Source of the DNA: an uncultured bacterium | GTDB taxonomy: Bacteria; Patescibacteriota; Minisyncoccia; Phycocordibacterales; Phycocordibacteraceae | DNA: 64,000 nt | NCBI GenBank assembly: GCA_963759775.1 | Contig: CAVXAH010000001.1 | Span: 400,682 to 464,681 of the forward strand | Reading direction: 5' to 3' | Part shown: positions 1 through 64,000 of the stretch, piece after piece | Position numbering within the stretch: the first letter of the stretch is position 1 | How the letters are laid out: each line of letters begins with the position of its first letter | The notes under the pieces: generated by a model | The model's input: the letters and a program-made list of their open reading frames with translations, nothing else | What the model was told of the DNA's origin: nothing | The model's database searches: none | Made by a program: the position numbers and the translations under genes

Positions 1-1
1 G

Positions 2-1628
2 GAGTCCTACGGCAAAGCAATCGGGATTCCACGCTTCTTTTCTATTTTTGACCGCGATGATTCTGAACGCGCAATAGGTGCCGCAGCTCAAGGCGCTTGA
101 TGTGGAGGCGAAAGAGCTTTCGCCACGCGCGGTGCTCTCGCGCATTTCCAAAGCGAAAGGAGAAGGAATGACCGCACCAGAATTCCGTGAGAAAAGTGGT
201 CGCTCTAGTTTTATAAACCGTATCGCCGCGGATGCATGGCTCGCGTATGACCGGACACTCCGCGAAGAAAAAGCGTTGGACTTTGACGACCTCATTGCGC
301 TCCCTGTGCGTTTGCTTGAAAAGCACGAGGATGTACGAGTGCTCGCACAAAACCGGTGGAGCCATCTGCATGTTGATGAGTACCAGGACACGAACACGCT
401 TCAAGAGCGGCTCGTCGGCCTCCTTTCACAGAAACATAACAATATTTTTGTCGTGGGAGATGGCGACCAATCAATTTACGGGTGGCGCGGAGCAAAAATG
501 GAAAATATTTTGAATTTTGAAAAGAAATATAAAGACACGCGCACCATTATTTTGGAGCACAATTACCGTTCAACGAGCACTATCGTGGGGGCCGCGAACT
601 CCGTCATAGAGAAAAATAAAAACAGAAAAGAGAAGCGTTCGGTGACCGACAATCCTGCAGGCGAATCTATCACCATGCAGGTTGTATTAAATGCAGACGC
701 GGAGGCGATGTGGGTGGCGCAGGCGATTAAATCGGCGCTCAAGAAAGGCACAAAGCCCGAAGAAATTGCCGTTCTTTTTCGTACCAATTTCCAGTCGCGC
801 GCACTTGAAGAAGGGCTACTTCATGCGGGCGTACCGTATAAGCTTTTGGGAACGCGCTTTTTTGAACGAAAAGAAGTGAAAGATGTGCTCTCGTGGGTGC
901 GACTTGCACTCGAGCCTTCGCGCGAAGCAGACCGCATGCGTGCCGCACAGTTTCCTTCGCGCGGCATTGGGAAAACAACGCTCGGAAAGCTTGCAGCGGG
1001 ACAGCGCGATACGCTTCGCGCCGGAGAGCTTGCGAAGGTGGAGGCATTTGAAGCTCTTATTAATGGCCTCTCTGAAGCAACGGAAACATTTCTACCCTCT
1101 GCATTTGTAAAACTAGTCATAGAGAAAAGTGGGATGGAAAAAGCTCTTGCAGAGGGGACGGAAGAAGAGCGTGAACGATTTGAAAACATTCAGGAGCTTG
1201 CGACGCTTGCATCGCGGCATGATGCACGCCCGGGTAAAGAAGGTATCTCTGCATTTCTCACAGAAGCGGCGCTTGCAAGCGACCAAGACGAACTTGATAG
1301 GGGTGAGAAAAAAGGCGTTACGCTCATGACCGTGCACGCGGCGAAAGGACTTGAGTTTGATACGGTGTTTATCGTCGGCATGGAGGAGGGACTTTTCCCG
1401 CACGAAGGCATGGGTGGGGCAGATGAGCGCGACGAGGAAGAAGAGCGCCGGCTTTTTTATGTTGCACTCACGCGCGCAAAAAAGAAGTTGTATCTCACGC
1501 TTGCGCGTATCAGGAAGATTTATGGCACGGACTACCTCCAAGAGCCCTCCAGTTTCTTGGAAGACATTGATTCTTCGCTCGTTAGTTCCGAGGAAAAAAG
1601 TGACGACGGAGAAGTTATTGAAGCCTAA
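2..1628 (+). CDS. pcrA: ATP-dependent DNA helicase, PcrA/UvrD family (5' end cut by window edge; one frameshift near 75-80)
   Basis: ORF 78..1628 carries SF1 helicase motifs VDEYQDTN, VVGDGDQSIYGWRGA, LEHNYRST, TVHAAKGLEFDTVFIVG, RRLFYVALTRAK. Bases 2-97 in another frame read ...FSIFDRDDSERAI, the expected upstream continuation, so a 1-nt indel lies at about 75-80. Confidence 0.9.
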
Positions 1629-1966
1629 GCGGCTTTCTTAAACTCGCTGTCGTTTGCGGCAGATGAAGGTGTGGCGCCGTAGTGTTCGTTATACACCGCC
1701 TTAATCACATGAAAATCTTTTGGTTTCAACAGATGCTTTTCTTCGTAGTGGTTTTTGAGAAAGTGCTCCATAGCGTCCATGTGTTTACCGCCTACTCCAT
1801 ATTGGAGTCCGTGTTTACCTTCTATGTGTTCAACACCCGCTCGAAGTGCGTTCTCAATTCGCTCACGACCCTGCTCACTCGCGCCCGACTGGTGCAAATG
1901 GCGATCAAGCAATCTTCGAAACGACCCTCGCTCAAAACTAGTGCTGGATAATTTACGTTCAATCAT
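1625..1966 (-). CDS. hypothetical protein (113 aa)
   Basis: Intact ORF with TAGAAT 9 nt upstream of its ATG on the minus strand. 4-nt tail overlap with pcrA. No recognisable motif. Confidence 0.45.
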   Translation of the reverse strand: MIERKLSSTSFERGSFRRLLDRHLHQSGASEQGRERIENALRAGVEHIEGKHGLQYGVGGKHMDAMEHFLKNHYEEKHLLKPKDFHVIKAVYNEHYGATPSSAANDSEFKKAA

Positions 1967-1989
1967 ATACGGGCTATTCTAACATCACG

Positions 1990-2778
1990 ATGCAAGCCAA
2001 AAAATCTCTGGGACAGAATTTCCTCATGCATGCGCGCGACGCAGAGCGTATTGCGGACGCCGCGCATCTTACGAAACACTCGGTTGTTCTTGAGATAGGT
2101 CCGGGCACGGGGAAACTCACACACACGCTTCTCGCGCGCGCGGGTACGGTGATCGCTGTTGAAACTGATACAGCGCTTATCCCAACTCTTCAAGAAACAT
2201 TCAAAAAAGAAATTGAAAGCGGGAAACTCAAACTCATTCACGCCGACATCCGCACCTTTGATCCAAAAGAACTTCCGAAAGGGTACACACTGGTCGCCAA
2301 CATTCCGTACTACATCACCGGAGAAATTATTCGCACATTTTTGTCTGCAGAAAACCAACCGGCCTCAATGACACTGCTTGTGCAAAAGGAAGTGGCGGAG
2401 CGCATCGCGCGTTCTAAAAAGGAAAGTCTTCTCTCGCTTTCGGTAAAGGTCTACGGGACCCCAAAATACGAATTCACTGTCTCAAAAGGCGCATTTGTTC
2501 CGGCTCCGAAGGTAGACTCGGCCGTTCTTTCCATCACAAACATCTCGCGAAGGCAGTTTCAAAATACTGAAGAGGAAGCTGCCTTTTTTACGCTTATTCG
2601 GGCTGGTTTTGCCCACAAACGCAAGCAATTGCTCGGGAATTTGAAGACCATTGCTCTTGAGGAGGTGCTCGGGAAGGCCTTTGAAGAGGTTGATATTTCT
2701 AAAAAAGCCCGCGCCGAAGACATTTCTCTCTCTTCGTGGCTCGCGCTTCGGAGAGCTATTCCACTGTCCCCAAAGTAG
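1990..2778 (+). CDS. rsmA: 16S rRNA (adenine1518/1519-N6)-dimethyltransferase RsmA/KsgA
   Basis: N-terminal KSLGQNFL and SAM-binding EIGPGTGKLT motifs; NIPYYIT motif; length 262 aa. Confidence 0.92.
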   Translation: MQAKKSLGQNFLMHARDAERIADAAHLTKHSVVLEIGPGTGKLTHTLLARAGTVIAVETDTALIPTLQETFKKEIESGKLKLIHADIRTFDPKELPKGYTLVANIPYYITGEIIRTFLSAENQPASMTLLVQKEVAERIARSKKESLLSLSVKVYGTPKYEFTVSKGAFVPAPKVDSAVLSITNISRRQFQNTEEEAAFFTLIRAGFAHKRKQLLGNLKTIALEEVLGKAFEEVDISKKARAEDISLSSWLALRRAIPLSPK

Positions 2779-2813
2779 GAGAAATAAGCCACGGAAAGAG
2801 GGTGATAGAGGGG

Positions 2814-2831
2814 TATAATATATGCCAAATG
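2814..2831 (+). promoter_or_regulatory. perfect TATAAT -10 box 9 nt upstream of the ATG of the next gene
   Basis: TATAAT at 2814-2819, ATG at 2829; no Shine-Dalgarno in between. Confidence 0.5.
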
Positions 2832-3860
2832 GCTCCGTATTCCTCACCAAGCATCGCAAGCATACTTTTGTCTTTAGTCGTCTCGGCAGGGCTCATCGGA
2901 ACGGCGTATCTCCTTGCCCAAAACGCCACTTCTCCCACAACGGTGGAAGCCTCCACAGAAACAGCGCTCCTTCAAGCGGTCACAGCGAAAGACACTGACA
3001 AGGACGGGCTCGCAGACTGGGAAGAACTTCTCTACGGCACCGATCCGAAAAATCCAGATTCTAAAGGGCTCGGAATGAAAGATGGCGAAGCGGTTGAAAA
3101 AGGTCTCCTCGTTCCGAAAGCAATATCTCCCGCGCCAGCCATTGAAACAAAAGAGGCGTCCGGAGGCGGCTCAATAAGTGGGGCGCCCGCAGGAACTTTG
3201 ACCGACTCATTCGCACGAAAATTTTTCACACTCTACATTGCGGCAAAGTCTTCTGCCGGAGGGGGGGAGTTGGGAAATAGCGAAACATCTGTACTTGCAA
3301 CAAAGGCATACAACGAGCTCATTGCAGGCATCGCGCCAACCGCAAATGCTGTGGCAGAAAGAGACCTTACTGTGCGTGGTTCGGGACAAGAGGCACTGCG
3401 CGTTTTTGCAGAGAGCGCCGAGCAAGTCTTTGCTACATACTCGGTAAATCTTCCAAAAGCTCCACTTACCTATTTAGGTGAGGCTGTAGAAAAAGGAGAC
3501 ACCTCTGCTCTAGAAAGTTTGCAGTCTCTTTCCGAAGCCTCCCGCAACACAGCAAAGGGTCTGGCGGCACTCGCAGTTCCGAACGAGCTCTTGGGGGCGG
3601 ATCTCGCGCTCGTGAATGCACTTACGCGCCTCGGAAGTATTTTGAGCGATTTCGCCCGTGCGGACAGCGACCCGCTTGCTGCACTCTTCGCACTAAAGCA
3701 ATACGGAGCAGTGGGGCTAGCTACCATCGATGCTTTTGACAGTATCGAAAACGTATATGTTGCCGCGGGTCTTACATTTGAGCAGGGGACGCCAGGAGCA
3801 TCTTTTGTAAACGTCGCGAAAAATGTTCGTTTGCAGAGTGCGCAAACTAACACACCATGA
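2829..3860 (+). CDS. membrane-anchored, Ala-rich extracytoplasmic protein with DxDxDG calcium-binding-like motif
   Basis: Internal ATG 2829 chosen because the ORF-track start 2736 overlaps rsmA. N-terminal TM helix SIASILLSLVVSAGLIGTAYLL, then DTDKDGLADWEELLYGTDPKNPDS. ATGA overlap with the next gene. Confidence 0.7.
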   Translation: MAPYSSPSIASILLSLVVSAGLIGTAYLLAQNATSPTTVEASTETALLQAVTAKDTDKDGLADWEELLYGTDPKNPDSKGLGMKDGEAVEKGLLVPKAISPAPAIETKEASGGGSISGAPAGTLTDSFARKFFTLYIAAKSSAGGGELGNSETSVLATKAYNELIAGIAPTANAVAERDLTVRGSGQEALRVFAESAEQVFATYSVNLPKAPLTYLGEAVEKGDTSALESLQSLSEASRNTAKGLAALAVPNELLGADLALVNALTRLGSILSDFARADSDPLAALFALKQYGAVGLATIDAFDSIENVYVAAGLTFEQGTPGASFVNVAKNVRLQSAQTNTP

Positions 3861-5563
3861 CGCGGTTCTCTTTTATCCGTAAATGTGCCGCATTCCTACT
3901 CATTGCTCTTCTTATTGCTCCAGCGTCGCTTTCGCTACGCCCCACAACCGCACATGCCGCCTGGCCGGTGAGTATCGTTGGAGGAGATGTGATGAATTGG
4001 ATTCAGAACTTCCTCACACAGATTTCCACATATAAAGCTTTAGGTGAAATTGTCACCGGATCGAACAAAGAATTCGTTCTTGACCCTATCGCGTGGGCAA
4101 TGTCGCAAGCGGTTATTCAAGAGATGACGGGGAGCGTCGTAAATTTTGTAAATGGTAATGGAAACGGAAGTGGGCAGTCTCAATTTGTGCGCAATCTCTC
4201 GGTACATCTCCAGAAAGTCGGCGATAACCAGGCGCTCGCATTTTTGGGAGCACTCTCTTCGGAAATTCCCAATTCTCCATTTGCCGCGGCCATAACCTCT
4301 TCGCTTCGAGGCAACTACGCTGAGAACACATCGCTTGCCGGCTTTTTCGCATCCAAGCAATGCACACTGAACGCGGTGTCCTCTAACATCAATTCATTCC
4401 TCGCGGGAAATTTTAGAGATGGTGGGTGGGCAGCATGGCTTGAGCTCACTACTAAAGAGCAAAACAATCCGTTCATGTTTTACGAGACCGCAAAAGCCGA
4501 GCTCGCAAACGTTGTTGGCAGTGCCCAGGCGGAGCGTTCGGCAACGCTTTCGTGGGGACAAGGATTCCTTTCCTGGTGTCCTAATGGTACCCCCGAGGGA
4601 GCACAGTGCCTCAACAGTGACGGCACCTCAGTCTCTATGAGTACGCCGGGCTCAGTTATAAAAGATGAGCTCACTAAAGCTCTTGGAAGCGGCATTGATA
4701 AGCTCATTGCGGCGGACGAGATAAACGAATTCATCGGAACACTTGCGATACAGTTCTTTACAGATGCGCTCGGCGGTCTTTCAGGAGGACTGTCAGACCA
4801 GTCGGCGCGCGCAAGTGGTTTTATTACGAACTCAACAACATTTTCTCCTGATGAAATGGTGAAACTTGCAGAAAAGAAGATTGCTCTAGCGGCCTCCTAT
4901 AGGAGTGCATGGCAAATCATAGATGCTTCCGCACAAGACGCACAGGCGGGCATACAAGGAATTATTGACACCATTGATTCGCACCTGGATGCGGCTGGGC
5001 ACGCAACCACCTCTCCCTACTGCTCTTACTCTGGCGCCTACCCGCACGCGCTCACGCGTGAGCAGGCGGTCGAAGCGATGGAGAAAACTTCAGGGGCGGT
5101 GCGCGAATCTGCGCGAAAAGCATTTTCGGTTTCGGCCGAGACAACTACGAAGGCAAAGGTCACTATAGACTCCGCGAAATCAATCGACTCCACAAACGCA
5201 AGCGCTATCAGCCAACTCTTCCCACTGGCGCAGGAGCTTCAACTCTTGCCTCCAATGGAGGGAGATGTAGACCGAGCGATCATCAACTCAGGTTCGATAA
5301 ACGTGTTGGATCAGGATGTGCCTGACGGCAACACAATTCGCACCACATATGTAAATGCGCTTCCGATAGGTTCTCTCAACGTGCCTCTTGAAGAAAGAAA
5401 TGGCGCAACAATAGACCAGATGAGTTTGGTACGGCAAAACGCGGATGCGATTCGTGCGTACATGGAGCGGTCCTGTTACCCCAATACTCCGAAAGACAAG
5501 TGTCCGAACCCAAAAAACCCTTACTACCCTTCGTGTAAGGTGTGGCCGCCGTACCGCTATTAA
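3857..5563 (+). CDS. secreted protein of unknown function (568 aa)
   Basis: Signal peptide MTRFSFIRKCAAFLLIALLIAPASLSLRPTTAHA; no TM helix afterwards; Cys/Pro-rich C-terminus CYPNTPKDKCPNPKNPYYPSCKVWPPYRY. Translationally coupled to its neighbours. Confidence 0.7.
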   Translation: MTRFSFIRKCAAFLLIALLIAPASLSLRPTTAHAAWPVSIVGGDVMNWIQNFLTQISTYKALGEIVTGSNKEFVLDPIAWAMSQAVIQEMTGSVVNFVNGNGNGSGQSQFVRNLSVHLQKVGDNQALAFLGALSSEIPNSPFAAAITSSLRGNYAENTSLAGFFASKQCTLNAVSSNINSFLAGNFRDGGWAAWLELTTKEQNNPFMFYETAKAELANVVGSAQAERSATLSWGQGFLSWCPNGTPEGAQCLNSDGTSVSMSTPGSVIKDELTKALGSGIDKLIAADEINEFIGTLAIQFFTDALGGLSGGLSDQSARASGFITNSTTFSPDEMVKLAEKKIALAASYRSAWQIIDASAQDAQAGIQGIIDTIDSHLDAAGHATTSPYCSYSGAYPHALTREQAVEAMEKTSGAVRESARKAFSVSAETTTKAKVTIDSAKSIDSTNASAISQLFPLAQELQLLPPMEGDVDRAIINSGSINVLDQDVPDGNTIRTTYVNALPIGSLNVPLEERNGATIDQMSLVRQNADAIRAYMERSCYPNTPKDKCPNPKNPYYPSCKVWPPYRY

Positions 5564-5566
5564 GAT

Positions 5567-7559
5567 ATGAAACACTTCCTTCTCTCGGCACTCTTTATTT
5601 TCACCCTTCTGGCGGGTGCAGGCGGTTTTGGTGCGGAGCTCGCGCACGCACAATTTTGTGCCGATGGTTCGAGCGATTGTTCAGGAGAAAGCACGAGTGC
5701 ACAACAAGACTCTTTTGTGGGTCCTCCTGATTTGCGAGGCTCGGGAGCGGGCGCAGCTCCAGCTCAGGTCGCAAAAACTGGCACAGGAGATGTCCCACAA
5801 GACTTCAATGTGGATAAAAATTCTGGCTTCAATAGTGTAATGCAGTGGATCATGAGCCTCTTTGCCTGGCTCCTTACTGCTGCCGGAGTCACGCTTGACT
5901 ATGCGGTGTACTACACCGTGGTTAATATGGGAGGAGTCATCGATGGTTCCGGCGGGCTCACTTCAATAGGTGCTGCATGGACCGTTCTCCGGGACTTCGG
6001 AAACATCATTCTCATCTTCGGTTTTCTTGCTATGGGCATCGCAACTATTCTTGATGTGGAGTGGTACGGCTTCAGCAAGAAGATGATTCCGATGCTCCTT
6101 GTTTCCGCCATTTTCCTCAACTTCTCGCTCTTTATTTCACAAGCGGTGGTAGACGTCGGAAATCTTTTTGCTACACAATTTTATACGGCGATTAAAGGGA
6201 ACACACTTTCAGGCGTAAGTTCAGGTAATGATTTTTTAGGCAAAAACGGTCAACTGGCAAATGAAAGCATCTCAACCGCACTGATGAACCAGTTGGGACT
6301 TCAAACTTTTTATGGAGATACAGGTGTTAATACGGCAATCTTTAAGGGCACCAACCAGTATTTAATCGGATTCATGGGAATAATCATTTTCATGATTGCA
6401 GCTTTCGTCTTTTTCTCGCTTGCGTTTATCTTAATAGCGCGGTTTGTGGCGCTCATATTTCTCATCATTGTGGCGCCCATAGGTTTTGCGGGGCTTGCGG
6501 TACCAAAACTTTCTGGTCTTGCAAACAGGTGGTGGGGAGCACTCTTTCAGCAAACCATGGTTGCGCCCGCACTCCTCCTCCTCCTTTATGTCGCACTGAA
6601 AGTTATCACAGATTCGAATTTCTTGACTGGGTTTGGTAGTGGAACCAATGGCGCGTGGACATCTTGGACGAACAGCCCTGACAGTCTTGGGTCACTTGCT
6701 GGCGCGATGCTCTCATTCTTCATCGCAATGGGACTTCTACTTGCGGTCATGTATTTTGCAAAACAAATGTCCGCCTTCGGCGCCGGCCTCGCCATGAAAC
6801 TCGGAGGAATGGCCTCGTTTGGTGTCGTCGGATTTGCGGGTCGAAGAACGGTTGGACGCGCGGGTACTGCGGCCGCAAGTAGATTCCGAAATAGCAAATA
6901 CGCGAGATCAAATATCGGTCGCCTTTTTGCGGGCGGTCTCGACTACGCAGCGAAAGGAAGCTATGACTTCCGCGGTACGGGCGCACTCAAGAATCTTCCT
7001 CTCGGTGGTATTGATGCTGGCAAAGCGCAAGAGGGCGGATATAAGAAAATTAAAGAGGAAGCTGTCAAAGCTCGTATCAACTACGATAAGACTCTTGGTC
7101 TCACGAAGGGGGAAGATGAAAAAGTAAAACAAATAGACGAAGAAATTTCTGGGTATGAAAAAACAATTGAGAACGCCAAGAAAACGATGTCGGAGGAAGA
7201 ACTAAAGGCTTTCAGAAAGCAATACGACAACAGAATGGGCGATCTCAGGAAAGAAAAGAAGGACCTAGAAAATAGTGCCCATAAAGAATACGCCGAAGGC
7301 ATGAAGCGCTGGAGTACTATTGGTGGTCCGGAAAGTGCGATTGGGAAAATCCTCTCCGTTCCGTACTCTCTTCTCGTCGGTCCTGCAGCGAATAAGGAAG
7401 CTTCGAAGAAAATCCTTAAAGAAGCAAAAAAAGAGTATCGAAGAAAAGGAACTTGACGCATTCCGAGAGCTTACCAAGAAAGCAGCGGAAAATAGTGGTG
7501 AAGGCAAAAAAGAAGAGGATAAAAAGGAGAGTAAAGAAGAAACCGCCGGAGCTCATTAA
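5567..7559 (+). CDS. polytopic membrane protein with Lys/Glu-rich coiled-coil tail (architecture reminiscent of TrbL/VirB6, tentative); frameshift at an A7 run
   Basis: Signal peptide plus many hydrophobic helices. As assembled it stops at 7456, just after A7 at 7426-7432. Removing one A joins it in frame to ORF 7320..7559 (SIEEKELDAFRELTKKAAENSGEGKKEEDKKESKEETAGAH), which ends 9 nt before the next gene. Confidence 0.7.
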
Positions 7560-7568
7560 TTCAAGATC

Positions 7569-8477
7569 ATGAATCCAGAAGAACTAACTCTCGAACAAAG
7601 TATTTCTCAGGCAATGCAAGCATTGCCGTTGCCCGCACGTCGTTATTTTAGCGAAGGAAAATATACTTTCGTTGCAAAACGACTCGCTGGGAAATATGGT
7701 CTTCGAGCCGACCAAAGTGGGATTGTGGAGCGTGAACTAATGCTCCTTTTGCTTGGTACAGAAACCGCAGACGAGTTCGCAGCCTCTCTCAAAACAGAAG
7801 CAATGATTTCTGATGATGTGCGTGCTCGAATCATGACGGACCTTAACCAAGAGATGTTTGTGCCGCTTCAAGCCGAAATGCAAAAGGAACCCCAAAACCC
7901 AAGAATCGTCGCGGCAATTGCGCGTGCGCCCAAAATGGTTCAGGACGTTTTGTCCGATCCGAGAACCGAACAAATAGTTGTGGAGATTGGGCGCGGGAAA
8001 AATTTGCATATTGACCAGATTGGAGTGCTCACGACCATGAATCGCGACATGCTCCTCGGTCTTGCAAGTCCGCAAGAGTTTCTACAAAAGATTCTCGCTA
8101 TCGGCGTCCCCGATGTGCATGCAAAAGCAATTCTCTCGGAGGTCAACACAAGAATCTTTATGCCGCTTCACGACAAAATGCGCCGGGGTCCGCAGGTTTC
8201 TACTCCTCCTCAATCTTTTACACCACCACCCACTCCGCGTCCCTACACACCACCTCCGGCACCACGACCAGTAGGAGTCGCTTCTGCGCCGCTCCCACCC
8301 AAGTTGGTTCTACCAGGGATTCTTCCTGGGCAAACGACACCCTCTATAAATAGACTCGAGGGTCGTACGATACCTCCGCCTGTCTACCCGCCCCCCGCTC
8401 CTCGCAGGGACTCGCCGCCAACTCCTCCACCTCCTCACTCAGCCGGGCCTGACCCTTATAGAGAGGCTGTTGAATAA
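7569..8477 (+). CDS. cytoplasmic protein with two tandem ~70-aa repeats and a long proline-rich tail
   Basis: Repeat 1 is ...LRADQSGIVERELMLLLLGTETADEFAASL...IMTDLNQEMFVPLQAEM. Repeat 2 is ...LHIDQIGVLTTMNRDMLLGLASPQEFLQKI...ILSEVNTRIFMPLHDKM. C-terminal ~95 aa are rich in PPP/PxP. Confidence 0.65.
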   Translation: MNPEELTLEQSISQAMQALPLPARRYFSEGKYTFVAKRLAGKYGLRADQSGIVERELMLLLLGTETADEFAASLKTEAMISDDVRARIMTDLNQEMFVPLQAEMQKEPQNPRIVAAIARAPKMVQDVLSDPRTEQIVVEIGRGKNLHIDQIGVLTTMNRDMLLGLASPQEFLQKILAIGVPDVHAKAILSEVNTRIFMPLHDKMRRGPQVSTPPQSFTPPPTPRPYTPPPAPRPVGVASAPLPPKLVLPGILPGQTTPSINRLEGRTIPPPVYPPPAPRRDSPPTPPPPHSAGPDPYREAVE

Positions 8478-8484
8478 CAAAAGG

Positions 8485-8513
8485 TTGCATTTCCCTGCTC
8501 ATTTATATATAGT
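8485..8513 (+). promoter_or_regulatory. sigma70-like promoter TTGCAT-17-TATAGT upstream of rpsL
   Basis: TTGCAT 8485-8490, 17-nt spacer, TATAGT 8508-8513. Leaves a ~105-nt structured leader before the rpsL ATG. Confidence 0.55.
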
Positions 8514-8521
8514 CTCACTCG

Positions 8522-8541
8522 ACCCCGCACGGGGTTCTTTT
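8522..8541 (+). terminator. short GC hairpin plus T-run (terminator of the upstream cluster or leader attenuator)
   Basis: ACCCCG-CA-CGGGGT followed by TCTTTT. Confidence 0.4.
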
Positions 8542-8623
8542 ACTACCAAGCGAGCCGAGTGACAAAGCACGTCTTCGTGCATTTGTCCGAGGCAAGCGCA
8601 GGGAGTAAGCCTACTTAATTCAA

Positions 8624-9031
8624 ATGTCGACCATCAACCAGCTCACGAAGAAGCGCCGCAAAGACAAAATTCGCAAGACGAAGGTTCTTGCGCTTACCCG
8701 CGGCTTTAACTCGCTTGAGAATCGTCCTTCCTTCTTCCCGTCGCCCTTCAAGCGTGGCGTGTGCGTCAAGGTGACGACAAAGACCCCGCGCAAACCAAAC
8801 TCGGCTATTCGTAAGATCGCTCGTGTCCGCCTTTCAAACGGAATGGAAATCACGGCGTACATTCCGGGCGAAGGACACAACCTTCAGGAGCACTCGGTGG
8901 TGATGGTGCGCGGCGGCCGCGTGAAGGACATCGGTGTGCAGTACACTATCGTGCGCGGCAAGCTTGATACGGCCGGTATTGAGAAGCGCCGCCGCGGCCG
9001 CTCTCGCTACGGTGCAAAGCGCCCTAAATAA
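8624..9031 (+). CDS. rpsL: 30S ribosomal protein S12
   Basis: [10 protein letters not shown]...[19 protein letters not shown]...GHNLQEHS, typical S12; 135 aa. Confidence 0.97.
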
Positions 9032-9045
9032 TTTTTATACTCAAC

Positions 9046-9510
9046 ATGCGTCGACCAATTAAAAAGAAGAGAACATGGCGTCCGGATCCCGAATTTAAGT
9101 CGGAGACCGTAACTCGTTTTATCAACACCGTGATGTGGGACGGAAAGAAAGACACTGCGCGTGCCGTTGTCTATGGTGCTTTTCATAAAATAAAAGAGGG
9201 AGGGGCAGACCCACTCGAAACGTTTGAGGCGGCAATCCGAAATGTGTCTCCGCTCATGGAAGTCCGCTCACGCCGCGTCGGTGGTGCAAACTATCAGGTG
9301 CCCCGCGAAGTTCCTCAAAACCGCCGCCTTGCGCTCTCGTACCGTTGGATAATTGGCTCGGCGCGTTCTAAAAAGGGTCGTCCTATGGCAGAAAAGCTTG
9401 CTGAAGAGCTCATCTCAGCTTCAAAAAACGAAGGAGAGGCTATTAAAAAGAAAGATGAGATGCACCGCATGGCGGAGGCAAACAAGGCGTTCGCACACTT
9501 CGCTTGGTGA
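9046..9510 (+). CDS. rpsG: 30S ribosomal protein S7
   Basis: ...VGGANYQVPREV...EANKAFAHFAW, typical S7; follows rpsL. Confidence 0.96.
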   Translation: MRRPIKKKRTWRPDPEFKSETVTRFINTVMWDGKKDTARAVVYGAFHKIKEGGADPLETFEAAIRNVSPLMEVRSRRVGGANYQVPREVPQNRRLALSYRWIIGSARSKKGRPMAEKLAEELISASKNEGEAIKKKDEMHRMAEANKAFAHFAW

Positions 9511-9534
9511 TGTTCACTGAGACATTGAAAGATA

Positions 9535-9568
9535 AAACGCGCGACCGAAGGTCGCGCGTTTCGTTTCT
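9535..9568. terminator. rho-independent terminator after rpsG (possibly bidirectional)
   Basis: AAACGCGCGACC-GAA-GGTCGCGCGTTT followed by CGTTTCTC. Confidence 0.7.
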
Positions 9569-9574
9569 CACCAC

Positions 9575-9925
9575 TTACCGGCAGATGAGCTCGTTCTTCA
9601 ATCCTCCGAATGCTTGAAGAGTAATCCGGAGTGGTTCCCGTGTCATGCCCAGCATCGATTTCCGCTTGAGCCTGCTGCTTGGCGACTTCAAGCGACGGCA
9701 AAGCCTTGCTCGAAGATCGACGTCGTTCCAGTACGAAAGCGAGGTCTGTTGAACGCGATTTTCACCGCCAGGTCCGCTTTGTTGTAAATCCTGAAAGGTG
9801 CTGCGCTCAACTAAAACCGTCTTGGGCGCAGCCACTTCTGCAGTCTGCCCATGGTTTGTCTCCAGTTGTGTGGATACCACCAAACTTCCAGAGAAGAAGT
9901 TACCACACCGTGCCATTCTTTGCAT
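9575..9925 (-). CDS. possible small antisense-oriented gene in the rpsG-fusA spacer, probably frameshift-damaged
   Basis: 116-aa ORF with TAGAAT upstream on the minus strand, ending at the 9535-9568 hairpin. More natural-looking peptide segments ([21 protein letters not shown]..., [24 protein letters not shown]...) lie in the other two minus frames. Confidence 0.3.
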
Positions 9926-9976
9926 TTTTCCGATTCTTCGCTATTCTACGGACAACGCTTCGGCGCTTTTTATTTT

Positions 9977-9988
9977 TATAACACTATC

Positions 9989-9991
<3 letters not shown>
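9977..9991 (+). promoter_or_regulatory. -10-like box + 6 nt + ATG (leaderless layout) at fusA
   Basis: TATAAC 9977-9982, ACTATC, ATG 9989. An additional TTGCAT-16-TATTCT lies at 9920-9947. Confidence 0.45.
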
Positions 9992-12141
<2,150 letters not shown>

Positions 12142-12170
12142 ATCCGGCGGACGAAACCTGCCCCGTAGCC

Positions 12171-12196
12171 AAACGCCGCCTTCCGAGGCGGCGTTT
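12171..12196 (+). terminator. hairpin after fusA
   Basis: AAACGCCGCC-TTCCGA-GGCGGCGTTT. Confidence 0.55.
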
Positions 12197-12254
12197 GTGG
12201 TACTGAGGTCATCGCAAAACGTAAATAAAAGTACACAAAACGCTTGTGCACAGC

Positions 12255-12284
12255 GGCCGCCCGAAAGGGCGGCCTGTGTTTTTA
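12255..12284 (+). terminator. rho-independent terminator (second, tandem) after fusA
   Basis: GGCCGCCC-GAAA-GGGCGGCC followed by TGTGTTTTTA. Confidence 0.7.
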
Positions 12285-12295
12285 TATGCCTCTTG

Positions 12296-12310
12296 TATAC
12301 TGTCCTCATG
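12296..12310 (+). promoter_or_regulatory. -10 box + 6 nt + ATG (leaderless layout)
   Basis: TATACT 12296-12301, GTCCTC, ATG 12308. Confidence 0.55.
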
Positions 12311-12697
12311 AAACATTACTTTGAAGGCAGAATAGCTCGTTTGAATTATTTTGTTGCAGGTATCGCGCTCTCAATTTCCTTGTCCATCGTCTCAAGCATA
12401 CTTAACAAAGTAGTTGGTGGGGTGGGAGCCAACCTGGTAGTTGGTCTCATCACGCTCGCCGCATTTATGCTAAGTCTTTCGCTTATGTTACGTCGCTTCC
12501 ATGACATGGGATGGAGCGGTTGGCATTCACTCTGGATGATTGTTCCGCTCGTGAACATCGTATTTTGTCTTATGCTCCTCTTCAAGCGCGGAACAGCGGG
12601 CGACAATCAGTACGGCAAAGATCCGGAGAAAGAAGTTCGTCTTTGGGAAAGCCTTTTCCCGAAAGCCCCGAGAATTTCTTCTCCACAACCCCTCTAG
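12308..12697 (+). CDS. DUF805-family inner membrane protein
   Basis: Start taken at the internal ATG. RLNYF...TM helices...LRRFHDMGWSGWHSLWMIVPLVNIVFCLMLLFKRGTAGDNQYGKDP matches the DUF805 signature (RRxHDxGxSGWW...G..G.N.YG). Confidence 0.8.
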   Translation: MKHYFEGRIARLNYFVAGIALSISLSIVSSILNKVVGGVGANLVVGLITLAAFMLSLSLMLRRFHDMGWSGWHSLWMIVPLVNIVFCLMLLFKRGTAGDNQYGKDPEKEVRLWESLFPKAPRISSPQPL

Positions 12698-12846
12698 CAC
12701 TTGCGCTTTCCGTAGGGCTCCGGTACATTTTCCCTAACGCATCTTGGCGTCGCTCTTTGGCTGTCTGCTTGGTTTAGTAGCGGGCCTGGAGTTTTTCCGA
12801 CTCGCGTCGGATTTATTTAACCGTTACCGATAATTACTAAATCGTA

Positions 12847-14051
12847 TGGCAGAATTCGATCGTTCAAAGCCGCACATGAACGTAGGTACCATCGGTCACG
12901 TTGACCACGGTAAGACCACGCTCACCGCCGGCATCCTCAACGTCCTTGACATGAACAAGGCAGCAGGCTACAGCGCCCGCGTTGAGGCATGTCGACAACA
13001 TCGACAACGCTCCTGAAGAAAAGGCTCGTGGTATTACGATCGCCCTCCACCACTCGAGTACGAGACACCGAACCGTCACTACGCGCACATCGACGCGCCA
13101 GGTCACGCTGACTACATCAAGAACATGATCACCGGTGCCGCCCAGATGGACGGCGCAATCCTCGTGGTTGCCGCAACTGACGGCGCTGATGCCTCAGACT
13201 CGCGAGCACATCCTCCTTGCAAAGCAGGTTGGTGTGCCTAAGAATCATCGTCTTCCTCAACAAGGTAGACATGGTTGATGACAAGGACATGATTGACCTC
13301 GTTGAAGAGGAAATCCGCGAACTTCTCACAAAGCAGGGCTTTGACGGCAGCAACACTCCAGTTATCCGTGGTTCAGGCCTCAAGGCTCTTGAAGCTAAGA
13401 CGCACAGATGACGAATGGGCACAGAAGGTTATGGAGCTCGTCGACACGCTGGACACGTACTTCCCAGATTCCAGAGCGCGAGACTCGACAAGCCATTCCT
13501 CATGCCAATCGAAGACATCTTCTCAATTGAAGGTCGCGGAACCGTGGTTACCGGTCGTATCGAACGCGGTATCGTCAAGGTTGGTGAGGAAGTCGAAATC
13601 GTTGGTATCAAGCCAACCGCAAAGACGACCGTTACTGGTATCGAAATGTTCAACAAGCAGCTTCAGCGAGGGTCAGGCTGGCGACAACGCAGGTATTCTT
13701 CTTCGCGGTACGAAGAAGGAAGACGTGCACCGCGGTCAGGTTCTCGCAAAGACTGGTTCTGTAACTCCGCACACTGACTTCGAGGCAGAGGTGTACATCC
13801 TCACGAAGGACGAAGGCGGTCGTCACACTCCATTCTTCACTGGCTACAAGCCACAGTTCTACGTCCGCACAACGGACGTGACTGGCGAAGTAACTCTTCC
13901 AGAAGGAAAGGAAATGGTTATGCCAGGCGACACCGTTACCTTCAAGGTGAAGCTCGTTGCGCCAGTTGCTCTTGAGGACAAGACTCGCTTCGCTATTCGC
14001 GAAGGAGGCAAGACGGTAGGTGCAGGCGTTGTGACGAAGATCGTCGCCTAA
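12847..14051 (+). pseudogene. tuf: elongation factor Tu, disrupted as assembled by about 8 single-base indels between ~12985 and ~13670
   Basis: [28 protein letters not shown] at the start. Frame hopping yields [85 protein letters not shown]..., [28 protein letters not shown]. The last ~125 aa are intact to 14051. Confidence 0.9.
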
Positions 14052-14072
14052 ACCCTAGAATTAATCACTCGT

Positions 14073-14459
14073 ATGGCAACCGCAGCAAAAACAGCAAAAC
14101 CGAAGCGCGCTCCGAAGGCAAGCGTCGGCAGTCGCAGCGGCAGCCGCAGCAGGAGCACAAGCTCCGCATCCGCGTGCGTGCCTACGAGCACAAGATTCTC
14201 GATCTCTCGGTGAAGCAGATTATGGACACGGCAACTCGCTTCGATGCGAAGGTCGTCGGACCCGTTCCGCTTCCAACCGAGATCAAGCGCTGGACCGTGA
14301 ACCGCTCAACGTTCGTCCACAAAGACGCGCGCGAGCAGTTCGAGATGCGCATTCATAAGCGCCTCATCGATATCCTGAACCCAGCGCCCAAAGGTGATCG
14401 AGGCTCTCACGAACCTCAATCTTCCTTCCGGCGTCACGATTGACGTGAAGATGGTCTAA
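14073..14459 (+). pseudogene. rpsJ: 30S ribosomal protein S10 with N-terminal basic extension; at least 2 indels
   Basis: Core [72 protein letters not shown] in ORF 14174... An extra G near 14394 hides the natural end [21 protein letters not shown]. The ATG at 14073 is in a different frame. Confidence 0.85.
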
Positions 14460-14478
14460 CAAGGTCCGACCTTGTACA

Positions 14479-14508
14479 CAAAACCGCCCGGAGGGGCGGT
14501 TTTGTCTT
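14479..14508 (+). terminator. rho-independent terminator after rpsJ
   Basis: AAAACCGCCC-GGAG-GGGCGGTTTT followed by GTCTT. Confidence 0.75.
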
Positions 14509-14545
14509 AACCCTTATTTCATACGCTCTTTTTTATAATACAAAC

Positions 14546-14650
14546 CTGTGTCCGCGAGCTTCCTTGCTCTAATGCTTGCTAGGAGAAATCAAGAGCAAGC
14601 ACGGATACGGCGCGAAAATGCCGCCCTTAAACAAGGCGGCATTTTTGTAT
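14546..14650 (+). ncRNA. candidate ~100-nt small RNA with its own promoter and terminator between rpsJ and rplC
   Basis: TATAAT at 14534-14539. Nested helices GTGTCCG/CGGATAC and CTTGCTCT/AGAGCAAG around a 21-nt loop. Terminator AAAATGCCGCC-N9-GGCGGCATTTT at 14615-14645 plus a T-run. Confidence 0.4.
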
Positions 14651-14669
14651 CCACCCTTCTTTTAATTTC

Positions 14670-14698
14670 TTGCATCTTTTTGGGGGCTCCTGTACAGT
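14670..14698 (+). promoter_or_regulatory. promoter TTGCAT-17-TACAGT for the rplC unit
   Basis: TTGCAT 14670-14675, 17-nt spacer, TACAGT 14693-14698. Confidence 0.55.
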
Positions 14699-14704
14699 GC
14701 CCGT

Positions 14705-14777
14705 ACCGCTAAGTCCCTTCGGGGACCAATGGCTCGGAGGGTTCAAAACCCGACGCGCTCTTGTAGCGCATTTTTTA
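14705..14777 (+). promoter_or_regulatory. structured rplC leader with UUCG hairpin and attenuator-like hairpin plus T-run
   Basis: GTCCC-TTCG-GGGAC (14713-14726). GCGCT-CTTGT-AGCGC followed by ATTTTTTA immediately before ATG 14778. Confidence 0.4.
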
Positions 14778-15395
14778 ATGAAATTTATTCTTGCAAAGAA
14801 ACAGGGGATGACCCGCATTTACACGGAGGACGGCCGCGCCTTGGCTGGCACTGTGCTTAAAGCAGACTCCATCGTTGTCACCCAGGTGAAAACTGCGGAC
14901 GGCAAGGACAAGTATGCCGCTGTGCAAGTAGGATTTGGTACACGCAAAGCATCTCGCGTTGGTAAGGCAGTCCTTGGTCACACGAAAGGCAAGGGCTACG
15001 CAGATATTCGCGAGTTCCGCATGGAAGCCGGCGACCTCGCCGTTGGTTCGGAAATAAAAGTAGATACATTTGCTCCAGGCGACACGGTGCAGGTCTCGGG
15101 TCTTTCAAAAGGTCACGGGTTTGCGGGCGTGGTGAAGCGCCACGGCTTCCACGGCGGTCCTCGCACCCACGGTCAGAAGCACTCTGAACGCGAGCCGGGT
15201 TCTATCGGTGGTTCGGGTGGTCGCGCCGGAGGTCGCGTTGCAAAAGGCATTCGCATGGCAGGACGCATGGGACAAGACCGCGTCACCGTAACAAACCTCA
15301 AGATTCTTGCGGTTGATCCGGCTACAAACGAAATCATCGTTTCGGGCGCAGTTCCCGGCGCGCGCGGCACCTTGCTTGAGGTCGTCTCCAAGTAA
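14778..15395 (+). CDS. rplC: 50S ribosomal protein L3
   Basis: Start at internal ATG: MKFILAKKQGMTRIYTEDG... (typical L3 N-terminus KKxGMT); ...GFAGVVKRHGFHGGPRTHGQ. Confidence 0.95.
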   Translation: MKFILAKKQGMTRIYTEDGRALAGTVLKADSIVVTQVKTADGKDKYAAVQVGFGTRKASRVGKAVLGHTKGKGYADIREFRMEAGDLAVGSEIKVDTFAPGDTVQVSGLSKGHGFAGVVKRHGFHGGPRTHGQKHSEREPGSIGGSGGRAGGRVAKGIRMAGRMGQDRVTVTNLKILAVDPATNEIIVSGAVPGARGTLLEVVSK

Positions 15396-15409
15396 TTTTC
15401 AATACTCGT

Positions 15410-16201
15410 ATGGCAAACACAATTAAAAAAAGAATTAAGAGACATGCAGGACTTTCGGGAACTGCAAAGAGAAAGGCTTCAAAGGCGCGCGCTCCGAAAG
15501 CGGAGAAAGCTGCTTATGTTCCCGCAGTTGCTGGCCCAATGGAAGCACAGGTGTACGGAATGGATGGCAAGAAGGTTTCAACCATTGCACTTCCTGCAGA
15601 GCTTTTCGGCCTCAAGTGGCGCCCTGACTTCGTGCACCAGGTGACAACGGCACTCGCCGCAAACCTGCGCCAAAACCGTGCTCACACGAAGGACCGCGCA
15701 GAGGTAGCCGGTGGCGGAAGAAAGCCGTGGAAGCAGAAAGGCACCGGCCAGGCTCGTCACGGCTCTACGCGTTCTCCTATTTGGCGCCACGGAGGTGTTA
15801 CGTTTGGTCCGCGCTCCACGCGCGACTATTCCGAGAAGGTGAACCGCAAAATGCGTGTGGGTGCACTTCTTACCGTGCTTTCGCAGAAAGCAAAAGACGG
15901 CGAAATTATTTTCGTAGACAAGCTTGCTTTTGCTGCACCAAAGACGAAAGATGCGGTGAAGACGCTTGCGGCGCTTTCAAAGTCCTCGCACGCCAAGCTC
16001 CTTTCGGAGACTGGCGGTAACAGCGCCCTTATTGCTCTCACGTCGTACGATGTAAATGCAATCAAGAGCTTCCGCAACATGCAGGGAGTTTCGACCGAGG
16101 AAGTGCGCAACCTGAACCCGCTCAACGTCCTCTCGTACCGCTATCTCATCGTTGAGAAGCCGGAGGAGACGTTTAAGATTTTGACTTCACGCTCTAAATA
16201 A
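15410..16201 (+). CDS. rplD: 50S ribosomal protein L4 with ~45-aa basic N-terminal extension
   Basis: ...GGGRKPWKQKGTGQARHGSTRSPIWRHGGVTFGP, typical L4. Confidence 0.95.
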   Translation: MANTIKKRIKRHAGLSGTAKRKASKARAPKAEKAAYVPAVAGPMEAQVYGMDGKKVSTIALPAELFGLKWRPDFVHQVTTALAANLRQNRAHTKDRAEVAGGGRKPWKQKGTGQARHGSTRSPIWRHGGVTFGPRSTRDYSEKVNRKMRVGALLTVLSQKAKDGEIIFVDKLAFAAPKTKDAVKTLAALSKSSHAKLLSETGGNSALIALTSYDVNAIKSFRNMQGVSTEEVRNLNPLNVLSYRYLIVEKPEETFKILTSRSK

Positions 16202-16207
16202 ACTCAT

Positions 16208-16576
16208 ATGGCACTTTTTGGATCAACAAAGAAAGCAGAGGGAAAGAAAAAGGACGCACATAAGTCGTACGCGAAGGCGCGCGCCCATGTAGCTGGCCGC
16301 GCGCACGAGATTATCCGTGCCCCATGGTTCTCCGAGAAAGCACTCCTCTCAACCGACAAAGGTATCTATGCATTTGTGGTTCCGCAGGAAGCTACGAAGG
16401 CGGACATCGCGGGCGCTATCAATGAAATCTACAAGGTGAAGCCAAAGAAAATCCGCGTCGTGAATCTTCCGGGAAAGCGAGTCACCATGCGAAATCGCCG
16501 CGGTATGGGTACGCGCGCCGCGCGCCGTAAGGCCTATGTGTACCTGCACGCAGGTGACACCATCAAATTTGCTTAA
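16208..16576 (+). CDS. rplW: 50S ribosomal protein L23
   Basis: Position between rplD and rplB. ...IIRAPWFSEKA...FVVPQEATKADIAGAINEIYKVKP. Confidence 0.93.
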   Translation: MALFGSTKKAEGKKKDAHKSYAKARAHVAGRAHEIIRAPWFSEKALLSTDKGIYAFVVPQEATKADIAGAINEIYKVKPKKIRVVNLPGKRVTMRNRRGMGTRAARRKAYVYLHAGDTIKFA

Positions 16577-16585
16577 TCTATTCCT

Positions 16586-17434
16586 ATGAAATCCTACCGA
16601 CCTTACACCAAGAGCCGCCGCTTCATGACGACGCTTCCCTACAAGGAGCTTCTTTCGGGCGACCGTCCGCACAAGGCGCTCCTAAGGGCCAAGAAGCGCC
16701 AAGGCGGGAGAAACGACTTTGGTCGCATCACGACCCGTCACCAGGGAGGAGGTCACAAGCGCCGCCTTCGCGATGTTGATTTCTCATACAACAAGAAAAA
16801 CATTCCTGCGAAAATAGAGACGATTGAGTATGATCCGTTCCGCTCAGCGTTTATCGCGCTCGCACTCTACGCAGACGGAGAGCGCCGTTACGTCATCGTT
16901 CCGAAAGGCACGAAAGTGGAAGATTCGTTTATCGTTTCCGAAGACGCACCGGTCACATCGGGGAACCGCATGCCGCTTGGGAAAATCCCCGTTGGTACGT
17001 TTGTGTACAACATTGAGCTCCAGCCTTCCGCAGGCGCAAGTCTCGTGCGCTCCGCAGGCAACTACGCAGAAGTGGTCGCTCATGACGCAGGCTTCGCTCA
17101 GGTGAAACTTCCCTCAACTGAAATCCGCAAGATTTCAGACCTTTGCTGGGCATCTATTGGTGCAGTGGGGAATGAGGAATACAACCTCGTTGTTATCGGC
17201 AAGGCAGGTCGTGCACGCTGGATGGGTATTCGCCCAACCGTTCGTGGTACGGTCATGAACCCGGTAGACCACCCACACGGCGGTGGTGAAGGTAAGCAGG
17301 GCCGCGGTTTGAAGCGCGCCAAGTCCCTCTGGGGCAAGCCAACCGGCAAGGGCCAAAAGACTCGTACGCCAAAGAAGTACTCAAACGTTTTCATCATCTC
17401 CCGCCGCAAGGTTGGAAAGAAGCGAAACGGATAA
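16586..17434 (+). CDS. rplB: 50S ribosomal protein L2
   Basis: ...RHQGGGHKRRLR...VRGTVMNPVDHPHGGGEGK, typical L2. Confidence 0.97.
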   Translation: MKSYRPYTKSRRFMTTLPYKELLSGDRPHKALLRAKKRQGGRNDFGRITTRHQGGGHKRRLRDVDFSYNKKNIPAKIETIEYDPFRSAFIALALYADGERRYVIVPKGTKVEDSFIVSEDAPVTSGNRMPLGKIPVGTFVYNIELQPSAGASLVRSAGNYAEVVAHDAGFAQVKLPSTEIRKISDLCWASIGAVGNEEYNLVVIGKAGRARWMGIRPTVRGTVMNPVDHPHGGGEGKQGRGLKRAKSLWGKPTGKGQKTRTPKKYSNVFIISRRKVGKKRNG

Positions 17435-17435
17435 G

Positions 17436-17467
17436 AAAAAAGCCCCGCAATGCGGGGCTTTTTGTTT
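17436..17467 (+). terminator. rho-independent terminator between rplB and rpsS
   Basis: AAAAAGCCCCG-CAAT-CGGGGCTTTTTGTTT. Confidence 0.75.
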
Positions 17468-17561
17468 AGTTTCTGTACGTGTGTTACGAAACAATAAATA
17501 ACAGACCTGTCAACGTTTTAAAACGGCCTAGTAATTACCTATCTCTTTAAAATCGGTCAAG

Positions 17562-17590
17562 TTGACGGCGATAAAGCCTTCCTGTATGTT
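17562..17590 (+). promoter_or_regulatory. promoter TTGACG-17-TATGTT for the rpsS unit
   Basis: TTGACG 17562-17567, 17-nt spacer, TATGTT 17585-17590. Confidence 0.55.
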
Positions 17591-17598
17591 TGCCCTAT

Positions 17599-17620
17599 CC
17601 CGCTTCGCGGGTTTTCATTT
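17599..17620 (+). promoter_or_regulatory. leader hairpin plus T-run just upstream of rpsS (attenuator-like)
   Basis: CCCGC-TTC-GCGGG followed by TTTTCATTTT; ATG at 17628. Confidence 0.35.
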
Positions 17621-17627
17621 TCTAACT

Positions 17628-17978
17628 ATGTCCCGCAGTCTTAAAAAAGGGCCTTATGTGGACGTAAAACTCCTCGAGAAGATCCAAGGAAAGAAACCCA
17701 GCAGGTCTGAGGTTATTAAGACGTGGGCACGCAGTTCCCAGATTAGCCCCGAAATGGTCGGATTTACGTTTGGCGTCCACAACGGCAAACAGCACATAGA
17801 CGTCCTCGTCTCGGAAGAGATGGTAGGGCATCGTCTCGGTGAGTTTTCGCCAACAAAGAAATTCACTCGCCACGGAGGCAAGATGCAGAAAGAGCTTGAG
17901 CAAAAACAGCAAGAAAGCGAAATCGCTTCTGCAAAATCGGCTGCCGCCGCTCCTGCTGCGAAAGCTCCAGCTAAATAA
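17628..17978 (+). CDS. rpsS: 30S ribosomal protein S19 with Ala/Lys-rich C-terminal extension
   Basis: [12 protein letters not shown]...[27 protein letters not shown]. Start at the internal ATG, since the ORF-track start overlaps the promoter. Confidence 0.95.
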
Positions 17979-17981
17979 AGT

Positions 17982-18299
17982 ATGAAAGCGATTCTTGATA
18001 ACTACAATCAGTCCCCACGAAAAGTCCGTCTCGTGACGGAGCTCGTGAAGGGAAAGAAAGTCTCGCAAGCTCTTGCGGCGCTTGATTTCTTGCCGAAGCG
18101 CGCCGCAGAGCCCATCAAGAAGCTTATTCAAAGCGCCGTTGCAAACGCAAAGGCAGGAGGTGCAAAGTCTGAGGACCTTACCGTAAAGACACTCACGGTT
18201 GAGAGTGCCGGCATGATGGTTCGCTACATGCCGCGCGCTATGGGTCGCGCAACACCGATTCGCCGCAAAAAGTCCCGCATCAAGCTCACGCTCGCATAA
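17982..18299 (+). CDS. rplV: 50S ribosomal protein L22
   Basis: ...SPRKVRLVTELVKGKKVSQALAALDFLPKRAAEPIKKLIQSAVANA. Confidence 0.94.
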   Translation: MKAILDNYNQSPRKVRLVTELVKGKKVSQALAALDFLPKRAAEPIKKLIQSAVANAKAGGAKSEDLTVKTLTVESAGMMVRYMPRAMGRATPIRRKKSRIKLTLA

Positions 18300-18332
18300 T
18301 TTTTATATGACCCGACACACTACAAAGGCGTT

Positions 18333-18361
18333 GACTAACACACTGCTGCAGTGTGTTAGTC
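18333..18361 (+). other. 13-bp perfect hairpin between rplV and rpsC (processing site or terminator without T-run)
   Basis: GACTAACACACTG-CTG-CAGTGTGTTAGTC inside a ~155-nt gap unusual for this gene junction. Confidence 0.5.
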
Positions 18362-18454
18362 GTTGTGCAGAAAATCACGATGGGGTACTGTCGGTCGACA
18401 TGACTGCGCACTTTACTAGCTCAAAGGCAAACTACGCCTTTTAGTGTGACGGGT

Positions 18455-19180
18455 ATGACACATACCGTACATCCATACGCGCACCGCCTCGGCATCATCC
18501 GTGACTGGAAGAGTCGTTGGTTTGCAGGCGACAAGAAAAGCTACCGCGAAAACGTCAAAGTAGACGAGACTATTCGTAGATTCCTTACCAAGAAGCTTCG
18601 AGGCACCTACACCTCCGGCATTGAGATTGAGCGCTCGGCAAATGAGCTCAAGGTTATTCTTGCAACCGCACGTCCGGGTCTCGTGATTGGTCGCTCGGGA
18701 GAGAATGCAACGAAGATTCGAAAAGAAATCGCCGACCAGGTGAGAAAAATCGCTCCCAAGCACGGCCGTGTCGTTAAGTTTGACATCGTAGAGGTGCGTC
18801 AGCCGGAGCTTGATGCGGCAGTCGTTGCCTACATGGTTGCCGAAGGTCTTGAGAAGCGCCTACCATTTCGCCGCGTGCTCAAAAGCACGCTTGAGAAGGT
18901 GGATGCAATTAAAGAGGTGGAAGGTGTGCGCATCGTTATCTCTGGACGCCTCGGAGGCGCTGAGATGAGCCGCAAAGAGCAGGTTAAGAAAGGGCGCATC
19001 CCGCTCCAGACGTTCCGTGCAGACATCGACTTCGCGCACGAGAGAGCGTACCTTCCGTACGGCGTTATTGGCGTTAAGGTATGGATCTATCGCGGCAATA
19101 TCTATAACGACAAGAAAGCGGCCGCACGCCAGCAAGAAACGATGAATCCTTCGCGTCTCCCTGCGCAGGCAAACGCATAA
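18455..19180 (+). CDS. rpsC: 30S ribosomal protein S3
   Basis: MTHTVHPYAHRLGIIRDWKSRWFA..., KH-domain region, ...RIPLQTFRADIDFA. An alternative GTG start lies at 18446. Confidence 0.95.
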   Translation: MTHTVHPYAHRLGIIRDWKSRWFAGDKKSYRENVKVDETIRRFLTKKLRGTYTSGIEIERSANELKVILATARPGLVIGRSGENATKIRKEIADQVRKIAPKHGRVVKFDIVEVRQPELDAAVVAYMVAEGLEKRLPFRRVLKSTLEKVDAIKEVEGVRIVISGRLGGAEMSRKEQVKKGRIPLQTFRADIDFAHERAYLPYGVIGVKVWIYRGNIYNDKKAAARQQETMNPSRLPAQANA

Positions 19181-19189
19181 TATTTTTGT

Positions 19190-19609
19190 ATGTTATTTCC
19201 TAAAAAGGTAAAGCACAGAAAGTGGCAGACGGGACGCAAGAATGCGAAGCGTCTTCGACGTCCTGAAACACGCGGTATCACTATTGCGAACGGGTCGTTT
19301 GCGCTCAAGGCTATTACTCCAGCCCGTGTCACTTCAAATCAGATCGAGTCTGCTCGAAAAGTGCTCACTCGCGCAGTCGCAAAAAGCGGCAAGCTCTGGA
19401 TTCGCATTTTCCCGGACCGTCCGGTGACGGCGAAGCCGGCAGAAGTGGGCATGGGTTCTGGAAAGGGCGATCCGACGCATTACGTGTTTGAGGTGCGCCC
19501 AGGACGCGTGCTTTTTGAGCTTGACGGCGTTGCAGAAGACGTCGCGCGCCTCCACTTGAAGCAAGCGGGATCAAAGCTTCCGGTGAAAACCATCATCGTC
19601 ACCCGCTAA
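19190..19609 (+). CDS. rplP: 50S ribosomal protein L16
   Basis: MLFPKKVKHRKWQTGR...MGSGKGDPTHYVFEVRPGRVLFEL. Confidence 0.96.
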   Translation: MLFPKKVKHRKWQTGRKNAKRLRRPETRGITIANGSFALKAITPARVTSNQIESARKVLTRAVAKSGKLWIRIFPDRPVTAKPAEVGMGSGKGDPTHYVFEVRPGRVLFELDGVAEDVARLHLKQAGSKLPVKTIIVTR

Positions 19610-19613
19610 TCGT

Positions 19614-19835
19614 ATGACCAAGAAAACTACTATGAAAACAAAGACGAACGAGGAGCTCTCAAAACTACTCACCGATACGCGCGGAGAGCTTCGCACGCTT
19701 CGCTTTGAAGCGGCAGGCGCTCGTCCGAAGGAGTCCAACGCCCCACGCAAGGCACGAAAGACGATTGCGCGTGTTCTCACCGAGCTCACGGCACGTTCTC
19801 ACGGTGCTCCCACAGCTTCGAAAAAAACAGCATAA
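19614..19835 (+). CDS. rpmC: 50S ribosomal protein L29
   Basis: Position. ...TNEELSKLLTDTRGELRTLRFEAAGARPKESNAPRKARKTIARVLTEL. Confidence 0.9.
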   Translation: MTKKTTMKTKTNEELSKLLTDTRGELRTLRFEAAGARPKESNAPRKARKTIARVLTELTARSHGAPTASKKTA

Positions 19836-19841
19836 CTTTTT

Positions 19842-20123
19842 ATGGAACACACCACTTCTCACATTCAGTCATTTGCCGGCACCGTCGTAAAGACGGCAAT
19901 GAAAGACACGGCCACCGTCCGCGTTGACCGCTTTGTGAAGCACGCAAAGTACAAGAAGTATTTTGTGCGTTCAAAGAAATTCCTGGTTCACGATCCAGGC
20001 AACACGGCTCAAGTCGGAGACAAGGTGACGATCGTTTCGTGCCGCCCGATTTCAAAAATGAAGCGTTTCAAGCTCGCAAGCCACAAAATAATATGTTGCA
20101 GGATAAATCACTCGTCACGATAG
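19842..20123 (+). CDS. rpsQ: 30S ribosomal protein S17 (3' end uncertain; ORF runs 31 nt into rplN)
   Basis: ...FAGTVVKTAMKDTATVRVDRFVKHAKYKKYFVRSKKFLVHDPGNTAQVGDKVTIVSCRPISKMKRFKL. The tail after KLASHKII looks like read-through. Confidence 0.88.
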   Translation: MEHTTSHIQSFAGTVVKTAMKDTATVRVDRFVKHAKYKKYFVRSKKFLVHDPGNTAQVGDKVTIVSCRPISKMKRFKLASHKIICCRINHSSR

Positions 20124-20470
20124 CAGACAACTCCGGCGGTAAAATCGCCCGCGTGTTCAAGGTGCTCGGCGGTTCAAAGCGTCGTTACGCAGATATTGGC
20201 GACACGGTCGTTATCTCTATCCAAGTTGCTGAGCCCCGCAAACGCGTGAAGAAGAAAGAGGTGTACCGCGCGGTTGTGGTGCGCCAGAAAAATGCATTTC
20301 GCCGCAAAGACGGTTCCTACATCCGCTTTGATGAGAATGCGGTCGTCATCATTGAGAAAGCAAGGTAAGGAAATGGCACCGAAAGGGAACCGTGTGTTCG
20401 GTCCAGTGCCGCGCGAGCTTTCCGAGCGCGGCTGGCACGCATCATCTCGCTCGCCCCTGAAGTCGTCTAA
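20093..20470 (+). CDS. rplN: 50S ribosomal protein L14, two indels near the 3' end
   Basis: MLQDKSLVTIADNSGGKIARVFKVLGG...IRFDENAVVII in ORF 20039..20368. Continuation GNRVFGPVPRELSERGW (frame of 20274..20480) and the end IISLAPEVV* (stop 20468-20470) are each in another frame. Confidence 0.9.
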
Positions 20471-20476
20471 ACTCCT

Positions 20477-20791
20477 ATGAATACTATGCACATCAAGAAA
20501 GGCGACAAAGTGCAGGTGCTGCCGGGCAAGGACAAGGGTAAGAGTGGAGAGGTTATCCGCGCGTTTCCGCGCGAGTCGATGATCGTCATCGAGGGTGTCG
20601 CAATCGTCAAACGCCATCTCAAAGGCTCTCAGGGCCAGACGGGCCGCATTGTGGAGCGCCCACGCCCGATTCACGTCTCAAACGTCATGCTCATCGATCC
20701 AGATACAAAGAAACCGAGCCGCGTACGCATCGAGAAGCGTGATGGTGTCCGCACGCGTGTCGCTGTGAAGAGCAAGACGCCAGTCAAGTAA
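20477..20791 (+). CDS. rplX: 50S ribosomal protein L24
   Basis: MHIKKGDKVQVLPGKDKGKSGEVIRAF, KOW motif. Confidence 0.94.
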   Translation: MNTMHIKKGDKVQVLPGKDKGKSGEVIRAFPRESMIVIEGVAIVKRHLKGSQGQTGRIVERPRPIHVSNVMLIDPDTKKPSRVRIEKRDGVRTRVAVKSKTPVK

Positions 20792-20796
20792 AAAGT

Positions 20797-21368
20797 ATGA
20801 ATATCACCAAACAAAGACAGCAGCAGGCATATGACGCGCTTCGCGAGACGTTCGGGTTTACGAGTCCGATGCAATCGCCGCGTGTCGAAAAGGTAATCGT
20901 TTCCTCTGGAGTCGGCAAGAAGCGCGACAAAAAGGTCATCGAACTCATCCAGAATCGCCTCGCAAAGATCACTGGCCAGAAAGCGGCGCCGCGCGCCGCG
21001 CGTCTTTCGATTGCGTCCTTCAAGGTGCGCGAAGGAGACACGGTTGGGCTTCAGGTGACGCTTCGCGGCCCGCGTATGTTCGACTTCCTCGACAAATTCG
21101 TCCACATCGCGCTCCCTCGAACTCGCGACTTCCGCGGTCTTTCAGCACGCGCCATCGACGAGATGGGAAACTCACGGTTGGTATTCGCGAGCACACCATC
21201 TTCCCAGAGACGAGTGACGAGGACATTAAGGATGTCTTTGGCTTCGCGATAACGATCGTGACGACCGCAAAGGATAAGAAAGCGGCAGAAGCGTTCTTCC
21301 GTCATCTCGGCCTCCCACTTCGCGCCCTCCCTGACGCCAAGAAGGTTGACCGAGCAGTAAAACGCTGA
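20797..21368 (+). CDS. rplE: 50S ribosomal protein L5, one indel near 21170
   Basis: ...SPMQSPRVEKVIVSSGVG...LDKFVHIALPRTRDFRGL.... After the shift the natural C-terminus reads FTVGIREHTIFPETSDEDIKDVFGFAITIVTTAKDKKAAEAFFRHLGLPL..., stop 21366-21368. Confidence 0.9.
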
Positions 21369-21423
21369 TAATGTCTACGCACGCTCTTCCAGGGCTTTAT
21401 TTTTTACTTCCAAACGAGGGAGT

Positions 21424-21451
21424 GAAAAAAGAAGGTTTCCCTTCTTTTTTC
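21424..21451. terminator. A/T-flanked hairpin between rplE and rpsN
   Basis: GAAAAAAGAAGG-TTTC-CCTTCTTTTTTC. Confidence 0.6.
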
Positions 21452-21484
21452 TGACCGAGTGCAGGAAGCAAGATTACTTACCTT

Positions 21485-21754
21485 ATGGCAAAAACATCCC
21501 AGCTGGCACGACAGGCAAAGCGAGTAAAACTCGTCGCCAAGTACGCTTCCAAGCGTGCGGCGATGAAGGCTGCCGGCGACTGGGAGGGACTTCAGGGTTT
21601 GCCAAAAAACTCCTCTTCGGTGCGTCTCAAGAATCGTTGCGCGGTCTCTGGTCGATCCCGCGGCTACATTCGTGCATTCGGGCTTTCCCGAATCCAGTTC
21701 CGTGAGCTTGCGCGCGAGGGAAAACTCCCAGGCGTCAAGAAGGCGTCTTGGTAA
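21485..21754 (+). CDS. rpsN: 30S ribosomal protein S14 (long, 89 aa form)
   Basis: [20 protein letters not shown]...[43 protein letters not shown]. Confidence 0.94.
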
Positions 21755-21769
21755 GGCTGCATCGTACGT

Positions 21770-22168
21770 ATGATTAACGACCGCGTCGGCGACTTCATTA
21801 CTCGTCTCACCAATGCTGGAGCTGTCCGGAAGGAGACGGTCGTACTGCCGTACTCTTCTCACCTCGAAGCGATCGCACGCAAGCTCAAAGAGCTTGGGTT
21901 TGTGGGCGCCGTCTCGAAGGAGGGAGAGGAAGGCAAGAAGCGCATGCTGGTTGTCGGGCTTCTTTATGATGAACGCGGCAACGCAAAGATTCGCGGAGTG
22001 AAGCGTGTCAGCAAGCCCGGCCGTCGTCTCTATGTTGGGCACGACGAAGCGTATTCGGTGATGGGTGGCACAGGCGCACGTCTCATATCGACTCCCGCAG
22101 GCGTCCTTTCTGACCGCGAGGCGCGTAAGAATCGCGCGGGCGGCGAGAATCTTTTTGAAATCTGGTAA
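21770..22168 (+). CDS. rpsH: 30S ribosomal protein S8
   Basis: MINDRVGDFITRLTNA...ISTPAGVLSDREARKNRAGGENLFEIW. Confidence 0.94.
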   Translation: MINDRVGDFITRLTNAGAVRKETVVLPYSSHLEAIARKLKELGFVGAVSKEGEEGKKRMLVVGLLYDERGNAKIRGVKRVSKPGRRLYVGHDEAYSVMGGTGARLISTPAGVLSDREARKNRAGGENLFEIW

Positions 22169-22182
22169 GTCTCTATTTTCGT

Positions 22183-22713
22183 ATGTCACGTCTTGCAAAG
22201 AAACCAATAGCGGTCGGAAAAAGCGAAGTCTCCTTCGCCGGCGACACGCTGACCGTGAAGGGTGCTAAAGCGACGCTCACGAAGCGTGTTCACCCGGCGG
22301 TTGCTATTGATGTTACTGCTGAGGGTGTTTCGATTACGGCGAAGAATAGTTCTCGCCTCTCTCGCGTGCTCACTGGCACCTATGCCTCCCACGTGCGTAA
22401 CATGCTCGAAGGAGTCGTAACACCGTTTAAGAAAGTGCTCATCCTTGAGGGAGTCGGCTATCGCGCAGAAGTGAAAGGGAAGGAGATGGTCTTTCTGGTT
22501 GGTAAGTCGCACCCAGTAAAGCTCCCGATCCCCGAGGGCGTCACTGCGACCGCTGAAAAGAACGTGATCACGCTTCTCTCGCCAGACAAGGAGATCGTCG
22601 GACAGTTCGCCGCAAATATCCGTCAGGTGAAGCCGCCTGAGCCGTATCTCGGCAAAGGTATTCGCTTTGAGGGAGAAGTTATTCGCCGCAAGCAGGGCAA
22701 GAAGGCGGTGTAG
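22183..22713 (+). CDS. rplF: 50S ribosomal protein L6
   Basis: MSRLAKKPIAV...GVGYRAEVKGKEM...KPPEPYLGKGIRFEGEVIRRKQGK. Confidence 0.95.
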   Translation: MSRLAKKPIAVGKSEVSFAGDTLTVKGAKATLTKRVHPAVAIDVTAEGVSITAKNSSRLSRVLTGTYASHVRNMLEGVVTPFKKVLILEGVGYRAEVKGKEMVFLVGKSHPVKLPIPEGVTATAEKNVITLLSPDKEIVGQFAANIRQVKPPEPYLGKGIRFEGEVIRRKQGKKAV

Positions 22714-22722
22714 CACGCAAAT

Positions 22723-23074
22723 ATGAAAAACCAACCTACATCAAAGAACAGCTTGCGCATCCGTCGCCACGCACGCGTGCGCGCGCGCATGAGGGGCACC
22801 GCGGAGCGCCCTCGCCTTGCGGTTTTCAGATCAAATCGCTTTATTTCCGTACAACTTATCGACGACGCGGCAGGCAAGACGCTCGCGCAGGCTCATGGCC
22901 GCGAATTTAAGGGTACGTCTGCGGTACGCGCGAAGGACGTAGGGGTTGCTATCGCAAAGCGTGCGAAGGCCGCAGGGATAAAAGCAGTGGTCTTTGACCG
23001 CGGCGGCTATCGCTATGGTGGCGCAGATAAAAACGCTCGCAGACGCGGCACGCGAGGGAGGACTCACTTTCTAA
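22723..23074 (+). CDS. rplR: 50S ribosomal protein L18, one indel near 23015-23022
   Basis: ...[37 protein letters not shown]...[12 protein letters not shown], then the shifted natural end [15 protein letters not shown], stop 23072-23074. Confidence 0.9.
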
Positions 23075-23076
23075 TT

Positions 23077-23713
23077 ATGGATACTCCCGAACAAAAAGTC
23101 GTACCGACACCAGCACCAACTGCGAACTACTACCGCTCCCGAGATGCGCGGCAAGCAGGGAGGTCGTGGTGGTGCAATTCGCGGACGCGGAGGTCGCGGC
23201 GGCGGTCGCGAGCGAAGTCGCACGCCAAGAGAACGAAGCGAGTTCGATCAAGTGACTATTGATGCACGCCGCGTGGCGCGTGTGATGGCCGGCGGCCGAC
23301 GTTTCAATTTCAGTCTCGTCGTCGTTATTGGCGACAAAAAAGGACGTGTCGGGGTTGGTCTTGGAAAAGGCGCAGACACTGCGCTTGCTATTGATAAAGC
23401 GACGCGAGATGCGCGCAAGAACCTTATTACCATTCCGCGCACAAAAACAAACTCCATTCCGCACGACGTGCACGCAAAATACGCATCTTCAACAATTGAA
23501 ATCAGACCGTCTCCGGGCCGTGGCTTGGTCGCAGGAAGTGCCATGCGTACCGTGCTTGACCTTGGAGGAGTCACCGACGTAGTCACGAAAATCCACACTC
23601 GTTCCAAGAACAAGCTCACCATCGCACGTGCGACTATTGAGGCACTTTCGAAGCTTCGTGGACGGTCGTCAAAGGTGGTCGTACCCATGAGCGCTCCCGC
23701 AAAAAGCGAATAA
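23077..23713 (+). CDS. rpsE: 30S ribosomal protein S5 with RGG-rich N-terminus; probable indel near 23131 (conservative start 23144)
   Basis: ORF 23144..23713: ...[48 protein letters not shown].... ATG 23077 lies 2 nt after the rplR stop and reads [19 protein letters not shown], joining to [10 protein letters not shown] after removal of one C. Confidence 0.88.
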
Positions 23714-23724
23714 TATATTTTCCT

Positions 23725-24177
23725 ATGCAACTCAACATTCTTTCTCCTCGCCATCCTCGTAAGGCACCGCCTCCAGTCGGTCGCGGCGGCAAGCGTGGCA
23801 AGACCTCAGGTCGCGGCGGCAAAGGCCAAACGGCACGTGCCGGACACAAGGTTCGTCCGCAAGCGCGCGACATTATTAAGAAATTCCCAAAGCGTCGCGG
23901 GTACGGCAAGAACCGTGCGCGCACCGTGCGCGCCGAGCGTGTGGTGTACCAGCCGGTCAACCTCGCGCACCTCGAGCTGGCTTTCAAAGCTGGTCAAACG
24001 ATCTCTCCTCTCACCCTTCTTACCAAAAAGCTCGTACGCGCAGATAAAGGTCGCGCACCCAAGGTGAAGATTCTTGGTACGGGAGAGCTTTCAAAAGCTT
24101 TTGTGATTCAAAACTGCGTGCTCTCGGTATCCGCAAAGGCGGCGATAGAGAAGGCCGGCGGAACTCACAATGCTTAA
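23725..24177 (+). CDS. rplO: 50S ribosomal protein L15
   Basis: MQLNILSPRHPRKAPPPVGRGGKRGKTSGRGGKGQTARAG.... Follows rpsE after 11 nt, so no L30 gene is present. Confidence 0.94.
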   Translation: MQLNILSPRHPRKAPPPVGRGGKRGKTSGRGGKGQTARAGHKVRPQARDIIKKFPKRRGYGKNRARTVRAERVVYQPVNLAHLELAFKAGQTISPLTLLTKKLVRADKGRAPKVKILGTGELSKAFVIQNCVLSVSAKAAIEKAGGTHNA

Positions 24178-25444
24178 TCAATTCTTTCATAAGGCAAAAC
24201 TCGCATTTACTGACCCCGCAATTCGTGCGCGGATTCTCTTTGTGCTCGGTGCGCTCGCGATGTTCCGTTTTCTTGCATCAATCCCAATTCCGGGAGTGGA
24301 CCAAAATGCGCTCGCGGCCTTCTTTGCAAACAACCAATTCTTTGGCCTTCTGAACATTTTCTCCGGCGGCGGTCTCTCACAACTTTCCGTAGTAATGCTT
24401 GGTGTCGGACCCTACATCACTGCATCTATCATCATGCAACTTGGGACTATTATCTTCCCGCAGATAAAGCAGGCGTATCACGAAGAGGGCGAAGCAGGTC
24501 GTGCGAAGTTTATCGGTTGGAGCCGCGTCCTCACGGTGCCTCTCGCTATTTTGCAGGGCATTGGATTCCTCTTTCTTCTTCAGGGACAAGGGGTTATTGC
24601 TCCGCTCTCTACTCTGGCGCTAGTGGCAAACGTCATGCTCGTTGCGGCAGGCTCTCTGCTCCTTATGTGGATTGGAGAACTTGTGACAGAGTTTGGTATT
24701 GGTAACGGTGTTTCGCTCATCATCTTTGCGGGAATCGCGGCAAGCATTCCAAGTGGCATTTCACAGACCCTCTTTGCGGGAGCGGCGGCAGATATTCCGG
24801 CATACCTCGGATTTGGCGTACTCGCTCTCGCCATGATCTACGCGGTTGTTGCTGTCTCTGACGCGGAACGGTCAATCCCGATTGCGTATGCGAGATCAGT
24901 GCGCGGTGCGGCCCTTTCTTCGGGTGCGGCAACCTACCTCCCTATTCGTCTTCTTCAGGCCGGTGTGATTCCTATCATCTTCGCTCTCTCGCTTCTCCTC
25001 ATCCCCCAGATGGCACTTTCAATGCTTTCTGCAGTTGGCGTTTCACAGGCCGCAGGATTTGCGACCTGGTACGCTGCTTTCCTCGCAAATCCGTGGCAAT
25101 ACGGCGCTCTCTATTTTGCGCTCGTAGTCCTCTTCACTTACTTTTATACCTCTATTACGTTTGAACCAAAGCGCGTTGCCGACAATCTTCAGAAAACAGG
25201 AGCCTTTGTTCCTGGAGTTCGTCCTGGACATGAGACTGAGACGTACATCGGAAATGTGGTGAACCGCATTACGCTTCCCGGCGCTCTCTTTCTTGGCCTC
25301 GTTGCGGTTTCTCCTTCAATCATCCAAGGGCTTACGGGCGTGACGACCCTTATCTTGGGCGGTACCGCCCTCCTCATTGCGGTACAGGTTATCCTTGATC
25401 TGGTACGCAAAATAGACGCACAGGTTTCTCTCCGCGAGTATTAG
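24170..25444 (+). CDS. secY: preprotein translocase subunit SecY
   Basis: 10-TM pattern. ...LFVLGALAMFRFLASIPIPGV...LSVVMLGVGPYITASIIMQL...; position after rplO. Confidence 0.96.
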   Translation: MLNQFFHKAKLAFTDPAIRARILFVLGALAMFRFLASIPIPGVDQNALAAFFANNQFFGLLNIFSGGGLSQLSVVMLGVGPYITASIIMQLGTIIFPQIKQAYHEEGEAGRAKFIGWSRVLTVPLAILQGIGFLFLLQGQGVIAPLSTLALVANVMLVAAGSLLLMWIGELVTEFGIGNGVSLIIFAGIAASIPSGISQTLFAGAAADIPAYLGFGVLALAMIYAVVAVSDAERSIPIAYARSVRGAALSSGAATYLPIRLLQAGVIPIIFALSLLLIPQMALSMLSAVGVSQAAGFATWYAAFLANPWQYGALYFALVVLFTYFYTSITFEPKRVADNLQKTGAFVPGVRPGHETETYIGNVVNRITLPGALFLGLVAVSPSIIQGLTGVTTLILGGTALLIAVQVILDLVRKIDAQVSLREY

Positions 25445-25507
25445 AAGCGAGAAAACAGGTCCCGTCCGCTTTGTTGCGCATTTCTCGGTATCCCGTACAC
25501 TTTTTCT

Positions 25508-26077
25508 GTGAACGAAAAACACACTATCTTTTTTCTCGGAAAGCCCGGTTGTGGGAAGGGCACCCAAGCAAAACTGCTTGCGGCACAAACAGGCTTTCCC
25601 ATTTTTGCCTCCGGAAAACTATTCCGTGATATTGCAAAAGAGGACACACCCGTTGGCCGGAAAGTAAAAGTAGAAAACGATGCAGGCATACTTCAACCGC
25701 ACTGGTTTGCCATGTATCTGTACCTTAAATCACTTTTTTCCATTTCAAGCGATGGAGGTGCGATTTTTGACGGCTTTAATCGAAAGATGCCGGAGGCGCA
25801 GCTCGTTATAGACTCCATGCGGTGGCTCAACCGGCCATTTTCTATTGTGCACATAAAAATCTCTGACGAGGAGGTACACCGGCGGTTGGATTCTCGCAAG
25901 GAAACATCGGGTCGTGCAGACGACCACGCGGTACATGAACGCCTAAAGGAGTACTACACGCATACCGAGCCAGTCATAGAGCTTTTTAAAAAAGAAGGCG
26001 TTTTGATTGAAATCAGCGGCGAAGAGACCCCGGAGCAGATAGCGCAAAATATCCTTTCAACGCTCCATCTCACATGA
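25508..26077 (+). CDS. adk: adenylate kinase
   Basis: P-loop FFLGKPGCGKGTQAKLLA. GTG start. Position between secY and map. Confidence 0.88.
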   Translation: MNEKHTIFFLGKPGCGKGTQAKLLAAQTGFPIFASGKLFRDIAKEDTPVGRKVKVENDAGILQPHWFAMYLYLKSLFSISSDGGAIFDGFNRKMPEAQLVIDSMRWLNRPFSIVHIKISDEEVHRRLDSRKETSGRADDHAVHERLKEYYTHTEPVIELFKKEGVLIEISGEETPEQIAQNILSTLHLT

Positions 26078-26841
26078 TCATTACCACAAAAAAACAGCGC
26101 GACACGCTTATTGAGGCAGGTCGGCGGCTTGCGGTTGTACTTCATGCATGCGCAAAAAAAGCGGCGCCAGGCGTTACGGCGGAAGAACTTGATGACCTTG
26201 CCGAACAAATGATTCTTGAAGGCGGGGACGAGCCAGCATTTCTCGGCTACACGCCAGAAGGCGCTCCGCGCCCGTACCCTGCGACGCTCTGTGTCTCAAT
26301 AAATGAGGAAGTCGTGCACGGCATTCCGAACGAGTTGAAAAAAGTTCTTAAAGAAGGCGACATTGTTGGACTTGATTTAGGTCTTACCCACAAAGGGATA
26401 ATCGTAGACGCGGCAGTGACGGTCGCGGTCGGAAAGGCGGATGCGGCTTCACATAAGCTCATGCATGTAACGGAAGAAGCACTTGCTGCGGGTATAAAAG
26501 CGGCACGGGTGGGAGCCCATATTGGAGACATTTCACACGCAATTGAGAAAACGTTTAAAGGCACCGGGATTTCCGTAGTGAAGGTTCTCGGGGGACATGG
26601 CGTTGGAGATCATGTGCACGAAGAGCCTTTTGTTCCGAACGTGGGCAAGGCAGGCGACGGTCCGGAACTCGTAGAAGGTATGGTGCTTGCCCTTGAGCCT
26701 ATCTCAAGCGCAGGGAAAGGAACGGTGCTCCTTGCTCCCGATGGCTATACGTATCGAACCCGCGACGGGTCGCGCTCTGCTCATTTTGAGCACACTATTT
26801 TGATTGAAAAATCTGGTCCCGTAATAGTCACCAAGGCTTAG
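26074..26841 (+). CDS. map: type I methionine aminopeptidase
   Basis: ...EVVHGIP...DIVGLDLG...GHGVGDHVHEEPFVPN...LALEP...HFEHTILI, metal-ligand pattern. Confidence 0.94.
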   Translation: MIITTKKQRDTLIEAGRRLAVVLHACAKKAAPGVTAEELDDLAEQMILEGGDEPAFLGYTPEGAPRPYPATLCVSINEEVVHGIPNELKKVLKEGDIVGLDLGLTHKGIIVDAAVTVAVGKADAASHKLMHVTEEALAAGIKAARVGAHIGDISHAIEKTFKGTGISVVKVLGGHGVGDHVHEEPFVPNVGKAGDGPELVEGMVLALEPISSAGKGTVLLAPDGYTYRTRDGSRSAHFEHTILIEKSGPVIVTKA

Positions 26842-26931
26842 GAGATTTTGTAATTGAAAGAGACGTTCTCCGTCTTTATTAAGGTAGATAGGATTAGGGG
26901 TTCGTGCATCGTTATTCGTAAAAACTTTCTT

Positions 26932-27186
26932 ATGGCAACTATCGTCAATAATCCACAACCTGAACGAGTAATTCAAGTTGATCGATCTGATTCAAGTGGG
27001 TGGGGAGTAGCAGTCATTATCCTGGTATTAGTGGTCGTCGCCGGAGTTTTTTTCTACCTGTACTATCGTCCGCAAGCGCAACAGCCTCAAAATGGCTCAG
27101 CGAACATTAATGTGACTCTGCCGACAAATACGGGAAACTCTCCAAGCAATGATGGGGCACCCGCAGAGAATCCAAACACTAACTAG
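26932..27186 (+). CDS. small single-pass membrane protein (84 aa)
   Basis: MATIVNNPQPE...WGVAVIILVLVVVAGVFFYLYY, then a Gln/Asn/Pro-rich tail. Internal ATG chosen. Confidence 0.55.
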   Translation: MATIVNNPQPERVIQVDRSDSSGWGVAVIILVLVVVAGVFFYLYYRPQAQQPQNGSANINVTLPTNTGNSPSNDGAPAENPNTN

Positions 27187-27206
27187 CGTTTCCGAGAGTC
27201 TTCGCC

Positions 27207-27278
27207 TATACCCAGCACTAAAGTTGCGAGTCTCATCACGCCGCACTGTCATTGCGGGATTGTTTAGTGCTGGGTATA
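27207..27278 (+). repeat. 16-bp perfect inverted repeat enclosing 40 nt
   Basis: TATACCCAGCACTAAA (27207-27222) and TTTAGTGCTGGGTATA (27263-27278). Inner hairpin CCGCA-N7-TGCGG. Confidence 0.6.
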
Positions 27279-27287
27279 CTGGCGGCT

Positions 27288-27310
27288 AACGCCCCAGGCG
27301 TTTTTTATTT
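27288..27310 (+). terminator. rho-independent terminator upstream of ndk
   Basis: AACGCC-CCA-GGCGTT followed by TTTTATTTT. Confidence 0.6.
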
Positions 27311-27317
27311 TAAAACT

Positions 27318-27902
27318 ATGGCTCACAAGAACCCAAAAGATGAACGTACGTATGTGATGATCAAGCCCGATGGCGTCAAGAAAGGACTCATCGGTGAGAT
27401 TATTAAGCGCTTTGAACAGCGCGATTTGAAGATTGTCGCGCTTGAGATGTTCCAGCCAACCCACAAAGAGATTGACGACCACTACCCGAAAGATTCAAAA
27501 TGGATTACGCGCCTAGGTGAGAAAACTCTCTCCACATATGAGAAGTACGGGTTTGATGCTATGGCGGACTTCGGTACGACCTCCGCAGAAAAGATTGGGC
27601 CTGAAATTCGCAAATGGCTTATCAATTTCATGACATCGGCGCCTCTGGTGAAAATGGTCGTTGAAGGTACGCATGCGGTTGATATGGTGCGCAAAATTGC
27701 GGGCCCTACGATGCCGTATCAAGCAGACATGGGAACTATTCGCGGAGACTTTTCAAATGACTCTCCAGCGCTAGCAAACGCCGAGAAGCGCGCAGTCGCC
27801 AATATTCTCCATGCTTCTGAAACTCCAGAAGAAGCTGAACACGAGATTGCGCATTGGTTTGGCAAGGCAAAACTGCACTCCTACAAGCGTCACGGCGAAT
27901 AA
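27318..27902 (+). CDS. ndk: nucleoside diphosphate kinase (long form with insertion)
   Basis: ERTYVMIKPDGVKKGLIGEIIKRFE...GTIRGDF...NILHASET (active-site His context). Confidence 0.88.
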   Translation: MAHKNPKDERTYVMIKPDGVKKGLIGEIIKRFEQRDLKIVALEMFQPTHKEIDDHYPKDSKWITRLGEKTLSTYEKYGFDAMADFGTTSAEKIGPEIRKWLINFMTSAPLVKMVVEGTHAVDMVRKIAGPTMPYQADMGTIRGDFSNDSPALANAEKRAVANILHASETPEEAEHEIAHWFGKAKLHSYKRHGE

Positions 27903-27915
27903 GTCGAACACGTTC

Positions 27916-28019
27916 AAAAACCTCATCTGCTTCGTTATGAGGCCCAGAGATTTCTTTCGTCGTACCACAACGTACGCCTCCAGAAATCTCTCTCCCATGC
28001 CTCGCATCTGAAGGTTTTT
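27916..28019 (+). repeat. REP-like structured element, copy A (conserved ends, variable core)
   Basis: Left end AAAAACCTCATCTGCTTCGTT, right end GCCTCGCATCTGAAGGTTTTT. Same ends occur at 56375-56473. Core has the 10-bp hairpin AGAGATTTCT/AGAAATCTCT. Confidence 0.65.
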
Positions 28020-28028
28020 AACGCATTC

Positions 28029-28054
28029 GAAACCTCGCAGATTAAGGGTTTTTT
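28029..28054 (+). repeat. solo right-end-like copy of the REP-like element / weak terminator
   Basis: GAAACCTCGCAGATTAAGGGTTTTTT resembles the right end CCTCGCATCTGAAGG(G)TTT. Confidence 0.45.
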
Positions 28055-28109
28055 GGCTCTCCACAACAAAACTCATTTGGAGTTCATGCGCGCTAGGTAT
28101 ACTTAGAAG

Positions 28110-28284
28110 CAGGGTCGTTCTTAAAAACGCAACTTGCCGTATACACGGGAGCAGTGCATTAAGGCGTCGCTTGGTGAATCCGCAAGGAATCCGATAGCCG
28201 CCGTTGCCGCACCCACCTGGCAAGATAAAGTTGCAACATTAGAACGACTCTACACAAAAGCCCTGCCGCACGCAGGGTTTTTGT
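28110..28284 (+). ncRNA. candidate structured RNA (~140-nt single long hairpin with central GCAA tetraloop) plus intrinsic terminator; class unknown (6S-like, SRP-like or riboswitch)
   Basis: TATACT at 28098-28103. Closing helix GTCGTTCT (28114-21) / AGAACGAC (28241-48), then GCAAC/GTTGC, TTGCC/GGCAA, GGCG/CGCC, with apical GCAA at 28182-28185. Terminator CCCTGC-N5-GCAGGG + TTTTTG at 28256-28284. Confidence 0.45.
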
Positions 28285-28294
28285 GTCTCCGTGC

Positions 28295-28309
28295 TACAGT
28301 TTCCAGATG
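28295..28309 (+). promoter_or_regulatory. -10 box + 6 nt + ATG (leaderless layout)
   Basis: TACAGT 28295-28300, TTCCAG, ATG 28307. Confidence 0.5.
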
Positions 28310-28663
28310 TCATTACGGTGGCTCCTTGCCGCACTTGCGTTCTCAATCGCGATTTTCTCTTTCCACCTCTACAATCTTGCCCACGATTCGTACTTTTTCT
28401 ACTGGTGGGTAGACATCCCAATGCACATCTTGGGCGGGGCACTTGTCGGCACCTTTTTTATCGCACTCGTTTCTCGCCACCGCCCGTTTTTGTTTTTGGT
28501 CGTGATGAGCATCGTTTTTGTAGGGTGGGAATTATTTGAATACACCGCAGGCCTCACTTCCGATAAACCCGGCTATGCGTTTGACACTGCGTACGATCTT
28601 CTTAATGGGGCGTTTGGAGCCGCGTTCGCATATGTCATTGCTCGTAGAACACTATGGCGCTAA
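28307..28663 (+). CDS. small 4-TM membrane protein of unknown function (118 aa)
   Basis: MSLRWLLAALAFSIAIFSF...IPMHILGGALVGTFFIAL...FLFLVVMSIVFVGWELFEY...LLNGAFGAAFAYVIA. Confidence 0.65.
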   Translation: MSLRWLLAALAFSIAIFSFHLYNLAHDSYFFYWWVDIPMHILGGALVGTFFIALVSRHRPFLFLVVMSIVFVGWELFEYTAGLTSDKPGYAFDTAYDLLNGAFGAAFAYVIARRTLWR

Positions 28664-30045
28664 AACTTACCTTCTGCGGAGGTGCAGGGAAAGTTACGGG
28701 TTCTAATTTTTTGGTTGAGGACGATACAAACAAAATACTCATTGACTGCGGCATTGAGCAGGGCAGAGATTTTTCTGAAGCATCCGTGTATGGACCTTTT
28801 CCGTACGATCCGAAAAGCATACAAGCGCTGGTGGTGACCCACGCCCACCTTGACCACGTAGGGCGCATCCCAAAGCTGGTCCGCGACGGTTTTCGAGGCA
28901 AGATTTTTATGACGCCACCGACACGTGACCTCGCAGAGCTCATTTTGCATGACTCCGTAACTCTTTTAGCGGCGGAAGCTAAACGTCGCGGACTGCCACG
29001 TCTCTACGAGGAGAAAGATGTTTCCCTTACCCTTTCTCTCGTTGAGACACTTGGCTATCACGAAGAAAAAGAGGTGGCTCCTGGGTTGTCGGTGTATCTT
29101 CGGAACACCGGGCATATTCTAGGTTCGGCAAGCGTTCGGGTAACGGGGAGTGATGGAACCACAATCGTGGTTACAAGCGATATTGGGAACTCTCCTTCGC
29201 CGCTCTTACCGGACTGGGAGGCGACGCCTGACGCCGATGCTCTTGTGATGGAAAGCGTGTACGGCGACCGTCTTCATCCGTCTGGACAAGGTCGTGTTGA
29301 GCTTTTGCGAGATACGCTTAAAAAAGCCATCGCGCGTGGAGGAGCTATCCTTATTCCGGCGTTTTCCATGGAGCGTACGCAACTCATGCTTTACGAGCTT
29401 TCAAACTTTTTTGATGCAGGGGATTTGCCTAAAATACCAGTGTTTCTGGATTCACCACTCGCGATTAAAGTTACCGACGTGTATGAAAAATACGGACCAA
29501 CGTATTTCAAGCCGGATGCAGAAGCAGAAATGAAACGAGAGGGAAGCCTGTTTGAGTTTCCATTTCTCACAAAAACACTTTCACATGAGGAATCTGAGGA
29601 CATTGCCGAGACGCCGAATCCGAAAATCATTATCGCGGGTGCAGGTATGAGCCACGGCGGTCGCATTGGTCACCACGAAGTTCGCTACTTACCCGACCCT
29701 AAAACAACTCTCTTTATGGTTGGGTATCAGGCGCCGGGAAGTCCAGGACGCCTGCTCCGAGACGGCGCCCCGATAGTTCGCTTGAATGGTCAAGAGGTAA
29801 CGGTACGTGCCAAAGTAGAGCTCCTTGAGGGCTGGTCGGCGCATGCGGACCGTGACGAGCTTTTACAGTTTGCCGAGACAGCGCTTTCTGAAAAGCGCCC
29901 AAAAATCATTTTCACCGCGCTTGGTGAGCCCTCTGCCGCACGCTTCCTTGCACAACGTATCCATGATTTCCTCGGCGCTCGTGCTGTCGTCCCCGAAGCA
30001 GGTCAGACGTGGGAGGTTACAAAACAGAGTGTCTCGCTTAAATGA
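28654..30045 (+). CDS. MBL-fold beta-CASP family nuclease (CPSF/RNA-metabolising type)
   Basis: ...ILIDCGIEQG...VVTHAHLDHVGRIPKLV...; beta-CASP region; ...GWSAHADRDELLQF. Confidence 0.85.
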   Translation: MALKLTFCGGAGKVTGSNFLVEDDTNKILIDCGIEQGRDFSEASVYGPFPYDPKSIQALVVTHAHLDHVGRIPKLVRDGFRGKIFMTPPTRDLAELILHDSVTLLAAEAKRRGLPRLYEEKDVSLTLSLVETLGYHEEKEVAPGLSVYLRNTGHILGSASVRVTGSDGTTIVVTSDIGNSPSPLLPDWEATPDADALVMESVYGDRLHPSGQGRVELLRDTLKKAIARGGAILIPAFSMERTQLMLYELSNFFDAGDLPKIPVFLDSPLAIKVTDVYEKYGPTYFKPDAEAEMKREGSLFEFPFLTKTLSHEESEDIAETPNPKIIIAGAGMSHGGRIGHHEVRYLPDPKTTLFMVGYQAPGSPGRLLRDGAPIVRLNGQEVTVRAKVELLEGWSAHADRDELLQFAETALSEKRPKIIFTALGEPSAARFLAQRIHDFLGARAVVPEAGQTWEVTKQSVSLK

Positions 30046-30070
30046 AAAAACCGCTCGAGAGCGGTTTTTT
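30045..30070. terminator. bidirectional terminator between the beta-CASP gene and rplT
   Basis: AAAAAACCGCT-CGAG-AGCGGTTTTTT. Confidence 0.8.
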
Positions 30071-30082
30071 CATTTTGAAGTA

Positions 30083-30430
30083 TTAGCCGAGCTTCTTTAG
30101 GATGCGAGAGAAGGTCTCTGGGTGGCCTGCGGCAATTTCCGAGAGGACCTTGCGGTCAAGCTTCATTCCGCTTTTCGTGAGCTTATCGATGAACGTGCTG
30201 TATGACTTGTGACCGTTTTCTTTAACAGCTGCATTAATACGCACAATCCAAAGCTGGCGCATGTCGTTTTTCTTGTCGCGTCGGTGTGCAAATGCGTATT
30301 TGCCGGCATGGAGGAGTGCCTCGTGTGCGTAGCGCTCCTTCTTTGAGCGACCGTGACGGTAGCCCTTTGCTCGCTTGAGCAAATTCTTTCTGCGCTTCTG
30401 CGCCATCATTCCTCCTTTGACTCGTGACAT
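30083..30430 (-). CDS. rplT: 50S ribosomal protein L20
   Basis: MSRVKGGMMAQKRRKNLLKRAKGYRHGRSK... Confidence 0.95.
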   Translation of the reverse strand: MSRVKGGMMAQKRRKNLLKRAKGYRHGRSKKERYAHEALLHAGKYAFAHRRDKKNDMRQLWIVRINAAVKENGHKSYSTFIDKLTKSGMKLDRKVLSEIAAGHPETFSRILKKLG

Positions 30431-30458
30431 AGATAAAAAATTAGAAAATTAAAAAACG

Positions 30459-30647
30459 TTAGCGGACGGAAAGGAAATGGTTTCGCATACCCTTAGAGAG
30501 CGCGATGGTTACCTGACCGCGTTTTGCGCGGCGCTGGTTTCCGCTTTGCTTTGCGTTGAAATGGTTTTGACCCTTTGCACGCGCAATGAGTTTGCCGTTA
30601 CGCGTTACGCGGATTCTTTTAGTGTATGACTTATTTGTTTTCTTCAT
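30459..30647 (-). CDS. rpmI: 50S ribosomal protein L35
   Basis: MKKTNKSYTKRIRVTRNGKLIARAKGQNHFNAKQSG. Internal ATG, since the ORF-track extension overlaps infC. Confidence 0.9.
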   Translation of the reverse strand: MKKTNKSYTKRIRVTRNGKLIARAKGQNHFNAKQSGNQRRAKRGQVTIALSKGMRNHFLSVR

Positions 30648-31200
30648 GGTTTGGAATTTTTTGTTCTTTCTCGCGCTTTGTTTGAGCCGCCTGGTCTCTT
30701 TCGATAACAGCCGCAAATCCTTTCGGACTTCGGGCATTTGGCTCTGCAATTCGGTACGCGTAGGGAATACGAAGAAGAAACTTCTCAAGACGGTCCTTGA
30801 GAAAGGCTTCGTCCATCCCTTTATAGCGGCCCTTGAGGAAAAGTTCAGCTCGGACTCGATGGCCTTCGGCGAGCCATTCAGCCGCCTTTTTGGCTTTCAG
30901 CATCATGTCGTGATCGCCGGTACCGACCTTAATCTGGACCTCTTTAGTTTCCGAGATCCGTATCTTCGCCTTGACGGCCTTTTCCTTCTTGCTTCGCTCG
31001 TATTCAAATTTACCATAATCCGTGATCTTCGCAACGGGCGGCACCGCCATCGGCGAAATCTCAATTAAATCCAATCCGGCCGCTTTTGCGGCGGCGAGTG
31101 CCTCTGAAATGGAGATGACCCCGAGGTTTTCACCCGCAGCACCTATCACGCGCAGTTCGCGCGCGCGGATTTCATGGTTCATGCGAAGTTGTTCAGCCAC
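30631..31200 (-). CDS. infC: translation initiation factor IF-3 (GTG start as read)
   Basis: ...NHEIRARELRVIGAAGENLGVISISEALAAAKAAGLDLIEISPMAVPPVAKITDYGKFEYE.... Confidence 0.93.
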   Translation of the reverse strand: MAEQLRMNHEIRARELRVIGAAGENLGVISISEALAAAKAAGLDLIEISPMAVPPVAKITDYGKFEYERSKKEKAVKAKIRISETKEVQIKVGTGDHDMMLKAKKAAEWLAEGHRVRAELFLKGRYKGMDEAFLKDRLEKFLLRIPYAYRIAEPNARSPKGFAAVIERDQAAQTKREKEQKIPNHEENK

Positions 31201-31247
31201 TGGGAAAGTACGTAGAATCTACCACAATTTATAGATCTCGCGCAATG

Positions 31248-32168
31248 TCACTCTACAATCTGATTTGGGTCTGAAAGGACAATTTCAGCGCGTCCTTCGT
31301 AGGAAACGATCTTTCCGGTGAGCGTTACTTCTTTGCCGGAGTATTGGGAAAGTGAACCAAATTGCTTTACATCGTCTGCGAAAATGACGGCAGAGAAGGG
31401 ACAGGTTTTGTAGTTCGTGCAGTAGTCAAAAAAGACCGTGCCGCTTTTGGAAGTGTAGGCGCGAAGGACCCTTCCGCGCACGGAGGCGTATTCGCCGATG
31501 TGTTTCGGGGTTTCAGTAAAATCGTACACGCCACCTGAAACACTCGCGGCGGCTCCTGCCGCCGCGTTTCCTTTATAGGCTTCAAGAAGCCGTTTCAAAA
31601 TATTCTCGTATGCCTGTCGAAGCGCTGGGTCGGTGCCGATCTGGAGAATTTCGTCGTTAATGGTCGTCGCGGACTTGGTCCAGTTGTAGCTTCCAAATGC
31701 ATAGGCCTGTTCGGTCACAAGAAGCTTCAAGTGCATGATGCCATTTCCGCTTGCGTGGCGTTCCGTGACTATAGGAATTCCTGCAGAGCGCAATTTCTCG
31801 GTGATAGGCGAGCCGTAGCTATTTGAGCTCTGCTCGCTGTCCATAATTCCTTTCACCACGACGCCGCGCTTATGCGCGGCGACAAGAGCATCCGCAACGT
31901 TGCTCAAAGTGAAGGTGTAAATCGCAAAATAAATATGGTCCTCGGCTTCGTTAATGAGCGCGATGAGCTCTTGGTCGTTTTGTTTTGCATCAAGGCTATA
32001 AATAACGCGCGTGGTGCCCGCCTTGGGGGCATCAACCGTCTGAACGGGGATGCTTACTGCGGCGCCGGCTACCGGCGCCGCTTCTCTTGCCCCGGTCGTG
32101 TATCCGACACCTCCTGCGGCTATCGCAAGTACGAGCGCGACTACCGCGCGCATAAGTTTCAATTTCAT
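31248..32168 (-). CDS. membrane-anchored/secreted phospholipase-D-family nuclease with C-terminal OB-fold-like domain
   Basis: N-terminal helix MKLKLMRAVVALVLAIAAGGVG. HKD motif GIMHLKLLVTEQAYAFGSYNWTKSATTINDE. C-terminus ...GEYASVRGRVLRAYTSKSGTVFFDYC...GKEVTLTGKIVSYEGRAEIVL. Confidence 0.8.
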   Translation of the reverse strand: MKLKLMRAVVALVLAIAAGGVGYTTGAREAAPVAGAAVSIPVQTVDAPKAGTTRVIYSLDAKQNDQELIALINEAEDHIYFAIYTFTLSNVADALVAAHKRGVVVKGIMDSEQSSNSYGSPITEKLRSAGIPIVTERHASGNGIMHLKLLVTEQAYAFGSYNWTKSATTINDEILQIGTDPALRQAYENILKRLLEAYKGNAAAGAAASVSGGVYDFTETPKHIGEYASVRGRVLRAYTSKSGTVFFDYCTNYKTCPFSAVIFADDVKQFGSLSQYSGKEVTLTGKIVSYEGRAEIVLSDPNQIVE

Positions 32169-32297
32169 CCCGTTAGAGGTAGGAAATCGTCAGACGATTT
32201 CCGTACAATTATGAACGAACGTATTAAATTTTGACCATCTCATTCAAGTAATGGTAGCACCGACTGATCTGCGGTTTTCACCTCTAACGGGATTCAT
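32164..32297 (-). mobile_element. MITE-like TIR element, family 1, copy 1 (123 bp) with flanking ATGAA direct repeats, sitting on the start codon of the PLD nuclease gene
   Basis: Minus strand reads TATGAT-GTGCCC-ATGAAT | CCCGTTAGAGGT ... GGAAATCG-TCTGA-CGATTTCC-T-ACCTCTAACGGG | ATGAAA (gene start). Plus-strand TIRs at 32169-32180 and 32280-32291. Confidence 0.6.
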
Positions 32298-32323
32298 GGG
32301 CACATCATAGCGTATCCAAATGG

Positions 32324-32338
32324 TATGTTGCTTGCATG
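32324..32338 (+). promoter_or_regulatory. extended -10 (TGgTATGTT) + 6 nt + ATG (leaderless layout)
   Basis: TATGTT 32324-32329, GCTTGC, ATG 32336. Confidence 0.55.
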
Positions 32339-32770
32339 GACGAGAAACGTTTTGAGGAAATAGCGGCCGAAGAATTTGCGAAGGTTCCGGAACATTTTGC
32401 ACGCAAAATAGAAAACCTCGCGCTTCTTATCGAGGAGGAGCCGAGTGAGGGAGTACGAAGGGAAGAGGGACTAGAGGAAGGCGAAACGTTGCTTGGTCTA
32501 TACCACGGCGTTCCGCTCTCGGAGCGCGGAAATGAATACGGAAACGCAGGCACTCTGCCGGACACTATTACTTTGTACCGAATTCCGCTTCTTGAAGAAG
32601 CAGATATGTTGGTTGAAGAAAAGAAAGCAGGAGATTTTGACGAGGGGGTCCGACTCGCTATCCGTGAGACGCTGTGGCACGAGATTGGCCACTATTTTGG
32701 TCTCGGAGAAGAGGCGGTGCACGCGCGCGAAGAGACAGGAACAAATCAATTTAAAAAACCGGACGCATAA
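32336..32770 (+). CDS. small zinc metallopeptidase-family protein (DUF1025/zincin-like)
   Basis: HEIGHYFG zinc-binding motif near the C-terminus; acidic 144-aa protein. Confidence 0.75.
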   Translation: MDEKRFEEIAAEEFAKVPEHFARKIENLALLIEEEPSEGVRREEGLEEGETLLGLYHGVPLSERGNEYGNAGTLPDTITLYRIPLLEEADMLVEEKKAGDFDEGVRLAIRETLWHEIGHYFGLGEEAVHAREETGTNQFKKPDA

Positions 32771-32920
32771 AGAACCCTGCTCAGAAGCAGGGACCAGGTT
32801 CTTTGCTGGACAAGGATGCGGCCTCCGCCGCTCATAGTTAGATGTTGCGTCCATTCAAACCCTCACAAAGCTTCGGGTCGTCTGGACGCCTCCAGTAGCG
32901 TCCGGCTTCCATTTAAGTAA

Positions 32921-32947
32921 GAGACCAGACGCGCAGCGTCTGGTCTC
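32921..32947. terminator. 12-bp hairpin downstream of the small minus-strand ORF
   Basis: GAGACCAGACGC-GCA-GCGTCTGGTCTC. Confidence 0.55.
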
Positions 32948-32952
32948 GTTGA

Positions 32953-33126
32953 TTAGTGCGGGAGAGAACCTGCGTATGAGGCAAGTATTCCAGCGGCAAG
33001 AAGTGCTTTCTGCGCGCTTTGAAGGAGTGTGACGAGGGTTTTAGTAAGTTCGTCAAACACCGCGGGCATAAGCAATATGAGGACGAGCAAAAAGATTCCA
33101 AAACCAAACGAGCGAAGTATTTTCAT
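32953..33126 (-). CDS. unlisted small membrane protein (57 aa)
   Basis: Hand translation gives MKILRSFGFGIFLLVLILLMPAVFDELTKTLVTLLQSAQKALLAAGILASYAGSLPH*. It is below the 60-aa ORF-track cutoff and is followed by a strong hairpin. Confidence 0.45.
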   Translation of the reverse strand: MKILRSFGFGIFLLVLILLMPAVFDELTKTLVTLLQSAQKALLAAGILASYAGSLPH

Positions 33127-33240
33127 ACAATCTCGCTATGAATAAGCCACAGTGCAAAGCAAAGTGACAAGATACGGGGCGGTATCTTTTTGCTCGACTC
33201 ATTTCAAGGTCCTTCCGCTTTATATAACCAACAAACGGAG

Positions 33241-33255
33241 TACAATAGTTGCATG
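33241..33255 (+). promoter_or_regulatory. -10 box + 6 nt + ATG (leaderless layout)
   Basis: TACAAT 33241-33246, AGTTGC, ATG 33253. Confidence 0.55.
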
Positions 33256-33723
33256 GAAAAAGCTACGTTTGCGGCCGGGTGCTTTTGGGGAGTGGAAGCA
33301 TCATTTCTTGCACAGGCGGGTGTAACCGACGCCGCGTCGGGCTACACGGGCGGGCATGTCAAAAATCCAACCTACGAGCAAGTGTGCGGCGGAGACACAG
33401 GTCACGCAGAAGCAGTCGAAGTCACATTTGACCCCTCGAAAGTTTCGTATGAGACTCTCGTGAAGAAATTCTTCGCGCTCCACGACCCGACACAAATGAA
33501 TCGCCAGGGACCCGATGTGGGGGAGCAATACCGATCCGTTGTTTTCTTTCACTCGGGAGATCAGCAAGCTGTTGCAGAAAAAATAAAGAAAGAGCTCGGG
33601 AAGAATTATCTTCCGAAAACAATCGCGACCTCAATTGAGCCTGCAAAAGAATTCTGGAAAGCGGAGGAGTATCACCAGCGCTACGCCGAGAAGCATCCGG
33701 GTAGGGTAGTATGTCATATATAG
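33253..33723 (+). CDS. msrA: peptide methionine (S)-sulfoxide reductase MsrA
   Basis: MEKATFAAGCFWGVE...GHAEAVEVTFDP...HDPTQMNRQGPDVGEQYRS. Confidence 0.94.
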   Translation: MEKATFAAGCFWGVEASFLAQAGVTDAASGYTGGHVKNPTYEQVCGGDTGHAEAVEVTFDPSKVSYETLVKKFFALHDPTQMNRQGPDVGEQYRSVVFFHSGDQQAVAEKIKKELGKNYLPKTIATSIEPAKEFWKAEEYHQRYAEKHPGRVVCHI

Positions 33724-33727
33724 ACAT

Positions 33728-34018
33728 ATGGACGGAGATCGACCACGAGTAACACCAACAGAATGGAGAGAGAAAGTGCGTCCTGCGCTTGCAAATGATG
33801 GGTTCAGTGAAAAGCAGCGCGACAAACTCGAAGTGATTTTCAATCACAGCCTCGTGCAGGACCCGACTCGCTCTAGCTGGAAACCGGGAATTGATGAGCC
33901 GACACTCACGAAAACTATAGAGTATCTTCGTGAAAATAAAGACGCCAGTTCTTTTAGCGGAGAACAGCTCGACCGGATAGAAGCAATTATTAAAAGATAC
34001 ATAACACTACGCTCATGA
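33728..34018 (+). CDS. hypothetical protein (96 aa)
   Basis: Intact ORF tightly packed between msrA and the SIMPL gene; no motif recognised. Confidence 0.5.
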   Translation: MDGDRPRVTPTEWREKVRPALANDGFSEKQRDKLEVIFNHSLVQDPTRSSWKPGIDEPTLTKTIEYLRENKDASSFSGEQLDRIEAIIKRYITLRS

Positions 34019-34755
34019 ACGAAAACAGCTTTTGGAGAAATCAGTTCGTACCGCTCGGAGTTTTGCTCGGTGCGGCGTTCGTTATCGTTGGCATTATTGC
34101 GGCCTCCGCCGCGATTTCAATCAGAAATGCCGGAAATACTATTTCTGTCACAGGCTCGGCAACAACTCAAGTGAAAGCAGACACCGCAACTTGGACCGTA
34201 ACCGCAACGCGATCAGCTTTTGAAAACACATTACCTTCCGCGACGGCGCAGGTAATCGCGGACGGAGCCAAAGTAGTTACTTTTTTCAAAAACGCAGGTA
34301 TTCCGGAAGACCACATAACACTTGGGGCAGTGCACACCGATCAAGACTATTCGTACAGTTCAGACGCAAATGCGCCGAAGCGCTACGCAGTCCGACAGGA
34401 TGTCGTGGTGACGGGAGAAGATCCGATCCGTGTTCAAAAACTTTCACAAAATATGAGTGCACTTGCTAACCAGGGTGTTGTTCTTTTCGTCTCTGATCCG
34501 CAATACCGCATTTCAAACTTGCCGGAACTCAGAGTCTCTCTTATGGGAGAGGCTGTGAAAGATGCACAGGCACGCGCCGAGCAAATTGTAAAAAACACAG
34601 GGCAGGGAGTAGGACGTCTCCAGTCCGCTTCAAGTGGCGTCGTGCAGGTTCTCGCGGGAAACTCAACCGAAGTTTCCGACTACGGTGCGTATGACACTTC
34701 TACAATAGACAAGACAGTGATGGTCACCGTTCGCGCGACGTTTTCGGTGAAATAA
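34015..34755 (+). CDS. SIMPL-domain (DUF541) protein with N-terminal TM helix
   Basis: ...ISVTGSATTQVKADTATWTVTATRSA...VMVTVRATFSV, typical SIMPL ends. Confidence 0.7.
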   Translation: MNENSFWRNQFVPLGVLLGAAFVIVGIIAASAAISIRNAGNTISVTGSATTQVKADTATWTVTATRSAFENTLPSATAQVIADGAKVVTFFKNAGIPEDHITLGAVHTDQDYSYSSDANAPKRYAVRQDVVVTGEDPIRVQKLSQNMSALANQGVVLFVSDPQYRISNLPELRVSLMGEAVKDAQARAEQIVKNTGQGVGRLQSASSGVVQVLAGNSTEVSDYGAYDTSTIDKTVMVTVRATFSVK

Positions 34756-34759
34756 GTTT

Positions 34760-35155
34760 CTATTTTTCTTCAAACGCGAGACAGACTGAGTTAATGCAAT
34801 AACGCTTGCCGCCCTTATCTTTCGGACCGTCGTCAAAGACGTGTCCCAAGTGCCCACCGCATTTTTTGCAATACACCTCGGTGCGATGCATACCAAGGTC
34901 CTCGTCCGAGCGCGTGCCGACATTTTCCGCAACGGCCGGATCAGTGAAGGATGGCCACCCGGTACCGGAATCAAATTTGGCATCTGAAGAAAAAAGCATG
35001 GTCCCGCACGCCTTACAGCGATAGACGCCTGCCTCCTTGTTGTCTACGTATTCGCCTGCAAACGCTGCCTCTGTTCCGCCCTCGCGAAGGACGTGGTATT
35101 CCTCAGGCGTGAGCTCCTGCTGCCACTCCTCGTCCGTTTTTTCTATTGGTTTCAT
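34760..35155 (-). CDS. msrB: peptide methionine (R)-sulfoxide reductase MsrB
   Basis: ...YRCKACGTMLFSS..KFDSGTGWPSF...CKKCGGHLGHVFDDGP...RYCINS. Confidence 0.94.
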   Translation of the reverse strand: MKPIEKTDEEWQQELTPEEYHVLREGGTEAAFAGEYVDNKEAGVYRCKACGTMLFSSDAKFDSGTGWPSFTDPAVAENVGTRSDEDLGMHRTEVYCKKCGGHLGHVFDDGPKDKGGKRYCINSVCLAFEEK

Positions 35156-35167
35156 GAGCTTATTTTA
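35153..35167 (-). promoter_or_regulatory. extended -10 (TGgTAAAAT) + 6 nt + ATG on the minus strand (leaderless msrB)
   Basis: Minus strand reads TGGTAAAAT-AAGCTC-ATG. Confidence 0.55.
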
Positions 35168-35194
35168 CCATTTGCAAAGCGAGAGAAGCACGAG

Positions 35195-35209
35195 TACGAT
35201 GTCGCCATG
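35195..35209 (+). promoter_or_regulatory. -10-like box + 6 nt + ATG (leaderless layout)
   Basis: TACGAT 35195-35200, GTCGCC, ATG 35207. Confidence 0.5.
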
Positions 35210-35707
35210 ACTAAGCGTTTCGCCACCGTCGCCATACTCCTGCTCGCATTTTTAGGTCTCGCCGACTCGGTATACCTCACCCAAAGCGAGACAAATGGTT
35301 CGCCACTCCTCTGTGATATTAATTCGCTGACGGGCTGCAACATTGTCGCGCAAAGCCCGTACTCTCAATTTCTCGGCATCCCACTTGCCGAGTACGGTCT
35401 TCTTTTTTACGTCGTGCTATTCGTTATCGCCGCACTTGAACTTGCAGTTCTGCACCATCTTGTCCGACGTGTGATGCAAGGACTTGCGATGGCAGGTTTT
35501 CTCATGTCCGCATATTTTGTCGCTATCCAACTCTTCGTTATCAAAGCACTCTGCATCTACTGCTTGCTCTCCGCTTTTATTGTTTTATGTATTTTCTTTC
35601 TGGCGTTCTTGCTCGAACCAATACGAAAGAGTCCGCCTCAAACGGGAAGTCCCGTTCCGCCACCAGCCTCACCTCGTCCACGGTTTTCAATGCCACCCTC
35701 GGCGTAA
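35207..35707 (+). CDS. vitamin K epoxide reductase (VKOR) family membrane protein
   Basis: ...LADSVYLT...LLCDINSLTGCNIV...; TM helices; CIYC redox motif; Pro-rich tail. Confidence 0.8.
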   Translation: MTKRFATVAILLLAFLGLADSVYLTQSETNGSPLLCDINSLTGCNIVAQSPYSQFLGIPLAEYGLLFYVVLFVIAALELAVLHHLVRRVMQGLAMAGFLMSAYFVAIQLFVIKALCIYCLLSAFIVLCIFFLAFLLEPIRKSPPQTGSPVPPPASPRPRFSMPPSA

Positions 35708-35714
35708 AAGCACC

Positions 35715-36881
35715 ATGAAGCGCCTCTCTCTTATCGCGCTCTCACTCCTCTTTCCGGCAGTTGTGTTCGGGGCATCAGCTTCTTCCGCCACCTCTACGTT
35801 TCATTTAAATCAGAATGTGCTCCTCGCAATCCCAACACTCGGAAGTGTGTACGCGGCAGGTGCCACCGTTGCGATTACGGGCTCTTCAAAAGGGGATGTG
35901 TCGGCGGCAGGTGGTTCTGTCGTGGTTGCGGCTCCCGTTGAGGGCGATGTTCTTCTTGTGGGAGGCTCGGTCTCGCTCCGCGCACCGATTTCAGGCGACG
36001 CGCGTCTCGCTGGTGGAAGCATCACCATCGCGAAGCCAATTACGGGAGATCTCGTTGCACTTGGCGGCTCGATTTCTGACACGGGCGGTGGCTCAAGAGA
36101 TGTTCTTATTGTTGCGGCAAACGTGACGCTTGCAGCCGGTGCAAAAGGACCGGTTTCCGTGTACGCAAACCACGTCGCGCTTGAGGGTGTCTTTGAAGGT
36201 GATGTACACATTGTTGCGGGCGGCAGAGTCTCGCTTGGGAAGAATGCGATTATCGCCGGAGAACTTTTCTATCAGTCGCCAGAGCGAGCTCGAATGGATC
36301 CTTCGGCGAAAGTTATGGGCGGCATCCACTACACCGGACCCTCATATCTGCCGACTTCAGAACAGTCGCACGCACTCATCCTTGCCGGCTTCGGCGTGTA
36401 CCTTTTCATCCGTTTTCTTGCCGTAGTTATCCTCGCGGGACTTCTCGCCGGCCTTTTTCCGCGGATTACGAGCGCGGTGAGAGAGTCGGCCTTTGAAAGC
36501 GATATACGAGGAAAGTTCCTCGCATTTCTTCTCGGGTTTGGAGTACTCGTTGCCGCGCCAGTACTTATCGTGCTCCTGATGCTTTCGTTCGTGGGTATCG
36601 GTATCGCACTTCTTGGTGTGGCGCTCTATGTACTCCTCGCCATCACCGCTTTTGTATACGCTGGCATTCTCGTGGGAGCACTCCTCGCACAAGTACTTTG
36701 GAAGCGGGAGACGATTCTTTGGAGGGACGGAGCAATGGGCATGCTCGTGCTTTCTTTTGTGGGCCTCATTCCCACGCTCGGAGGACTTCTTATGGCACTT
36801 CTTGTTGCATTTACGGCTGGAACGCTGGTAATGCTTCTCTTTCATCTCCTCTTCCCACATGATGAGGGTACAATAGAGTAA
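35715..36881 (+). CDS. secreted beta-helix repeat (bactofilin/polymer-forming-like) domain fused to a C-terminal multi-TM domain
   Basis: Signal peptide MKRLSLIALSLLFPAVVFGASA. Repeated GDV..AGGSV.V / GDARLAGGSITI units, then 4-5 hydrophobic helices. Confidence 0.7.
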   Translation: MKRLSLIALSLLFPAVVFGASASSATSTFHLNQNVLLAIPTLGSVYAAGATVAITGSSKGDVSAAGGSVVVAAPVEGDVLLVGGSVSLRAPISGDARLAGGSITIAKPITGDLVALGGSISDTGGGSRDVLIVAANVTLAAGAKGPVSVYANHVALEGVFEGDVHIVAGGRVSLGKNAIIAGELFYQSPERARMDPSAKVMGGIHYTGPSYLPTSEQSHALILAGFGVYLFIRFLAVVILAGLLAGLFPRITSAVRESAFESDIRGKFLAFLLGFGVLVAAPVLIVLLMLSFVGIGIALLGVALYVLLAITAFVYAGILVGALLAQVLWKRETILWRDGAMGMLVLSFVGLIPTLGGLLMALLVAFTAGTLVMLLFHLLFPHDEGTIE

Positions 36882-37366
36882 TGAAGATACCACCCGTCAA
36901 GAGCGTCGCGCCAGATTTCACTCTTCCTGACCAAAACGGAGAATTACACACACTGTCTTCGTACGCCGGCAAGTGGGTTCTTTTGTATTTTTATCCGAAA
37001 GACGACACGCCGGGCTGTACCATTGAGGCGTGCACGATTCGCGACCAGTTTAATGATTTCCAAAGAATTGCTGCAGTGGTGCTCGGTGTTTCTACCGATT
37101 CCGTGAAGAGTCATAAGAAGTTTGCTGACGCATACCAGCTTCCATTTACTCTGCTTGCCGATGAACACAGGGAGGTGGTGGGGCAGTATGGTGTTTGGGA
37201 GGAGAAGAAGTTTATGGGAAAAAAGTACATGGGTACGCTCCGCACTTCCTTTCTCATTGACCCTGCGGGCCGCATTGCGAAAGTGTACGAAAAAGTGAAG
37301 CCTAAAAAGCATGCCGCTGAAGTGCTTGCCGACCTTGAGGTAATGGCGGTCCCTCGCACGAAATGA
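36881..37366 (+). CDS. bcp: thiol peroxidase, Bcp-type peroxiredoxin
   Basis: ...VLLYFYPKDDTPGCTIEAC... Confidence 0.92.
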   Translation: MKIPPVKSVAPDFTLPDQNGELHTLSSYAGKWVLLYFYPKDDTPGCTIEACTIRDQFNDFQRIAAVVLGVSTDSVKSHKKFADAYQLPFTLLADEHREVVGQYGVWEEKKFMGKKYMGTLRTSFLIDPAGRIAKVYEKVKPKKHAAEVLADLEVMAVPRTK

Positions 37367-38031
37367 CTCCTTCAAAACAGTCCCCCCGCAAGGCTCGTGC
37401 GAAGAAAATAGTGAGTTATTTGAAGAAGACCTACCCGGTTCCTAAAAGTGAGCTTATTTCTGAGACACCGATGCAGTTTCTTGCGTCTGTGATTCTCTCA
37501 GCTCAGTGCACCGACAAGACGGTGAATAGAGTGACGAGCGTGCTCTGGAAGAAATACAAAACGCCGCGTGATTTTGCGAAGGCGAGCCGCACAACGTTTA
37601 CCAAAGAAATTTCATCCGTTACTTTCTTCCGCAATAAGGCGAAAGCCATTATCGGAGCTGCGAAAGAAATCGTGGTGAAGCATGGCGGCAAGGTGCCGCG
37701 TACCGAAAAAGAGCTTGTCGCGCTTCCGGGTATCGGATACAAGACGGCACATGTAATTTTGGGAGAACTCTTTGAGACATGGGAGGGCATTCCAACTGAC
37801 ACGCATGTAAAGCGTTTTGCAAAACGTTTTGATTTAACCGACCAGGAAGATCTCACCAAAATCTCCAAAGACCTGGAGGCTCTGATTCCGAAAAAAGACT
37901 GGCAGTACGTAAACAACGGGCTTGTTCTTTACGGCCGTTACCTTTGCCCTGCCCGTCCGCATGACTGCGCGCCGCATCCTCTCTCAAAAATCTGGCCTCA
38001 AGCTCTCAAACGCTGGCCGAAAGTGAAATAA
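37363..38031 (+). CDS. nth: endonuclease III (HhH-GPD DNA glycosylase/lyase)
   Basis: ...ILSAQCTDKTVN...LVALPGIGYKTAHVIL...DTHV.R... Confidence 0.9.
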   Translation: MTPSKQSPRKARAKKIVSYLKKTYPVPKSELISETPMQFLASVILSAQCTDKTVNRVTSVLWKKYKTPRDFAKASRTTFTKEISSVTFFRNKAKAIIGAAKEIVVKHGGKVPRTEKELVALPGIGYKTAHVILGELFETWEGIPTDTHVKRFAKRFDLTDQEDLTKISKDLEALIPKKDWQYVNNGLVLYGRYLCPARPHDCAPHPLSKIWPQALKRWPKVK

Positions 38032-38033
38032 GG

Positions 38034-38048
38034 TAGGATAGAAGAATG
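38034..38048 (+). promoter_or_regulatory. -10-like box + 6 nt + ATG (leaderless layout)
   Basis: TAGGAT 38034-38039, AGAAGA, ATG 38046. Confidence 0.45.
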
Positions 38049-38735
38049 GAAAAGCGACCAGTAGCAGTATTTGATATTGATGGAACAATATTTCGCTCCT
38101 CACTTCTTTTGGAGCTTGTGGAGCGACTTATTGAGAGGGAGATATTTCCCGCAGAAGCACGAGCCGAATACGAAGAAGACCGCATCAAATGGCTTGATAG
38201 AAAAGGGGACTACCACACGTATATTCAAAAGATTGTTGAAGTTTTTGAGAAACAAATTAAAGGCGTGTCTTATGCCGAGGTGGCGAACCTCGCCGGAGAA
38301 GTGATTGAAGAGAAGAAGCATCGTGTGTATCGTCACACCCGCGACCTCGTTAAGGATTTAAAAAAGAAAGGGTATTTTTTGCTTGCAATCTCGCATTCGC
38401 CGAAATTTATCGTAGACGGCTTTGGATACGAGGCGGGGTTTGATAAAACCTATGGTGTTTTCTACACCACCGGTGCGTCCGACAAGTTTACGGGCGAAAT
38501 AGAAGACAAGGATTTAATCTTGAACAAAGCTGCCGTGCTCCAGAGAGCCATCCGCAAAGAAGGGCTTACCCTTGATGGTTCGGTGATTGTGGGCGATACC
38601 GAAAGCGATATTCCCATGCTAGAAATGGCAGAAACCGCAATTGCCTTTAATCCAAACGCAAAGCTTTATCAGCATGCAAAACGTAGGGGGTGGAAGGTTG
38701 TGGTAGAGAGGAAAGACGTCATCTATGAGCTTTAG
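38046..38735 (+). CDS. HAD-IB family hydrolase (SerB-like phosphatase)
   Basis: Motif I AVFDIDGTIF; ...VGDTESDIPM (motif IV). Confidence 0.85.
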   Translation: MEKRPVAVFDIDGTIFRSSLLLELVERLIEREIFPAEARAEYEEDRIKWLDRKGDYHTYIQKIVEVFEKQIKGVSYAEVANLAGEVIEEKKHRVYRHTRDLVKDLKKKGYFLLAISHSPKFIVDGFGYEAGFDKTYGVFYTTGASDKFTGEIEDKDLILNKAAVLQRAIRKEGLTLDGSVIVGDTESDIPMLEMAETAIAFNPNAKLYQHAKRRGWKVVVERKDVIYEL

Positions 38736-38821
38736 TAACCCCGTTCTTGACCAGGGTGCGACCTGTGAGAGATACTGTATTCGGACTAAATAATAAGTCT
38801 CTTTTCTACCGGAGGTGTGTT

Positions 38822-39184
38822 ATGTCGCAGCCAGATTTATTTGGTGCGCCCGAGTGCACCAACCCGCTGAATCTCATAAGAAGAAAGTGGGTGGAGCTTA
38901 CCAAAAAGGTCAATTTTCCAGAAACTGACTACCGACAGGTTCTGGCCGCCCTCGCAACGATTACCATTCGGCAACAGGACGGAAATGTTCTTTGGGTAGA
39001 GCTGGTTGTCCTTCCCACACTCGGCCGTGTAAAGAAGGTTCGACAACAACACGGTCAAAGGTGGGAAGATGTCGAGCTCTCTTTGGCAGAAGTGGTTCTG
39101 GTGAAGCAGCGAATCATTTCGGACACAAAGAAAGCACTTCTTGCGCGTCAGACATCAAAAGATCAACAAGATATGTTCATCTGA
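38822..39184 (+). CDS. hypothetical protein (120 aa), one of few genes here with a canonical Shine-Dalgarno
   Basis: GGAGG 6 nt upstream of ATG 38822. No motif recognised. Confidence 0.5.
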   Translation: MSQPDLFGAPECTNPLNLIRRKWVELTKKVNFPETDYRQVLAALATITIRQQDGNVLWVELVVLPTLGRVKKVRQQHGQRWEDVELSLAEVVLVKQRIISDTKKALLARQTSKDQQDMFI

Positions 39185-39234
39185 ACACGCCGACCCTCTG
39201 GGTCGGCTTTTCGTATGGTCGGTGATGTTTTACA

Positions 39235-40059
39235 GTGAATGCCGTGAGACCAACTGATTTCCAAAAACGGGTGTGGAGACACTATAAAGAGAAAGGTCGA
39301 CACGATTTGCCGTGGAGGAAAACACGTGACCCGTATCGAATCCTTGTTTCTGAAATTATGCTCCAGCAGACGCAGGTAGAACGCGTAATCAAATTTTACG
39401 AGAGATTTTTGAAACAATTCCCCACAGCAAAAAATCTCGCAAAAGCTCCCCTCGGAAGCGTCCTTAAGGCATGGCAAGGACTTGGCTACAACCGCCGGGC
39501 AAAAATGCTCCACGAATCCGCAAAAATGCTCGTCCGAGCAAGGTTCAACCTTGCTCAGGATCTTGAAAAATGTCCGGGCGTTGGGCCGTATACGGCGCAA
39601 GCAGTAGCGGCATTTGCGTACAACAGGGATGTGATTTTTGTTGAAACCAACATCCGCACCGCCATCACCCACCACTTTTTCTCAAAGAACAGTACTACCA
39701 TATATGGTAATAAAGTAACTGATGAGGAAATTACCACAATACTTACGAGACTTTTACCGAAAGGAAGGGCGCGGGAGTGGTACGCAGCCCTTATGGATTA
39801 CGGCTCGTATTTGAAGCGCTCGGGCATTCGCTTGAATGGTCAACACGTAGCGTATGTGAAGCAAAAAACATTTAAGGGCTCCGCACGCGAAGCGCGCGGA
39901 GCAATCCTACGTCGTCTCGCTAAAGAATCATGTCAAGGTGTCACCTTAACATCGCTGCTCGGAAAAGGCCGTCGTGCTCAAATGCGCGGAGCCCTCAAAA
40001 CGCTCCTTGCAGAAGGACTTATACAAAAAAGCGGTAGGGTTTTTACCCTACCGCGTTAA
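39235..40059 (+). CDS. mutY: A/G-specific adenine glycosylase-like HhH-GPD protein (MutY-like)
   Basis: ...DLPWRKTRDPYRILVSEIMLQQTQVERV...WQGLGYNRRAKML...CPGVGPYTAQAVAAFAY. GTG start. Confidence 0.8.
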   Translation: MNAVRPTDFQKRVWRHYKEKGRHDLPWRKTRDPYRILVSEIMLQQTQVERVIKFYERFLKQFPTAKNLAKAPLGSVLKAWQGLGYNRRAKMLHESAKMLVRARFNLAQDLEKCPGVGPYTAQAVAAFAYNRDVIFVETNIRTAITHHFFSKNSTTIYGNKVTDEEITTILTRLLPKGRAREWYAALMDYGSYLKRSGIRLNGQHVAYVKQKTFKGSAREARGAILRRLAKESCQGVTLTSLLGKGRRAQMRGALKTLLAEGLIQKSGRVFTLPR

Positions 40060-40060
40060 T

Positions 40061-40336
40061 CTATCGTGACCAAATGCGTCTCCTCCGATACTTTCTGGGG
40101 AGGCGGTGCGGAAGATATAACATAAACCTTCCAGGACGTTTTTCTATGACGACGAGCTGTTTTTTCTCAACCAGAGGACCTAAAATGTGATACAGGTCTT
40201 CTGTCGGAAAAGCTTTCCGGTACCAATCGAAAAGAGCTTCAAGAGAAACTCCTCTGTGGCCAGAGGCGATCAGAGGGTGACTGTCAAAGATGTTTCGTAT
40301 ACTTCGGGTACGAACGACTTCTTTGCTAGATAGCAT
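40061..40336 (-). CDS. hypothetical protein (91 aa)
   Basis: Intact ORF convergent with mutY; basic C-terminus; no motif recognised. Confidence 0.45.
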   Translation of the reverse strand: MLSSKEVVRTRSIRNIFDSHPLIASGHRGVSLEALFDWYRKAFPTEDLYHILGPLVEKKQLVVIEKRPGRFMLYLPHRLPRKYRRRRIWSR

Positions 40337-40393
40337 TTCAAAGGCTCCAAGAGATTTCTACATAACCTATATCTCATTTTACCTCTAAAAACA

Positions 40394-40426
40394 ATACCGC
40401 CCGCGACAAAAAGTCGCGGGCGGTAT
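40394..40426. terminator. 14-bp hairpin terminator downstream of rnj (minus strand has the T-run)
   Basis: ATACCGCCCGCGAC-AAAAA-GTCGCGGGCGGTAT. On the minus strand it is followed by TGTTTTT. Confidence 0.75.
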
Positions 40427-40438
40427 GGTGAATGCGGT

Positions 40439-42370
40439 TTACATTCCGATCAAAACGGGAATAACCATCGGTGCTTTGTTGGTTCTTGTGAAGAGGAAAC
40501 CAGTCATCACGTCGGTAAGGTTGTTTTTCACGTAATCAAGATCAATGGGATTCATGCCGTGTGTTGAATCTTCAATCGTCTTCTTGATGAGAAGGCGAGC
40601 TTGGTTCAACAGGTCTTGAGACTCGCGAAGATAAATGAATCCACGCGAAATGATATCGGGCGACTTTCGGAGTTTGCCGGTCTTGAGGTTGATCGCGGCA
40701 ATGATGACGAACATGCCGTCTTTCGCGAGTGACTGGCGGTCACGTATCACCACCTCCTGCATGTCGCCCACGGTGAAGCCGTCCACCACCATCGGGGAAG
40801 AAGGCACTTTTTCTTTATGCACATTCATCACTTCACCCGGACCAATCTCAATTATGATTCCGTTGTCCGGAATAATAATGTTTGCGCGTGGGAAGCCTGA
40901 CTGCTCAACTGCCTTCGCATGACACGTGGTCATAGAGCGGTAGCCGTACGCAGGCATGAAATACTTCGGATGAATTTGTTTGTTGATCCACACAAGTTCG
41001 CCCGTGTTTCCGTGTCCGGTTGAGTGGACGTCCGAAGAGCGGTAGTGAATCAGGGTGACGTTATGGCGGTATAGATTGTCTTTTAGCTTTTGCACATTGA
41101 GCTCATTGCCCGGAATGACCGAGGACGAGAGCACAATAGTGTCGCGCTCAGTGAGTGTTATGGACTTATGTTGTTTCGTTGCGATACGCATAAGTGCGGC
41201 GAACTCTTCGCCTTGCGCTCCTGTAGAGAGAATGACGATTTTGTCCGGCGGATAGTCTCCGATGGCTTGTGAGGGAATAATCGTACCCTTATCCATCTTA
41301 AGAAGTCCGAGCTTCTCCGCTATTTCAAGGTTCGTGCGGATTGAACGACCTTCGGTCACAATCTTTTTGCCGTATTTCTCGGCGACATTAATGATGTGCA
41401 CCATGCGCTCAAATTGCGAAGCGAACGTGCCGATGATGAGACGGCCGTTCACATTTTTCACAATGTCTTCAAGCGTTTGAATAACGCGCTTTTCGGGAAT
41501 AGAGAAGCCGTCTCGTTCAGCGTTCGTTGAGTCGGCGATAAGAAAGAGGTTCTTGTCTTTGGAAAGATCGCCCCAGACTTTCTGCTCGCGTTCGGTCGGG
41601 ACGCCGTCGTCGTGGTCCAGCTTCAAGTCGCCCGTGACAACTACGTTTCCATAAGGAGTTTGAAGCGAGACGCCCATTGAGTCGGGGATTGAGTGGGTGA
41701 CCGGGAAGAATTTCACTTTCGTATTGCTAATAGTGACGGAGTCTCCGGCTTTCACGGTGACGATTTCAGGTTTCGGAACATCAGGAAATTCCTCCTGACG
41801 TTTCCGAATCATGATTGCGGAAAGCTCCTGGGTGTAAATAGGAGGATTTCCGAATCGGGGAAGCACGAAAGGAATGCCGCCAATGTGGTCCAAGTGAGCG
41901 TGCGTAATGATGACTGCGCGGACACGGTCTTTATTTTTTTCTAGGAACTTCGTATTAGGGAGCAAGTAGTCAACACCGGGACCGCCGTCTTCGGAGACGA
42001 ACTGGAACCCAGCATCAAGGACGAAAATATCGCCATTTGTTTCAATCGCCGTCATGTTGCGGCCAACCTCTTCAGAGCCGCCGAGCGGAATGACACGCAC
42101 GATGTCAGGACCGCCTGGTTCAGGGAAGTAGTCTGCTGTGCGGCGGTCCGTCATCGGTTTTGCGCCCGGACGGCGGAGCATACGTTCAATGCGTCTTCGT
42201 ACGCCGCCGGGTCTTGCGCCGCCGCGGTCGTGAGGACGCCCGCCGTGACGCATTGGTGGCCCACCCGGACGTCGGTCAGGGCGAGGATACGGTTGCGACG
42301 GCCTCGAAGGAGGAGCGTACGGTCTTGGGGATGGCGCAGGAGCCGGTGCGGGAACAGGTGCTTGATTCAT
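40439..42370 (-). CDS. rnj: ribonuclease J with ~95-aa Pro/Arg-rich N-terminal extension
   Basis: ...VIPLGGSEEVGRNMTAIE...IITHAHLDHIGGIPF...; beta-CASP and C-terminal domain; N-terminus MNQAPVPAPAPAPSPRPYAPPSRP.... Confidence 0.92.
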   Translation of the reverse strand: MNQAPVPAPAPAPSPRPYAPPSRPSQPYPRPDRRPGGPPMRHGGRPHDRGGARPGGVRRRIERMLRRPGAKPMTDRRTADYFPEPGGPDIVRVIPLGGSEEVGRNMTAIETNGDIFVLDAGFQFVSEDGGPGVDYLLPNTKFLEKNKDRVRAVIITHAHLDHIGGIPFVLPRFGNPPIYTQELSAIMIRKRQEEFPDVPKPEIVTVKAGDSVTISNTKVKFFPVTHSIPDSMGVSLQTPYGNVVVTGDLKLDHDDGVPTEREQKVWGDLSKDKNLFLIADSTNAERDGFSIPEKRVIQTLEDIVKNVNGRLIIGTFASQFERMVHIINVAEKYGKKIVTEGRSIRTNLEIAEKLGLLKMDKGTIIPSQAIGDYPPDKIVILSTGAQGEEFAALMRIATKQHKSITLTERDTIVLSSSVIPGNELNVQKLKDNLYRHNVTLIHYRSSDVHSTGHGNTGELVWINKQIHPKYFMPAYGYRSMTTCHAKAVEQSGFPRANIIIPDNGIIIEIGPGEVMNVHKEKVPSSPMVVDGFTVGDMQEVVIRDRQSLAKDGMFVIIAAINLKTGKLRKSPDIISRGFIYLRESQDLLNQARLLIKKTIEDSTHGMNPIDLDYVKNNLTDVMTGFLFTRTNKAPMVIPVLIGM

Positions 42371-42450
42371 AATGAGTAGTGTTAGGTATAAGTTTTTAGT
42401 TTTAGAAAACAGAAAGCAGAAAGCTATCTATAGAGTGAACGTTCTGCATG

Positions 42451-44175
42451 CTAGTTTCTAATTTTCGCGAAAAACGGCCACACCGCTTCGGTGGTGCGAT
42501 ACCAACCTTCAACTCCGGCGAAACGGTCTGCGGGCGTTGCAATTTGCGGAAGGGTTATTCCGCCAAGATTCTCTGGTACCGCATAAATGAAATCCGGCGC
42601 TTCAATAAAAACGGCTGGATAATCCTGCGCGATAAGGTCATTGATTTTTTGCAACGTCGCAAGGCGTTCCGCGGTGTCGTTTGTTTCGCGTGCTTTTTCA
42701 AGAAGGTCGTCTACCGTTTTGTTCGCATAGAGAGCAATATTGAGCCCCGGATCGTTCCGTTCGTGTGAAGCCCAGAAAGCATAAAGGTCTTGGCCGCGCC
42801 CGATTACCATTCCAAAGAGAAGTGCGGCGTACTTGCGAGGACGTCTGACATTTTGGTTCAGGTCACCCGGCTCATAGAGTTCAATATCGGTTTGAATACC
42901 GAGCTTCTCCCAGTCATTCTTCACCGCAGCCGCCATAGCTTTGAGTTCAGGAACGTTTGAGGTTTTGATGGTGAGAGCACCCAATGTATTTTTCCCATTT
43001 TTCCATGCGCGAGCTTCACCGTCGTACGTCCATCCTGCTTTCATGAGAACTTCAGCCGCGGCCCCGGTCGGGTTTTCATTTTTCGGCACGGGAGTTTCAA
43101 TAATGCCGGAGCCGGGAGGGACAGGACCCATAATTGCCGTTGCGTACCCTCCGAGCGCATCTTCTACAATCGTAGTGCGGTCAACGCCAAGCGAGAGTGC
43201 TTTGCGAACCTCAATTCTCGTGAGGAGTTGGTCTTGGTTTGGATTCAAGAAGATGCCAAACACACGAGAGTAAGGAGCGGTGAGTGCACCTGCATGCGGA
43301 ATTCGGTACGCGCTCTCCACACTCCCTTTTCGAAGTGCAGCGGCAAGATCATCCATGCGCGAGAAGAACATAAAATGGATACTTCTGAGATACGGCTTCC
43401 CAAGCACGTACGTTGCATTTGCGTCAAGCGTGTACGAGGTAATAAGTCCGCTCGCGTCTCGAGTGATTTTAGAAACAGTGAAGGGACCTGCACCTACCGG
43501 TTGCGTTTGCAAGTTTGAGAATGGGAATTCTTCGTCCGAAATACTGTTCCACAGACGTTTTGGCAAAATCCCGAGCGTGAGGTTTTCAGCAAAGGGCGCG
43601 TAGGGCTTGGAAAGAGTGAAGCGGACGGTGTGCGCGTCAACCGACTCCGCACGCACACCACTCCACGCGGCGTAGACAGGGCTTTTGAGGGCAGGATTTT
43701 GTGCTTTTTCCACCGTAAACACTACGTCGTCGGCGGTTACAGGCGCTCCATCTGAGAAGACTGCATCGTCGCGAAGCGTGACCACGTACTGTTTACCGTC
43801 TTCAGATACCGTGTAGTCCTTTGCAAGTACGGGTCTAAGCGACCCATTTCCCGCGAGGCCCATGAGTCCCGCATAGGTAAGTGTGGTGAGACCACGGTCA
43901 GCATCTGAAATAGCAAGAAGCGGATTTACGAAACGCGGACTTCCGAGCTCTCCTTCTATGAGCGTGCCGCCGTGCGCGGGGACCCGCACGAGAAGCGATT
44001 GTTCAAGTGCAAAGAAGCTCAAAAGACAGATGAGAGCGACGCACCCAAGAAGCACGTACAAAATGAAGCGATCGCCGGCACGAAGCGAACGGACGTACTC
44101 GTGCAAACGCTCAAAACCGCGGATGGACCGCGACTCAGTCAGCGTTCTATGCCAAGGAAGTGATTTTAGGTTCAC
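42451..44175 (-). CDS. ABC-transporter family-5 (peptide/nickel type) solute-binding protein homologue with N-terminal TM anchor; no permease or ATPase genes adjacent
   Basis: 574 aa with an N-terminal helix. Overall SBP_bac_5-like sequence (e.g. ...LAKDYTVSEDGKQYVVTLRDDAVFSDGAPVTADDVVFT...). Confidence 0.7.
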   Translation of the reverse strand: MNLKSLPWHRTLTESRSIRGFERLHEYVRSLRAGDRFILYVLLGCVALICLLSFFALEQSLLVRVPAHGGTLIEGELGSPRFVNPLLAISDADRGLTTLTYAGLMGLAGNGSLRPVLAKDYTVSEDGKQYVVTLRDDAVFSDGAPVTADDVVFTVEKAQNPALKSPVYAAWSGVRAESVDAHTVRFTLSKPYAPFAENLTLGILPKRLWNSISDEEFPFSNLQTQPVGAGPFTVSKITRDASGLITSYTLDANATYVLGKPYLRSIHFMFFSRMDDLAAALRKGSVESAYRIPHAGALTAPYSRVFGIFLNPNQDQLLTRIEVRKALSLGVDRTTIVEDALGGYATAIMGPVPPGSGIIETPVPKNENPTGAAAEVLMKAGWTYDGEARAWKNGKNTLGALTIKTSNVPELKAMAAAVKNDWEKLGIQTDIELYEPGDLNQNVRRPRKYAALLFGMVIGRGQDLYAFWASHERNDPGLNIALYANKTVDDLLEKARETNDTAERLATLQKINDLIAQDYPAVFIEAPDFIYAVPENLGGITLPQIATPADRFAGVEGWYRTTEAVWPFFAKIRN

Positions 44176-44414
44176 AGGCTCTGGGCCAGGAGGAAGTTCG
44201 CTATCGCTGTAAGCACAAGGAGAATGGCGATAAGTACGGTTGCATTAAAAAGAAAACGCTCGGCGCCCCTGCGCTTGTAGAACGTCGACGCGAAATTGTC
44301 TCCTCCAAAAGCTCCACCCAAAGTTGCGCCGCGCTGTTGAAGCACGATGCCGACGATGAGGAGGATCGAGAGGATAATTTCTGCGTACGGCAGTGCCGAT
44401 ACGAGTGCCTCCAT
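44172..44414 (-). CDS. secG: preprotein translocase subunit SecG
   Basis: 80 aa, two TM helices. ...LLIVGIVLQQRGATLGGAFGG, typical SecG Gly-rich loop. Confidence 0.8.
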   Translation of the reverse strand: MEALVSALPYAEIILSILLIVGIVLQQRGATLGGAFGGDNFASTFYKRRGAERFLFNATVLIAILLVLTAIANFLLAQSL

Positions 44415-44487
44415 AACTGGTAGGAAGAGAATAACATGGGTGGGGAATAGAGCGCAAGCGGATGTGGAAAGGGAAAAGCACAGGAAC

Positions 44488-44516
44488 TTGCGCCGACGCT
44501 TTTATTTGGCTATATT
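44488..44516 (+). promoter_or_regulatory. promoter TTGCGC-17-TATATT for groES-groEL
   Basis: TTGCGC 44488-44493, 17-nt spacer, TATATT 44511-44516. Leaves a ~180-nt leader. Confidence 0.5.
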
Positions 44517-44626
44517 TCCCGCTACTGGTTTCGGACAGAGCGCCCCGAAGTCTGCTTCGGGGACGAATGGCCGAGATGAAAATATGTGCGGCGGAGGCCG
44601 CAGCATTATCCAGCAAAGAACCTGGT

Positions 44627-44672
44627 CCTCGTGGCAAGTTTCGTTCGCACTCCCTCAGTGCTTGCCACGAGG
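44627..44672 (+). promoter_or_regulatory. 12-bp perfect inverted repeat in the groES leader (operator or RNA structure; not a canonical CIRCE)
   Basis: CCTCGTGGCAAG (44627-38) and CTTGCCACGAGG (44661-72). The 22-nt loop contains GCACT-N5-AGTGC. Confidence 0.5.
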
Positions 44673-44697
44673 TTCTTTACTCAAGCTAATTTCACAT

Positions 44698-45012
44698 ATG
44701 GTAAAACAAGATAAACAGTTTTCTATCAAGCCGCTTGGCGACCGAGTCGTGGTAAAACCCGACCCGAAAGGAGAGGAGAAGAAGCTTCCGTCAGGCATCA
44801 TCATTCCTGAAACTGCCGACAAGGAAAAGCCCATGAAAGGGGAGGTGGTTGCCGTTGGTCCTGGAAAAATGGACGACGGGAAGCGAGTACCACTTGACCT
44901 TAAGGTAGGCGACACGGTTCTCTTTTCTAAATACGGTTATGACGAAATAAAAATTGACGGGCAAGAGTATTACATTCTTTCGGAATCCTCCATCCTCGGT
45001 ATTGTGGGCTAG
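44698..45012 (+). CDS. groES: co-chaperonin GroES
   Basis: ...IKPLGDRVVVKP...LPSGIIIPETA...GEVVAVGPG. Internal ATG of the long ORF. Confidence 0.95.
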   Translation: MVKQDKQFSIKPLGDRVVVKPDPKGEEKKLPSGIIIPETADKEKPMKGEVVAVGPGKMDDGKRVPLDLKVGDTVLFSKYGYDEIKIDGQEYYILSESSILGIVG

Positions 45013-45016
45013 CTAA

Positions 45017-46684
<1,668 letters not shown>

Positions 46685-46706
46685 AAAGACTGCTACTAAG
46701 TAGTGA

Positions 46707-46749
46707 GCAAGAAACCCGACCGGCACTTTGCGCCGGTCGGGTTTCTTGC
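46707..46749 (+). terminator. 18-bp perfect hairpin after groEL
   Basis: GCAAGAAACCCGACCGGC-ACTTTGC-GCCGGTCGGGTTTCTTGC. Confidence 0.7.
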
Positions 46750-46784
46750 TACCCTCTCCTGAGGCACCCATAAGGAGCGTTCGG

Positions 46785-47276
46785 ATGGACGGTAAAGACG
46801 TCGTAGGAGCAGTACACGCCTTACAGGAATCGATTCACGATGAATGTATTGGTCGCTTCGGCAGGATTCTTGAGCCCAAGCAGTTAAAGCCGTGCATGAA
46901 AAAAGTGTCCGACGAAGAATACTTGGCACACCTGCATTTCATGTGTGCTGAGATTCCGAAATTTGTTATCGAGAATCGTCTTGGCAAGGCAATGCGATGG
47001 CTAGGCTTTGTTCAAGGTGTTCTTTGTTCGCGGTTCGAGAGATCTATCACGAGCATGAAGATGCTCAACCAGCCGAGATCTGGAAAGGGTTTTAAAATAA
47101 GTATGAAAATCGAAACCGCAGCGTATAGCGCTGCGGTTTTCTATTCTGTCGGGATTTCGTTGTACGCGACGATAGACCAGCCCCGCGTTTTGGAGAAGAA
47201 ATATTTCCACGGATTATATTCGCAAATCGTAATGCCACCATTGTCCGCGGGATTAAAAAAGGCGAGTTTAATGTAG
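46785..47276 (+). CDS. hypothetical protein with canonical SD; 3' end doubtful (ORF reads through a terminator and into the convergent gene)
   Basis: AAGGAG 7 nt upstream of ATG 46785. Stops in both other frames at 47093-47100, just before the hairpin at 47113-47143, so the true end is probably near 47100. Confidence 0.4.
   Translation: MDGKDVVGAVHALQESIHDECIGRFGRILEPKQLKPCMKKVSDEEYLAHLHFMCAEIPKFVIENRLGKAMRWLGFVQGVLCSRFERSITSMKMLNQPRSGKGFKISMKIETAAYSAAVFYSVGISLYATIDQPRVLEKKYFHGLYSQIVMPPLSAGLKKASLM
47113..47143. terminator. bidirectional terminator
   Basis: AAACCGCAGCG-TATAG-CGCTGCGGTTT with a T-run. Confidence 0.7.
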
Positions 47277-47863
47277 TCATGAGCATGGAGTCCTCCGCGA
47301 TAAAGGAGGTAGGACAGGAGCATTTTAAGAAAGATGCTGTGAGACACGACGCATATACGCGTACCACTTGTTCTTCCTAAAAAGGAAAGACAGCGCTTTG
47401 CGCGTTTTTTGAGATCCGCGAAATTTTCCTCATCAGAGTACCGATAGTTGTCATCGTGGTACGAAAGGTCCATTTGATCCACAATCATCTCTACGTGTGG
47501 ATCTTCGGCAGACTTGCCGATAATTTCGGAAGGATTCCGGCGTTCGGTAAGAAGTGGGGAATACGTCGTTGAAACTTTGAGATACGTATTAATAATCGCG
47601 GCTGTCTCCCGCGTGCGCTCGAACGGGCTCACGAGCATTTTCTGAATACGTTTATCACGCAGGTATGCTCCCGCCGCATGTGCTTGGTGTTGCCCTGCCG
47701 CATCGAGTCCACCCTCTGCCCCCTGGCGTATGCGTTTTGCATTCAAAATAGTGCGTCCGTGTCGCACAATGTAAAAGCGCTTGGTACGCATCGCTCGGAA
47801 AACAAAAATAAGATCAACAAGAAGCGCGAATGCAAGGATTCCTATCAAGGTAAGTTGAGACAT
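47141..47863 (-). CDS. histidine phosphatase (phosphoglycerate-mutase-like) family protein with N-terminal TM helix
   Basis: ...FYIVRHGRTILN (RHG motif) ...SPFERTRETAAI...VVSHSIF. ATG 47863 preferred to the TTG at 47884 because TATACT lies 10 nt upstream of it. Confidence 0.8.
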   Translation of the reverse strand: MSQLTLIGILAFALLVDLIFVFRAMRTKRFYIVRHGRTILNAKRIRQGAEGGLDAAGQHQAHAAGAYLRDKRIQKMLVSPFERTRETAAIINTYLKVSTTYSPLLTERRNPSEIIGKSAEDPHVEMIVDQMDLSYHDDNYRYSDEENFADLKKRAKRCLSFLGRTSGTRICVVSHSIFLKMLLSYLLYRGGLHAHDYIKLAFFNPADNGGITICEYNPWKYFFSKTRGWSIVAYNEIPTE

Positions 47864-48001
47864 CGTGGAATTCAGTATATCCAATAGTCTTCCAAAAGAT
47901 ATGCACCTAGCCCGGCCACGACCACAAAATATGGGTCATACTTATAGATACGGCGCGGCCGCGCCGAGAAAGTAAGCTTACTTATTTATTTTTCTGCACG
48001 C

Positions 48002-48259
48002 ATGAAAGCATTACATTGTGTCGCATTTGTTCTCGTCATCGTCGGTGCCCTCAATTGGGGCCTCGTTGGCATCGGAGGTTTTACCCAGCAAAACTGGAGT
48101 GTCGTGAACCTTCTTCTTGGTTCATGGCCTCAAGTTGAGTGGTTTGTCTATCTCCTTGTCGGTCTCTCAGGTGTTGTACTCGTCTTTACGCATAAGAGGG
48201 ACTGCAAGATGTGTGACTCTATGGGTAGCGCTATGGGAGGGGGAATGCCGAGAATGTAA
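48002..48259 (+). CDS. DUF378-family small membrane protein
   Basis: ...VLVIVGALNWGLVGIGGF... Confidence 0.75.
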   Translation: MKALHCVAFVLVIVGALNWGLVGIGGFTQQNWSVVNLLLGSWPQVEWFVYLLVGLSGVVLVFTHKRDCKMCDSMGSAMGGGMPRM

Positions 48260-48278
48260 ATTAGGTTTTTCTGTGCGC

Positions 48279-48313
48279 GAATCGCCGGCGCTCTGCGCCG
48301 GCGATTCTTTTTA
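48279..48313 (+). terminator. rho-independent terminator
   Basis: GAATCGCCGGCGC-TCT-GCGCCGGCGATTC followed by TTTTTAT. Confidence 0.8.
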
Positions 48314-48339
48314 TGGAATATGATACTGTGCGAAATATT

Positions 48340-48428
48340 GGAGGGGTGGCTGAGCGGCTGAAAGCGGCAGGTTGCTAACTTGCTATACGGGTAAAACCGT
48401 ATCGAGGGTTCGAATCCCTCCCCTTCCG
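48340..48428 (+). tRNA. tRNA-Ser (anticodon GCU), class II with long variable arm; CCA not encoded
   Basis: Hand fold: acceptor GGAGGGG/CCCTTCC (one G-U pair); D arm GCT-GAGCGGCTGAA-AGC; anticodon arm GCAGG-TTGCTAA-CTTGC; variable arm TACGG-GTAAAA-CCGTA; T arm GAGGG-TTCGAAT-CCCTC. Confidence 0.9.
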
Positions 48429-48435
48429 CACTGTT

Positions 48436-49047
48436 TTAGTGTGCAAGCGCAAGCGGAAGAATATGTTTCGCACCGGCTTCCGCAAGTGCATCAATCGCCG
48501 CCTGCATGGTTGCCCCCGTGGTAGTGACGTCGTCAAGAACTATATAAAGGAACGAGGGATCCAAAGTGCTTGACGTTCGAAATGCTCCGCGCATGTTTTC
48601 AAAACGCAGATGTCGTGGAAGTGATATTTGTGAGGCGGTATCTCGTGTGCGAAAGAGCATATCGCTCCTAACAGCAATTCCGACTTCCTTTGAAGCGCGT
48701 ACTGCAATTTCCTCCGTCTGGTTGTATTGGCGCTCCAGGAAGCGTTTCTTTCCAAGAGGCACCGGGACAAGAATTGGTCTCATCATCGTTTCGTCACTGT
48801 CGCGCAAATATTCGGAGAGAATGGCCCCTAAAAGTTGAAATGCATGCGTACTCCCGTGATATTTCGCTTCGTGGAGAAGTGCACGGACCCGCTGGTCATG
48901 AAAGGGAAGAAGGAAAAGTGTCGGAGGATTTGTTTTCGCCACAAACGTGGGCGTAAGAAGGGAAAGGAGTTCGTCCACCCCAATACCGCGCACGAGCGTC
49001 TCGTCGGCGCGCGGTGGAAAGAGGAAATCAAAAAATCGCCACATCAT
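48436..49047 (-). CDS. comF: ComF-family protein (phosphoribosyltransferase domain)
   Basis: ...FLYIVLDDVTTTGATMQAAIDAL, PRTase motif. Start taken at the internal ATG, since the ORF-track start overlaps pilM. Confidence 0.8.
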   Translation of the reverse strand: MMWRFFDFLFPPRADETLVRGIGVDELLSLLTPTFVAKTNPPTLFLLPFHDQRVRALLHEAKYHGSTHAFQLLGAILSEYLRDSDETMMRPILVPVPLGKKRFLERQYNQTEEIAVRASKEVGIAVRSDMLFRTRDTASQISLPRHLRFENMRGAFRTSSTLDPSFLYIVLDDVTTTGATMQAAIDALAEAGAKHILPLALAH

Positions 49048-49059
49048 TCTTCCACCATA
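49045..49059 (-). promoter_or_regulatory. -10-like box + 6 nt + ATG on the minus strand (leaderless comF)
   Basis: Minus strand reads TATGGT-GGAAGA-ATG. Confidence 0.45.
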
Positions 49060-49078
49060 CCGCACGCGCGCAATATGA

Positions 49079-49093
49079 TAGTATTTTCCTATG
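49079..49093 (+). promoter_or_regulatory. -10-like box + 6 nt + ATG (leaderless pilM)
   Basis: TAGTAT 49079-49084, TTTCCT, ATG 49091. Confidence 0.5.
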
Positions 49094-50191
49094 AGATTTT
49101 TTGATGCTCTCTTCAAGAAAAAAGATAAAAGCGCCCTTGGCGTTGACATCGGTTCGTCATCGCTCAAAGTGGTGCAGCTCCGGAAAGAAAGAGGGAAAGC
49201 GGTACTTGAAACGTATGGAGAACTCGCACTCGGGCCTTACGGCGGATCTGAAGTCGGTCAAGCAACAAACCTTTCCGCAGAAAAAATAGCCTCAAGCCTC
49301 AAAGATCTTTTGCGAGAGGCGAAAGTGACGACCACCTCCACAGGAGTTTCAATCCCGTTTGCACGGTCTTTGCTCACCTTGGTCACTCTTCCACGGCGCG
49401 AGAAGCCCGAAGAACAAAAGACCGTTATTGAGCTTGAGGCACGTAAGTTTATACCCGTACCAATGAGCGAAGTGCAATTGGACTGGTTCATCGTCCCTGA
49501 CATTACGGGCGGAACTGATACAAAAACGAAGGGGACTGAGAATAAAGCAGCAATGTCTACTGTTGACGTGCTTTTGGTCGCCGTACACAACGATGAGCTT
49601 ACGCTTCTTGAGCAGGCGGTGAAGGGTGCCGGCCTCACGGCAAGTTTTTATGAAATAGAAATTTTTAGCACCATTCGAGCCGCAGGACTGGATGCAATAA
49701 AACCAGCTATGGTTCTTGATATTGGTGCCGCGACCACGAAAGTCTATATTGTTGAACGCGGCGTCGTTCAGATTTCTCACTCAATCACGACCGGAAGCCA
49801 AGACATCACCCGTGCAATAGCCGCGGCAGGGAACGTCTCAATTGCACGCGCTGAAGCGCTCAAGAAAGAATCGGGTCTTGGAGAGGAGGACGGACAGCGC
49901 ACGTCTCTTGAGCTCGTGTTTGACCGGATTTTTGGAGAAGCGAAACGCGTTAGTCTGCAATACGAGACGGGTCATGAGAGGTCTATTACCGAGATTGTGC
50001 TTGCGGGTGGTGGTGGCGTTACGAAAGAGCTCGGTACGCATGCACAAAAAGCTTTTTCAATACCGGTACGTGTTGCTAACCCATTCTCAAAAACCGAAGC
50101 GCCTGCATTTATGCGAGGAGTGCTTGAAGAAATAGGTCCGGAATTTGCAGTTGCGGTTGGTCTAGCGCTCCGGAAGTTGGACGAAATCTAG
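49091..50191 (+). CDS. pilM: type IV pilus assembly protein PilM (actin-like ATPase fold)
   Basis: ...ALGVDIGSSSLKVVQL...VLDIGAATTKVYIV.... First gene of the pilus locus. Confidence 0.88.
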   Translation: MRFFDALFKKKDKSALGVDIGSSSLKVVQLRKERGKAVLETYGELALGPYGGSEVGQATNLSAEKIASSLKDLLREAKVTTTSTGVSIPFARSLLTLVTLPRREKPEEQKTVIELEARKFIPVPMSEVQLDWFIVPDITGGTDTKTKGTENKAAMSTVDVLLVAVHNDELTLLEQAVKGAGLTASFYEIEIFSTIRAAGLDAIKPAMVLDIGAATTKVYIVERGVVQISHSITTGSQDITRAIAAAGNVSIARAEALKKESGLGEEDGQRTSLELVFDRIFGEAKRVSLQYETGHERSITEIVLAGGGGVTKELGTHAQKAFSIPVRVANPFSKTEAPAFMRGVLEEIGPEFAVAVGLALRKLDEI

Positions 50192-50252
50192 AGGTTGTAC
50201 ACAGTCAGTCGTTATAGGAGTGCGCGTGTCTCTTATACTATAAGGGATACGT

Positions 50253-50876
50253 ATGGCTGTTCCTCCCACGATTCCAACCTCCTTCGTTCCCCACCCAGGC
50301 TCATCCCTAGGCCAGCCTCACTCGGGGCACGACATAACTGGTGCGTTCGGATTTTTCGCATACTTTGTTTTGGGGTTCGTCGTCCTCTCTGCGTTTGGCG
50401 TATTTGGGTACGACCAATTCCTTGCTTCTCGTGAGACCACAAAAAATGCCGAGCTTTCAAAGGCACAAACTGAGCTTGATCCGCATACCGTATCAAATGT
50501 CGTCCGACTCCGAGACAGGCTCTCGTATGGAGATTCACTTTTGAATGCGCACGTTGCGCCCTCAAATTTGTTCCGCTTGTTTGAAAACATTCTTCCAAGG
50601 ACCGTTCGATTCGAAAGAGTTCGTCTCGTGTTTGATACACAAGGCAAAGCAACGCTTACTGCCGAAGGAACGGCAAAGACGTTTAATGCACTTGCCGCAG
50701 CTTCGGACGCACTGGGAAAGGATGGTCGCATACGAAATGCAATTTTCTCTGGCGTATCGGTCGCAAATGACAACACCGTTGATTTCACTCTTTCTGCGCT
50801 TATTGACCGCGATCTCTTTGCATTTAAGCCTGCAGAAACTTCAAGCGTGTCCTCCGCTACTACAACCACACCATGA
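50253..50876 (+). CDS. pilN: PilN-like bitopic pilus assembly protein
   Basis: Single TM helix (FGFFAYFVLGFVVLSAFGVFGY) then a coiled periplasmic domain; position after pilM. Confidence 0.6.
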   Translation: MAVPPTIPTSFVPHPGSSLGQPHSGHDITGAFGFFAYFVLGFVVLSAFGVFGYDQFLASRETTKNAELSKAQTELDPHTVSNVVRLRDRLSYGDSLLNAHVAPSNLFRLFENILPRTVRFERVRLVFDTQGKATLTAEGTAKTFNALAAASDALGKDGRIRNAIFSGVSVANDNTVDFTLSALIDRDLFAFKPAETSSVSSATTTTP

Positions 50877-51418
50877 GAAGCAACATCCTTCCTAGTCTTG
50901 CGGTGCTCGTTTCCATACTCATTTTCTTCGGGTACACAAAACCGATTTATACCGGTTCTCTGAAAGGTCACCAGATCGCTATTGAGTCGGCAACAAAGGC
51001 TCTTGCCGCGGCCGCCAACTACGTGGAGCGCGCCAACGCGCTCACTGCCGAGGAAGCGGCAATGGACCAAGTAGCACTCGCTCGTCTTGAAGTTATGCTT
51101 CCGGACTCGGTCAGCAACATCCGTACCATACTTGACCTTGATGCGCTCGCGGCACGTTCGGGAGTAGCACTTTCGTCCGTTGATATTTCAGAGACAAGTG
51201 CGGAAAAGATCTCAGATACCGAGAACATCTCTGCAAGCCCCATCGCTTCAGTAGAACTTTCCGTTTCAGGCAAAGGAACATACGCCGCTTTCCAGAGATT
51301 TCTCGCAGGTATAGAAACGAGCGAGCGCTTACTTGATGTGACGGACGTAGCGATTACCGGATCAGATACAGGGGTCTATACATATCAATTAACCGTTCGT
51401 CTTTACTGGCTTCGATAA
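50873..51418 (+). CDS. pilO: PilO-like bitopic pilus assembly protein
   Basis: TM helix ILPSLAVLVSILIFFGY, then coiled coil and alpha/beta domain. 4-nt overlap with the upstream gene. Confidence 0.6.
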   Translation: MRSNILPSLAVLVSILIFFGYTKPIYTGSLKGHQIAIESATKALAAAANYVERANALTAEEAAMDQVALARLEVMLPDSVSNIRTILDLDALAARSGVALSSVDISETSAEKISDTENISASPIASVELSVSGKGTYAAFQRFLAGIETSERLLDVTDVAITGSDTGVYTYQLTVRLYWLR

Positions 51419-51421
51419 CGT

Positions 51422-51703
51422 ATGAAACTTACACCTTCAACTATCGGGTTTGCGGTTGCCGGAATCATCGTTCTTCTTGGCGGGTACTGGTATGTTTCTT
51501 CGCCCAAGGAAGAAAAGACTCTCTCCGCTCTTTCCGGACCGCCACCGCTTGAAAATCAATTTCTCGTGCTTACCAACACGCTCGAGCCGATTGCCTTTTC
51601 CACCACTATATTTGACGACCCGCGTTTCAAGGCCCTGGTGAATATCACGACCCCTATCTCTTCGGAAGATGTGGGACGTCCGGATCCTTTTGCACCGCTC
51701 TAG
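51422..51703 (+). CDS. small bitopic protein of the pilus locus (93 aa)
   Basis: TM helix IGFAVAGIIVLLGGYWYV; tight spacing after the pilO-like gene. Confidence 0.55.
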   Translation: MKLTPSTIGFAVAGIIVLLGGYWYVSSPKEEKTLSALSGPPPLENQFLVLTNTLEPIAFSTTIFDDPRFKALVNITTPISSEDVGRPDPFAPL

Positions 51704-51736
51704 TTATTTTTTGTGGGAGTATACTAGATTCACGGT

Positions 51737-51863
51737 ATGAATCCCGTTAGAGGTAAACTACAGGCGAGTTAATGATATTCTTAATGAGATGATAAGGTCG
51801 AATTTATTACTTTCGTTAATAATCGTACGGAAATCTCAGATTTCCTACCTCTAACGGGATGAA
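51737..51863 (+). mobile_element. MITE-like TIR element, family 1, copy 2 (116 bp) with flanking ATGAA direct repeats, sitting on the pilB start codon
   Basis: TAGATT-CACGGT-ATGAAT | CCCGTTAGAGGT (51743-54) ... GGAAATC-TCA-GATTTCC (51829-45) T ACCTCTAACGGG (51847-58) | ATGAAC (pilB). Confidence 0.6.
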
Positions 51864-53676
51864 CTTTCTCACCACACTGGTTGACACCAACCTTCTTTCT
51901 GCGAAGGATCGCCTTGAGGTAGAAGCACGTCTTGAAAAGGGCACACCACTGAAAGAGGCGCTTCTTGAGCGAGGTGTCGTGCTTGCGGATGCGCTCACAA
52001 AAGCAGGAGACGCATACGGAATCCCATCACGCGTACTTTCCGACCCACCTGCCGACCAGGACGTCTTCAGATATATTCCCCTTGAGTCTGCAAAACATTA
52101 CGGATTCGTACCGCTTGCAGAGGTGAACGGGGCGCTTGAAGTGGGCATCATTGACCCCGACAACATAGAGGCGATGGACGCACTCCATTTCATTAGCGGC
52201 AAACTCGGGCTTCCGTACAAAATATTTCTGATCACAAAAGAGGACTTTGATCGCGTTATAGAGGCTTATCAAAACCTTTCGGGCGAAGTCGGGAAAGCCC
52301 TTTCCGAATTTGAAACAGCCGCCGCCGCGCCTGTGCCGAAAACAGAACGAACCGAGAAATCTATGCGCGCGCTCCCCGAAGAGGAGATGCTTGATCTTGC
52401 GGGTCGCTCGGACGCGCTTCAAGAAGATACGATGACGAATCTGGAAGGACGTTCGGAAACACTTAAAGAAGACGCGCCAGTCACCAAGATTGTCTCTACG
52501 ATTCTCCGGTATGCTATTGAAGGTCAGGCTTCGGACGTACATATAGAGCCGTCTCCTACAAAAACGAGAGTGCGTTTTCGTATGGATGGAGAGCTTCATA
52601 CCTCGCTTGAGCTGCCAGCTAAGGTGCACGAAGCAGTCGTTGCGCGCATCAAAATTGTCTCCAAATTGCGACTTGATGAGAAACGAAAACCGCAAGACGG
52701 TCGGTTTTCTGCGACCGTTGAAAAACGTCGCATAGACTTTCGCGTTTCCACGTTTCCAACCGACTTCGGGGAAAAAGTGGTGATGCGTATTCTTGACCAG
52801 TCGCAGACAACGGCGACCCTTGAGTCGGTGGGACTTACGAATGAAAACCTTTCTACGGTCCGCGATCTTCTTAAAGTGCCATACGGCATCGTGCTTATTT
52901 CGGGTCCGACGGGCTCCGGCAAGTCAACGACACTTTTTGCCATGCTCTCCGAGCTCGACCGCGAAACATTAAATGTCGTGTCGCTTGAAGACCCTATTGA
53001 GTATCAAATTCCCGGTGTTTCTCAGAGCCAGGTAAGACCAGAAATCGGTTATACCTTTGCGTCGGGCCTCCGTTCAATTCTGCGCCAAGACCCAGACGTC
53101 ATCATGGTGGGTGAAATTCGTGATAAAGAAACAGCCGCACTTGCGGTGCAGGCGGCGCTGACCGGTCACTTGGTTTTCTCAACCATCCACACCAACACCG
53201 CTGCAGGTGCTATTTCGCGCCTTGTTGATATGGGTGTTGACCCCTACCTTATCGCACCGACCCTGGTTGCCGTCATGGGTCAACGTCTCGTGCGCAAGCT
53301 TTGTGAAGGGGCGGGGAAACCGGTTCCGATGAAAGATAGTATCAAGGGTCTTCTTGAAAAAGAATTTGCGGACTTGCCGGAACAGTACCGCAAGAAACTT
53401 CCTCCCTTTAAACAATTCTACCGAGCCGCACCAACCGAGGACTGTCCGAATGGACTTCGTGGCCGGCTGGGCGTATTTGAAATACTCAAAGTCACCGACA
53501 CGCTTGAAAGAGCGATTCTGGAAAGCCCCGTTGAGGAAAAGATTTACCAAGCGGCACGGAAGGAAGGAATGTTTACTATGCGTGAAGATGCCATCATTCG
53601 CGCACTTGCCGGTGAGATTCCTTTTGAAGAAGTAAATACACTCGGGGGAGACCTTTTCCCCGAAGAGCGCACTTGA
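51859..53676 (+). CDS. pilB: type IV pilus assembly ATPase PilB (GspE family)
   Basis: Walker A GPTGSGKSTT; ...LRQDPDVIMVGEIRD...; TGHLVFSTIHTN; N-terminal MshEN-like domain. Confidence 0.95.
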   Translation: MNFLTTLVDTNLLSAKDRLEVEARLEKGTPLKEALLERGVVLADALTKAGDAYGIPSRVLSDPPADQDVFRYIPLESAKHYGFVPLAEVNGALEVGIIDPDNIEAMDALHFISGKLGLPYKIFLITKEDFDRVIEAYQNLSGEVGKALSEFETAAAAPVPKTERTEKSMRALPEEEMLDLAGRSDALQEDTMTNLEGRSETLKEDAPVTKIVSTILRYAIEGQASDVHIEPSPTKTRVRFRMDGELHTSLELPAKVHEAVVARIKIVSKLRLDEKRKPQDGRFSATVEKRRIDFRVSTFPTDFGEKVVMRILDQSQTTATLESVGLTNENLSTVRDLLKVPYGIVLISGPTGSGKSTTLFAMLSELDRETLNVVSLEDPIEYQIPGVSQSQVRPEIGYTFASGLRSILRQDPDVIMVGEIRDKETAALAVQAALTGHLVFSTIHTNTAAGAISRLVDMGVDPYLIAPTLVAVMGQRLVRKLCEGAGKPVPMKDSIKGLLEKEFADLPEQYRKKLPPFKQFYRAAPTEDCPNGLRGRLGVFEILKVTDTLERAILESPVEEKIYQAARKEGMFTMREDAIIRALAGEIPFEEVNTLGGDLFPEERT

Positions 53677-53705
53677 TACATTCGCTCTGGTGTACAATAA
53701 ACACA

Positions 53706-54104
53706 ATGGCGTACCGTATCCACCTTGTTGATGACGACCGTTTCCTCATTGATCTCTATGCAGTGAAGTTCAAAAACGCCGGACACACCGTCACGACGTT
53801 CTTTGGAGGCGAAGATTTGCTTGCAACTCTCCGGAAAGGAGATCAGGAACCCGACGCAGTTCTCCTTGATATCATCATGCCCGGCATGGATGGTTTTTCT
53901 ACGCTTGAGGCACTTCGCAAGGAAAAACTCCTCAAGAAAGCAAAGGTGATTATTCTTTCAAATCAGGGGCAGGAATCCGACATTGAACGCGCCCGCGCGC
54001 TTGGGGTCGCCGGTTATATCGTTAAGGCCTCAGCAATCCCTTCAGAAGTCCTTTCGGAAACACTCCGCATTATTGAAGGAGGAGAAGTAAACCCAAATGA
54101 CTGA
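53706..54104 (+). CDS. single-domain response regulator (REC only, CheY/PilH-like)
   Basis: ...IHLVDDD...AVLLDIIMPGMDGFSTLEALR...KVIILSNQGQ...GYIVKA. Confidence 0.88.
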   Translation: MAYRIHLVDDDRFLIDLYAVKFKNAGHTVTTFFGGEDLLATLRKGDQEPDAVLLDIIMPGMDGFSTLEALRKEKLLKKAKVIILSNQGQESDIERARALGVAGYIVKASAIPSEVLSETLRIIEGGEVNPND

Positions 54105-55155
54105 CCGACACTTTTCGGAATTGCTTGACTTGGTTATCGCCCAGGGCGGTTCAGACCTCCATCTTTCAGCAGGTCATCCGCCGGTCATTCGGGTCGCCAG
54201 CCGTCTGCTTCCCATAGATTCTCATAAGCCGCTCACTCCTGCCGAGACCGAGAGCATGTTGAAAAATATTGTTCCTGCGGAACGCTGGGAACTTTTCCAA
54301 AAGAATCAGAGCATTGACCTTTCCTATGCGCACACAAACAACGCGCGGTTTCGCGTCAACGGCTATCGTGTTCAGGGCACCGTCGCACTCGCACTCCGCT
54401 TGATTTCACACGAGATAAAGACCTTTGGAGACCTTAATCTCCCTTCCATTTTGGAAGTGTTTGCACAGCGTGAGCAGGGTTTTTTCCTTTGTGTGGGTCC
54501 TGTGGGGCAGGGAAAGTCAACGACGCTCGCGGCAATGATTGACCGCGTTAACAACACGCGCGCGGAACACATCGTGACTATTGAAGATCCGATTGAATAT
54601 ATTTTCACACCCAAAAAATCCCTGATTCACCAGCGAGAAATACACATTGATGCGCCAAATTTCCAAACAGCCCTCCAGTCGGCATTTCGTGAAGACGTAG
54701 ACGTGATTATGGTGGGAGAAATGCGCGACTATGAAACCATCTCGTCGGCCGTGACTGCCGCAGAGACGGGACACCTCGTGTTCTCAACGCTCCACACCAA
54801 CAACGCCGCGCAGACTATTGACCGCATCATTGATATGTTTCCGGCAAACCAGCAGTCGCAGGTGCGCGTACAGCTCGCGGGTTCTTTGGCGGGCATTTTC
54901 TCGCAACGCCTCATTCCACGCGTTTCCGGTGGCCTCATTCCGGCATATGAACTTCTTATCAACAACACGGCGGTTTCAAACCTCATCCGCGAAGCGCAGA
55001 CGCACGAAATCTCTGCCGTAGTTCAGACCTCTTCGCAAGAAGGAATGATTGATATGGATCGGAGTCTTGCCGACCTCGTGCGACGCGGAGAGGTGACCGT
55101 AGAGCATGCATACGAGCACGCTATGGATCCGAAAACCTTTGAACGCTACTTATAG
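54097..55155 (+). CDS. pilT: type IV pilus retraction ATPase PilT
   Basis: ...GGSDLHLSAGHPPVIRV...; Walker A GPVGQGKSTT; ...AFREDVDVIMVGEMRD...TGHLVFSTLHTN. Confidence 0.93.
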   Translation: MTDRHFSELLDLVIAQGGSDLHLSAGHPPVIRVASRLLPIDSHKPLTPAETESMLKNIVPAERWELFQKNQSIDLSYAHTNNARFRVNGYRVQGTVALALRLISHEIKTFGDLNLPSILEVFAQREQGFFLCVGPVGQGKSTTLAAMIDRVNNTRAEHIVTIEDPIEYIFTPKKSLIHQREIHIDAPNFQTALQSAFREDVDVIMVGEMRDYETISSAVTAAETGHLVFSTLHTNNAAQTIDRIIDMFPANQQSQVRVQLAGSLAGIFSQRLIPRVSGGLIPAYELLINNTAVSNLIREAQTHEISAVVQTSSQEGMIDMDRSLADLVRRGEVTVEHAYEHAMDPKTFERYL

Positions 55156-55157
55156 CT

Positions 55158-56363
55158 ATGTTGTTTACGTATAAAGCAATTGATCAGGACGGCCACGAAC
55201 GGGAAGGCACGATTGAAGCACTTTCAAAAGATACGGCGGTCTCTGCGCTTCAACGGCGCAATCTCATCATTTCGAATATCACATCGGCCGAGACCACTGC
55301 GGCGTCCCTCCTTCACATGGAGCTCTTTACGCGGATTTCAAACAAAGAGGTCGTTATCCTTTCGCGTCAAATCGCAACCCTTTTTGAGGCACAGGTGTCT
55401 GCGCTTCGAGTTTTCCGCCTCCTCGCCGCCGAGGTAGAGAACAAAGGACTTTCAAAAGTTCTGACTGAAATTGCTGATGATATACAGGGGGGAAGTCCCA
55501 TCAGCAAGGCACTGGGGAAGCATCCGAAAGTCTTCTCGGCATTTTATGTAAACATGGTGAAAGCAGGTGAAGAGTCGGGCAAACTCTCCGACACCTTCGT
55601 GCACCTCGCCGACCACCTGGACCGCTCCTACGAAATTATTTCTAAAGCAGAAAACGCACTTATTTACCCCCTCTTCGTCATTGGAGTCTTCTTTGCGGTG
55701 ATGGCACTGGTGCTCACGCTCGTCATTCCAAAAATCACGGCAGTGCTTGTTGATTCCGGACAGGAAATACCTGTTTACACGAAAGTCGTCATTGGTATTT
55801 CAAATCTCCTCGTCAACTACGGCATTTTCATCCTCTTGGGTCTCGTCGCGTTTGGGTTTTATGTATGGCGTCTCTCACAAACGGGACGCGGGAGTCTCAT
55901 GCTTGACCGGTTGAAACTTTCGGTGCCGTATGTGGGGGACCTCTACTCAAAACTCTACCTTTCGCGCATCGCGGACAACTTCTCCGTCATGCTTCTTTCT
56001 GGTGTCACGGCAATTGAGGCGCTTGAGGTTACCTCTCTTGTTGTTGATAACCACGTGTTTAAGGGAGTTCTGAACGAGGTAAAGGCTGACGTGAGAGGCG
56101 GGGCATCTATTTCTTCTGCATTTGACCGGCACCCTGAGATTCCTGGCATTATGGTCGCCATGGTGCGGGTTGGTGAAGAGACGGGCGAGCTCTCAAAGAT
56201 CCTCGCGACGCTTGCGCGTTTCTACAACCGCGAAGTAACGAATGCCGTTGATACGCTGGTCGGCCTCATTGAGCCTATTATGATCGTGCTTCTTGGTCTT
56301 GGGGTCGGCACCTTGCTTGCCGCAGTGCTTCTCCCGATATACAACCTCGCCGGCTCCTTCTAG
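55158..56363 (+). CDS. pilC: type IV pilus inner-membrane platform protein PilC (GspF family)
   Basis: Two T2SSF repeats (...MVKAGEESGKLSDTF... and ...MVRVGEETGELSKIL...). Confidence 0.93.
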   Translation: MLFTYKAIDQDGHEREGTIEALSKDTAVSALQRRNLIISNITSAETTAASLLHMELFTRISNKEVVILSRQIATLFEAQVSALRVFRLLAAEVENKGLSKVLTEIADDIQGGSPISKALGKHPKVFSAFYVNMVKAGEESGKLSDTFVHLADHLDRSYEIISKAENALIYPLFVIGVFFAVMALVLTLVIPKITAVLVDSGQEIPVYTKVVIGISNLLVNYGIFILLGLVAFGFYVWRLSQTGRGSLMLDRLKLSVPYVGDLYSKLYLSRIADNFSVMLLSGVTAIEALEVTSLVVDNHVFKGVLNEVKADVRGGASISSAFDRHPEIPGIMVAMVRVGEETGELSKILATLARFYNREVTNAVDTLVGLIEPIMIVLLGLGVGTLLAAVLLPIYNLAGSF

Positions 56364-56374
56364 AGGCGTCTCCC

Positions 56375-56473
56375 AAAACCCTCATCTGCTTCGTTGCTCG
56401 TTCCGGTGCTCATTCACCGTATGTTGAATACGGCTCACTTCGCTCCTCACTCACGCCTCGCATCTGAAGGGTT
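56375..56473 (+). repeat. REP-like structured element, copy B
   Basis: AAAACCCTCATCTGCTTCGTT ... GCCTCGCATCTGAAGGGTTT. Same ends as 27916-28019 with an unrelated core (hairpin CCGTAT-GTTGA-ATACGG). Confidence 0.65.
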
Positions 56474-56561
56474 TATGGGACACGCCTGGAGCTATCCACA
56501 GTACCCTCTACAGGGAGGGTGAAATGGCTTACAATAGACCCATTAACTTTTAAAACAGCAT

Positions 56562-57002
56562 ATGAAGCATATTCGTTCCCGTGGTTTCACCCTTATTGAG
56601 CTCCTCGTCGTGATCGCCATCATCGGCATCCTCTCGGCAGTCGTGCTCGCATCTCTTAACACAGCACGTAGCAAGGGAAATGATGCTGCAGTTAAAGCGA
56701 ACCTTTCTACAGTGATTACACAATCAGCAATCTATTACGACACCAACAATAACTACGGAACCGCAGCAGCAACAAGTTGTACTGCCCCTGCGGGCGCTAT
56801 ATTTGCTGCTGATTCACAAATCGCTGCTGCAATTGCTGCGGCTGAAGCGGCAAATGGTACTACGAATAGCCTCACCTGTTTGCAAAGCGCAGCTGGCGGC
56901 GCATGGGCCGTATCGAGTCCGCTTCTTTCGGGCGGTTTCTTCTGCATAGACTCAACCGGAAAAAAGGGAACTGCGACTGCAGCGGCTAATGCTTGTCCAT
57001 AA
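56562..57002 (+). CDS. pilA: type IV major pilin (prepilin with N-terminal methylation motif)
   Basis: MKHIRSRG/FTLIELLVVIAIIGILSAVVL cleavage and methylation motif; C-terminal Cys pair; TACAAT 25 nt upstream. Confidence 0.9.
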   Translation: MKHIRSRGFTLIELLVVIAIIGILSAVVLASLNTARSKGNDAAVKANLSTVITQSAIYYDTNNNYGTAAATSCTAPAGAIFAADSQIAAAIAAAEAANGTTNSLTCLQSAAGGAWAVSSPLLSGGFFCIDSTGKKGTATAAANACP

Positions 57003-57025
57003 AGCACGTTGAGAATTTCCGTGTA

Positions 57026-57055
57026 GAAAACCCGGTTTCGTCCGGGTTTTCTTGT
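57026..57055 (+). terminator. rho-independent terminator after the pilin gene
   Basis: GAAAACCCGG-TTTCGT-CCGGGTTTTC; TATAAT at 57055-57060 follows. Confidence 0.8.
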
Positions 57056-57104
57056 ATAATTGAAGAATTGCCTCCACCCTGCTACAAGGTAGTTGACTAA
57101 GAAC

Positions 57105-57887
57105 ATGGATTTACTTTTCGCTACATTCTTTTTTGCGCTCGGTGCGATTGTTGCGAGTTTCGTAGGAGTATTGGTTGAGCGCCTCAATACAGGTCACGGC
57201 ATTGTGCGCGGACGCTCGCGTTGTGATGCGTGCGGAGAGGAATTGCAGGCGCGTGATCTCGTCCCCCTTCTTTCTTTTTGTATTTGTCTTGGATGGTCGC
57301 GCTGTTGTCGTACGCGCGTTTCACCGCGCTCAACCATTTTGGAACTTCTTCTCGGCACGCTCTATGTGCTCGCATACATGAAGCTCGGCTTCACACCCGC
57401 ACTTCTCCCATTTCTCATTTCTCTTGCCGCGCTCGCGGCACTCGTTCTCTACGACCTCCGCCACACAATCCTTCCCCCGCAATTTCTTGCGGTATTTCTC
57501 CTCGGAAACCTCGGCTTCGCACTCTCAAGTGGAGAGGGAAGAGAAATGTTTTTGGAGACTATCCTTGTTGCGCTCGGTATAGCGCTCTTTTTTGCAGTTA
57601 TTCATTTCGCATCTTCCGGGCGGGCAATGGGACTTTCTGATGCGCCCCTTGCCTTCGGTCTTGGTCTTCTTGTCGCGCCCCACGCGCTTTCAGGGTTTGT
57701 GTTCTCTTTCTGGATTGGAGCGCTTGTTGGGATAACTTTGCTGGTACGAGCTCCTAAAGGAGCTAGAATGGGCATTGAGGTACCGTTCGCCCCTTTTCTC
57801 GCGTGCGGTTTCCTCCTTGCCTATTTCACATCATGGGACCCTTTTGTAATCGTAGGTCAAATCATGACGCTTCTGTTTGGCGTGTGA
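57105..57887 (+). CDS. pilD: prepilin peptidase (A24 family)
   Basis: ...SRCDACGEELQARDLVPLLSF...; multiple TM helices; ...GRAMGLSDAPLAFGLG... Confidence 0.88.
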   Translation: MDLLFATFFFALGAIVASFVGVLVERLNTGHGIVRGRSRCDACGEELQARDLVPLLSFCICLGWSRCCRTRVSPRSTILELLLGTLYVLAYMKLGFTPALLPFLISLAALAALVLYDLRHTILPPQFLAVFLLGNLGFALSSGEGREMFLETILVALGIALFFAVIHFASSGRAMGLSDAPLAFGLGLLVAPHALSGFVFSFWIGALVGITLLVRAPKGARMGIEVPFAPFLACGFLLAYFTSWDPFVIVGQIMTLLFGV

Positions 57888-58576
57888 TGCGAGGATTCAC
57901 CTTGGTTGAACTCCTCGTTGTGCTCGCCATTATTGTCACCATCACAGGCGTTCTCTTCACCAGCCGTTCGGATTTTAATAACACGATTATTCTTTCAAAT
58001 ACGGCATACGATATTGCGCTCACTATCCGCAATATGCAGAACTACGGTATTGGAAGTCGGACAGTCGGAGCCGTAAAGAATGTCGGCTACGGAGTACGTT
58101 TTGCAAGTAGCGTAGCAGACCCAAGTTTAAAGACATTTTTCGTGACCTTTGCCGATATTTATCCGACGCCCTCAACCGACCCTATTACTCGGTGCCACCC
58201 CGTACCAGTCGGTGAGGACGAGACTGCACCAAACGCTCGTCCGGGCAATTGCGTGTACGACGCAAGTCAATCTGAACTCGTGCAGACATTTGCTCTTGGG
58301 AACGGAATAACCATCGGAAATTTCTGTGCAAAAGCGGGCGTATGGACTTGTGCGAATGCGTACCCACCAAATCTAGTAGGACTCCAGTCACTTGATATTA
58401 CGTTCGTCCGCCCGAACGCGGAAATGACCATGATGACCAACGGAATTTATTCCGCAGTTCCTCCGGTTACGGAAGCGTGTATATTTCTCGCTTCGCAAAA
58501 CGGTGGGTACCGATACATCTCAATTAACCAGGCGGGTCTTGTGCGCCCGCTTGTCACTCCTTGCCCCGGTTTATGA
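57887..58576 (+). CDS. minor pilin / pseudopilin
   Basis: MRG/FTLVELLVVLAIIVTITGVLF prepilin motif. TGATG overlap with pilD. Confidence 0.8.
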   Translation: MRGFTLVELLVVLAIIVTITGVLFTSRSDFNNTIILSNTAYDIALTIRNMQNYGIGSRTVGAVKNVGYGVRFASSVADPSLKTFFVTFADIYPTPSTDPITRCHPVPVGEDETAPNARPGNCVYDASQSELVQTFALGNGITIGNFCAKAGVWTCANAYPPNLVGLQSLDITFVRPNAEMTMMTNGIYSAVPPVTEACIFLASQNGGYRYISINQAGLVRPLVTPCPGL

Positions 58577-59109
58577 AATACCGAACCCGCCGCGCACCAC
58601 ACAGAGGGTACACACTCATTGAGCTTATCGTTTCTCTTGGAGTGTTCGGAGTTGTCGTGACACTCGCGGCAGGGGGGTATTTCATCGTTCTTAACGCTAT
58701 GCGGCACGCGCAGGCAAGCGCGGTCGCAATAGACAACTTCTCATTCGTTCTTGAAAAAATGACTCGTTCTATTCGCACCGGAAGCGACTACGATTCGTTT
58801 GTTACCACTTTTTCTTTTATAGACGCAAACGGTAATGACATCACATACAGTCTTCTTGAATCAGGCGGGCAGGGGGTGATACAAGAAACACGAGACAACG
58901 GGGTTACTTCGGTTACGAGCACCATTACGGATGCATCTATTGACGTAAACACACTCGCTTTTGACCTTGTGGGGAAGCTCGGGGGTCCCGGAGATGGCCA
59001 GCCACGCGTTACGATTTTCATTTCGGGGACAGTGTCAACGGGCCCCGGCGACCCACCTGCGCCGTTCACTATTCAAACGGGTGCTACCACACGCGCCATA
59101 GACCTATGA
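58573..59109 (+). CDS. minor pilin / pseudopilin
   Basis: ...HRG/YTLIELIVSLGVFGVVVTLAAGGY prepilin-like motif. ATGA overlap. Confidence 0.75.
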   Translation: MKYRTRRAPHRGYTLIELIVSLGVFGVVVTLAAGGYFIVLNAMRHAQASAVAIDNFSFVLEKMTRSIRTGSDYDSFVTTFSFIDANGNDITYSLLESGGQGVIQETRDNGVTSVTSTITDASIDVNTLAFDLVGKLGGPGDGQPRVTIFISGTVSTGPGDPPAPFTIQTGATTRAIDL

Positions 59110-59636
59110 AAAACCTCCAATCTCGGGGCTTCACACTTGTTGAGTCTTTGGTCGCCGTTACCATTATCACCGTAGCAATTGCGGCTCCTTTGACCGCTGC
59201 GAATAGCGCTCTTGTAGCCGCCTTTATTTCTCGCGATAAACTTACCGCCTCGTATCTTGCGCAAGAAGCACTTGAGTATGTACGTGCAGAGCGCGACAAT
59301 GCATTTTTGGTAAATCAAGCGACCGGGTGGAGCGTCTTTCTTGATGTTGTTTCGTCGTGTGACGCGGCGGCAGGAGACATGTGCCTCGTCGATCCCATAA
59401 GTGCAAATATCGAACAATGCACGACAGTCGTTGACTGTGCGGTTGTGAAAGATTCCTCCAGTCAGTATCGTCAGGGCGACCCTCCCGGCACTGAAACAGC
59501 GACCGTATTTACACGCACCGTTGAAGTTTCTATTGTTTCTTCGACGGAGGTAGAGGTCGTTGCAGAGGTTTTGTGGACGTACCATGGAACTCTCCACAAA
59601 GTGACGATCACCAACCACCTCACACAATGGCAATGA
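59106..59636 (+). CDS. minor pilin / pseudopilin
   Basis: MKNLQSRG/FTLVESLVAVTIITVAIAAPL prepilin motif. Confidence 0.8.
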   Translation: MKNLQSRGFTLVESLVAVTIITVAIAAPLTAANSALVAAFISRDKLTASYLAQEALEYVRAERDNAFLVNQATGWSVFLDVVSSCDAAAGDMCLVDPISANIEQCTTVVDCAVVKDSSSQYRQGDPPGTETATVFTRTVEVSIVSSTEVEVVAEVLWTYHGTLHKVTITNHLTQWQ

Positions 59637-60124
59637 AAACCAATCGCGGATTCGCACTGTTGATCGCCATCATCTTTATGTCGGTGATGCTTTCATTTTC
59701 ACTCTCGCTTTCCTCATTGGGGTACAAGCAAACCATTCTGGCATCCTCGGCAATTGATTCGCAGTATGCGTTTTATGTTGCAGACGCGGCACTAGAGTGT
59801 GTGCTCTATGCCGACCAACAACAAAACATTTTTGCGTATGATGCTTACGATCCGCTTAATCGGACAAAACCCATGAGTTGCGATGGTGGAACTCCAGTGA
59901 CCGTGAGTCAGCGCCTGTCCACACCAATTGCTACCCAACTTATCTCGGAAGCGACCTTTTCACTCGATGGTGGCGCGCATTGCGCGACGATTACCGTGTA
60001 CAAACCTAATCCAGCTCTTGGAGTAGGAACCACGTATCTTTTTTCAGAAGGTTATAACGTTCCTTGCGGATCTCTTTTGACGGCAACCCGCGTTTCAGCT
60101 CGAGGCTTAGAGGCTCATTATTAG
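59627..60124 (+). CDS. minor pilin (PilX/GspK-like N-terminus)
   Basis: MAMKTNRG/FALLIAIIFMSVMLSFSL. Start could be 59627 or 59633. Confidence 0.7.
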   Translation: MAMKTNRGFALLIAIIFMSVMLSFSLSLSSLGYKQTILASSAIDSQYAFYVADAALECVLYADQQQNIFAYDAYDPLNRTKPMSCDGGTPVTVSQRLSTPIATQLISEATFSLDGGAHCATITVYKPNPALGVGTTYLFSEGYNVPCGSLLTATRVSARGLEAHY

Positions 60125-60128
60125 CTAT

Positions 60129-60236
60129 CCCCTTACCACTTTTGGGGGTGTAGGGATACAAATCCGTTATTAATCGCGAGGTAACCTCGTTATTTTCCTG
60201 CAAAAAAATCGCTTACCCCCCAAAAGTGGTAAGGGG
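60129..60236. repeat. 108-bp unit bounded by a 20-bp perfect inverted repeat, directly after the pilus operon
   Basis: CCCCTTACCACTTTTGGGGG (60129-48) and CCCCCAAAAGTGGTAAGGGG (60217-36). Inner terminator-like hairpin CGAGG-TAA-CCTCG + TTATTTT. TAT on both flanks. Confidence 0.6.
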
Positions 60237-60246
60237 TATACTGTGC

Positions 60247-60384
60247 GGTATGCCACGTGGGACAACATGGCATCATGTCCCTGCTCCCAGCGCGACTAAA
60301 AAATAATCGTTATACAATCATTTACATGTGGGAAACGATTGAAACGTGTGACATGAGGAGCAATGCCATGTTGTACCCCAGGGT

Positions 60385-60387
<3 letters not shown>
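60247..60387 (+). mobile_element. 129-bp imperfect-TIR element (family 2) flanked by GGTATG direct repeats, sitting on the ligA start codon
   Basis: TATACT (60237-42)-7 nt-ATG(60250) | CCACGTGGGACAACATGGCAT ... ATGCCATGTTGTACCCCAG | GGTATG (ligA ATG 60385). Internal TACAAT at 60313-60318. Confidence 0.5.
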
Positions 60388-62407
<2,020 letters not shown>

Positions 62408-62526
62408 CCTGCCACGTAGCAAACGCACAGGGTTTTTAAAATCACACTCGTTGAGTGTGCAGCAAACCGTAAAGAGCGAGAATATACGCAGTCGAATACG
62501 TTTTGGTACTGTGATAGAGTAGTCGC

Positions 62527-62818
62527 ATGACAACGCCTGAAGAGGTACAGAAGCTGCGGCGCTCGCGCGCGTCAGCGTCGGAAAGGAGGAATTGCCGAAA
62601 TTTACGAAGGAATTTGACGCTATTTTGGCATATGTCGGACAGCTTGAGTCACTCACCCTCCCGAAGATCTAAAGGATGAAAAGCCGCCGTTTGAGGAATG
62701 TGTTTCGACCTGATGAAAAGCCGACTCCGGCGGGCACATGGACAAAGAAGATACGCGAGGCGTTTCGGATCGCGAAGGGGATTCTTTGGTCGTGAAGCAA
62801 ATCATTACGCATGAGTAA
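62527..62818 (+). pseudogene. gatC: Asp/Glu-tRNA amidotransferase subunit C, about 4 indels
   Basis: Frame hopping gives MTTPEEVQKL / AALARVSVGKEELPKFTKEFDAILAYVGQLESLTLP / DLKDEKPPF / NVFRPDEKPTPAG... / [17 protein letters not shown]. Overlaps the gatA start (ATGAGTAA). Confidence 0.8.
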
Positions 62819-64000
62819 GAAATTAAACGAGCTCTCAATTACCGATGCCGCTCGCGCGCTTCGCGCGCGGGAAATTTCCGTTCGAGAGCTATTTGACGCG
62901 TGTCGCAAGGAAGCAGAGGCACAAAATAAGGAATTAAACGCGTATCTTGAAATCTTTCCGCCGGATGACGCGGCGATCGAGGCGGCACAAAAACGCATAG
63001 ACACTGAAGGCGATACCGCTCCACCTTTGTGCGGCATCCCGCTTGCTATGAAAGACAACATTTTGATTGAGGGAAAAATCGCAAGCGCGGCATCAAAAAT
63101 GCTTGGAAACTACCGTGCACCCTACGATGCAACCGTTACTAAAAAACTGAAAGACGCAGGCGCGCTGTTTCTTGGGCGTACCAACATGGACGAGTTTGCG
63201 ATGGGGAGCTCAACTGAGCATTCGGCCTTTGGTGCGACAAAAAATCCTCATGACCTTACGCGCGTCCCAGGCGGCTCGTCTGGCGGCTCTGCGGCGGCTG
63301 TTGCTTCAGGGAGCGCTATTGCGGCGCTTGGCTCGGACACAGGTGGGTCCATTCGTCAGCCAGCCGCCCACACGGGACTCGTAGGCCTCAAGCCCACCTA
63401 CGGTGCGGTTTCGCGCTACGGACTTATTGCCATGGGTTCATCGCTTGACCAAATTGGTCCTCTCACACAAAACAGTGGAGGACGCTCGAAATTGTTTTCG
63501 AGCGATTCGCGGAAGAGATGCGCATGGATTCAACGACGCATTCCCGAAGATCTGTATGATGCCGCGAAGACTCGCAAATACACTCCGCATCGGGGTACCA
63601 CGCCACCTTCTTGAGAAGGGAATTGATGCCGACGTCTCAGCTGCGTTTGAAGAAGTGCTGAGGGAACTTGAATGCGGCCGGGGTCACGACGATCGTTGAT
63701 ATTGCACTTCCCGCAAGCGAGTACGCGCTTGCCGCGTACTACGTCGTGATGCCTGCGGAAGTTTCGACAAACCTCGCGCGTCTTGATGGCATACGCTACG
63801 GCCACGCCGCGCGCGGAAAAACACTTCCTTGATGACTATGTTCTGTCGCGCACCGAAGGTTTTGGCGAAGAAACACGTCGCCGCATCCTGCTCGGCACAT
63901 TTGTTCTTTCGGCGGGCTATATTGATGCGTATTACCGCAAAGCAGACGCCACACGCACACTTCTTCGCGGAGAATATACCGCCGCATTTACACAAGCAGA
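62811..64000 (+). pseudogene. gatA: Asp/Glu-tRNA amidotransferase subunit A (amidase family), 3' end beyond the window; several indels after ~63470
   Basis: ...[11 protein letters not shown]...[20 protein letters not shown]...[14 protein letters not shown]...[13 protein letters not shown], amidase signature. Later segments TVEDAR..., [18 protein letters not shown]..., [28 protein letters not shown]... lie in other frames. Confidence 0.9.

Follow-up and report, generated by a model that had tools for sequence, protein, structure and literature searches.

Genes for small RNAs that end in a Rho-independent terminator are the described elements most like the short unit that a first-pass annotation proposed, between rpsJ and rplC, as a candidate small RNA. 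Like such genes, the candidate is about 100 nt long and intergenic, and it combines a -10 box, a 5' hairpin and a terminator with an A-tract and a U-tract, with no credible open reading frame (ORF). It differs from them in having no TTGC-type -35 box, no homologue in relatives and no Rfam family, and it is known from sequence alone. The unit can also be compared with the intrinsic terminators that separate operons. Its own terminator (T2) has the canonical anatomy and lies 20 nt upstream of the rplC -35 box, as terminators do in several close relatives. However, the candidate adds a 65-nt hairpin and a -10-like box to this arrangement, and rpsJ is already terminated by a hairpin of its own (T1).

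The genes rpsJ and rplC are universally linked, being neighbours in most bacteria. In E. coli, the S10 leader acts through uL4-mediated attenuation and translational repression (PMC10931766). The leader that we describe below for rplC resembles it in being a structured 5' leader with an intrinsic terminator ahead of the L3, L4, L23 and L2 cluster. However, the Kaiserbacteria leader precedes rplC rather than rpsJ, is about 75 nt long and has no match to the S10 leader in Rfam. A closer positional counterpart is the L4-Archaeoglobi leader candidate, which lies directly upstream of rplC-rplD-rplW-rplB (Eckert and Weinberg 2020, Table 1, PMC7247131). The two occupy the same position but L4-Archaeoglobi belongs to an archaeal lineage and, since the rplC leader had no Rfam match at E ≤ 10 in the search of 14400-14850, there is no evidence that they share a common descent. 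If a ribosomal protein does bind the rplC leader, the E. coli S10/uL4 attenuator would have a counterpart that evolved independently. We know of no described regulatory RNA in the lineage to which our sequence belongs. The rplC leader, together with the separation of rpsJ from rplC by a cargo slot, is of more interest than the candidate, which at best adds to the orphan small RNA candidates of uncultivated bacteria and offers no means of inferring a target.

The window, meaning the whole 64-kb stretch of DNA analysed here, belongs to a Candidatus Kaiserbacteria-like bacterium within Paceibacterota (candidate phyla radiation). Among genomes, its L3 protein is matched best by Kaiserbacteria MAGs, with identities of no more than 77%. 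In the window, rpsJ (14073-14460) is preceded by tuf (12846-14051), and rplC (14778-15395) is followed by rplD, rplW and rplB. The 317-nt gap between rpsJ and rplC (14461-14777) contains three terminator-like hairpins, T1, T2 and T3. T1 is the intrinsic terminator of rpsJ (14478-14509, + strand); it reads ACAAAACCGCCC-GGAG-GGGCGGTTTTGT, has perfect arms of 12 nt and folds with -21.8 kcal/mol (z = -5.9). Here rpsJ and rplC are separate transcription units.

It should also be noted that fusA, tuf and rpsJ (approximately 9575-14460) are each split into several ORFs, unlike rpsL, rpsG and the genes from rplC onward, which are single long ORFs. A DNA alignment with the intact genes of one relative (L019) places about ten out-of-frame indels in tuf and rpsJ. 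The clearest of these lie outside homopolymer runs (for example at 13186, 13402, 13463, 13482, 13667, 14151 and 14383). This pattern points to a local problem of consensus quality in highly conserved genes, and pseudogenes are less likely. An ORF for a 166-aa membrane protein lies between fusA and tuf (12197-12697), and tuf has a promoter-like site of its own (TTGCGC-N17-TACATT, 12701-12729). The ORF and the promoter-like site suggest that the str/tuf cluster has likewise been interrupted and re-promoted.

Anatomy and signals of the candidate unit

All of the elements from which the candidate had been assembled are present in the sequence where the first-pass annotation put them. A T-run (14530-33) precedes a perfect TATAAT (14534-14539, + strand). 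Downstream, an outer helix forms between GTGTCCG (14548-54) and CGGATAC (14602-08), with one G-U pair, and an inner helix between CTTGCTCT (14563-70) and AGAGCAAG (14592-99), around the 21-nt loop AATGCTTGCTAGGAGAAATCA. An intrinsic terminator, T2, closes the unit and a separate promoter for rplC follows 20 nt later, at 14670-14698. The description of a discrete unit set between two other transcription signals, and explained by no coding gene, also holds, with T1 before it and the rplC promoter after it.

The helices belong to a 65-nt hairpin (14546-14610, + strand), the outer stem of which comprises 9 bp (14546-54 with 14602-10). Within the hairpin, two inner helices exclude each other, one pairing 14563-70 with 14592-99 and the other 14573-80 with 14594-601. 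The minimum-energy fold takes the second of these (TGCTTGCT/AGCAAGCA), together with a small GAGC/GCTC hairpin. The inner helix of the first-pass annotation and that of the minimum-energy fold are alternatives because two copies of CTTGCT compete as partners for the 3' strand, AGAGCAAGCA.

T2 (14612-14650, + strand) is made up of an A-tract, a GC-rich stem, a 9-nt loop and a T5 stretch (14642-46), and its 11-nt arms (14615-25 and 14635-45) are 100% complementary. A consensus terminator scan missed T2 because that scan was limited to loops of at most 8 nt. T2 provides the Rho-independent terminator that is required at the 3' end of a small RNA gene of this kind.

The unit is far more stable than its composition predicts. 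Positions 14540-14655 fold with -51.1 kcal/mol, compared to -27.9 ± 3.2 kcal/mol for dinucleotide shuffles (z = -7.3), and none of 200 shuffles equalled this value. Taken alone, the hairpin folds with -28.6 kcal/mol (z = -4.5) and T2 with -21.8 kcal/mol (z = -6.2). The hairpin is 8 kcal/mol more stable on the + strand than on the - strand, for which the value is -20.8 kcal/mol.

The evidence for a promoter is mixed. TATAAT occurs only 4 times in the 64 kb, both strands counted. The hexamer has no matching -35 box: at a 17-nt spacing the sequence reads CCCTTA, and there is no TG extension. A general promoter scan did not report the site at 14534-39. Eight sites on the + strand of the window fit TTG-N3 followed by a 16-18-nt spacer and TAnAnT, including those upstream of rpsL (8485), tuf (12701), rplC (14670) and an ORF starting at 25508. 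Most of the window's other promoter-like sites read TTGC at -35 (TTGC-N16-18-TAnAnT), although the search pattern itself required TTG at that position. Of the proposal that the unit has its own promoter, the perfect and rare -10 hexamer stands, but a -35 box of the TTGC type, the type seen at comparison sites that were chosen by their TTG, is not found. On its sequence, we regard the candidate's promoter as doubtful rather than absent, since a perfect -10 box can sometimes function alone.

A frame of 46 codons that starts with ATG at 14572 had been named as a coding alternative. It is the inner part of a 54-codon ORF that starts with GTG (14548-14712). This ORF reads through T2 as far as 14712, within the rplC promoter and leader region; its hydrophobic tail is encoded by the T-rich tail of the terminator and by the conserved rplC promoter. 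A search of 5.8 billion proteins found no relative of the 54-aa product (none had even three 5-residue words in common with it), and no relatives of the minus-strand reading either. The minus-strand reading had been considered as a possible match to a 60-aa ORF called on the contig of a relative with 94% identical L3. In addition, tblastx against the related loci detected no coding remnant. Small proteins and type I toxins are recognised by homologues and by an ORF that ends before the terminator, and neither was found here, so the 46-codon frame is hardly credible as a coding alternative.

The insert and the variable gap between rpsJ and rplC

We compared the window with 85 related loci from Kaiserbacteria and other Paceibacterota (L numbers), comprising 80 genome loci that were collected through L3 and 5 metagenome contigs (L081 to L085). 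The L3 proteins of the metagenome contigs are 85-90% identical to that of the window, with L082 at about 90%. No counterpart of positions 14509-14665 was found in the 85 loci by blastn, by tblastx or with a covariance model. These 157 nt (+ strand) are specific to the window and contain the whole candidate.

The borders of the insert are sharp. L082 287-319 aligns with window positions 14476-14508 and L082 319-553 with 14666-14899, with nothing between, so that the rpsJ terminator and the rplC promoter stand 157 bases further apart in the window. In L082, the homologue of T1 (287-319) directly adjoins the rplC promoter and runs straight into TTTTCTTGCAT; this is an empty site, and T1 marks the left border of the insert. 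In L081, L083 and L085 the alignment with the window begins only at 14666/14667. L084 matches the window only around the rplC start and in a short stretch beginning at 14666. Upstream of the position corresponding to 14666, L081, L083, L084 and L085 carry sequence unlike that of the window. Two still closer relatives, with L3 94% identical, are known from gene maps alone; they too differ in the content of the gap, which holds a gene for 154 aa in one and a 60-aa ORF call on the minus strand in the other.

The gap is a hypervariable cargo slot, a hot spot that is empty in some relatives and holds unrelated genes in others. Across the 66 loci that carry both genes, the distance from rpsJ to rplC ranges from 5 to 2331 nt. 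The longer gaps contain unrelated ORFs, with Pfam matches to NYN, bacterial sugar transferase, short-chain dehydrogenase (SDR), MOSC, PaaX-like and CPBP protease families. In L083, rplC is preceded by genes for DoxX and for the toxin YafQ, and the locus yielded no S10 gene. In L081, L083 and L085, rpsJ does not adjoin rplC. Several close relatives (L082, L083, L084, L003 and L019) have a terminator just upstream of the rplC -35 box, and T2 occupies the same position in the window. Several of the related contigs in the genome collection break 0-680 nt upstream of rplC.

At gathering thresholds, Rfam 15 identified only a tRNA-Ser in the whole window and no family at the candidate. At E ≤ 10 within 14400-14850, the best overlapping models were RcsR1 (19.1 bits, cut-off 60) and Phe_leader (17.9 bits, cut-off 55), and the RcsR1 match covers essentially the terminator only. 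These sub-threshold scores derive from the layout of a hairpin with a terminator and not from sequence. The check proposed for the candidate, a search of Rfam for ribosomal-protein leaders and known small RNAs, therefore produced no family at or above threshold. Neither a tRNA nor a tmRNA was found at the site. A covariance model of the hairpin (R1), searched against 558 kb, scored the window copy at 100.7 bits, and this was the only copy above noise. The next matches, both antisense, reached 22 bits (L015 2147-2202, - strand) and 18.5 bits (window 16762-16817, - strand). Both weak matches fall outside the rpsJ-rplC gap, that of the window inside rplB and that of L015, at a comparable offset, some 1.5 kb downstream of rplC. 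We take both to be chance similarity in a conserved coding region.

Other origins of the sequence were also considered. A repeat element of the REP or MITE-like type was rejected because neither the 64-kb window nor 494 kb of related loci contained another copy. A phage, plasmid or virus origin was rejected as well, since blastn found no match in phage and plasmid collections and one ~38-nt pattern of the candidate had 0 matches in IMG/VR. JGI metagenomes likewise yielded 0 matches for two ~38-nt patterns from two parts of the unit, whether exact or transition-tolerant. A tandem duplication of the rpsJ 3' end and T1, to which two short direct repeats with spacings of 138 and 143 nt had pointed, was rejected because the local alignment score of 14 compares with a mean of 15.5 for shuffled sequence. 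Finally, a small hairpin of the candidate and the UAAUGCU after it are reminiscent of P1 and the subsequent CAAUGGCU in the rplC leader, but a paralogue of that leader was rejected because the leader model (R2, described below) gives the candidate no more than 3 bits, even with filters off.

The reading that we prefer, to which we would give about an even chance, is that the candidate is a lineage-specific, non-coding mini-insert of ~157 nt (14509-14665) in the cargo slot. It would sit between T1 and the conserved rplC promoter and leader, with T2 taking the role that relatives assign to the terminator just upstream of the rplC promoter. T2 would then act as an insulator, halting upstream transcription before it reaches the rplC promoter and attenuator, so that the leader can begin with its proper 5' terminus. 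Neither the TATAAT nor the 65-nt hairpin shows any sign of selection, and the simplest reading would make them the relic of a small piece of cargo DNA, or something that arrived with one. If the TATAAT does fire, it would yield a hairpin-plus-terminator RNA of ~103 nt restricted to the window's lineage. Several features, among them an unusually stable fold (z = -7.3) and the hairpin's preference for the + strand, do not sit easily with such a mini-insert. With 6 nt separating the TATAAT from the first paired base, the predicted RNA would be structured throughout, from its 5' end to the terminator; such a tidy layout is typical of a real small RNA gene and unexpected of random leftover DNA. Since T1 is already a strong terminator, a second one is not obviously needed. 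Furthermore, a young, species-specific small RNA could be missing from relatives with L3 no more than 90% identical. A genuine species-specific small RNA gene is the main rival, and a less likely one: it would start ~6-7 nt past the TATAAT (~14546), end at T2 and measure ~103 nt, and its 21-nt purine-rich loop (UAGGAGAAAUCAAG) or its switchable inner helices would act on RNAs or proteins. The compact order of -10 box, hairpin and terminator speaks for this gene, as do the stability of the whole unit and of the hairpin (z = -4.5) with its better + strand, the rarity of TATAAT (4 in 64 kb on both strands), the failure of every test for coding, and a self-contained position apart from rpsJ (by T1) and from rplC (by its own promoter). 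However, the unit is absent from all 85 related loci, including those with L3 85-90% identical, and has no covariation support, no Rfam family, no -35 box like those of the other promoter-like sites in the window and no second copy or relative in any collection searched. Conservation in relatives was the test that the first-pass annotation had itself set for a small RNA, naming its absence as grounds for refutation, and on this test the reading fails; neither sequence nor structure is kept in the 85 related loci, as they would be for a conserved trans-acting small RNA. The discrete, non-coding character of the unit stands and the search for homologues and for a family came back empty; the small-RNA reading is not supported by the sequence-based tests run here. 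We consider it rather unlikely that the unit is a young functional small RNA gene that forms the smallest cargo in a recombination hot spot between two ribosomal-protein operons, beside the rplC attenuator. The candidate is real as sequence and ordinary as biology, an orphan hairpin-terminator unit that lacks comparative support as a small RNA.

The remaining explanations have less in their favour than the mini-insert. Extra upstream control of the rplC operon in cis, whereby transcripts from read-through or from the TATAAT are stopped or passed at T2 according to which inner helix forms, is improbable. The unit does lie directly upstream of an operon with a conserved attenuator, the strand AGAGCAAGCA does pair with either CTTGCT copy, and there is a weak likeness, in architecture only and far below threshold, to leader-type Rfam models (Phe_leader, 17.9 bits against a cut-off of 55). 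However, the alternative helices spare the T2 stem and so contain no antiterminator for it, rplC is served by a conserved promoter that lies downstream of T2, relatives regulate rplC without the insert, and the R2 score of at most 3 bits shows no paralogy with the rplC leader. The candidate also lacks the marks of a ribosomal-protein leader, being cut off by T2, placed upstream of the rplC promoter and absent where the leader is present. An artefact of assembly or sequencing in a poorly resolved stretch of the contig is very unlikely. This explanation arises because tuf and rpsJ, just upstream, carry the ~ten out-of-frame indels relative to L019, whereas the genes from rplC onward are single long ORFs; but single-base indel errors do not make a 157-nt segment with two well-formed hairpins and clean junctions at T1 and at the promoter, and the insert is not a duplicate of its flank (score 14 compared to the shuffled mean of 15.5). 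We give almost no credence to a small, possibly toxin-like protein with a charged N-terminus and a hydrophobic C-terminus, read from the 46-codon ATG ORF at 14572 (54 codons from the GTG at 14548). The ORF exists, its C-terminal 20 residues are hydrophobic and its start codon lies inside a hairpin, as in some type I toxin mRNAs. Against this, it runs across T2 to 14712 in the rplC promoter and leader, its hydrophobic tail is a translation of the terminator tail and of a promoter conserved for other reasons, and both the search of 5.8 billion proteins and tblastx against the related loci came back empty.

The promoter and leader of rplC

From 14666 onward, the sequence is common to the window and its relatives. 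The rplC promoter (14670-14698, + strand) consists of TTGCAT (14670-75), a 17-nt spacer and TACAGT (14693-98), and is kept as TTGCAT-N17-TA(G/C)AGT in close relatives. Transcription is predicted to start near 14705, giving a leader of ~75 nt (14705-14777, + strand) that ends just before the ATG at 14778. The leader runs from CGCUAAG through a hairpin P1 (GUCCC-UUCG-GGGAC, 14713-17 with 14722-26), the conserved CAAUGGC (14727-33) and a variable hairpin P2 (14739-43 with 14747-51) to the terminator T3 (GCGCU-CUUGU-AGCGC, 14755-59 with 14765-69) and its U6 tract (14771-76), which ends 1 nt before the ATG at 14778.

We built a covariance model (R2) from the five closest leader sequences and searched 558 kb on both strands. 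It returned 24 matches at E ≤ 0.06, all of them directly upstream of rplC and on the + strand. Besides the window, the leader is present in 23 related loci (for example L082 358-434, L085 281-357 and L038 2856-2934). In the R2 alignment, 93% of cells are paired and 10 of the 15 pairs have changes on both sides, a result reached by 0 of 500 shuffles; all five pairs of P2 covary. This alignment was fitted to the model and hence is biased towards structure, but slide controls collapse. Hairpin lengths vary among the leaders; for P1, 27 distinct sequences were aligned by the flanking conserved anchors only, independently of folding. One pair of P1 is UA in 18 sequences and AU in 9, with no breaks, and the apical pair takes five pair types across the 27 sequences. 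At the third pair, 17 sequences have a non-standard combination, mostly A.G. P1 scores 0.43 for covariation, compared to 0.10 for shuffles, and 0 of 500 shuffles reach this value.

An alternative pairing is possible between the conserved CAAUGGC (14727-33) and GCUCUUG (14757-63), a segment that overlaps T3 at its 5' arm. In about 10 leaders of the terminator type, the minimum-energy fold is this C(A/U)AUGGC/GCUNUUG pairing. Since GCUNUUG comprises the terminator 5' arm and loop, the pairing would be an antiterminator. One compensatory change only was seen for it, in L011 (CUAUGGC/GCUGUAG). Of what is expected of a terminator/antiterminator leader, positions 14705-14777 show a conserved structure with three covarying helices directly upstream of a ribosomal-protein operon, combined with an intrinsic terminator. 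Attenuation would work through a ligand: by holding P1 and CAAUGGC, it would leave the terminator free. By analogy with E. coli S10/uL4, one of the operon's own ribosomal proteins might serve as the ligand, most obviously uL4 or uL3, although this is inference only. Mimicry of E. coli 23S rRNA (positions 197-211 and 406-430) was considered and rejected, as in the Rfam LSU consensus structure the strands in question lie in separate local hairpins and are unpaired with each other.

The rplC leader had no Rfam match at E ≤ 10 in 14400-14850, and a full-text literature search on ribosomal-protein leaders of Parcubacteria gave no description of it. Eckert and Weinberg do not list it among their leader candidates, of which the only one linked to rplC is archaeal (PMC7247131). 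Its sequence and strong covariation suggest a ribosomal-protein leader of the terminator/antiterminator type, so far undescribed, in Kaiserbacteria and their relatives.

In more distant relatives (L058, L064, L067, L056 and L046), all that is kept is a hairpin followed by GGACCAAUAGA(C/A)AAC. The hairpin lies right at the start codon in four of these five, suggesting translational control, and ~75 nt upstream in L046. In the window, ACTCGTATGGCAA precedes both rpsJ and rplD (14065-14075 and 15400-15412), with no sequence like a Shine-Dalgarno motif, and UUUUUUAAUG precedes rplC. Translation initiation in this genome may be independent of Shine-Dalgarno sequences, in which case the AGGAG in the candidate's loop is unlikely to be a ribosome-binding site. 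A further leader may exist upstream of rpsL. In the region 8485-8623, a promoter-like TTGCAT-N17-TATAGT lies 110 nt upstream of that gene and is followed by a GC-rich hairpin (GACCCCGCACGGGGTT) and a T-run, which may represent another ribosomal-protein leader.

Follow-up and report, generated by a model that had tools for sequence, protein, structure and literature searches.

Here we describe a small RNA gene that is probably a divergent 6S RNA (ssrS-type) gene of a Patescibacteria bacterium. 6S RNA sequesters RNA polymerase by its likeness to an open promoter; this small RNA is a global regulator of the housekeeping polymerase. Our assignment follows from four observations: 6S is the best match of two related lineages, the core motif is shared, the architecture corresponds, and covariance model R1 together with synteny provides a transitive link between these lineages and the gene studied here. 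Judged from its sequence signals and its conservation, the element is a real, conserved small RNA that is predicted to be independently transcribed.

The gene lies in the window, by which we mean the whole 64-kb stretch of DNA that was analysed; from each relative about 8 kb was covered. The host is an ultra-small Patescibacteria/CPR bacterium resembling Kaiserbacteria/Paceibacteria. Within the window the RNA element occupies a 380-nt spacer with an ndk-like gene on one side and a small membrane ORF on the other (Table 1). The wider gene order reads adk-map-(small ORF)-ndk-RNA-(membrane)-RNase, followed by rplT/rpmI/infC on the other strand. A protein scan with ndk, taking one genome per species, yielded 61 loci, and the close ones all come from Patescibacteria MAGs with labels such as Kaiserbacteria, Paceibacterota, Parcubacteria and similar. 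An ORF of 92 aa (28134-28412) overlaps the RNA, but any frame is broken by 4- and 7-nt insertions in orthologues.

Table 1. Coordinates in the window of the RNA gene, its predicted parts and the flanking genes.
Feature	Position	Strand	Remarks
ndk-like gene	27252-27902		Pfam NDK
-10 promoter box TATACT	28098-28103	+	same distance before the closing stem in nearly all close orthologues
Whole predicted transcript, about 175 nt	28109-28286	+	6S-like rod (28109-28254), then intrinsic terminator
Closing stem, 5′ strand GTCGTTCT	28111-28121	+	partner AGAACGAC at 28241-28251
Downstream duplex (P2), 5′ strand GCAAC	28129-28133	+	pairs with GUUGC 28230-28234
Central bubble, 5′ strand UUGCCGUAUACAC, 13 nt	28134-28146	+	unpaired in the Rfam 6S alignment
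Apical (upstream) stem	28147-28214	+	invariant GGG 28147-49 to invariant CCC 28212-14
GCAA apical loop	28182-85	+	lineage-specific
Central bubble, 3′ strand ACCUGGCAAGAUAAA, 15 nt	28215-28229	+	ACCU continues the invariant CCCAC.U motif
Closing stem, 3′ strand AGAACGAC	28241-28251	+	partner 28111-28121
Intrinsic terminator	28252-28286	+	stem 28252-66 / 28272-86, loop CGCAC, then U-run
-10 box TACAGT of downstream gene	28295-28300	+	ATG at 28307
Small membrane ORF	28307-28663		ATG at 28307, 20 nt past terminator; overlaps RNase gene start
Beta-CASP/RMMBL ribonuclease gene	28654-30045		start overlapped by membrane ORF

An earlier note on this DNA had drawn attention to a long hairpin at this site, and the hairpin holds up as a real structure: RNAfold gives the region 28098-28290 on the plus strand a free energy of -74.1 kcal/mol (z = -5.3), and none of 200 dinucleotide shuffles folds as well. 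Without the terminator, the rod alone (28108-28254) still has a z of -3.2; the minus strand reaches only -2.6. The -10 box, the closing stem, GCAAC/GTTGC, TTGCC/GGCAA, the GCAA loop and the terminator proposed in that note were all found in place, as were the arms GUCGUUCU/AGAACGAC, which form the closing stem of a rod of about 146 nt. The terminator has a core stem GCCCUGC/GCAGGGU, which A/U pairing extends. Its palindrome emerged both from the fold and from a terminator scan, the scan placing the same palindrome on the minus strand.

In the 6S register, the window RNA has a bubble of 13 nt on one strand and 15 nt on the other, a duplex CGCAAC/GUUGCA, and the apical stem given in Table 1. The free RNA of the window copy is predicted to fold somewhat differently, with the bubble partly closed by UUGCC/GGCAA (28134-38 with 28219-23) and 8 x 4 nt left open; these bases would belong to the central bubble in the 6S register. 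Within the close family, covariation of the UUGCC/GGCAA helix was no better than in shuffles and none was seen in the core of the alternative hairpin, because the close-family sequences are too conserved. Of the pairing arms originally proposed, the closing stem is borne out by covariation, while the TTGCC/GGCAA helix stays without such support. The RNA has the rod architecture of 6S, namely a closing stem, a large central bubble and an apical stem, with covariation in the stems, with the caveat that in the window subgroup the bubble of the free RNA can close by 5 bp, a pairing that lacks covariation support.

The RNA is kept at one site, between ndk and the beta-CASP RNase gene, in 18 closely related Patescibacteria genomes. 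BLASTN, nhmmer and the covariance model R1, which was built from alignment A3 and represents one narrow clade, place it directly after ndk and on the same strand in 18/18 loci with 76-85% identity of ndk. On 28109-28254 R1 reaches 129.9 bits, and a search with it for a second copy in the 64-kb window found none. Divergent forms occur in at least 10 further genomes. Nine more loci (L033, L029, L032, L024, L025, L028, L030, L045 and L019) match R1 weakly (E between 1e-4 and 0.5), with position and strand unchanged; at four further loci R1 matches lie 2-3 kb from ndk, and a member at L020 was added by a motif scan.

Compensatory change is abundant in these homologous intergenic regions, in the closing and apical stems alike, which answers favourably the covariation check that the earlier note had proposed. 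In an alignment of 19 orthologues, 91.3% of the cells are paired, compared with 79.8% for shuffles and no more than 51% after sliding of the partners; double-sided changes affect 21/34 pairs, and none of 500 shuffles reaches any of the five measures. The closing stem comprises 13 alignment pairs, of which 10 show double-sided compensatory changes, with 92% of cells paired. The inner apical helices (helices 3-6) covary in the 19 orthologues as well. The GCAAC/GUUGC duplex and the GGG/CCC junction show no variation in this set, so that the duplex (helix 2), although 97% of its cells are paired, displays no covariation. Frequent G-U pairs (for example UG:10 at two closing-stem positions) are compatible with the plus strand only.

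Conservation is concentrated mid-rod and not at the tip. Across 28 family sequences nothing is invariant but two sets of columns, the 5′ GG(G) and the 3′ CCCAC.U, which close the base of the apical stem and run on into the 3′ strand of the internal bubble. In the close family a block of 10 nt, ACGCAACUUG, is invariant too; it contains the GCAAC of the downstream duplex and is the predicted pRNA template region. The 5′ bubble strand varies in sequence among orthologues. At the tip, the apex GGUGAAUCC-GCAA-GGAA is common to about nine close relatives, and the other orthologues carry unrelated apical sequences, with GCAG, GUAA, GUGA, UUUA, CAUUUUA or a 10-nt loop. In the RNA of one relative the junction motif is duplicated (L012:4775-4815, GGGAUACCCACUUGGGACUGAGCGGAUACCCACCUAGC), and a second CCCAC.U copy therefore lies in its apical part. 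A MAFFT alignment of the broad family (A5) aligned the core; the divergent closing stems it did not align, and for this reason no second model was built from it.

Sequence signals on either side of the rod predict a stand-alone transcription unit that runs from a TATACT promoter through about 175 nt to an intrinsic terminator. Transcription is predicted to start at about 28109-28111. In almost all of the 19 close orthologues, 6-8 nt separate TATACT (or TATAAT/TAGAAT) from the closing stem, and most distant family members have such a box at the same distance; a generic sigma-70 scan for a full -35/-10 pair at the RNA gene returned none. Directly after the rod, every orthologue has a stem and U-run terminator, with differing sequences. 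Both the promoter box and the terminator first noticed in the window copy are thus conserved across orthologues.

The gene downstream is not constant. In most loci the RNase gene follows directly, in six loci and in the window a membrane gene is inserted, and at some loci 190-460 nt lie between the RNA and the next gene. A TAnAGT-type -10 box lies 6-10 nt before the ATG of the next gene at nearly all loci. Genes after the RNA (window 28295-28309; L001-L018) have such TAnAGT/TATACT-type boxes and no Shine-Dalgarno sequence; leaderless mRNAs therefore seemingly rule at this locus across the lineage. From these signals, the downstream mRNAs seem to be leaderless, with promoters of their own.

Upstream of the RNA's promoter, a DnaA-box-like motif, T[TAC]TCCACA (compare TTATCCACA), occurs on the plus strand at a fixed distance in 10/28 family loci, where about 0.5 loci would be expected by chance. 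About 39 nt separate it from the first paired base of the RNA, and about 20 nt from the -10 box, both of which lie downstream (for example at L014:5185-5194, L002:4607-4616, L005:4632-4641 and others); the window copy (28057-28066) lies about 10 nt further upstream. The motif may be a regulator site on the promoter of the RNA.

The link to 6S was drawn by searching short stretches against 4227 Rfam families, for which the 6S family (RF00013) has a gathering score of 46.4 bits. RF00013 is the top match of all 4227 families for the L032 member (24.7 bits, E = 0.0016). It is also the top match for L020, an independent lineage, whose alignment is full-length over model positions 1-187 (23.7 bits, E = 0.0024). 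The L024 member (12.1 bits, E = 1.3) aligns in the same register, 6S not being its top match, and the same holds for the window copy, with a score that is not significant (10.4 bits, E = 3.4). All four tested members align to the same region of the 6S model (positions about 36-151, or 1-187). None of the family members reaches the gathering score of 46.4, so that they fall outside Rfam's own membership criterion.

At gathering level, 37 related loci returned only tRNAs and a tmRNA and no 6S, and the whole 64-kb window returned one tRNA and nothing else. An E-value scan of 27850-28350 gave chance matches only (rnk leader, OrzO-P, ROSE_3), and it took a search confined to the rod to bring out the 6S alignment to the window copy. 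Run in the opposite direction, R1 did not match ssrS at the E. coli ssrS locus (L062), a null result that is uninformative because R1 represents a narrow clade and E. coli is without the GGG/CCC junction. In the cmscan comparison advised in the earlier note, 6S comes top for two relatives, with all scores below threshold, and neither SRP (E <= 10) nor riboswitch families match.

The Rfam 6S model consensus line reads ...GGGagcccucuu...agagggcaCCCACCUgg..., and in its core, ...GGGagccc...gggcaCCCACCUgg..., the positions invariant in our family are in upper case, with the family's CCCAC.U corresponding to the upper-case CCCACCU. The family-invariant bases are therefore the most conserved positions of the 6S model. 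The model also aligns the window's CGCAAC/GUUGCA to its own uGAgCC/GGuUCa helix. The 6S-like rod with a central bubble, one of several options in the earlier note, is accordingly the only one that survives: GGG/CCCAC.U coincides with the 6S core, and 6S is the best Rfam match of two relatives.

As a known system, 6S (RF00013; E. coli SsrS, B. subtilis 6S-1) shares with the present RNA a stand-alone gene of about 150-190 nt and the succession of closing stem, bubble of about 13-15 nt per strand and apical stem with GGG/CCCACCU flanks. A hairpin of the 3′ bubble with the 3′ strand of the downstream duplex, known from E. coli-type 6S, is predicted for most members of our family, a conserved segment predicted as pRNA template lies beside the bubble, and both genes are monocistronic, with a -10 box, a terminator and family-level synteny. 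The window RNA and its family differ from 6S in several respects: RF00013 scores are 10-25 bits against the gathering score, the closing stem falls short of that of 6S, with about 11-13 bp and one internal loop, part of the bubble in the window subgroup is complementary to itself, the rod passes at its 3′ end straight into the intrinsic terminator hairpin, and the context is ndk / beta-CASP RNase rather than ygfA or rarA. For lactic acid bacteria, monocistronic 6S genes that have a TATAAT box and a terminator are described, with family-level synteny and a pRNA-coding segment conserved to about position 11 (PMC8414754). The invariant ACGCAACUUG block parallels this conserved segment.

In E. coli-type 6S, pRNA synthesis opens the downstream duplex, and the 3′ strand of P2, once freed, pairs with the 3′-bubble nucleotides 132-136 (CCUUG), which follow A131, in a release hairpin (PMC8876501). 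In our family the 3′ bubble starts with A-CCUGG, A-CCUAG, A-CGUGG or A-CUUAG. A hairpin that begins 1-3 nt after the conserved A, with its second arm supplied by the 3′ half of the downstream duplex, is predicted in 28/29 members, by per-sequence minimum-free-energy folds that are biased towards pairing. Its pair types vary at fixed offsets (CG/GC/UA at offset 2, GC/GU/AU at offset 4). Compared with shuffles, the 30-nt 3′ segments have a mean z of -1.2, with 21/32 members below -1. The hairpin of the window copy is weak, GCAA (28220-23) pairing with UUGC (28231-34) over 4 bp at z = -0.16. In two members three segments are related, the proximal 3′ copy repeating the 5′ strand and the distal 3′ arm being complementary to both: CUUAG, CUUAG and CUAAG in L019, and CUAC, CUAC and GUAG in L028. 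These folding predictions make the release-hairpin trait supportive for the family; for the window copy they point neither way.

From characterised 6S RNAs we infer how the window RNA would bind polymerase, template pRNA and be released. The bubble would mimic an open promoter, and the RNA would occupy the active-site cleft of the housekeeping sigma-RNA polymerase holoenzyme. When NTP levels rise, polymerase would copy the 5′ bubble strand, the predicted template-strand region for the pRNA start, and the invariant CAAGUUGCGU-encoding segment into a short pRNA. This pRNA is predicted to contain roughly 5′-CAAGUUGCGUUUU-3′ and to start opposite a U or C somewhere within 28134-28142. Its synthesis would unzip the downstream duplex, whose freed 3′ strand could go on to form a hairpin with the 3′ bubble strand (ACCUGG...), upon which the polymerase would be released.

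Other readings have to be weighed against a 6S RNA. The gene could encode a lineage-specific stand-alone small RNA with another function (protein-binding or bistable regulatory), possibly linked to the beta-CASP enzyme, its likeness to 6S being convergent. We hold this to be rather unlikely. Every 6S model score is below the gathering threshold, the synteny with the beta-CASP/RMMBL RNase gene is tight in most loci, and the invariant 10-nt ACGCAACUUG is equally possible as a protein or RNA recognition site. However, 6S is the best of the 4227 families in two independent lineages and in the same register, and the architecture, the bubble size and the 3′-bubble hairpin all fit 6S. The synteny, for its part, is explained by the gene order adk-map-ndk-RNase-rplT, which is generally conserved. 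It is likewise unlikely, and slightly more so, that the RNA is not a functional 6S at all, being instead a bistable RNA found in Paceibacteria-type CPR alone, derived from 6S or convergent on it, with another partner; one candidate under such a non-6S reading is the beta-CASP ribonuclease, which is always nearby, and another is a DnaA-linked circuit, at which the DnaA-box-like motif upstream hints. A cis-acting leader, riboswitch or attenuator that controls terminator read-through into the membrane-protein / beta-CASP operon is what the short distance of about 20 nt between the terminator end and the next start codon would suggest. Some RNases autoregulate via structured leaders, the downstream operon encodes an RNase, and the 3′ segment of the RNA is bistable. 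With terminating riboswitches and RNase leaders (for example the rne 5′ UTR) the element shares a structured RNA and a terminator before an RNase-containing coding region. It departs from them in having a variable downstream gene with its own promoter and no overlap of terminator and antiterminator. As described above, the adjacent gene and its distance change between loci, and almost all downstream genes possess a TAnAGT-type -10 box of their own. The terminator stands apart from the rod, so that no antiterminator alternative is visible, and a search of this element against the cis-regulatory (riboswitch) families of Rfam gave no match. The riboswitch option raised in the earlier note has accordingly become quite improbable.

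Two further readings can be given hardly any credence. SRP helix 8 has a GNAR-type tetraloop closed by UCC/GGA, and the likeness of the window apex to it had suggested a divergent SRP (4.5S) RNA in which the apical GCAA and its flanks are the Ffh-binding helix 8. With 4.5S RNA (Bacteria_small_SRP) the window copy does share its form, one long hairpin whose ends are paired, and a GNAR-type tetraloop, GCAA, that UCC/GGA closes. Unlike 4.5S RNA, it matches no SRP model at E <= 10, even in a search of the 154-nt rod, and lacks the symmetric and asymmetric loop motifs, including the conserved 3′ AGCA; the apex with its loops varies among orthologues, GGUGAAUCC-GCAA-GGAA being replaced, and the conserved bases lie mid-rod. 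The SRP identity is effectively refuted. A non-functional palindromic repeat (MITE/REP-like), or merely an elaborate ndk terminator, might be thought of, as the other hairpin in the same spacer (27903-28030) has a partial second copy in the window. The rod, however, has its own promoter and is kept with compensatory changes at one syntenic site across genomes whose ndk is about 70-85% identical. It is single-copy in the 64-kb window, and on this ground the repeat/MITE reading is rejected.

If the RNA is 6S, ultra-small and host-dependent Patescibacteria retain growth-phase control despite genome reduction, and the standard Rfam 6S model misses such genes at its threshold. A search for papers on 6S RNA together with CPR/Patescibacteria found none in the collection searched, which is no proof of novelty. 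The RNA is an ordinary, expected kind of gene in an under-annotated lineage and involves no new mechanism. Its main value lies in annotating and understanding transcription control in Patescibacteria: alignment A3, model R1 and the ndk-linked synteny offer practical means to annotate 6S in these bacteria, with the pRNA template predicted.

Some further elements of the window deserve mention. The sole gathering-level Rfam match in the 64 kb is a tRNA with a long variable arm at 48340-48428 (+), scoring 54.3 bits. The second long hairpin of the ndk-RNA spacer, 27903-28030 (+), folds with z = -4.2. Both its ends recur in another intergenic spacer, at 56374-56395 / 56446-56474, with 86-95% identity, and a search of the 61 related loci revealed no counterpart. 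This hairpin is probably either a small intergenic element that is repeated or an insertion specific to the strain. Two adjacent inverted-repeat pairs join 32161-32230 and 51801-51866, which are 19.6 kb apart, with 28 nt complementary at 96% and 35 nt at 89%. Related direct repeats with CCTCTAACGGGAT stand at 32269 and 47131, and the inverted repeats possibly mark the two ends of a segment that is mobile or invertible.

Follow-up and report, generated by a model that had tools for sequence, protein, structure and literature searches.

The 123-bp stretch that precedes a nuclease gene in the genome of an uncultured member of the Patescibacteria lies between two copies of ATGAA, the second of which is the start of the gene itself, and this raises the questions of what the stretch is and why it stands on a start codon. 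The analysis was made on 64,000 nucleotides of this genome (the window), in which two copies of one element are present, one at the nuclease gene and the other at pilB (Table 1). The stretch is most probably a non-autonomous cut-and-paste transposon (MITE), one of a family that is spread through the Patescibacteria. The reasons for its position are less well resolved, and several alternatives are discussed below together with the evidence that bears on them.

Two copies of one element

A sequence-only reading of the window had taken the stretch at the nuclease gene for a second, inverted and diverged copy of the element at pilB. This was confirmed, as the two have identical terminal inverted repeats, a common subterminal hairpin and ATGAA on both flanks. 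In the window the exact 12-mer of the repeats has just four occurrences, which form two inverted pairs; their lengths of 123 and 116 bp agree with those read earlier. Only about 0.008 occurrences are expected in 128 kb (two strands), and the pairs are thus not due to chance; a single further near-match, at 35635, has two mismatches and is at chance level. The repeats had been described as identical and 12 bp long; they are identical, but their true length is 13 nt. The hairpin stem keeps its sequence and the loop varies among copies, as had been noticed, and the CATAAT and AATAAT boxes are both present. A pairwise alignment bore out the impression, gained by eye, of a similar right end and a diverged left: the right 50 nt or so hardly differ, and there is little conservation in the left interior, with homology beginning exactly at ATGAAT and stopping exactly at ATGAA. 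The element has no coding capacity, and the nuclease-gene copy scores 69 bits against a profile built from 26 copies. The gene had been labelled a PLD nuclease, and a PLD-like domain is indeed found in its product.

Table 1. Positions in the window of the two element copies and of their surroundings
Feature	Position	Strand	Remarks
Family-A element, CCCG to CGGG, at the nuclease gene	32169-32291	minus	123 bp; 125 bp with terminal T (32292) and A (32168)
TATGAT, host -10 box of the once leaderless nuclease gene	32304-32309	minus	context, outside the element
GTGCCC between TATGAT and upstream ATGAA	32303-32298	minus	read directly
Upstream copy of the duplicated ATGAA	32293-32297	minus	place of the original start codon, 6 nt past the host -10 box
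Left terminal inverted repeat TCCCGTTAGAGGT	32280-32292	minus	T at 32292 and CCCGTTAGAGGT at 32291-32280
CATAAT, -10-like box	32208-32213	minus	facing the gene, 5 nt upstream of the hairpin
Subterminal hairpin GGAAATCG-TCTGA-CGATTTCC	32182-32202	minus	stem sequence kept, loop differs between copies
T, then ACCTCTAACGGG	32181, then 32180-32169	minus	read directly
Right terminal inverted repeat ACCTCTAACGGGA	32168-32180	minus	ends in the A that opens the nuclease start codon
Downstream copy of ATGAA	32164-32168	minus	working start of the nuclease ORF; N-terminus aligns with orthologues
ORF start ATGAAATTG...	32168 onward	minus	ORF 31248-32168
PLD-like nuclease gene	31248-32168	minus	306 aa, hydrophobic N-terminus; PF13091
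Sister family-A element on the pilB start codon	51743-51858	plus	116 bp
ATGAA flanks of the pilB copy	51737-51741 and 51859-51863	plus	
AATAAT of the pilB copy	51818-51823	plus	
Hairpin of the pilB copy	51829-51845	plus	

Empty sites and sites taken by other families

The region upstream of the nuclease gene was compared in related genomes, as the sequence-only reading had suggested. Three orthologues (L027, L028 and L030) lack the element and have the empty site TATACT-N6-ATGAA, and in three others (L120, L121 and L122) the same start codon carries three other element types, that in L122 being a decayed relic. As far as these upstream regions tell, the insertion at the nuclease gene is demonstrably lineage-specific. 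The pilB site is occupied in the window, L010 and L018 and empty in L031, L032 and L056, which are closely related to the occupied genomes. Because occupied and empty genomes interleave in the PilB tree, simple vertical inheritance of the pilB insertion is ruled out. A comparison of the element tree with the host tree was uninformative, the interiors forming a star-like cluster.

The empty sites are clean, with no footprint. The pilB, hpf and ftsW genes and a solute-binding protein gene are each occupied in several genomes, and one locus (L005) has a tandem double insertion with three copies of ATGAA. The proposal of a mobile repeat family is supported by the empty orthologous sites at both genes, by this tandem insertion and by the different families at the nuclease codon. 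Further, four features of a MITE are present: the element is shorter than about 300 bp and non-coding, has 13-bp terminal inverted repeats and a site-dependent duplication, and occurs as dispersed copies with empty orthologous sites.

The family and its target duplication

The right-end 20-mer of the element, used without its flank as the query for family A, matched 26 loci, all in Patescibacteria and all followed directly by ATG. CCCGTTAGAGGT is exact in 21 of these copies and has one substitution in the other five. Related families have in common the core CCCGTTAGA, which is paired with TCTAACGGG. The family-A 20-mer is not found in viral contigs, BLAST against cultured phages gave no match, and a profile search of the sequence examined revealed no further family-A relics. 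In the census 43 copies are tabulated, which come from about 20 genomes of Patescibacteria and from several contigs of phages. They range from 41 to 123 bp, and the sole ORFs within them are upstream ORFs of 4-42 aa with stops that are not conserved. Two copies occur in the window and at least ten among the examined loci of one assembled genome.

A perfect 4-nt direct repeat, mostly TGAA with element ends T...A, flanks 35 of the 43 copies. Seven different 4-mers are found among these repeats, left equal to right, and the two flanks co-vary (ATGGA, ATGCA, ATGAG, ATGTT, ACGAA). A duplication of 5 nt, not 4 nt, has to be assumed for two copies (L006 and L017), and a clean duplication is absent in three (L003, L011 and L022). 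A 4-bp duplication accounts best for these flanks, the element itself contributing the A of the downstream ATG; variants with C...G ends yield a GTG start. A 2-bp duplication (AT or GA) together with a 14-bp repeat was excluded, since the flanks ATGTT/ATGTT, ATGAG/ATGAG and ACGAA/ACGAA require 4-5 nt.

The ends are nearly invariant, and the identity of the interiors goes down to 45-80%; the best value for an interior is 88% (L003 and L006). Recent movement is not shown, because no two copies are near-identical. Almost invariant ends with diverged interiors fit ongoing selection on the ends better than simple decay.

Association with start codons

The start codon of a real gene is adjoined by 37 of the 43 copies, always in the same orientation, and five of the remaining six lie within 25 nt of a start codon. 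No insertion deep inside an ORF was seen among the copies. Within family A the orientation relative to the gene is identical in all 28 copies, including two that are cut off at contig ends. For comparison, among the ATGAA sites of the window at which no ORF is disrupted, only about 70% are start codons, and among such TGAA sites about 20%. The suggestion of a target specificity for the start-codon region is supported by the counts for the family-A matches and for the census. A specificity for ATGAA, also suggested, stands only for the constant ATG and not for GAA, since matched ATGGA, ATGCA, ATGAG and ATGTT occur.

The occupied genes, which encode L9, L24, SecE, RRF, HPF, FtsW, Def, the solute-binding protein, PilB and the nuclease, are functionally unrelated and form no regulon. 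A symmetric transposase alone would not give one orientation, which must thus stem from selection or from an unidentified asymmetry. From these data, a choice of start codons by the transposition machinery cannot be distinguished from survival that is confined to them.

A tentative and rather unlikely alternative is that the elements form a superfamily, in candidate-phyla-radiation bacteria and in phages, that homes actively to translation starts by way of melted promoter or initiation DNA or a bound factor, with little selection, and acts as a portable gene-start cassette. The frequency of copies exactly on start codons or close to them would be explained in this way, as would the presence of at least three independent families on the one nuclease codon and the repeated occupation of pilB, hpf, ftsW and the solute-binding protein gene. 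The terminal A or G of the element and the TG of the target may rebuild ATG or GTG, consistent with the GTG starts of the C...G-ended variants, and the right repeat, with stops in two frames, may place frame-specific stops beside the start. Similarly, the gene-proximal half may carry signals that suit the host, either a -10 box and a 5' hairpin (leaderless genes without Shine-Dalgarno signals) or AAGGAG, which phage copies in Shine-Dalgarno-using hosts bring with them near the right end. If this were true, the same genes would have been rewired repeatedly, as at the nuclease start codon. However, about half of the occupied sites have no nearby -10 box and several are operon-internal ATGA overlaps, and promoter melting is therefore not a general cue. 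Selection under tight intergenic regions could yield the same pattern, and no enzyme or mechanism for active targeting is known.

Expression of the occupied genes

In the host genome, Shine-Dalgarno-like motifs occur at background frequency and genes are largely leaderless. TAnnnT is located 6 nt from ATG in 12 of 72 genes of the window against 0.6 expected, an enrichment of about 20-fold. The sequence-only reading had reported a -10 box, 6 nt and ATG upstream of both copies. This holds for the nuclease-gene copy (TATGAT), but at the pilB copy the hexamer 6 nt upstream is TAGATT (51725-51730), and TATACT lies 11 nt away. Judged from its presence at empty sites as well, this context is that of predicted leaderless promoters of the host and not a part of the element. 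As the host has no Shine-Dalgarno signals and is largely leaderless, an insertion separates the gene from its promoter.

Expression is probably re-driven by the conserved gene-proximal half of the element, an inference from its -10-like box and from the hairpin at the 5' end of the would-be RNA. A -10-like box that matches five or six of six positions precedes the hairpin by 5-8 nt in 19 of 26 copies, a promoter scan of the nuclease-gene copy gave TGGTCA-18-CATAAT, and the start codon is predicted to be unstructured in an RNA that begins at the hairpin. However, the first T of TAnnnT is usually missing, the box is poor in 7 of the 26 copies, and there is no conserved -35.

For the preferred reading, that of a MITE, the following sequence of events is proposed. 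An unidentified transposase acting in trans would cut TNAA-type sites with a stagger of 4 bp, in piggyBac/IS1380 fashion, and precise excision may be possible. In the sequence as it stands, the old ATGAA lies 6 nt behind the host -10 box, and the new one heads the intact ORF, its A probably being the last base of the element. The conserved gene-proximal half would then give, from its -10-like box (CATAAT at the nuclease gene), a transcript in which a 5'-terminal hairpin is followed by 13 nt of unstructured leader and then by the AUG. In a setting without Shine-Dalgarno signals, with tight intergenic regions and leaderless mRNAs, only those copies would persist whose duplication spares the signals on both sides and which restore expression. 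Some copies elsewhere, but not the two in the window, may have an ORF that runs from the duplicated upstream ATG to a stop within the right repeat, either a TAA placed 4 nt ahead of the real ATG or a TGA that overlaps it, and these stops could pass ribosomes to the real start.

It has also been considered, as an improbable option, that the insert is made harmless in the RNA or during translation and not by a promoter of its own. An enzyme resembling RNase III or RNase Z might cut the long stem at its base and leave a near-leaderless mRNA that begins at AUG, or ribosomes from the duplicated upstream AUG might read through or skip the element before they start anew at the real AUG. The leaderless character of the host and its lack of Shine-Dalgarno signals are in favour of this, as are the position of the AUG, right at the foot of a helix of 13-14 bp that stacks on the hairpin, and the two stops of the right repeat, which lie in different frames. 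Of 32 copies, 13 have an open bridging upstream ORF, where 4.4 are expected in a permutation test (about three-fold enrichment), and both short phage copies have complete ones. In 19 of the 32 copies, including both in the window, the upstream ORF nevertheless ends 20-110 nt before the real ATG. The enrichment cannot explain the nuclease-gene copy, in which this ORF stops early. In addition, A-C mismatches in left-arm variants are tolerated, no copies were seen deep inside ORFs, where general bypassing or splicing would permit them, and direct evidence of cleavage is absent. A conserved upstream peptide (MNPVRG...) was rejected as merely the translated repeat, with variable stop positions and early stops in both window copies.

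Relation to known systems

The literature, searched by topic and by repeat sequence, yielded no description of this element family and only irrelevant primer matches, and no report was found of a transposon that sits on, and duplicates, the start codon itself. No autonomous element or transposase was detected in the 679 kb examined, nor were repeat pairs 0.2-4 kb apart enclosing a transposase in 640 kb (whole genomes were not covered); the only transposase seen, in one phage contig, is Mu-type. The likeness to piggyBac/IS1380 transposons is one of anatomy only, because no transposase of any family was found. A duplication of 4-5 bp is characteristic of IS1380, and CC(C) stands at the extreme tips in piggyBac/IS1380. 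The present element has in common with these a 4-bp TNAA-type duplication, a CCC near the tip (piggyBac repeat CCCTAGAAAGATA; here 13-bp (T)CCCGTTAGAAATA / (T)CCCGTTAGAGGTA) and footprint-free empty sites, compatible with precise excision. It differs in the usual target, which is TGAA and not TTAA, and in an extra T/A pair outside the CCC (tips T-CCC...GGG-A). Variants of the piggyBac target TTAA, namely TAAA and TCAA, have been reported (PMC10813416).

The Correia/NEMIS elements of Neisseria, enterobacterial ERIC/IRU and pneumococcal RUP are similar in being non-coding, multi-copy sequences of 100-150 bp near the 5' ends of genes, with short target duplications and a long hairpin formed by their terminal inverted repeats. 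Outward promoters and effects on mRNA processing are reported for them. However, they duplicate TA and are located in all intergenic DNA in either orientation, whereas the Patescibacteria and phage family duplicates TGAA-type 4-mers exactly on the start codon, in one orientation, and is unrelated in sequence. An identity as a Correia/ERIC-type MITE was rejected on the TGAA-type duplication and the lack of an Rfam match. An integron attC site has RYYYAAC at its 5' end and GTTRRRY at its 3' end; here the order is reversed (GTTAGAG ... CTCTAAC) and the flanks are duplicated. Three other systems offer partial likenesses. Rickettsia palindromic elements are small palindromic mobile repeats that can be read in frame inside coding sequence, but they are typically inside ORFs and have no tie to start codons. 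The mobile regulatory cassettes (promoter-stem-loop repeats) of T4-type phages are short repeated gene-start modules with expression signals, but without terminal inverted repeats or target duplication. Mitochondrial 'byp' elements are mobile inserts with flanking repeats that give matching codons on either side; they lie inside ORFs, however, and are skipped by the ribosome, and skipping is not indicated for the Patescibacteria element.

A derivation from single-strand (HUH/Y1) transposons of the IS200/IS605 or REP type is very unlikely. These transposons go in on the 3' side of a fixed tetra- or pentanucleotide; they have subterminal hairpins, at both ends, and an inherently fixed orientation, and they make no target duplication, the right flank not being a copy of the left. 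The fixed orientation of the present family relative to an asymmetric target, the one conserved subterminal hairpin 13 nt from the right end and the clean empty sites, compatible with precise excision, would all agree with this origin. The identity was rejected on the co-varying flank repeats, where no target duplication would be expected, on the perfect 13-bp terminal inverted repeats and on the left end, which has no matching hairpin.

Least tenable, and largely refuted, is the view of the element as a cis-regulatory RNA leader passed on by vertical inheritance (such as a riboswitch or a 5' UTR that binds protein), with the inverted repeats as its closing helix. The element does have a strongly stable multi-branch fold (z = -5.7), is always in the sense direction directly upstream of the ORF, and has ends that are conserved in distant genomes; however, the idea was dropped because consensus folding of 26 copies recovered the terminal stem and the hairpin alone, without compensatory pairs and without any interior helix, and it is further opposed by conservation at the sequence level, equal folding of the two strands, unrelated downstream genes, orthologous sites that are empty or taken by other families, and direct-repeat flanks that co-vary with the gene's own second codon. 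No Rfam match was obtained at gathering thresholds for the whole window, apart from a tRNA-Ser elsewhere, or at E <= 10 for the pilB copy, and ARAGORN gave no tRNA-like gene at the element. The element thus does not qualify as a riboswitch or curated structured RNA.

Implications for gene starts and annotation

Few transposons are known to choose gene starts. Translation initiation in candidate-phyla-radiation bacteria, which have no Shine-Dalgarno signals and many leaderless mRNAs, is poorly understood. If confirmed, the association would provide a natural marker of true start codons in these genomes and a handle on transcription and translation start, and the ends of the element might serve for precise DNA insertion at gene starts. 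It would also be a case of selfish DNA, active or recently active, that is tolerated at one type of site in very small, streamlined genomes, with the reservation on recent movement made above.

Individual copies depart from the usual arrangement. At one locus (L025) a 60-bp copy lies within a pilin leader. The element has already caused annotation errors, as database proteins have shortened starts or N-terminal extensions ending in ..ISNG-M; like the copy in L025, these extensions are in-frame readings, which are rare exceptions in the family.

Structure of the element at the nuclease gene

The sequence-only reading had placed a repeat-bounded element on the start codon of the secreted nuclease gene, whose product contains a PLD-like domain, and direct reading of the minus strand matches the layout it claimed exactly. 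An exact 12-mer of the repeat occurs four times in the 64 kb, as two inverted pairs (32169-32291 and 51743-51858), which bears out the claim that these are two copies of one element; the pairing is real and not a chance match. Pairwise alignment of the two copies revealed homology from the upstream ATGAAT to the downstream ATGAA, with unrelated outer flanks. The second copy has the same orientation relative to its own gene, pilB (encoding a PilB/GspE ATPase), as the nuclease copy. A further match with two mismatches (CCCGTTTGAGGC, 35635-35646) has no partner and is within the chance expectation of the search.

Features of the nuclease copy (positions in the window), copies whose right junction is not a start codon, and short relatives in phage contigs (L-numbers denote loci from other genomes or phages)
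Feature	Coordinates	Strand	Description
Host -10 box TATGAT, 6-nt spacer, upstream ATGAA, T	within 32163-32309	minus	direct reading
Left repeat CCCGTTAGAGGT, then ~70 nt interior	nuclease copy	minus	direct reading
CATAAT, then hairpin GGAAATCG-TCTGA-CGATTTCC, then T	nuclease copy	minus	direct reading
Right repeat ACCTCTAACGGG, then ATGAAATTG...	nuclease copy	minus	direct reading; ORF opening
Nuclease ORF, 306 aa	31248-32168	minus	opens at ATGAAATTG
L005 family-B copy			tandem, directly upstream of the family-A copy abutting the start codon
L012 copy			7 nt upstream of start codon
L025 copy, 60 bp	L025:1551-1610	opposite	GC-rich; repeat CCCGTTAGAGGC; in leader of type IV pilin gene
L109 copy, 77 bp	L109:926-1002		C...G ends; TAAA duplicated; 10 nt inside ORF; AT-rich Patescibacteria contig
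L119 copy			22 nt upstream of start codon, just before Shine-Dalgarno sequence
Short phage-contig relatives, 41-81 bp	L111:10175-10215; L112:759-820; L118:3246-3323; L119:4676-4756; L115:5858-5930		

Target duplication and mobility

Among 43 copies whose flanks were tabulated, the direct repeat is perfect over 4 nt in 35 and over 5 nt in 33. The duplicated sequence varies from gene to gene, on both sides together (ATGGA, ATGCA(A), ATGAG, ATGTT and ACGAA), ATGAA being the common form. Judged from these sequences, the flanks of the element are a target duplication. Next to the direct repeat, 41 copies have a T at the left end and an A at the right end of the element, and two have C and G instead; thus, the inverted repeat is 13 nt long. 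A 4-nt and a 5-nt duplication can be told apart in two copies, L025 (GTGAA / ATGAA) and L109 (ATAAA / GTAAA). Both favour 4 nt, and with it the inference that the first base of the downstream start codon would come from the element. A 5-nt duplication is needed in L006 and L017, and three further copies lack a clean repeat.

Comparison with related nuclease genes also supported insertion. Three orthologues (73-77% protein identity) are empty and read TATACT-N6-ATGAA(A/T), in contrast to TATGAT-N6-ATGAA-element-ATGAA in the window. In the DNA of orthologues with extended N-termini, three copies were found on the nuclease start codon, one of the short family (78 bp), one of family B and one decayed; therefore, at least three families have struck one codon in different lineages. 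At pilB, the element is present in the window, L010 and L018 and missing from about 25 metagenomic orthologues, L031, L032 and L056 among them, which branch between occupied genomes in the PilB tree. At L005:3575-3810, upstream of a solute-binding protein gene, copies of families B and A stand in tandem (ATGAA-family B-ATGAA-family A-ATGAA). From these comparisons, the element is, or was, mobile. Current activity is not shown, since no two copies are near-identical (best interior identity 88%, within one genome).

Distribution and relatives

A search with a 20-mer from the right end, excluding the flank and taking one genome per species, matched 26 loci, all in Patescibacteria (Kaiserbacteria, Paceibacteria, Nomurabacteria, other Parcubacteria and assemblies labelled Saccharibacteria). 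An ATG that opens an ORF directly follows the element in 26/26. Pfam assigned the downstream ORFs to L9, L24, SecE, ribosome recycling factor, hibernation factor, FtsW, solute-binding protein and PilB; these are unrelated housekeeping genes, which excludes a regulon. Conservation outside the repeats is confined to the ~50 nt nearest the gene. The core CCCGTTAGA ... TCTAACGGG is shared with other families that have unrelated interiors and lengths of 60-116 bp, and it also bounds the short elements in phage contigs, where genes use Shine-Dalgarno sequences. Among the phage-contig relatives, two lie on radical-SAM gene starts, one on a GTG start, and two within one Mu-like phage; an intergenic copy has TCAA as its duplication. 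In L028 (3025-3075), the interval between infC and rpmI contains a degenerate palindrome of ~40 bp (CCCAGTTAGAAAG...CTTCTAACGGG), 16 nt upstream of where rpmI starts and probably a remnant of this superfamily.

The element is a bacterial MITE, alike in kind to Correia, ERIC and RUP but unlike them in its duplicated sequence, exact position and fixed orientation. In anatomy it comes nearest to piggyBac/IS1380 elements, on account of its 4-bp duplication of TNAA type, its clean empty sites and a 13-bp repeat that has CCC close to the tip; no transposase for the element was found, and the likeness is one of anatomy only. Because the duplicated flanks co-vary and the terminal repeats are perfect, an IS200/IS605 or REP derivative is ruled out; a riboswitch-like structured leader is excluded by the absence of an Rfam match, of covariation and of any conserved structure in the interior. 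Nor is it an integron attC site, in which the core boxes have the reverse order. No published description was found in the literature by topic or by repeat sequence. Its habit of sitting on start codons and its repeated appearance at particular genes are uncommon enough to merit further work.

Position at start codons

The right junction is the start codon of an ORF in 37/43 copies; five of the remaining six lie within 25 nt of one, and the sixth exception (L117) is ambiguous in position. The L109 element contains an ATG whose frame continues across the right repeat (..ISNGV..) and joins the remainder of the gene; the start codon may therefore now come from the element. The L025 insertion is in frame (66 nt including the duplication), giving MAAPRGF-IPLEARSTRAAGARRALPLTG-FTLIE with the G/F prepilin cleavage motif rebuilt. 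Orientation is identical in all 28 family-A copies, including two cut by contig ends.

Of the ATGAA sites in the window, 21 are at ORF starts, about 10 in genuinely intergenic DNA and 100 within ORFs; for TGAA, the counts are 21, 88 and 553. If all ORF-disrupting insertions were lost, about 70% (ATGAA) or 20% (TGAA) of copies would be expected at start codons, against which no family-A copy lies off one. The earlier proposal of a mobile repeat family tied to start codons is supported and extended by the junctions and empty sites; the present data do not separate the enzyme from selection as the cause of the pattern.

Host initiation and expression after insertion

Shine-Dalgarno-like motifs precede 8/72 window genes, which is background (10.5% of random positions), and TAnnnT stands exactly 6 nt from the ATG in 12/72, versus 0.6 expected (e.g. 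33253, 36881, 49091, 53706). By these patterns, the organism relies on leaderless mRNAs and non-Shine-Dalgarno initiation; for the first gene of an operon, a leaderless mRNA seems to be the rule. With the element taken out of the interval 32169-32335, the nuclease gene and the divergently transcribed gene beside it (32336, plus strand) would lie 39 bp apart; the space between them holds two -10 boxes placed back to back (TATGAT and TATGTT), with 6 nt separating each from its own ATG. Insertion kept both promoters and both ORFs, the nuclease promoter now lying 128 bp from its ORF. Where a site lies inside an operon, duplication of TGAA also keeps the overlapping stop codon (ATGA) of the upstream gene.

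A NATAAT or TAAAAT box lies 5-8 nt before the hairpin in 19/26 copies; in the nuclease copy, a promoter scan detected CATAAT with TGGTCA 18 nt upstream. With the host-typical 6-nt spacing, transcription would start at the first or second G of the hairpin. Folding predicts a 5'-terminal stem-loop and an unstructured start region for such an RNA, and an AUG buried at the base of a 14-bp helix for read-through RNA. The element's own box and 5' hairpin would restore downstream expression, and it is inferred that this internal promoter is probably responsible, a model that would also explain the fixed orientation. The model is weakened by a box that is often without its first T and is poor in seven copies, and by the lack of a conserved -35.

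Elsewhere, a second route may operate, in which an ORF runs from the duplicated ATG to a right-repeat stop beside the real start. In one frame the right repeat gives ..CTC TAA CGGG ATG, in another ..GGA TGA, and such ORFs are open in 13/32 copies versus 4.4 expected, both short phage copies among the 13. This route is inapplicable in the window because the upstream ORFs of its two copies stop after 11 and 17 codons.

Misannotation of start sites

The element leads to systematic start-site misannotation. Some database nuclease orthologues have N-terminal extensions ending in ISNG-M, an in-frame translation of the right repeat. Public gene calls for P0009, P0115 and P0018 (L120, L121 and L122, about 1130-1250) start inside an element, and these extensions are spurious. 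The window nuclease itself (P0001) is entered as 301 aa, called five residues short.

Follow-up and report, generated by a model that had tools for sequence, protein, structure and literature searches.

The start codon of pilB in the analyzed stretch of patescibacterial DNA (64 kb, referred to as the window) is occupied exactly by a non-coding element of 118 bp with 13-bp inverted repeats. The element is a MITE-like insertion and belongs to a family of which 32 of 35 complete copies (91%) lie on the real start codons of unrelated genes. The favored reading, to which a probability of about 0.6 was assigned, is a non-autonomous transposon with terminal inverted repeats that rebuilds the ATG upon insertion and probably replaces the start signals of the gene. 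Mobile insertion with target duplication is itself supported with high confidence, while the proposal that the downstream gene is driven by signals within the element is derived from sequence alone and stands at roughly even odds. The features of both copies in the window are listed in Table 1.

Table 1. Positions of the two element copies and of the adjoining features in the window
Feature	Position	Strand	Remarks
TATACT, -10-like box of the original pilB promoter	51720-51725	+	11 nt before the orphan ATG; kept in L107, L108 and L109
TAGATT, -10 candidate of the original prediction	51725-51730	+	6 nt before the orphan ATG; not conserved in L107-L109
ATGAAT, left flank of the element at pilB	51737-51742	+	coordinates confirmed
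ATGAA, left copy of the target, orphan start	51737-51741	+	in the 4-bp model TGAA, 51738-51741
Element at pilB	51742-51859	+	118 bp with 13-bp repeats; 51743-51858 (116 bp) with 12-bp repeats
Left terminal inverted repeat TCCCGTTAGAGGT	51742-51754	+	first 10 nt invariant in 35 copies
12-nt left end of the earlier reading, CCCGTTAGAGGT	51743-51754	+	coordinates confirmed
TGaTATTCT, extended -10-like box inside the element	51773-51781	+	TGnTATGCT in the canonical subfamily
Mini-ORF, 21 codons, MIRSNLLLSLIIVRKSQISYL and stop	51789-51854	+	stop is the TAA of the right repeat; 4 nt separate it from the pilB ATG; translation inferred
AATAAT box	51818-51823	+	35 nt before the pilB ATG; within the conserved ATCAATAATCGTAC block
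Hairpin/palindrome GGAAATC-TCA-GATTTCC	51829-51845	+	7-bp stem; confined to elements
Right terminal inverted repeat ACCTCTAACGGGA	51847-51859	+	final A doubles as first base of the pilB start codon
12-nt right end of the earlier reading, ACCTCTAACGGG	51847-51858	+	coordinates confirmed
TGAA, right copy of the duplicated target	51860-51863	+	direct repeat of the left TGAA
pilB, type IV pilus assembly ATPase, 605 aa	51859-53676	+	Pfam MshEN and T2SSE
Element copy 2, 125 bp	32168-32292	-	12-nt ends identical to those of copy 1; hairpin 32182-32202
Gene-distal flank of copy 2	32293-32309	-	-10-like TATGAT 32309-32304, 6-nt spacer, orphan ATGAA 32297-32293
PLD-like (PLDc_2) gene, 306 aa	31248-32168	-	ATG 32168-32166 directly 3' of copy 2; TGAA 32167-32164
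Mini-ORF of copy 2, MRWSKFNTFVHNCTEIV and stop	32190-32243	-	preceded by TACCAT + 7 nt

The original prediction described a 116-bp element with terminal inverted repeats at the pilB start, flanked by an ATGAA direct repeat, and every coordinate was reproduced. The 12-bp inverted termini are perfect, as had been claimed, and are better described as 13 bp with the outer T and A included; the flanking ATGAA is a true target duplication, more likely of 4 bp (TGAA) than of 5 bp. The best junction model was thus a symmetric 13-bp inverted repeat with a 4- to 5-bp duplication. Across 30 distinct copies, 98.6% of the cells of the 13-bp repeats were paired. The 13th base of the repeat co-varies, with T..A in the pilB copy and C..G in L105, which fixes the duplication at 4 to 5 bp; a 5-bp ATGAA duplication with an asymmetric extra T was rejected in favor of the 13-bp repeat with a 4-bp duplication. 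The 13-bp/4-bp model also lets an insertion in a prepilin gene fit TGAA in the other orientation.

The junctions show an insertion into TGAA of the pilB start (A/TGAA/C) with duplication of these four bases. Since the element ends in A and is followed by the duplicated TG, an intact ATG is rebuilt flush with its right end, and the original ATG remains orphaned on the left, behind its old TATACT box. This orphan ATG opens the ORF MNPVRGKLQAS with its stop, the junk ORF that had been foreseen. Homologues of the intact downstream product carry the names PilB or GspE.

The second, diverged copy that had been placed at 32169-32291 proved real and lies in the opposite orientation to the pilB copy. 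The interiors of the two window copies are 66% identical, and the two are mutual nearest relatives. In both, the left flank reads ATGAAT and the right one ATGAA, and each adjoins a real start codon, of pilB and of the PLD-like gene, respectively; for copy 2, the flanks and the start-codon contact had previously been missed. The exact 12-mer of the ends occurs nowhere in the window except at the four ends of these copies. The hairpin pattern occurs twice, compared to 0.01 expected occurrences, and its stem is invariant among the elements with a loop of 3 to 7 nt. Apart from one chance match inside a pilB gene, no free-standing hairpin that could act as an operator was found outside the elements.

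A search with the right-end 20-mer revealed 26 further loci, distributed over 18 species-representative genomes whose labels are all Patescibacteria-type or simply "bacterium". A lack of further copies, or of flanking direct repeats in them, would have refuted the prediction; many were found, with such repeats. The right end is directly followed by ATG in 28 of 28 cases (the 26 loci and both window copies), a start-codon count subject to ascertainment because the family was sampled through this 20-mer. An agnostic search of 1.2 Mb for any 12-nt inverted repeat with ATGNN direct repeats gave 30 elements, all of the same family; no other repeat family of this layout was present in the 1.2 Mb, including 937 kb of DNA from pilB relatives that served as a control. 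Two copies were counted in the window, 11 in six contigs of DAICZA01, and two in VMGX01. The elements are typically about 115 to 125 bp long (family range, 60 to 125 bp), and their longest internal ORFs span about 20 to 40 codons. As far as sampled, the family is confined to Patescibacteria, and it appears to be previously undescribed in candidate-phyla-radiation bacteria; a search of the literature, with the end sequences themselves among the terms, gave no account of it.

Perfect direct repeats flank 32 of the 35 copies, with seven different 4- to 5-bp repeats: TGAA in 26 copies and TGGA, TGGAA, TGCAA, TGAG, TGTT, and CGAA in one each; TTTA or TAAA was found in the L105 set. The flanking repeat changes with the gene and is therefore a true target-site duplication. 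This bears on a palindromic element of the IS200/IS605 type (PATE/REPIN), mobilized in single-stranded form by a Y1 (HUH) transposase or RAYT, which would insert 3' of a fixed ATGAA without duplication, the right-hand ATGAA being part of the element. The hairpin, the absence of an own transposase, the same pentanucleotide to the left of most copies, and the longevity of the copies agree with such an origin. It was judged highly improbable, because a right-hand repeat that co-varies with the left one (in the single-copy variants as well as in the L105 set) requires a true duplication and because the terminal repeats are perfectly symmetric, unlike the asymmetric subterminal hairpins of that element type.

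Empty sites, for which the original prediction had proposed to look, were recovered upstream of orthologous pilB genes. The three nearest pilB relatives whose DNA was readable (L107, L108, and L109; PilB 78, 77, and 75% identical) carry an uninterrupted TATACT-N11/13-ATGAAC with homologous flanks on both sides, compared to TATACT-N11-ATGAA/T-element-ATGAAC in the window, which substantiates an insertion exactly at the pilB start. The closest PilB relative, P0001 (81% identical), has a 211-nt gap before pilB and was outside this DNA comparison. At five other empty loci (L027, L028, L052, L110, and L111), the gap is merely 2 to 3 nt. Filled and empty sites are interleaved in the PilB tree; L010, for instance, is filled, unlike L027 and L028, to which it is most closely related. 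The two VMGX01 copies have interiors 90% identical, yet they lie at secE and at another gene. A tandem pair of elements with a common ATGAAT is present in L005, a prepilin leader is interrupted in frame (inferred empty site, MAAPRG/FTLIE), and seven insertions split an ATGA stop/start overlap in such a way that the upstream gene keeps its TGA. In some cases (L010/L018, L007/L026, and L015/L016), elements group with those at the same gene and not with those of the same genome, which may reflect either long vertical persistence or repeated insertion at the same site.

Certain properties would suit a vertically inherited, immobile cis-regulatory leader RNA resembling a riboswitch or attenuator. 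The RNA folds of both window copies are strong (z = -5.6 and -5.7 versus shuffles), several genomes have the element before orthologs of one gene (SBP in five, pilB in three, and hpf in two), and elements at orthologous genes are 70 to 86% identical, compared to 34 to 53% at 4-fold sites of the adjacent genes, a constraint that counts for the favored reading as well. This explanation is largely refuted by the empty sites in the closest relatives and the patchy presence, the functionally unrelated downstream genes, the co-variation of flanking repeats with the gene, and the tandem and intragenic insertions. RNAalifold on 26 copies recovered only the end-to-end stem and one hairpin, invariant within the subfamily (covariation term, -0.09), and no compensatory changes within the canonical subfamily, so that the compensatory changes at orthologous loci named beforehand as grounds for refutation did not appear there; the sole ones, at repeat positions 10 to 12, separate subfamilies. 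Rfam matched only tRNA-Ser in the whole window at gathering scores and nothing in 51650-51950 at E ≤ 10.

The predicted non-autonomous nature, with no transposase in the window, was upheld over a wider sample: no end pairs more than 260 bp apart were detected in the window or at 111 loci (searched up to 3 kb, 1.2 Mb in total, not whole genomes), and no transposase was linked to the element at any locus examined. The full-element pattern had 0 matches in viral contigs, and blastn of the element gave no match to plasmids. With no parent or transposase bearing these ends found, the transposition enzyme and the IS family remain unknown. The IS1380, IS5, IS701, and ISH3 families generate 4- to 5-bp duplications, and the ends of IS1380 begin with CC. 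The similar duplication length makes these families candidate parents, as a lead only; they differ in that no member with the element's ends was found. The 13-bp ends offer a simple marker for tracing the transposase (end pair, TCCCGTTAGA ... TCTAACGGGA).

A recombination site, namely an integron attC or Xer/dif-like site, was also considered instead of a transposon. Core sites of attC follow the order RYYYAAC...GTTRRRY, and the element is likewise an imperfect palindrome of 60 to 125 bp whose GTTAGAG and CTCTAAC superficially resemble GTTRRRY and RYYYAAC. The order in the element (GTTAGAG...CTCTAAC) is the reverse of that in attC, target duplications are present, and the copies are single and dispersed at the starts of housekeeping genes, with no cassette arrays beside an integrase, which leaves this interpretation barely tenable.

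Location on the start codon is a property of the whole family and not peculiar to pilB. The downstream genes encode PilB, SBP, FtsW, HPF, RecR, SecE, L9, L24, RRF, PPase, and the PLD-like protein, and their Pfam matches start at profile positions 1 to 2. Only 20% of the TGAA sites in the window at which a non-coding insertion would be tolerable are starts (14 versus 56), compared to at least 32 of 34 insertions at starts (binomial P ~1e-20; 34 insertions entered this calculation, the full tally of complete copies being 35). The canonical copies have a single orientation in 28 of 28 cases (26 complete and two cut by contig ends), with the hairpin end gene-proximal.

These data were weighed against a purely selfish MITE without any role in expression, for which a preference for TGAA, and purifying selection sparing those insertions that leave both ORFs intact, would produce the observed distribution. 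The pilB gene would then be transcribed from the upstream TATACT through the element and translated after unwinding of the stem, e.g., by ribosomes coming from the orphan AUG. This explanation accounts for the inverted repeats, the target duplication, and the empty sites. In two frames, a stop is found near the start of the gene, and the third frame closes at -39, as the repeat and the ATGA target explain; the orphan ATG of the 115-bp copies is in frame with the TAA of the repeat, and this frame is fully open in seven of them, with an eighth (L014) open but ending at the overlapping TGA. The mini-ORF, moreover, lacks codon periodicity. The identical orientation of all canonical copies despite symmetric ends is difficult to reconcile with a selfish element, as is the predominance of starts in the face of a fourfold excess of intergenic over start-codon TGAA sites. 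Likewise, conservation of the interior motifs (TGnTATGCT, ATG, ATCAATAATCGTAC, and the hairpin) greatly exceeds that of neutral sites, and the arrangement of a -10 box, 7 nt, and ATG recurs in subfamilies with unrelated interiors. A selfish element without a role in expression was retained as possible, though on the unlikely side.

For the favored reading, a start-rebuilding transposon that probably replaces the gene's start signals, the initiation signals of the genome itself are relevant. No enrichment of Shine-Dalgarno sequences was detected at window gene starts, while TANNNT + 6 nt + ATG was present at 13 of 110 ORF starts, compared to 1.4% of all ATGs, and formed the main peak, with a secondary excess at spacer 11. 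The leaderless spacing claimed for the orphan ATG, with TAGATT as the -10 box, stood as far as the 6-nt spacer is concerned, but the conserved box is TATACT; in L107, L108, and L109, TATACT is located 11 to 13 nt before ATGAAC. The proposed separation of the promoter from its ORF was borne out, this conserved -10-like box being now 133 nt from the pilB ORF. In a full-length read-through RNA, the two ends are predicted to pair (-44.4 kcal/mol), which would bury the first two nucleotides (A and U) of the pilB start codon.

The element would bring its own leaderless-type start, an extended -10-like box followed by 7 nt and an ATG (51773-51791), in an arrangement like that of the genes of this Shine-Dalgarno-poor genome. 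The original prediction had named AATAAT as the replacement promoter; this box does lie inside a conserved block, but the start at TGaTATTCT is better supported. TANNNT + 7 nt + ATG with an ORF reaching the TAA of the repeat was found in 16 of 34 copies versus 0.6 ± 0.8 in shuffles, a test in which independence is overstated since the copies are related; the layout also occurs in two subfamilies with unrelated interiors. A sigma-70 consensus scan did not call TGaTATTCT because it has no -35, and called only an antisense site in copy 1; in copy 2, CATAAT, the counterpart of AATAAT, scored together with TGGTCA as a sigma-70-like site.

The internal ATG opens an ORF of about 20 codons that is inferred to terminate at the right-repeat TAA 4 nt before the gene ATG, and stop-to-start spacings natural to the window range from -8 to +14 nt. 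In about one-third of the copies, the mini-ORF is missing or in a different frame, including window copy 2, which has no ORF ending at the TAA of the repeat and whose mini-ORF ends within the loop of the hairpin, 24 nt short of the gene's start codon. A conserved peptide was rejected as the role of the mini-ORF: its entropy profile had no 3-nt period, and a profile of the 38- to 40-aa read-through ORFs had no match among 5.8 billion proteins. Translational bypassing between the two AUGs was likewise dropped, since the left flank is 6 or 7 nt depending on the copy and the frame is not preserved.

The pairing of the ends that would bury the AUG, the internal leaderless-type start, and the mini-ORF together suggest that pilB is most likely transcribed from within the element and translated by termination-reinitiation. 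Internal promoter, mini-ORF translation, and reinitiation are all inferred in the absence of expression data. As a portable start cassette, the element would be expected to be tolerated and retained at start codons even where genomes are very compact.

The genomes of Patescibacteria are tiny and densely packed with genes, leaving hardly any intergenic DNA to spare, and Shine-Dalgarno sequences are nearly unused in the window. Insertion at a start codon with a rebuilt ATG and both neighboring ORFs intact is a route by which mobile DNA may persist in such compact genomes. If the internal signals work, promoters and translation starts would be movable between genes, and a concrete, testable approach would be gained to how transcription and translation begin in this uncultured lineage, for which no map of either exists. 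A further, speculative and rather doubtful, extension is that the family is directed to starts and kept as a mobile leaderless start module that places housekeeping genes under the invariant palindrome GGAAATC/GATTTCC as their shared control element. Dozens of unrelated genes (pilB, ftsW, hpf, secE, rplI, frr, and others) would then be uncoupled from their operon or native promoter, amounting to a transposon-built regulon in the smallest bacterial genomes. In genome annotation, misplaced starts or spurious small ORFs are to be expected from gene callers at element sites.

The element is of the MITE-like kind already known; new is a family that rebuilds the ATG at start codons in Patescibacteria, for which no publication was found. 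Correia elements (CREE/NEMIS) of Neisseria have functional outward promoters (PMC2229807, PMC3184786). These and other bacterial MITEs share with the element a size of about 100 to 155 bp, terminal inverted repeats, target duplication, the absence of a transposase gene, many copies per genome, a long stem-loop in the RNA, and a position beside genes. Correia elements differ in their 26-bp Correia repeats and TA target, compared to TCCCGTTAGAGGT ends and TGAA (4 to 5 bp) here. Unlike in Correia elements, the last base of the present element completes a start codon, its location is exactly on starts in 91% of copies and in one orientation, a putative leaderless-type promoter is followed by a mini-ORF, and the hosts are Patescibacteria. 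The ERIC/IRU sequences of enterobacteria are imperfect palindromes of about 127 bp in transcribed intergenic regions of operons, conserved across species (reviewed in PMC3184786); they differ in not being tied to start codons, in not rebuilding an ATG, and in having no fixed orientation to the downstream gene.

The nearest functional analogues of a portable start cassette are REP2 (CREN) of Neisseria and the Borrelia IR, which are located upstream of many unrelated genes and supply a promoter, translation-start signals, and the ATG (PMC3184786). Terminal inverted repeats are absent from REP2, no target duplication has been reported for it, and it carries a ribosome-binding site and its own ATG; in the present element, the ATG is rebuilt from A and the duplicated TG, no Shine-Dalgarno sequence is present, and translation would be leaderless with subsequent reinitiation. 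Since REP2 lacks such repeats and the duplication, the likeness is one of analogy and not of membership; promoter function of the present element is inferred from sequence alone. Rickettsia palindromic elements (RPE) are fused in frame to ORFs, as are a minority of the element copies. Unlike RPE, most copies do not enter the host protein, and the in-frame ones are located not in internal loops but in cleaved or tolerant N-terminal leaders, namely, the prepilin leaders of L025 and L105, a signal-peptide N-terminus in L105, and the N-terminus of a P-type ATPase in L028.

The element at the pilB start (copy 1) was shown to be a MITE-like element inserted in the TGAA of the start codon, an insertion that duplicated TGAA, rebuilt the ATG with the element's terminal A and left a TATACT box, formerly 11 nt upstream of the pilB ORF, at a distance of 133 nt. 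The finding of the original prediction is real, and its interpretation was supported with corrections; all features predicted for copy 1 were found in place on checking the sequence. The orphaned original ATG to its left opens the ORF MNPVRGKLQAS followed by a stop. The predicted second copy at 32169-32291 (copy 2) is also real and oppositely oriented; read as copy 1, it is preceded by ATGAAT and followed by ATGAA, whose ATG is the start codon of a minus-strand gene for a 306-aa PLDc_2 protein. Each copy adjoins a real gene ATG, so both lie exactly on a start codon. The exact 12-mer end occurred in the window only as the four ends of these copies, the hairpin pattern occurred twice against 0.01 expected, and folding compared with shuffles gave z = -5.6 and -5.7 for the two copies; the window elements are not a product of chance.

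Features at the pilB start in the window, and filled and empty sites at pilB
Feature	Position	Description
TATACT	51720-25	conserved -10-like box
TAGATT	51725-30	-10 candidate of the original prediction
ATGAAT	51737-42	left flank of copy 1
CCCGTTAGAGGT	51743-54	left 12-mer end
TGaTATTCT	51773-81	extended -10-like box inside copy 1
ATG	51789	start of mini-ORF, peptide MIRSNLLLSLIIVRKSQISYL
AATAAT	51818-23	box inside copy 1
GGAAATC-TCA-GATTTCC	51829-45	hairpin of copy 1
ACCTCTAACGGG	51847-58	right 12-mer end
TAA	51852-54	stop of mini-ORF
pilB	ATG at 51859	605-aa ORF, Pfam MshEN + T2SSE; homologues named PilB/GspE by sources
Window, filled site		GGAGTATACTAGATTCACGGT-ATGAA/T-element-ATGAACTTTCTC
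L107, empty site		GGGTATACTAAACGTATTGC-ATGAACCTTCTC; PilB 78% identical to window
L108, empty site		ATACTAGAAGTGCGCT-ATGAACCTTCTC; PilB 77% identical to window
L109, empty site		GGGTATACTGATACATGCGACG-ATGAACTTTCTT; PilB 75% identical to window

Metagenome loci of PilB relatives (80 loci, 937 kb) contained no element before pilB, and in loci L027, L028 and L052 the stop of the upstream gene lies only 2-3 nt from ATGAAT. Closer relatives were obtained from a search of 5.8 billion proteins, and DNA was compared for three (L107, L108 and L109), which supplied the empty orthologous sites sought as a check; at the nucleotide level, the comparison with the window is base-exact, with both flanks homologous. 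The alignment identified TATACT as the conserved box, 11 nt before the orphan ATG. The predicted separation of a leaderless promoter from pilB therefore stood, with TATACT in place of TAGATT as the displaced box. In the PilB tree, the empty loci L027 and L028 grouped with the filled L010 (78-79% identity), and the window, itself filled, lay outside this group; the element must therefore have been gained repeatedly, unless a single gain was followed by precise losses. The gap before pilB measures 155 nt in the window, and 3-83 nt in those empty relatives for which an upstream gene was called; in the nearest PilB relative (81%; P0001, Logan SRR14005100) 211 nt separate a 93-aa upstream gene from pilB, which by length alone is compatible with one element or two. 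In one empty-site relative, the stretch immediately before the pil cluster (L110:2522-5136) encodes a large serine recombinase (Resolvase + Recombinase + Zn_ribbon_recom) together with an ORF that has a LAGLIDADG domain.

The proposed search for further copies, made with the right-end 20-mer GATTTCCTACCTCTAACGGG and the flank left unconstrained, yielded 26 loci, which belong to 18 of the 185,579 species-representative genomes; their labels read Kaiserbacteria, Parcubacteria, Nomurabacteria, Paceibacteria, Saccharibacteria, Patescibacteria or plain 'bacterium'. ATG directly followed the right end in 28 of 28 instances, window included. Nine further elements at the same loci had in common only the terminal CCCGTTAGA/TCTAACGGG, with a co-varying extension (AGAAAT, AGAGAT, AGAGAC or AGAGGC) and unrelated, often GC-rich interiors. 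A start codon was adjoined by 32 of the 35 complete copies; the others were the upstream partner of a tandem pair, a copy 7 nt before an ATG and one within a prepilin leader. The downstream genes are unrelated (PilB, solute-binding protein, FtsW/RodA, HPF, RecR, SecE, L9, L24, RRF, pyrophosphatase and PLD-like protein), and their Pfam matches start at profile positions 1-2, so the adjoining ATGs are true starts.

The flanking repeat varied with the gene (TGAA in 26 copies; TGGA, TGGAA, TGCAA, TGAG, TGTT and CGAA in one each) and was decayed in three copies. Just outside the 12-mer, all these copies have T at the left end and A at the right, and three related elements of other metagenomes have C and G; because this base co-varies, it belongs to the inverted repeat, giving 13-bp ends and a duplication of 4-5 bp. 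The ATGAA target-site duplication originally inferred was thus upheld as a duplication and amended in length. Under this model, the gene-proximal ATG takes its A from the last base of the element, and the duplication covers only TG(AA). A duplication of ATGAA plus an extra T was disfavoured by a 62-bp GC-rich family member lying in frame within a type IV prepilin leader (L025:1550-1611; read-through MAAPRGFIPLEARSTRAAGARRALPLTG/FTLIEVIVS): deleting the element together with one repeat restored MAAPRG/FTLIE, and the insertion fits a TGAA hit in the other orientation. Across subfamilies, both arms changed together at repeat positions 10-12 (GC to AU in 6-8 copies, UA to CG in 2), and 98.6% of inverted repeat cells were paired overall.

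The interiors of copies 1 and 2 are mutual nearest relatives (identity 0.66), and copy 1 reaches only 0.51-0.55 identity with the copies at pilB in L010 and L018, so that pilB was apparently hit independently; this points to a putative insertion from an element lineage resident in the window's genome. In assembly VMGX01, the copy at secE is 0.90 identical to a copy at another gene. Other pairs clustered by gene (L010/L018, L007/L026, L015/L016 and L005/L024). Identity between elements at orthologous genes is 70-86%, against 34-53% (saturated) at 4-fold degenerate sites in the neighbouring genes; hence either constraint acts on the copies or they are far more recent than the genomes. Not all are young, since the 5' halves of the copies in assembly DAICZA01 are very different; the 3' half and specific motifs were read as probably under constraint.

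The start-codon habit is the most interesting property of the family. Among 662 TGAA sites in the window, 14 lie in ATGAA start codons, 56 are fully intergenic and 592 touch coding sequence; with equal survival at starts and spacers, 20% of insertions would fall at starts, compared with 32 of 34 in the test set (binomial P ~1e-20). This figure exaggerates the significance, as some copies may have been inherited; the insertions nonetheless concern about 24 distinct genes. In seven cases the insertion divides an ATGA stop/start overlap, the left repeat keeping TGA for the upstream gene and the rebuilt ATG serving the downstream one; such overlaps are not promoter sites, so a mechanism recognizing transcription start sites cannot account for all cases. 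The hairpin end is gene-proximal in 28 of 28 canonical copies (those matching the 20-mer) despite symmetric ends, which argues for selection on the interior's effect on the downstream gene; whether the bias is mechanistic or selective is undecided.

The canonical consensus is CCCGTTAGAGGTCAaAACC..TTGATGnTATGCTAAACaagATG(n12)AAaaAttATtATCAATAATCGTACGGAAATCTccGATTTCCTACCTCTAACGGG. Its TGnTATGCT + 7 nt + ATG reads as an extended -10 with a start codon downstream, at the apparent spacing of the genome's own genes: TANNNT + 6 nt + ATG occurred at 13 of 110 window ORF starts, against 1.4% of all ATGs. A secondary excess of TANNNT lies at 11 nt. Before window genes, SD-like cores were not enriched (14.5%, against 12.2% before random ATGs), and by these motifs the genome looks leaderless-type and SD-poor. 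The internal ATG opens a mini-ORF of ~20 codons ending at a TAA in the right repeat, 4 nt before the gene ATG. The box, 7 nt, ATG and ORF to the repeat TAA were found together in 16 of 34 copies; shuffled interiors gave 0.6 +/- 0.8 (maximum 5). Two subfamilies whose interiors are unrelated also have this layout (TATGAT + 7 + ATG in L012, TAATAT + 7 + ATG in L016); copy 2 has TACCAT + 7 + ATG and an ORF that ends in its longer hairpin loop, 24 nt short of the gene. The variable codons lacked 3-nt periodicity, so if the mini-ORF is translated, translation itself would matter and not the peptide. Adjacent window genes normally lie -8 to +14 nt apart from stop to start without SD, and TAA-CGGG-ATG thus resembles a natural operon junction. 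The AATAAT box, predicted as a replacement -10, lies within a strongly conserved block and remains only a putative alternative internal -10. A sigma-70 consensus scan paired its equivalent in copy 2, CATAAT, with TGGTCA; in copy 1, it gave only an antisense site directed away from pilB (TCGACC-18-TATCAT, 51772-51801, minus strand).

With a joint probability of roughly one in two, pilB would be transcribed from within the element and translated by termination-reinitiation after the leaderless mini-ORF, and read-through transcripts would be poorly translated because the stem sequesters the AUG; this is inferred and its function untested. For a transcript that starts at the old promoter and reads through, the predicted fold (-44.4 kcal/mol) pairs the two ends, and the paired bases include the A and U of the pilB AUG. 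The chief competing reading, that the element is a passenger and pilB is still served by the upstream promoter, was considered possible and given less weight.

Structurally, the element meets every criterion for a bacterial MITE but one, as no autonomous parent was identified. Correia elements carry outward promoters, and Neisseria REP2/CREN and Borrelia IR repeats lie immediately upstream of genes and supply promoter, RBS and ATG (PMC3184786, PMC2229807). The inferred functional likeness to Correia elements lies in the outward promoters, and that to the latter two is greater. Unlike these repeats, the element combines inverted repeats with a duplication, targets TGAA, has the ATG rebuilt from its end and would follow a leaderless, not SD, logic. 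A non-mobile regulatory RNA, an IS200/IS605-type element and an attC-like site failed their defining tests. No Rfam family matched the element and no published description of it was found in the literature; it is part of a wider and apparently undescribed family. The sole Rfam or ARAGORN match in the window was a tRNA-Ser (GCT) at 48340-48429, ~660 nt upstream of a pilM-like ORF starting at 49091.

At L005:3570-3815 (minus-strand orientation), an AGAAAT-type and an AGAGGT-type element stand in tandem with a common middle ATGAAT, giving three ATGAA copies before a solute-binding-protein gene. Three canonical copies lack a clean left repeat: a partial end CCCGTTAT immediately precedes the full left end at L011:4240-4262, the left repeat is AAGAAT at L003:6585-6595, so the orphan ATG is mutated, and it is ATTGGT at L022:2140-2152. 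In the window at 20468-20490, rplX has an unoccupied ATGAAT start, ATGAATACTATGCAC..., right after the rplN stop; at L014:1364-1493 an element lies between rplN and rplX, and the orphan-ATG ORF crosses it entirely and stops at a TGA overlapping the rplX ATG. Three related elements with ends CCCCGTTAGAAA.../...TTCTAACGGGG were located at L105:17439-17548, L105:9425-9503 (both flanked by 4-bp repeats, TTTA or TAAA) and L028:2228-2288 (without clear repeat), and a solitary right end just upstream of L105:17439. From an internal ATG, each can be read without a frame change across the right repeat and on into the host gene (prepilin leader, signal-peptide N-terminus and P-type ATPase), and these in-frame N-terminal leaders, with that of L025, recall Rickettsia palindromic elements.
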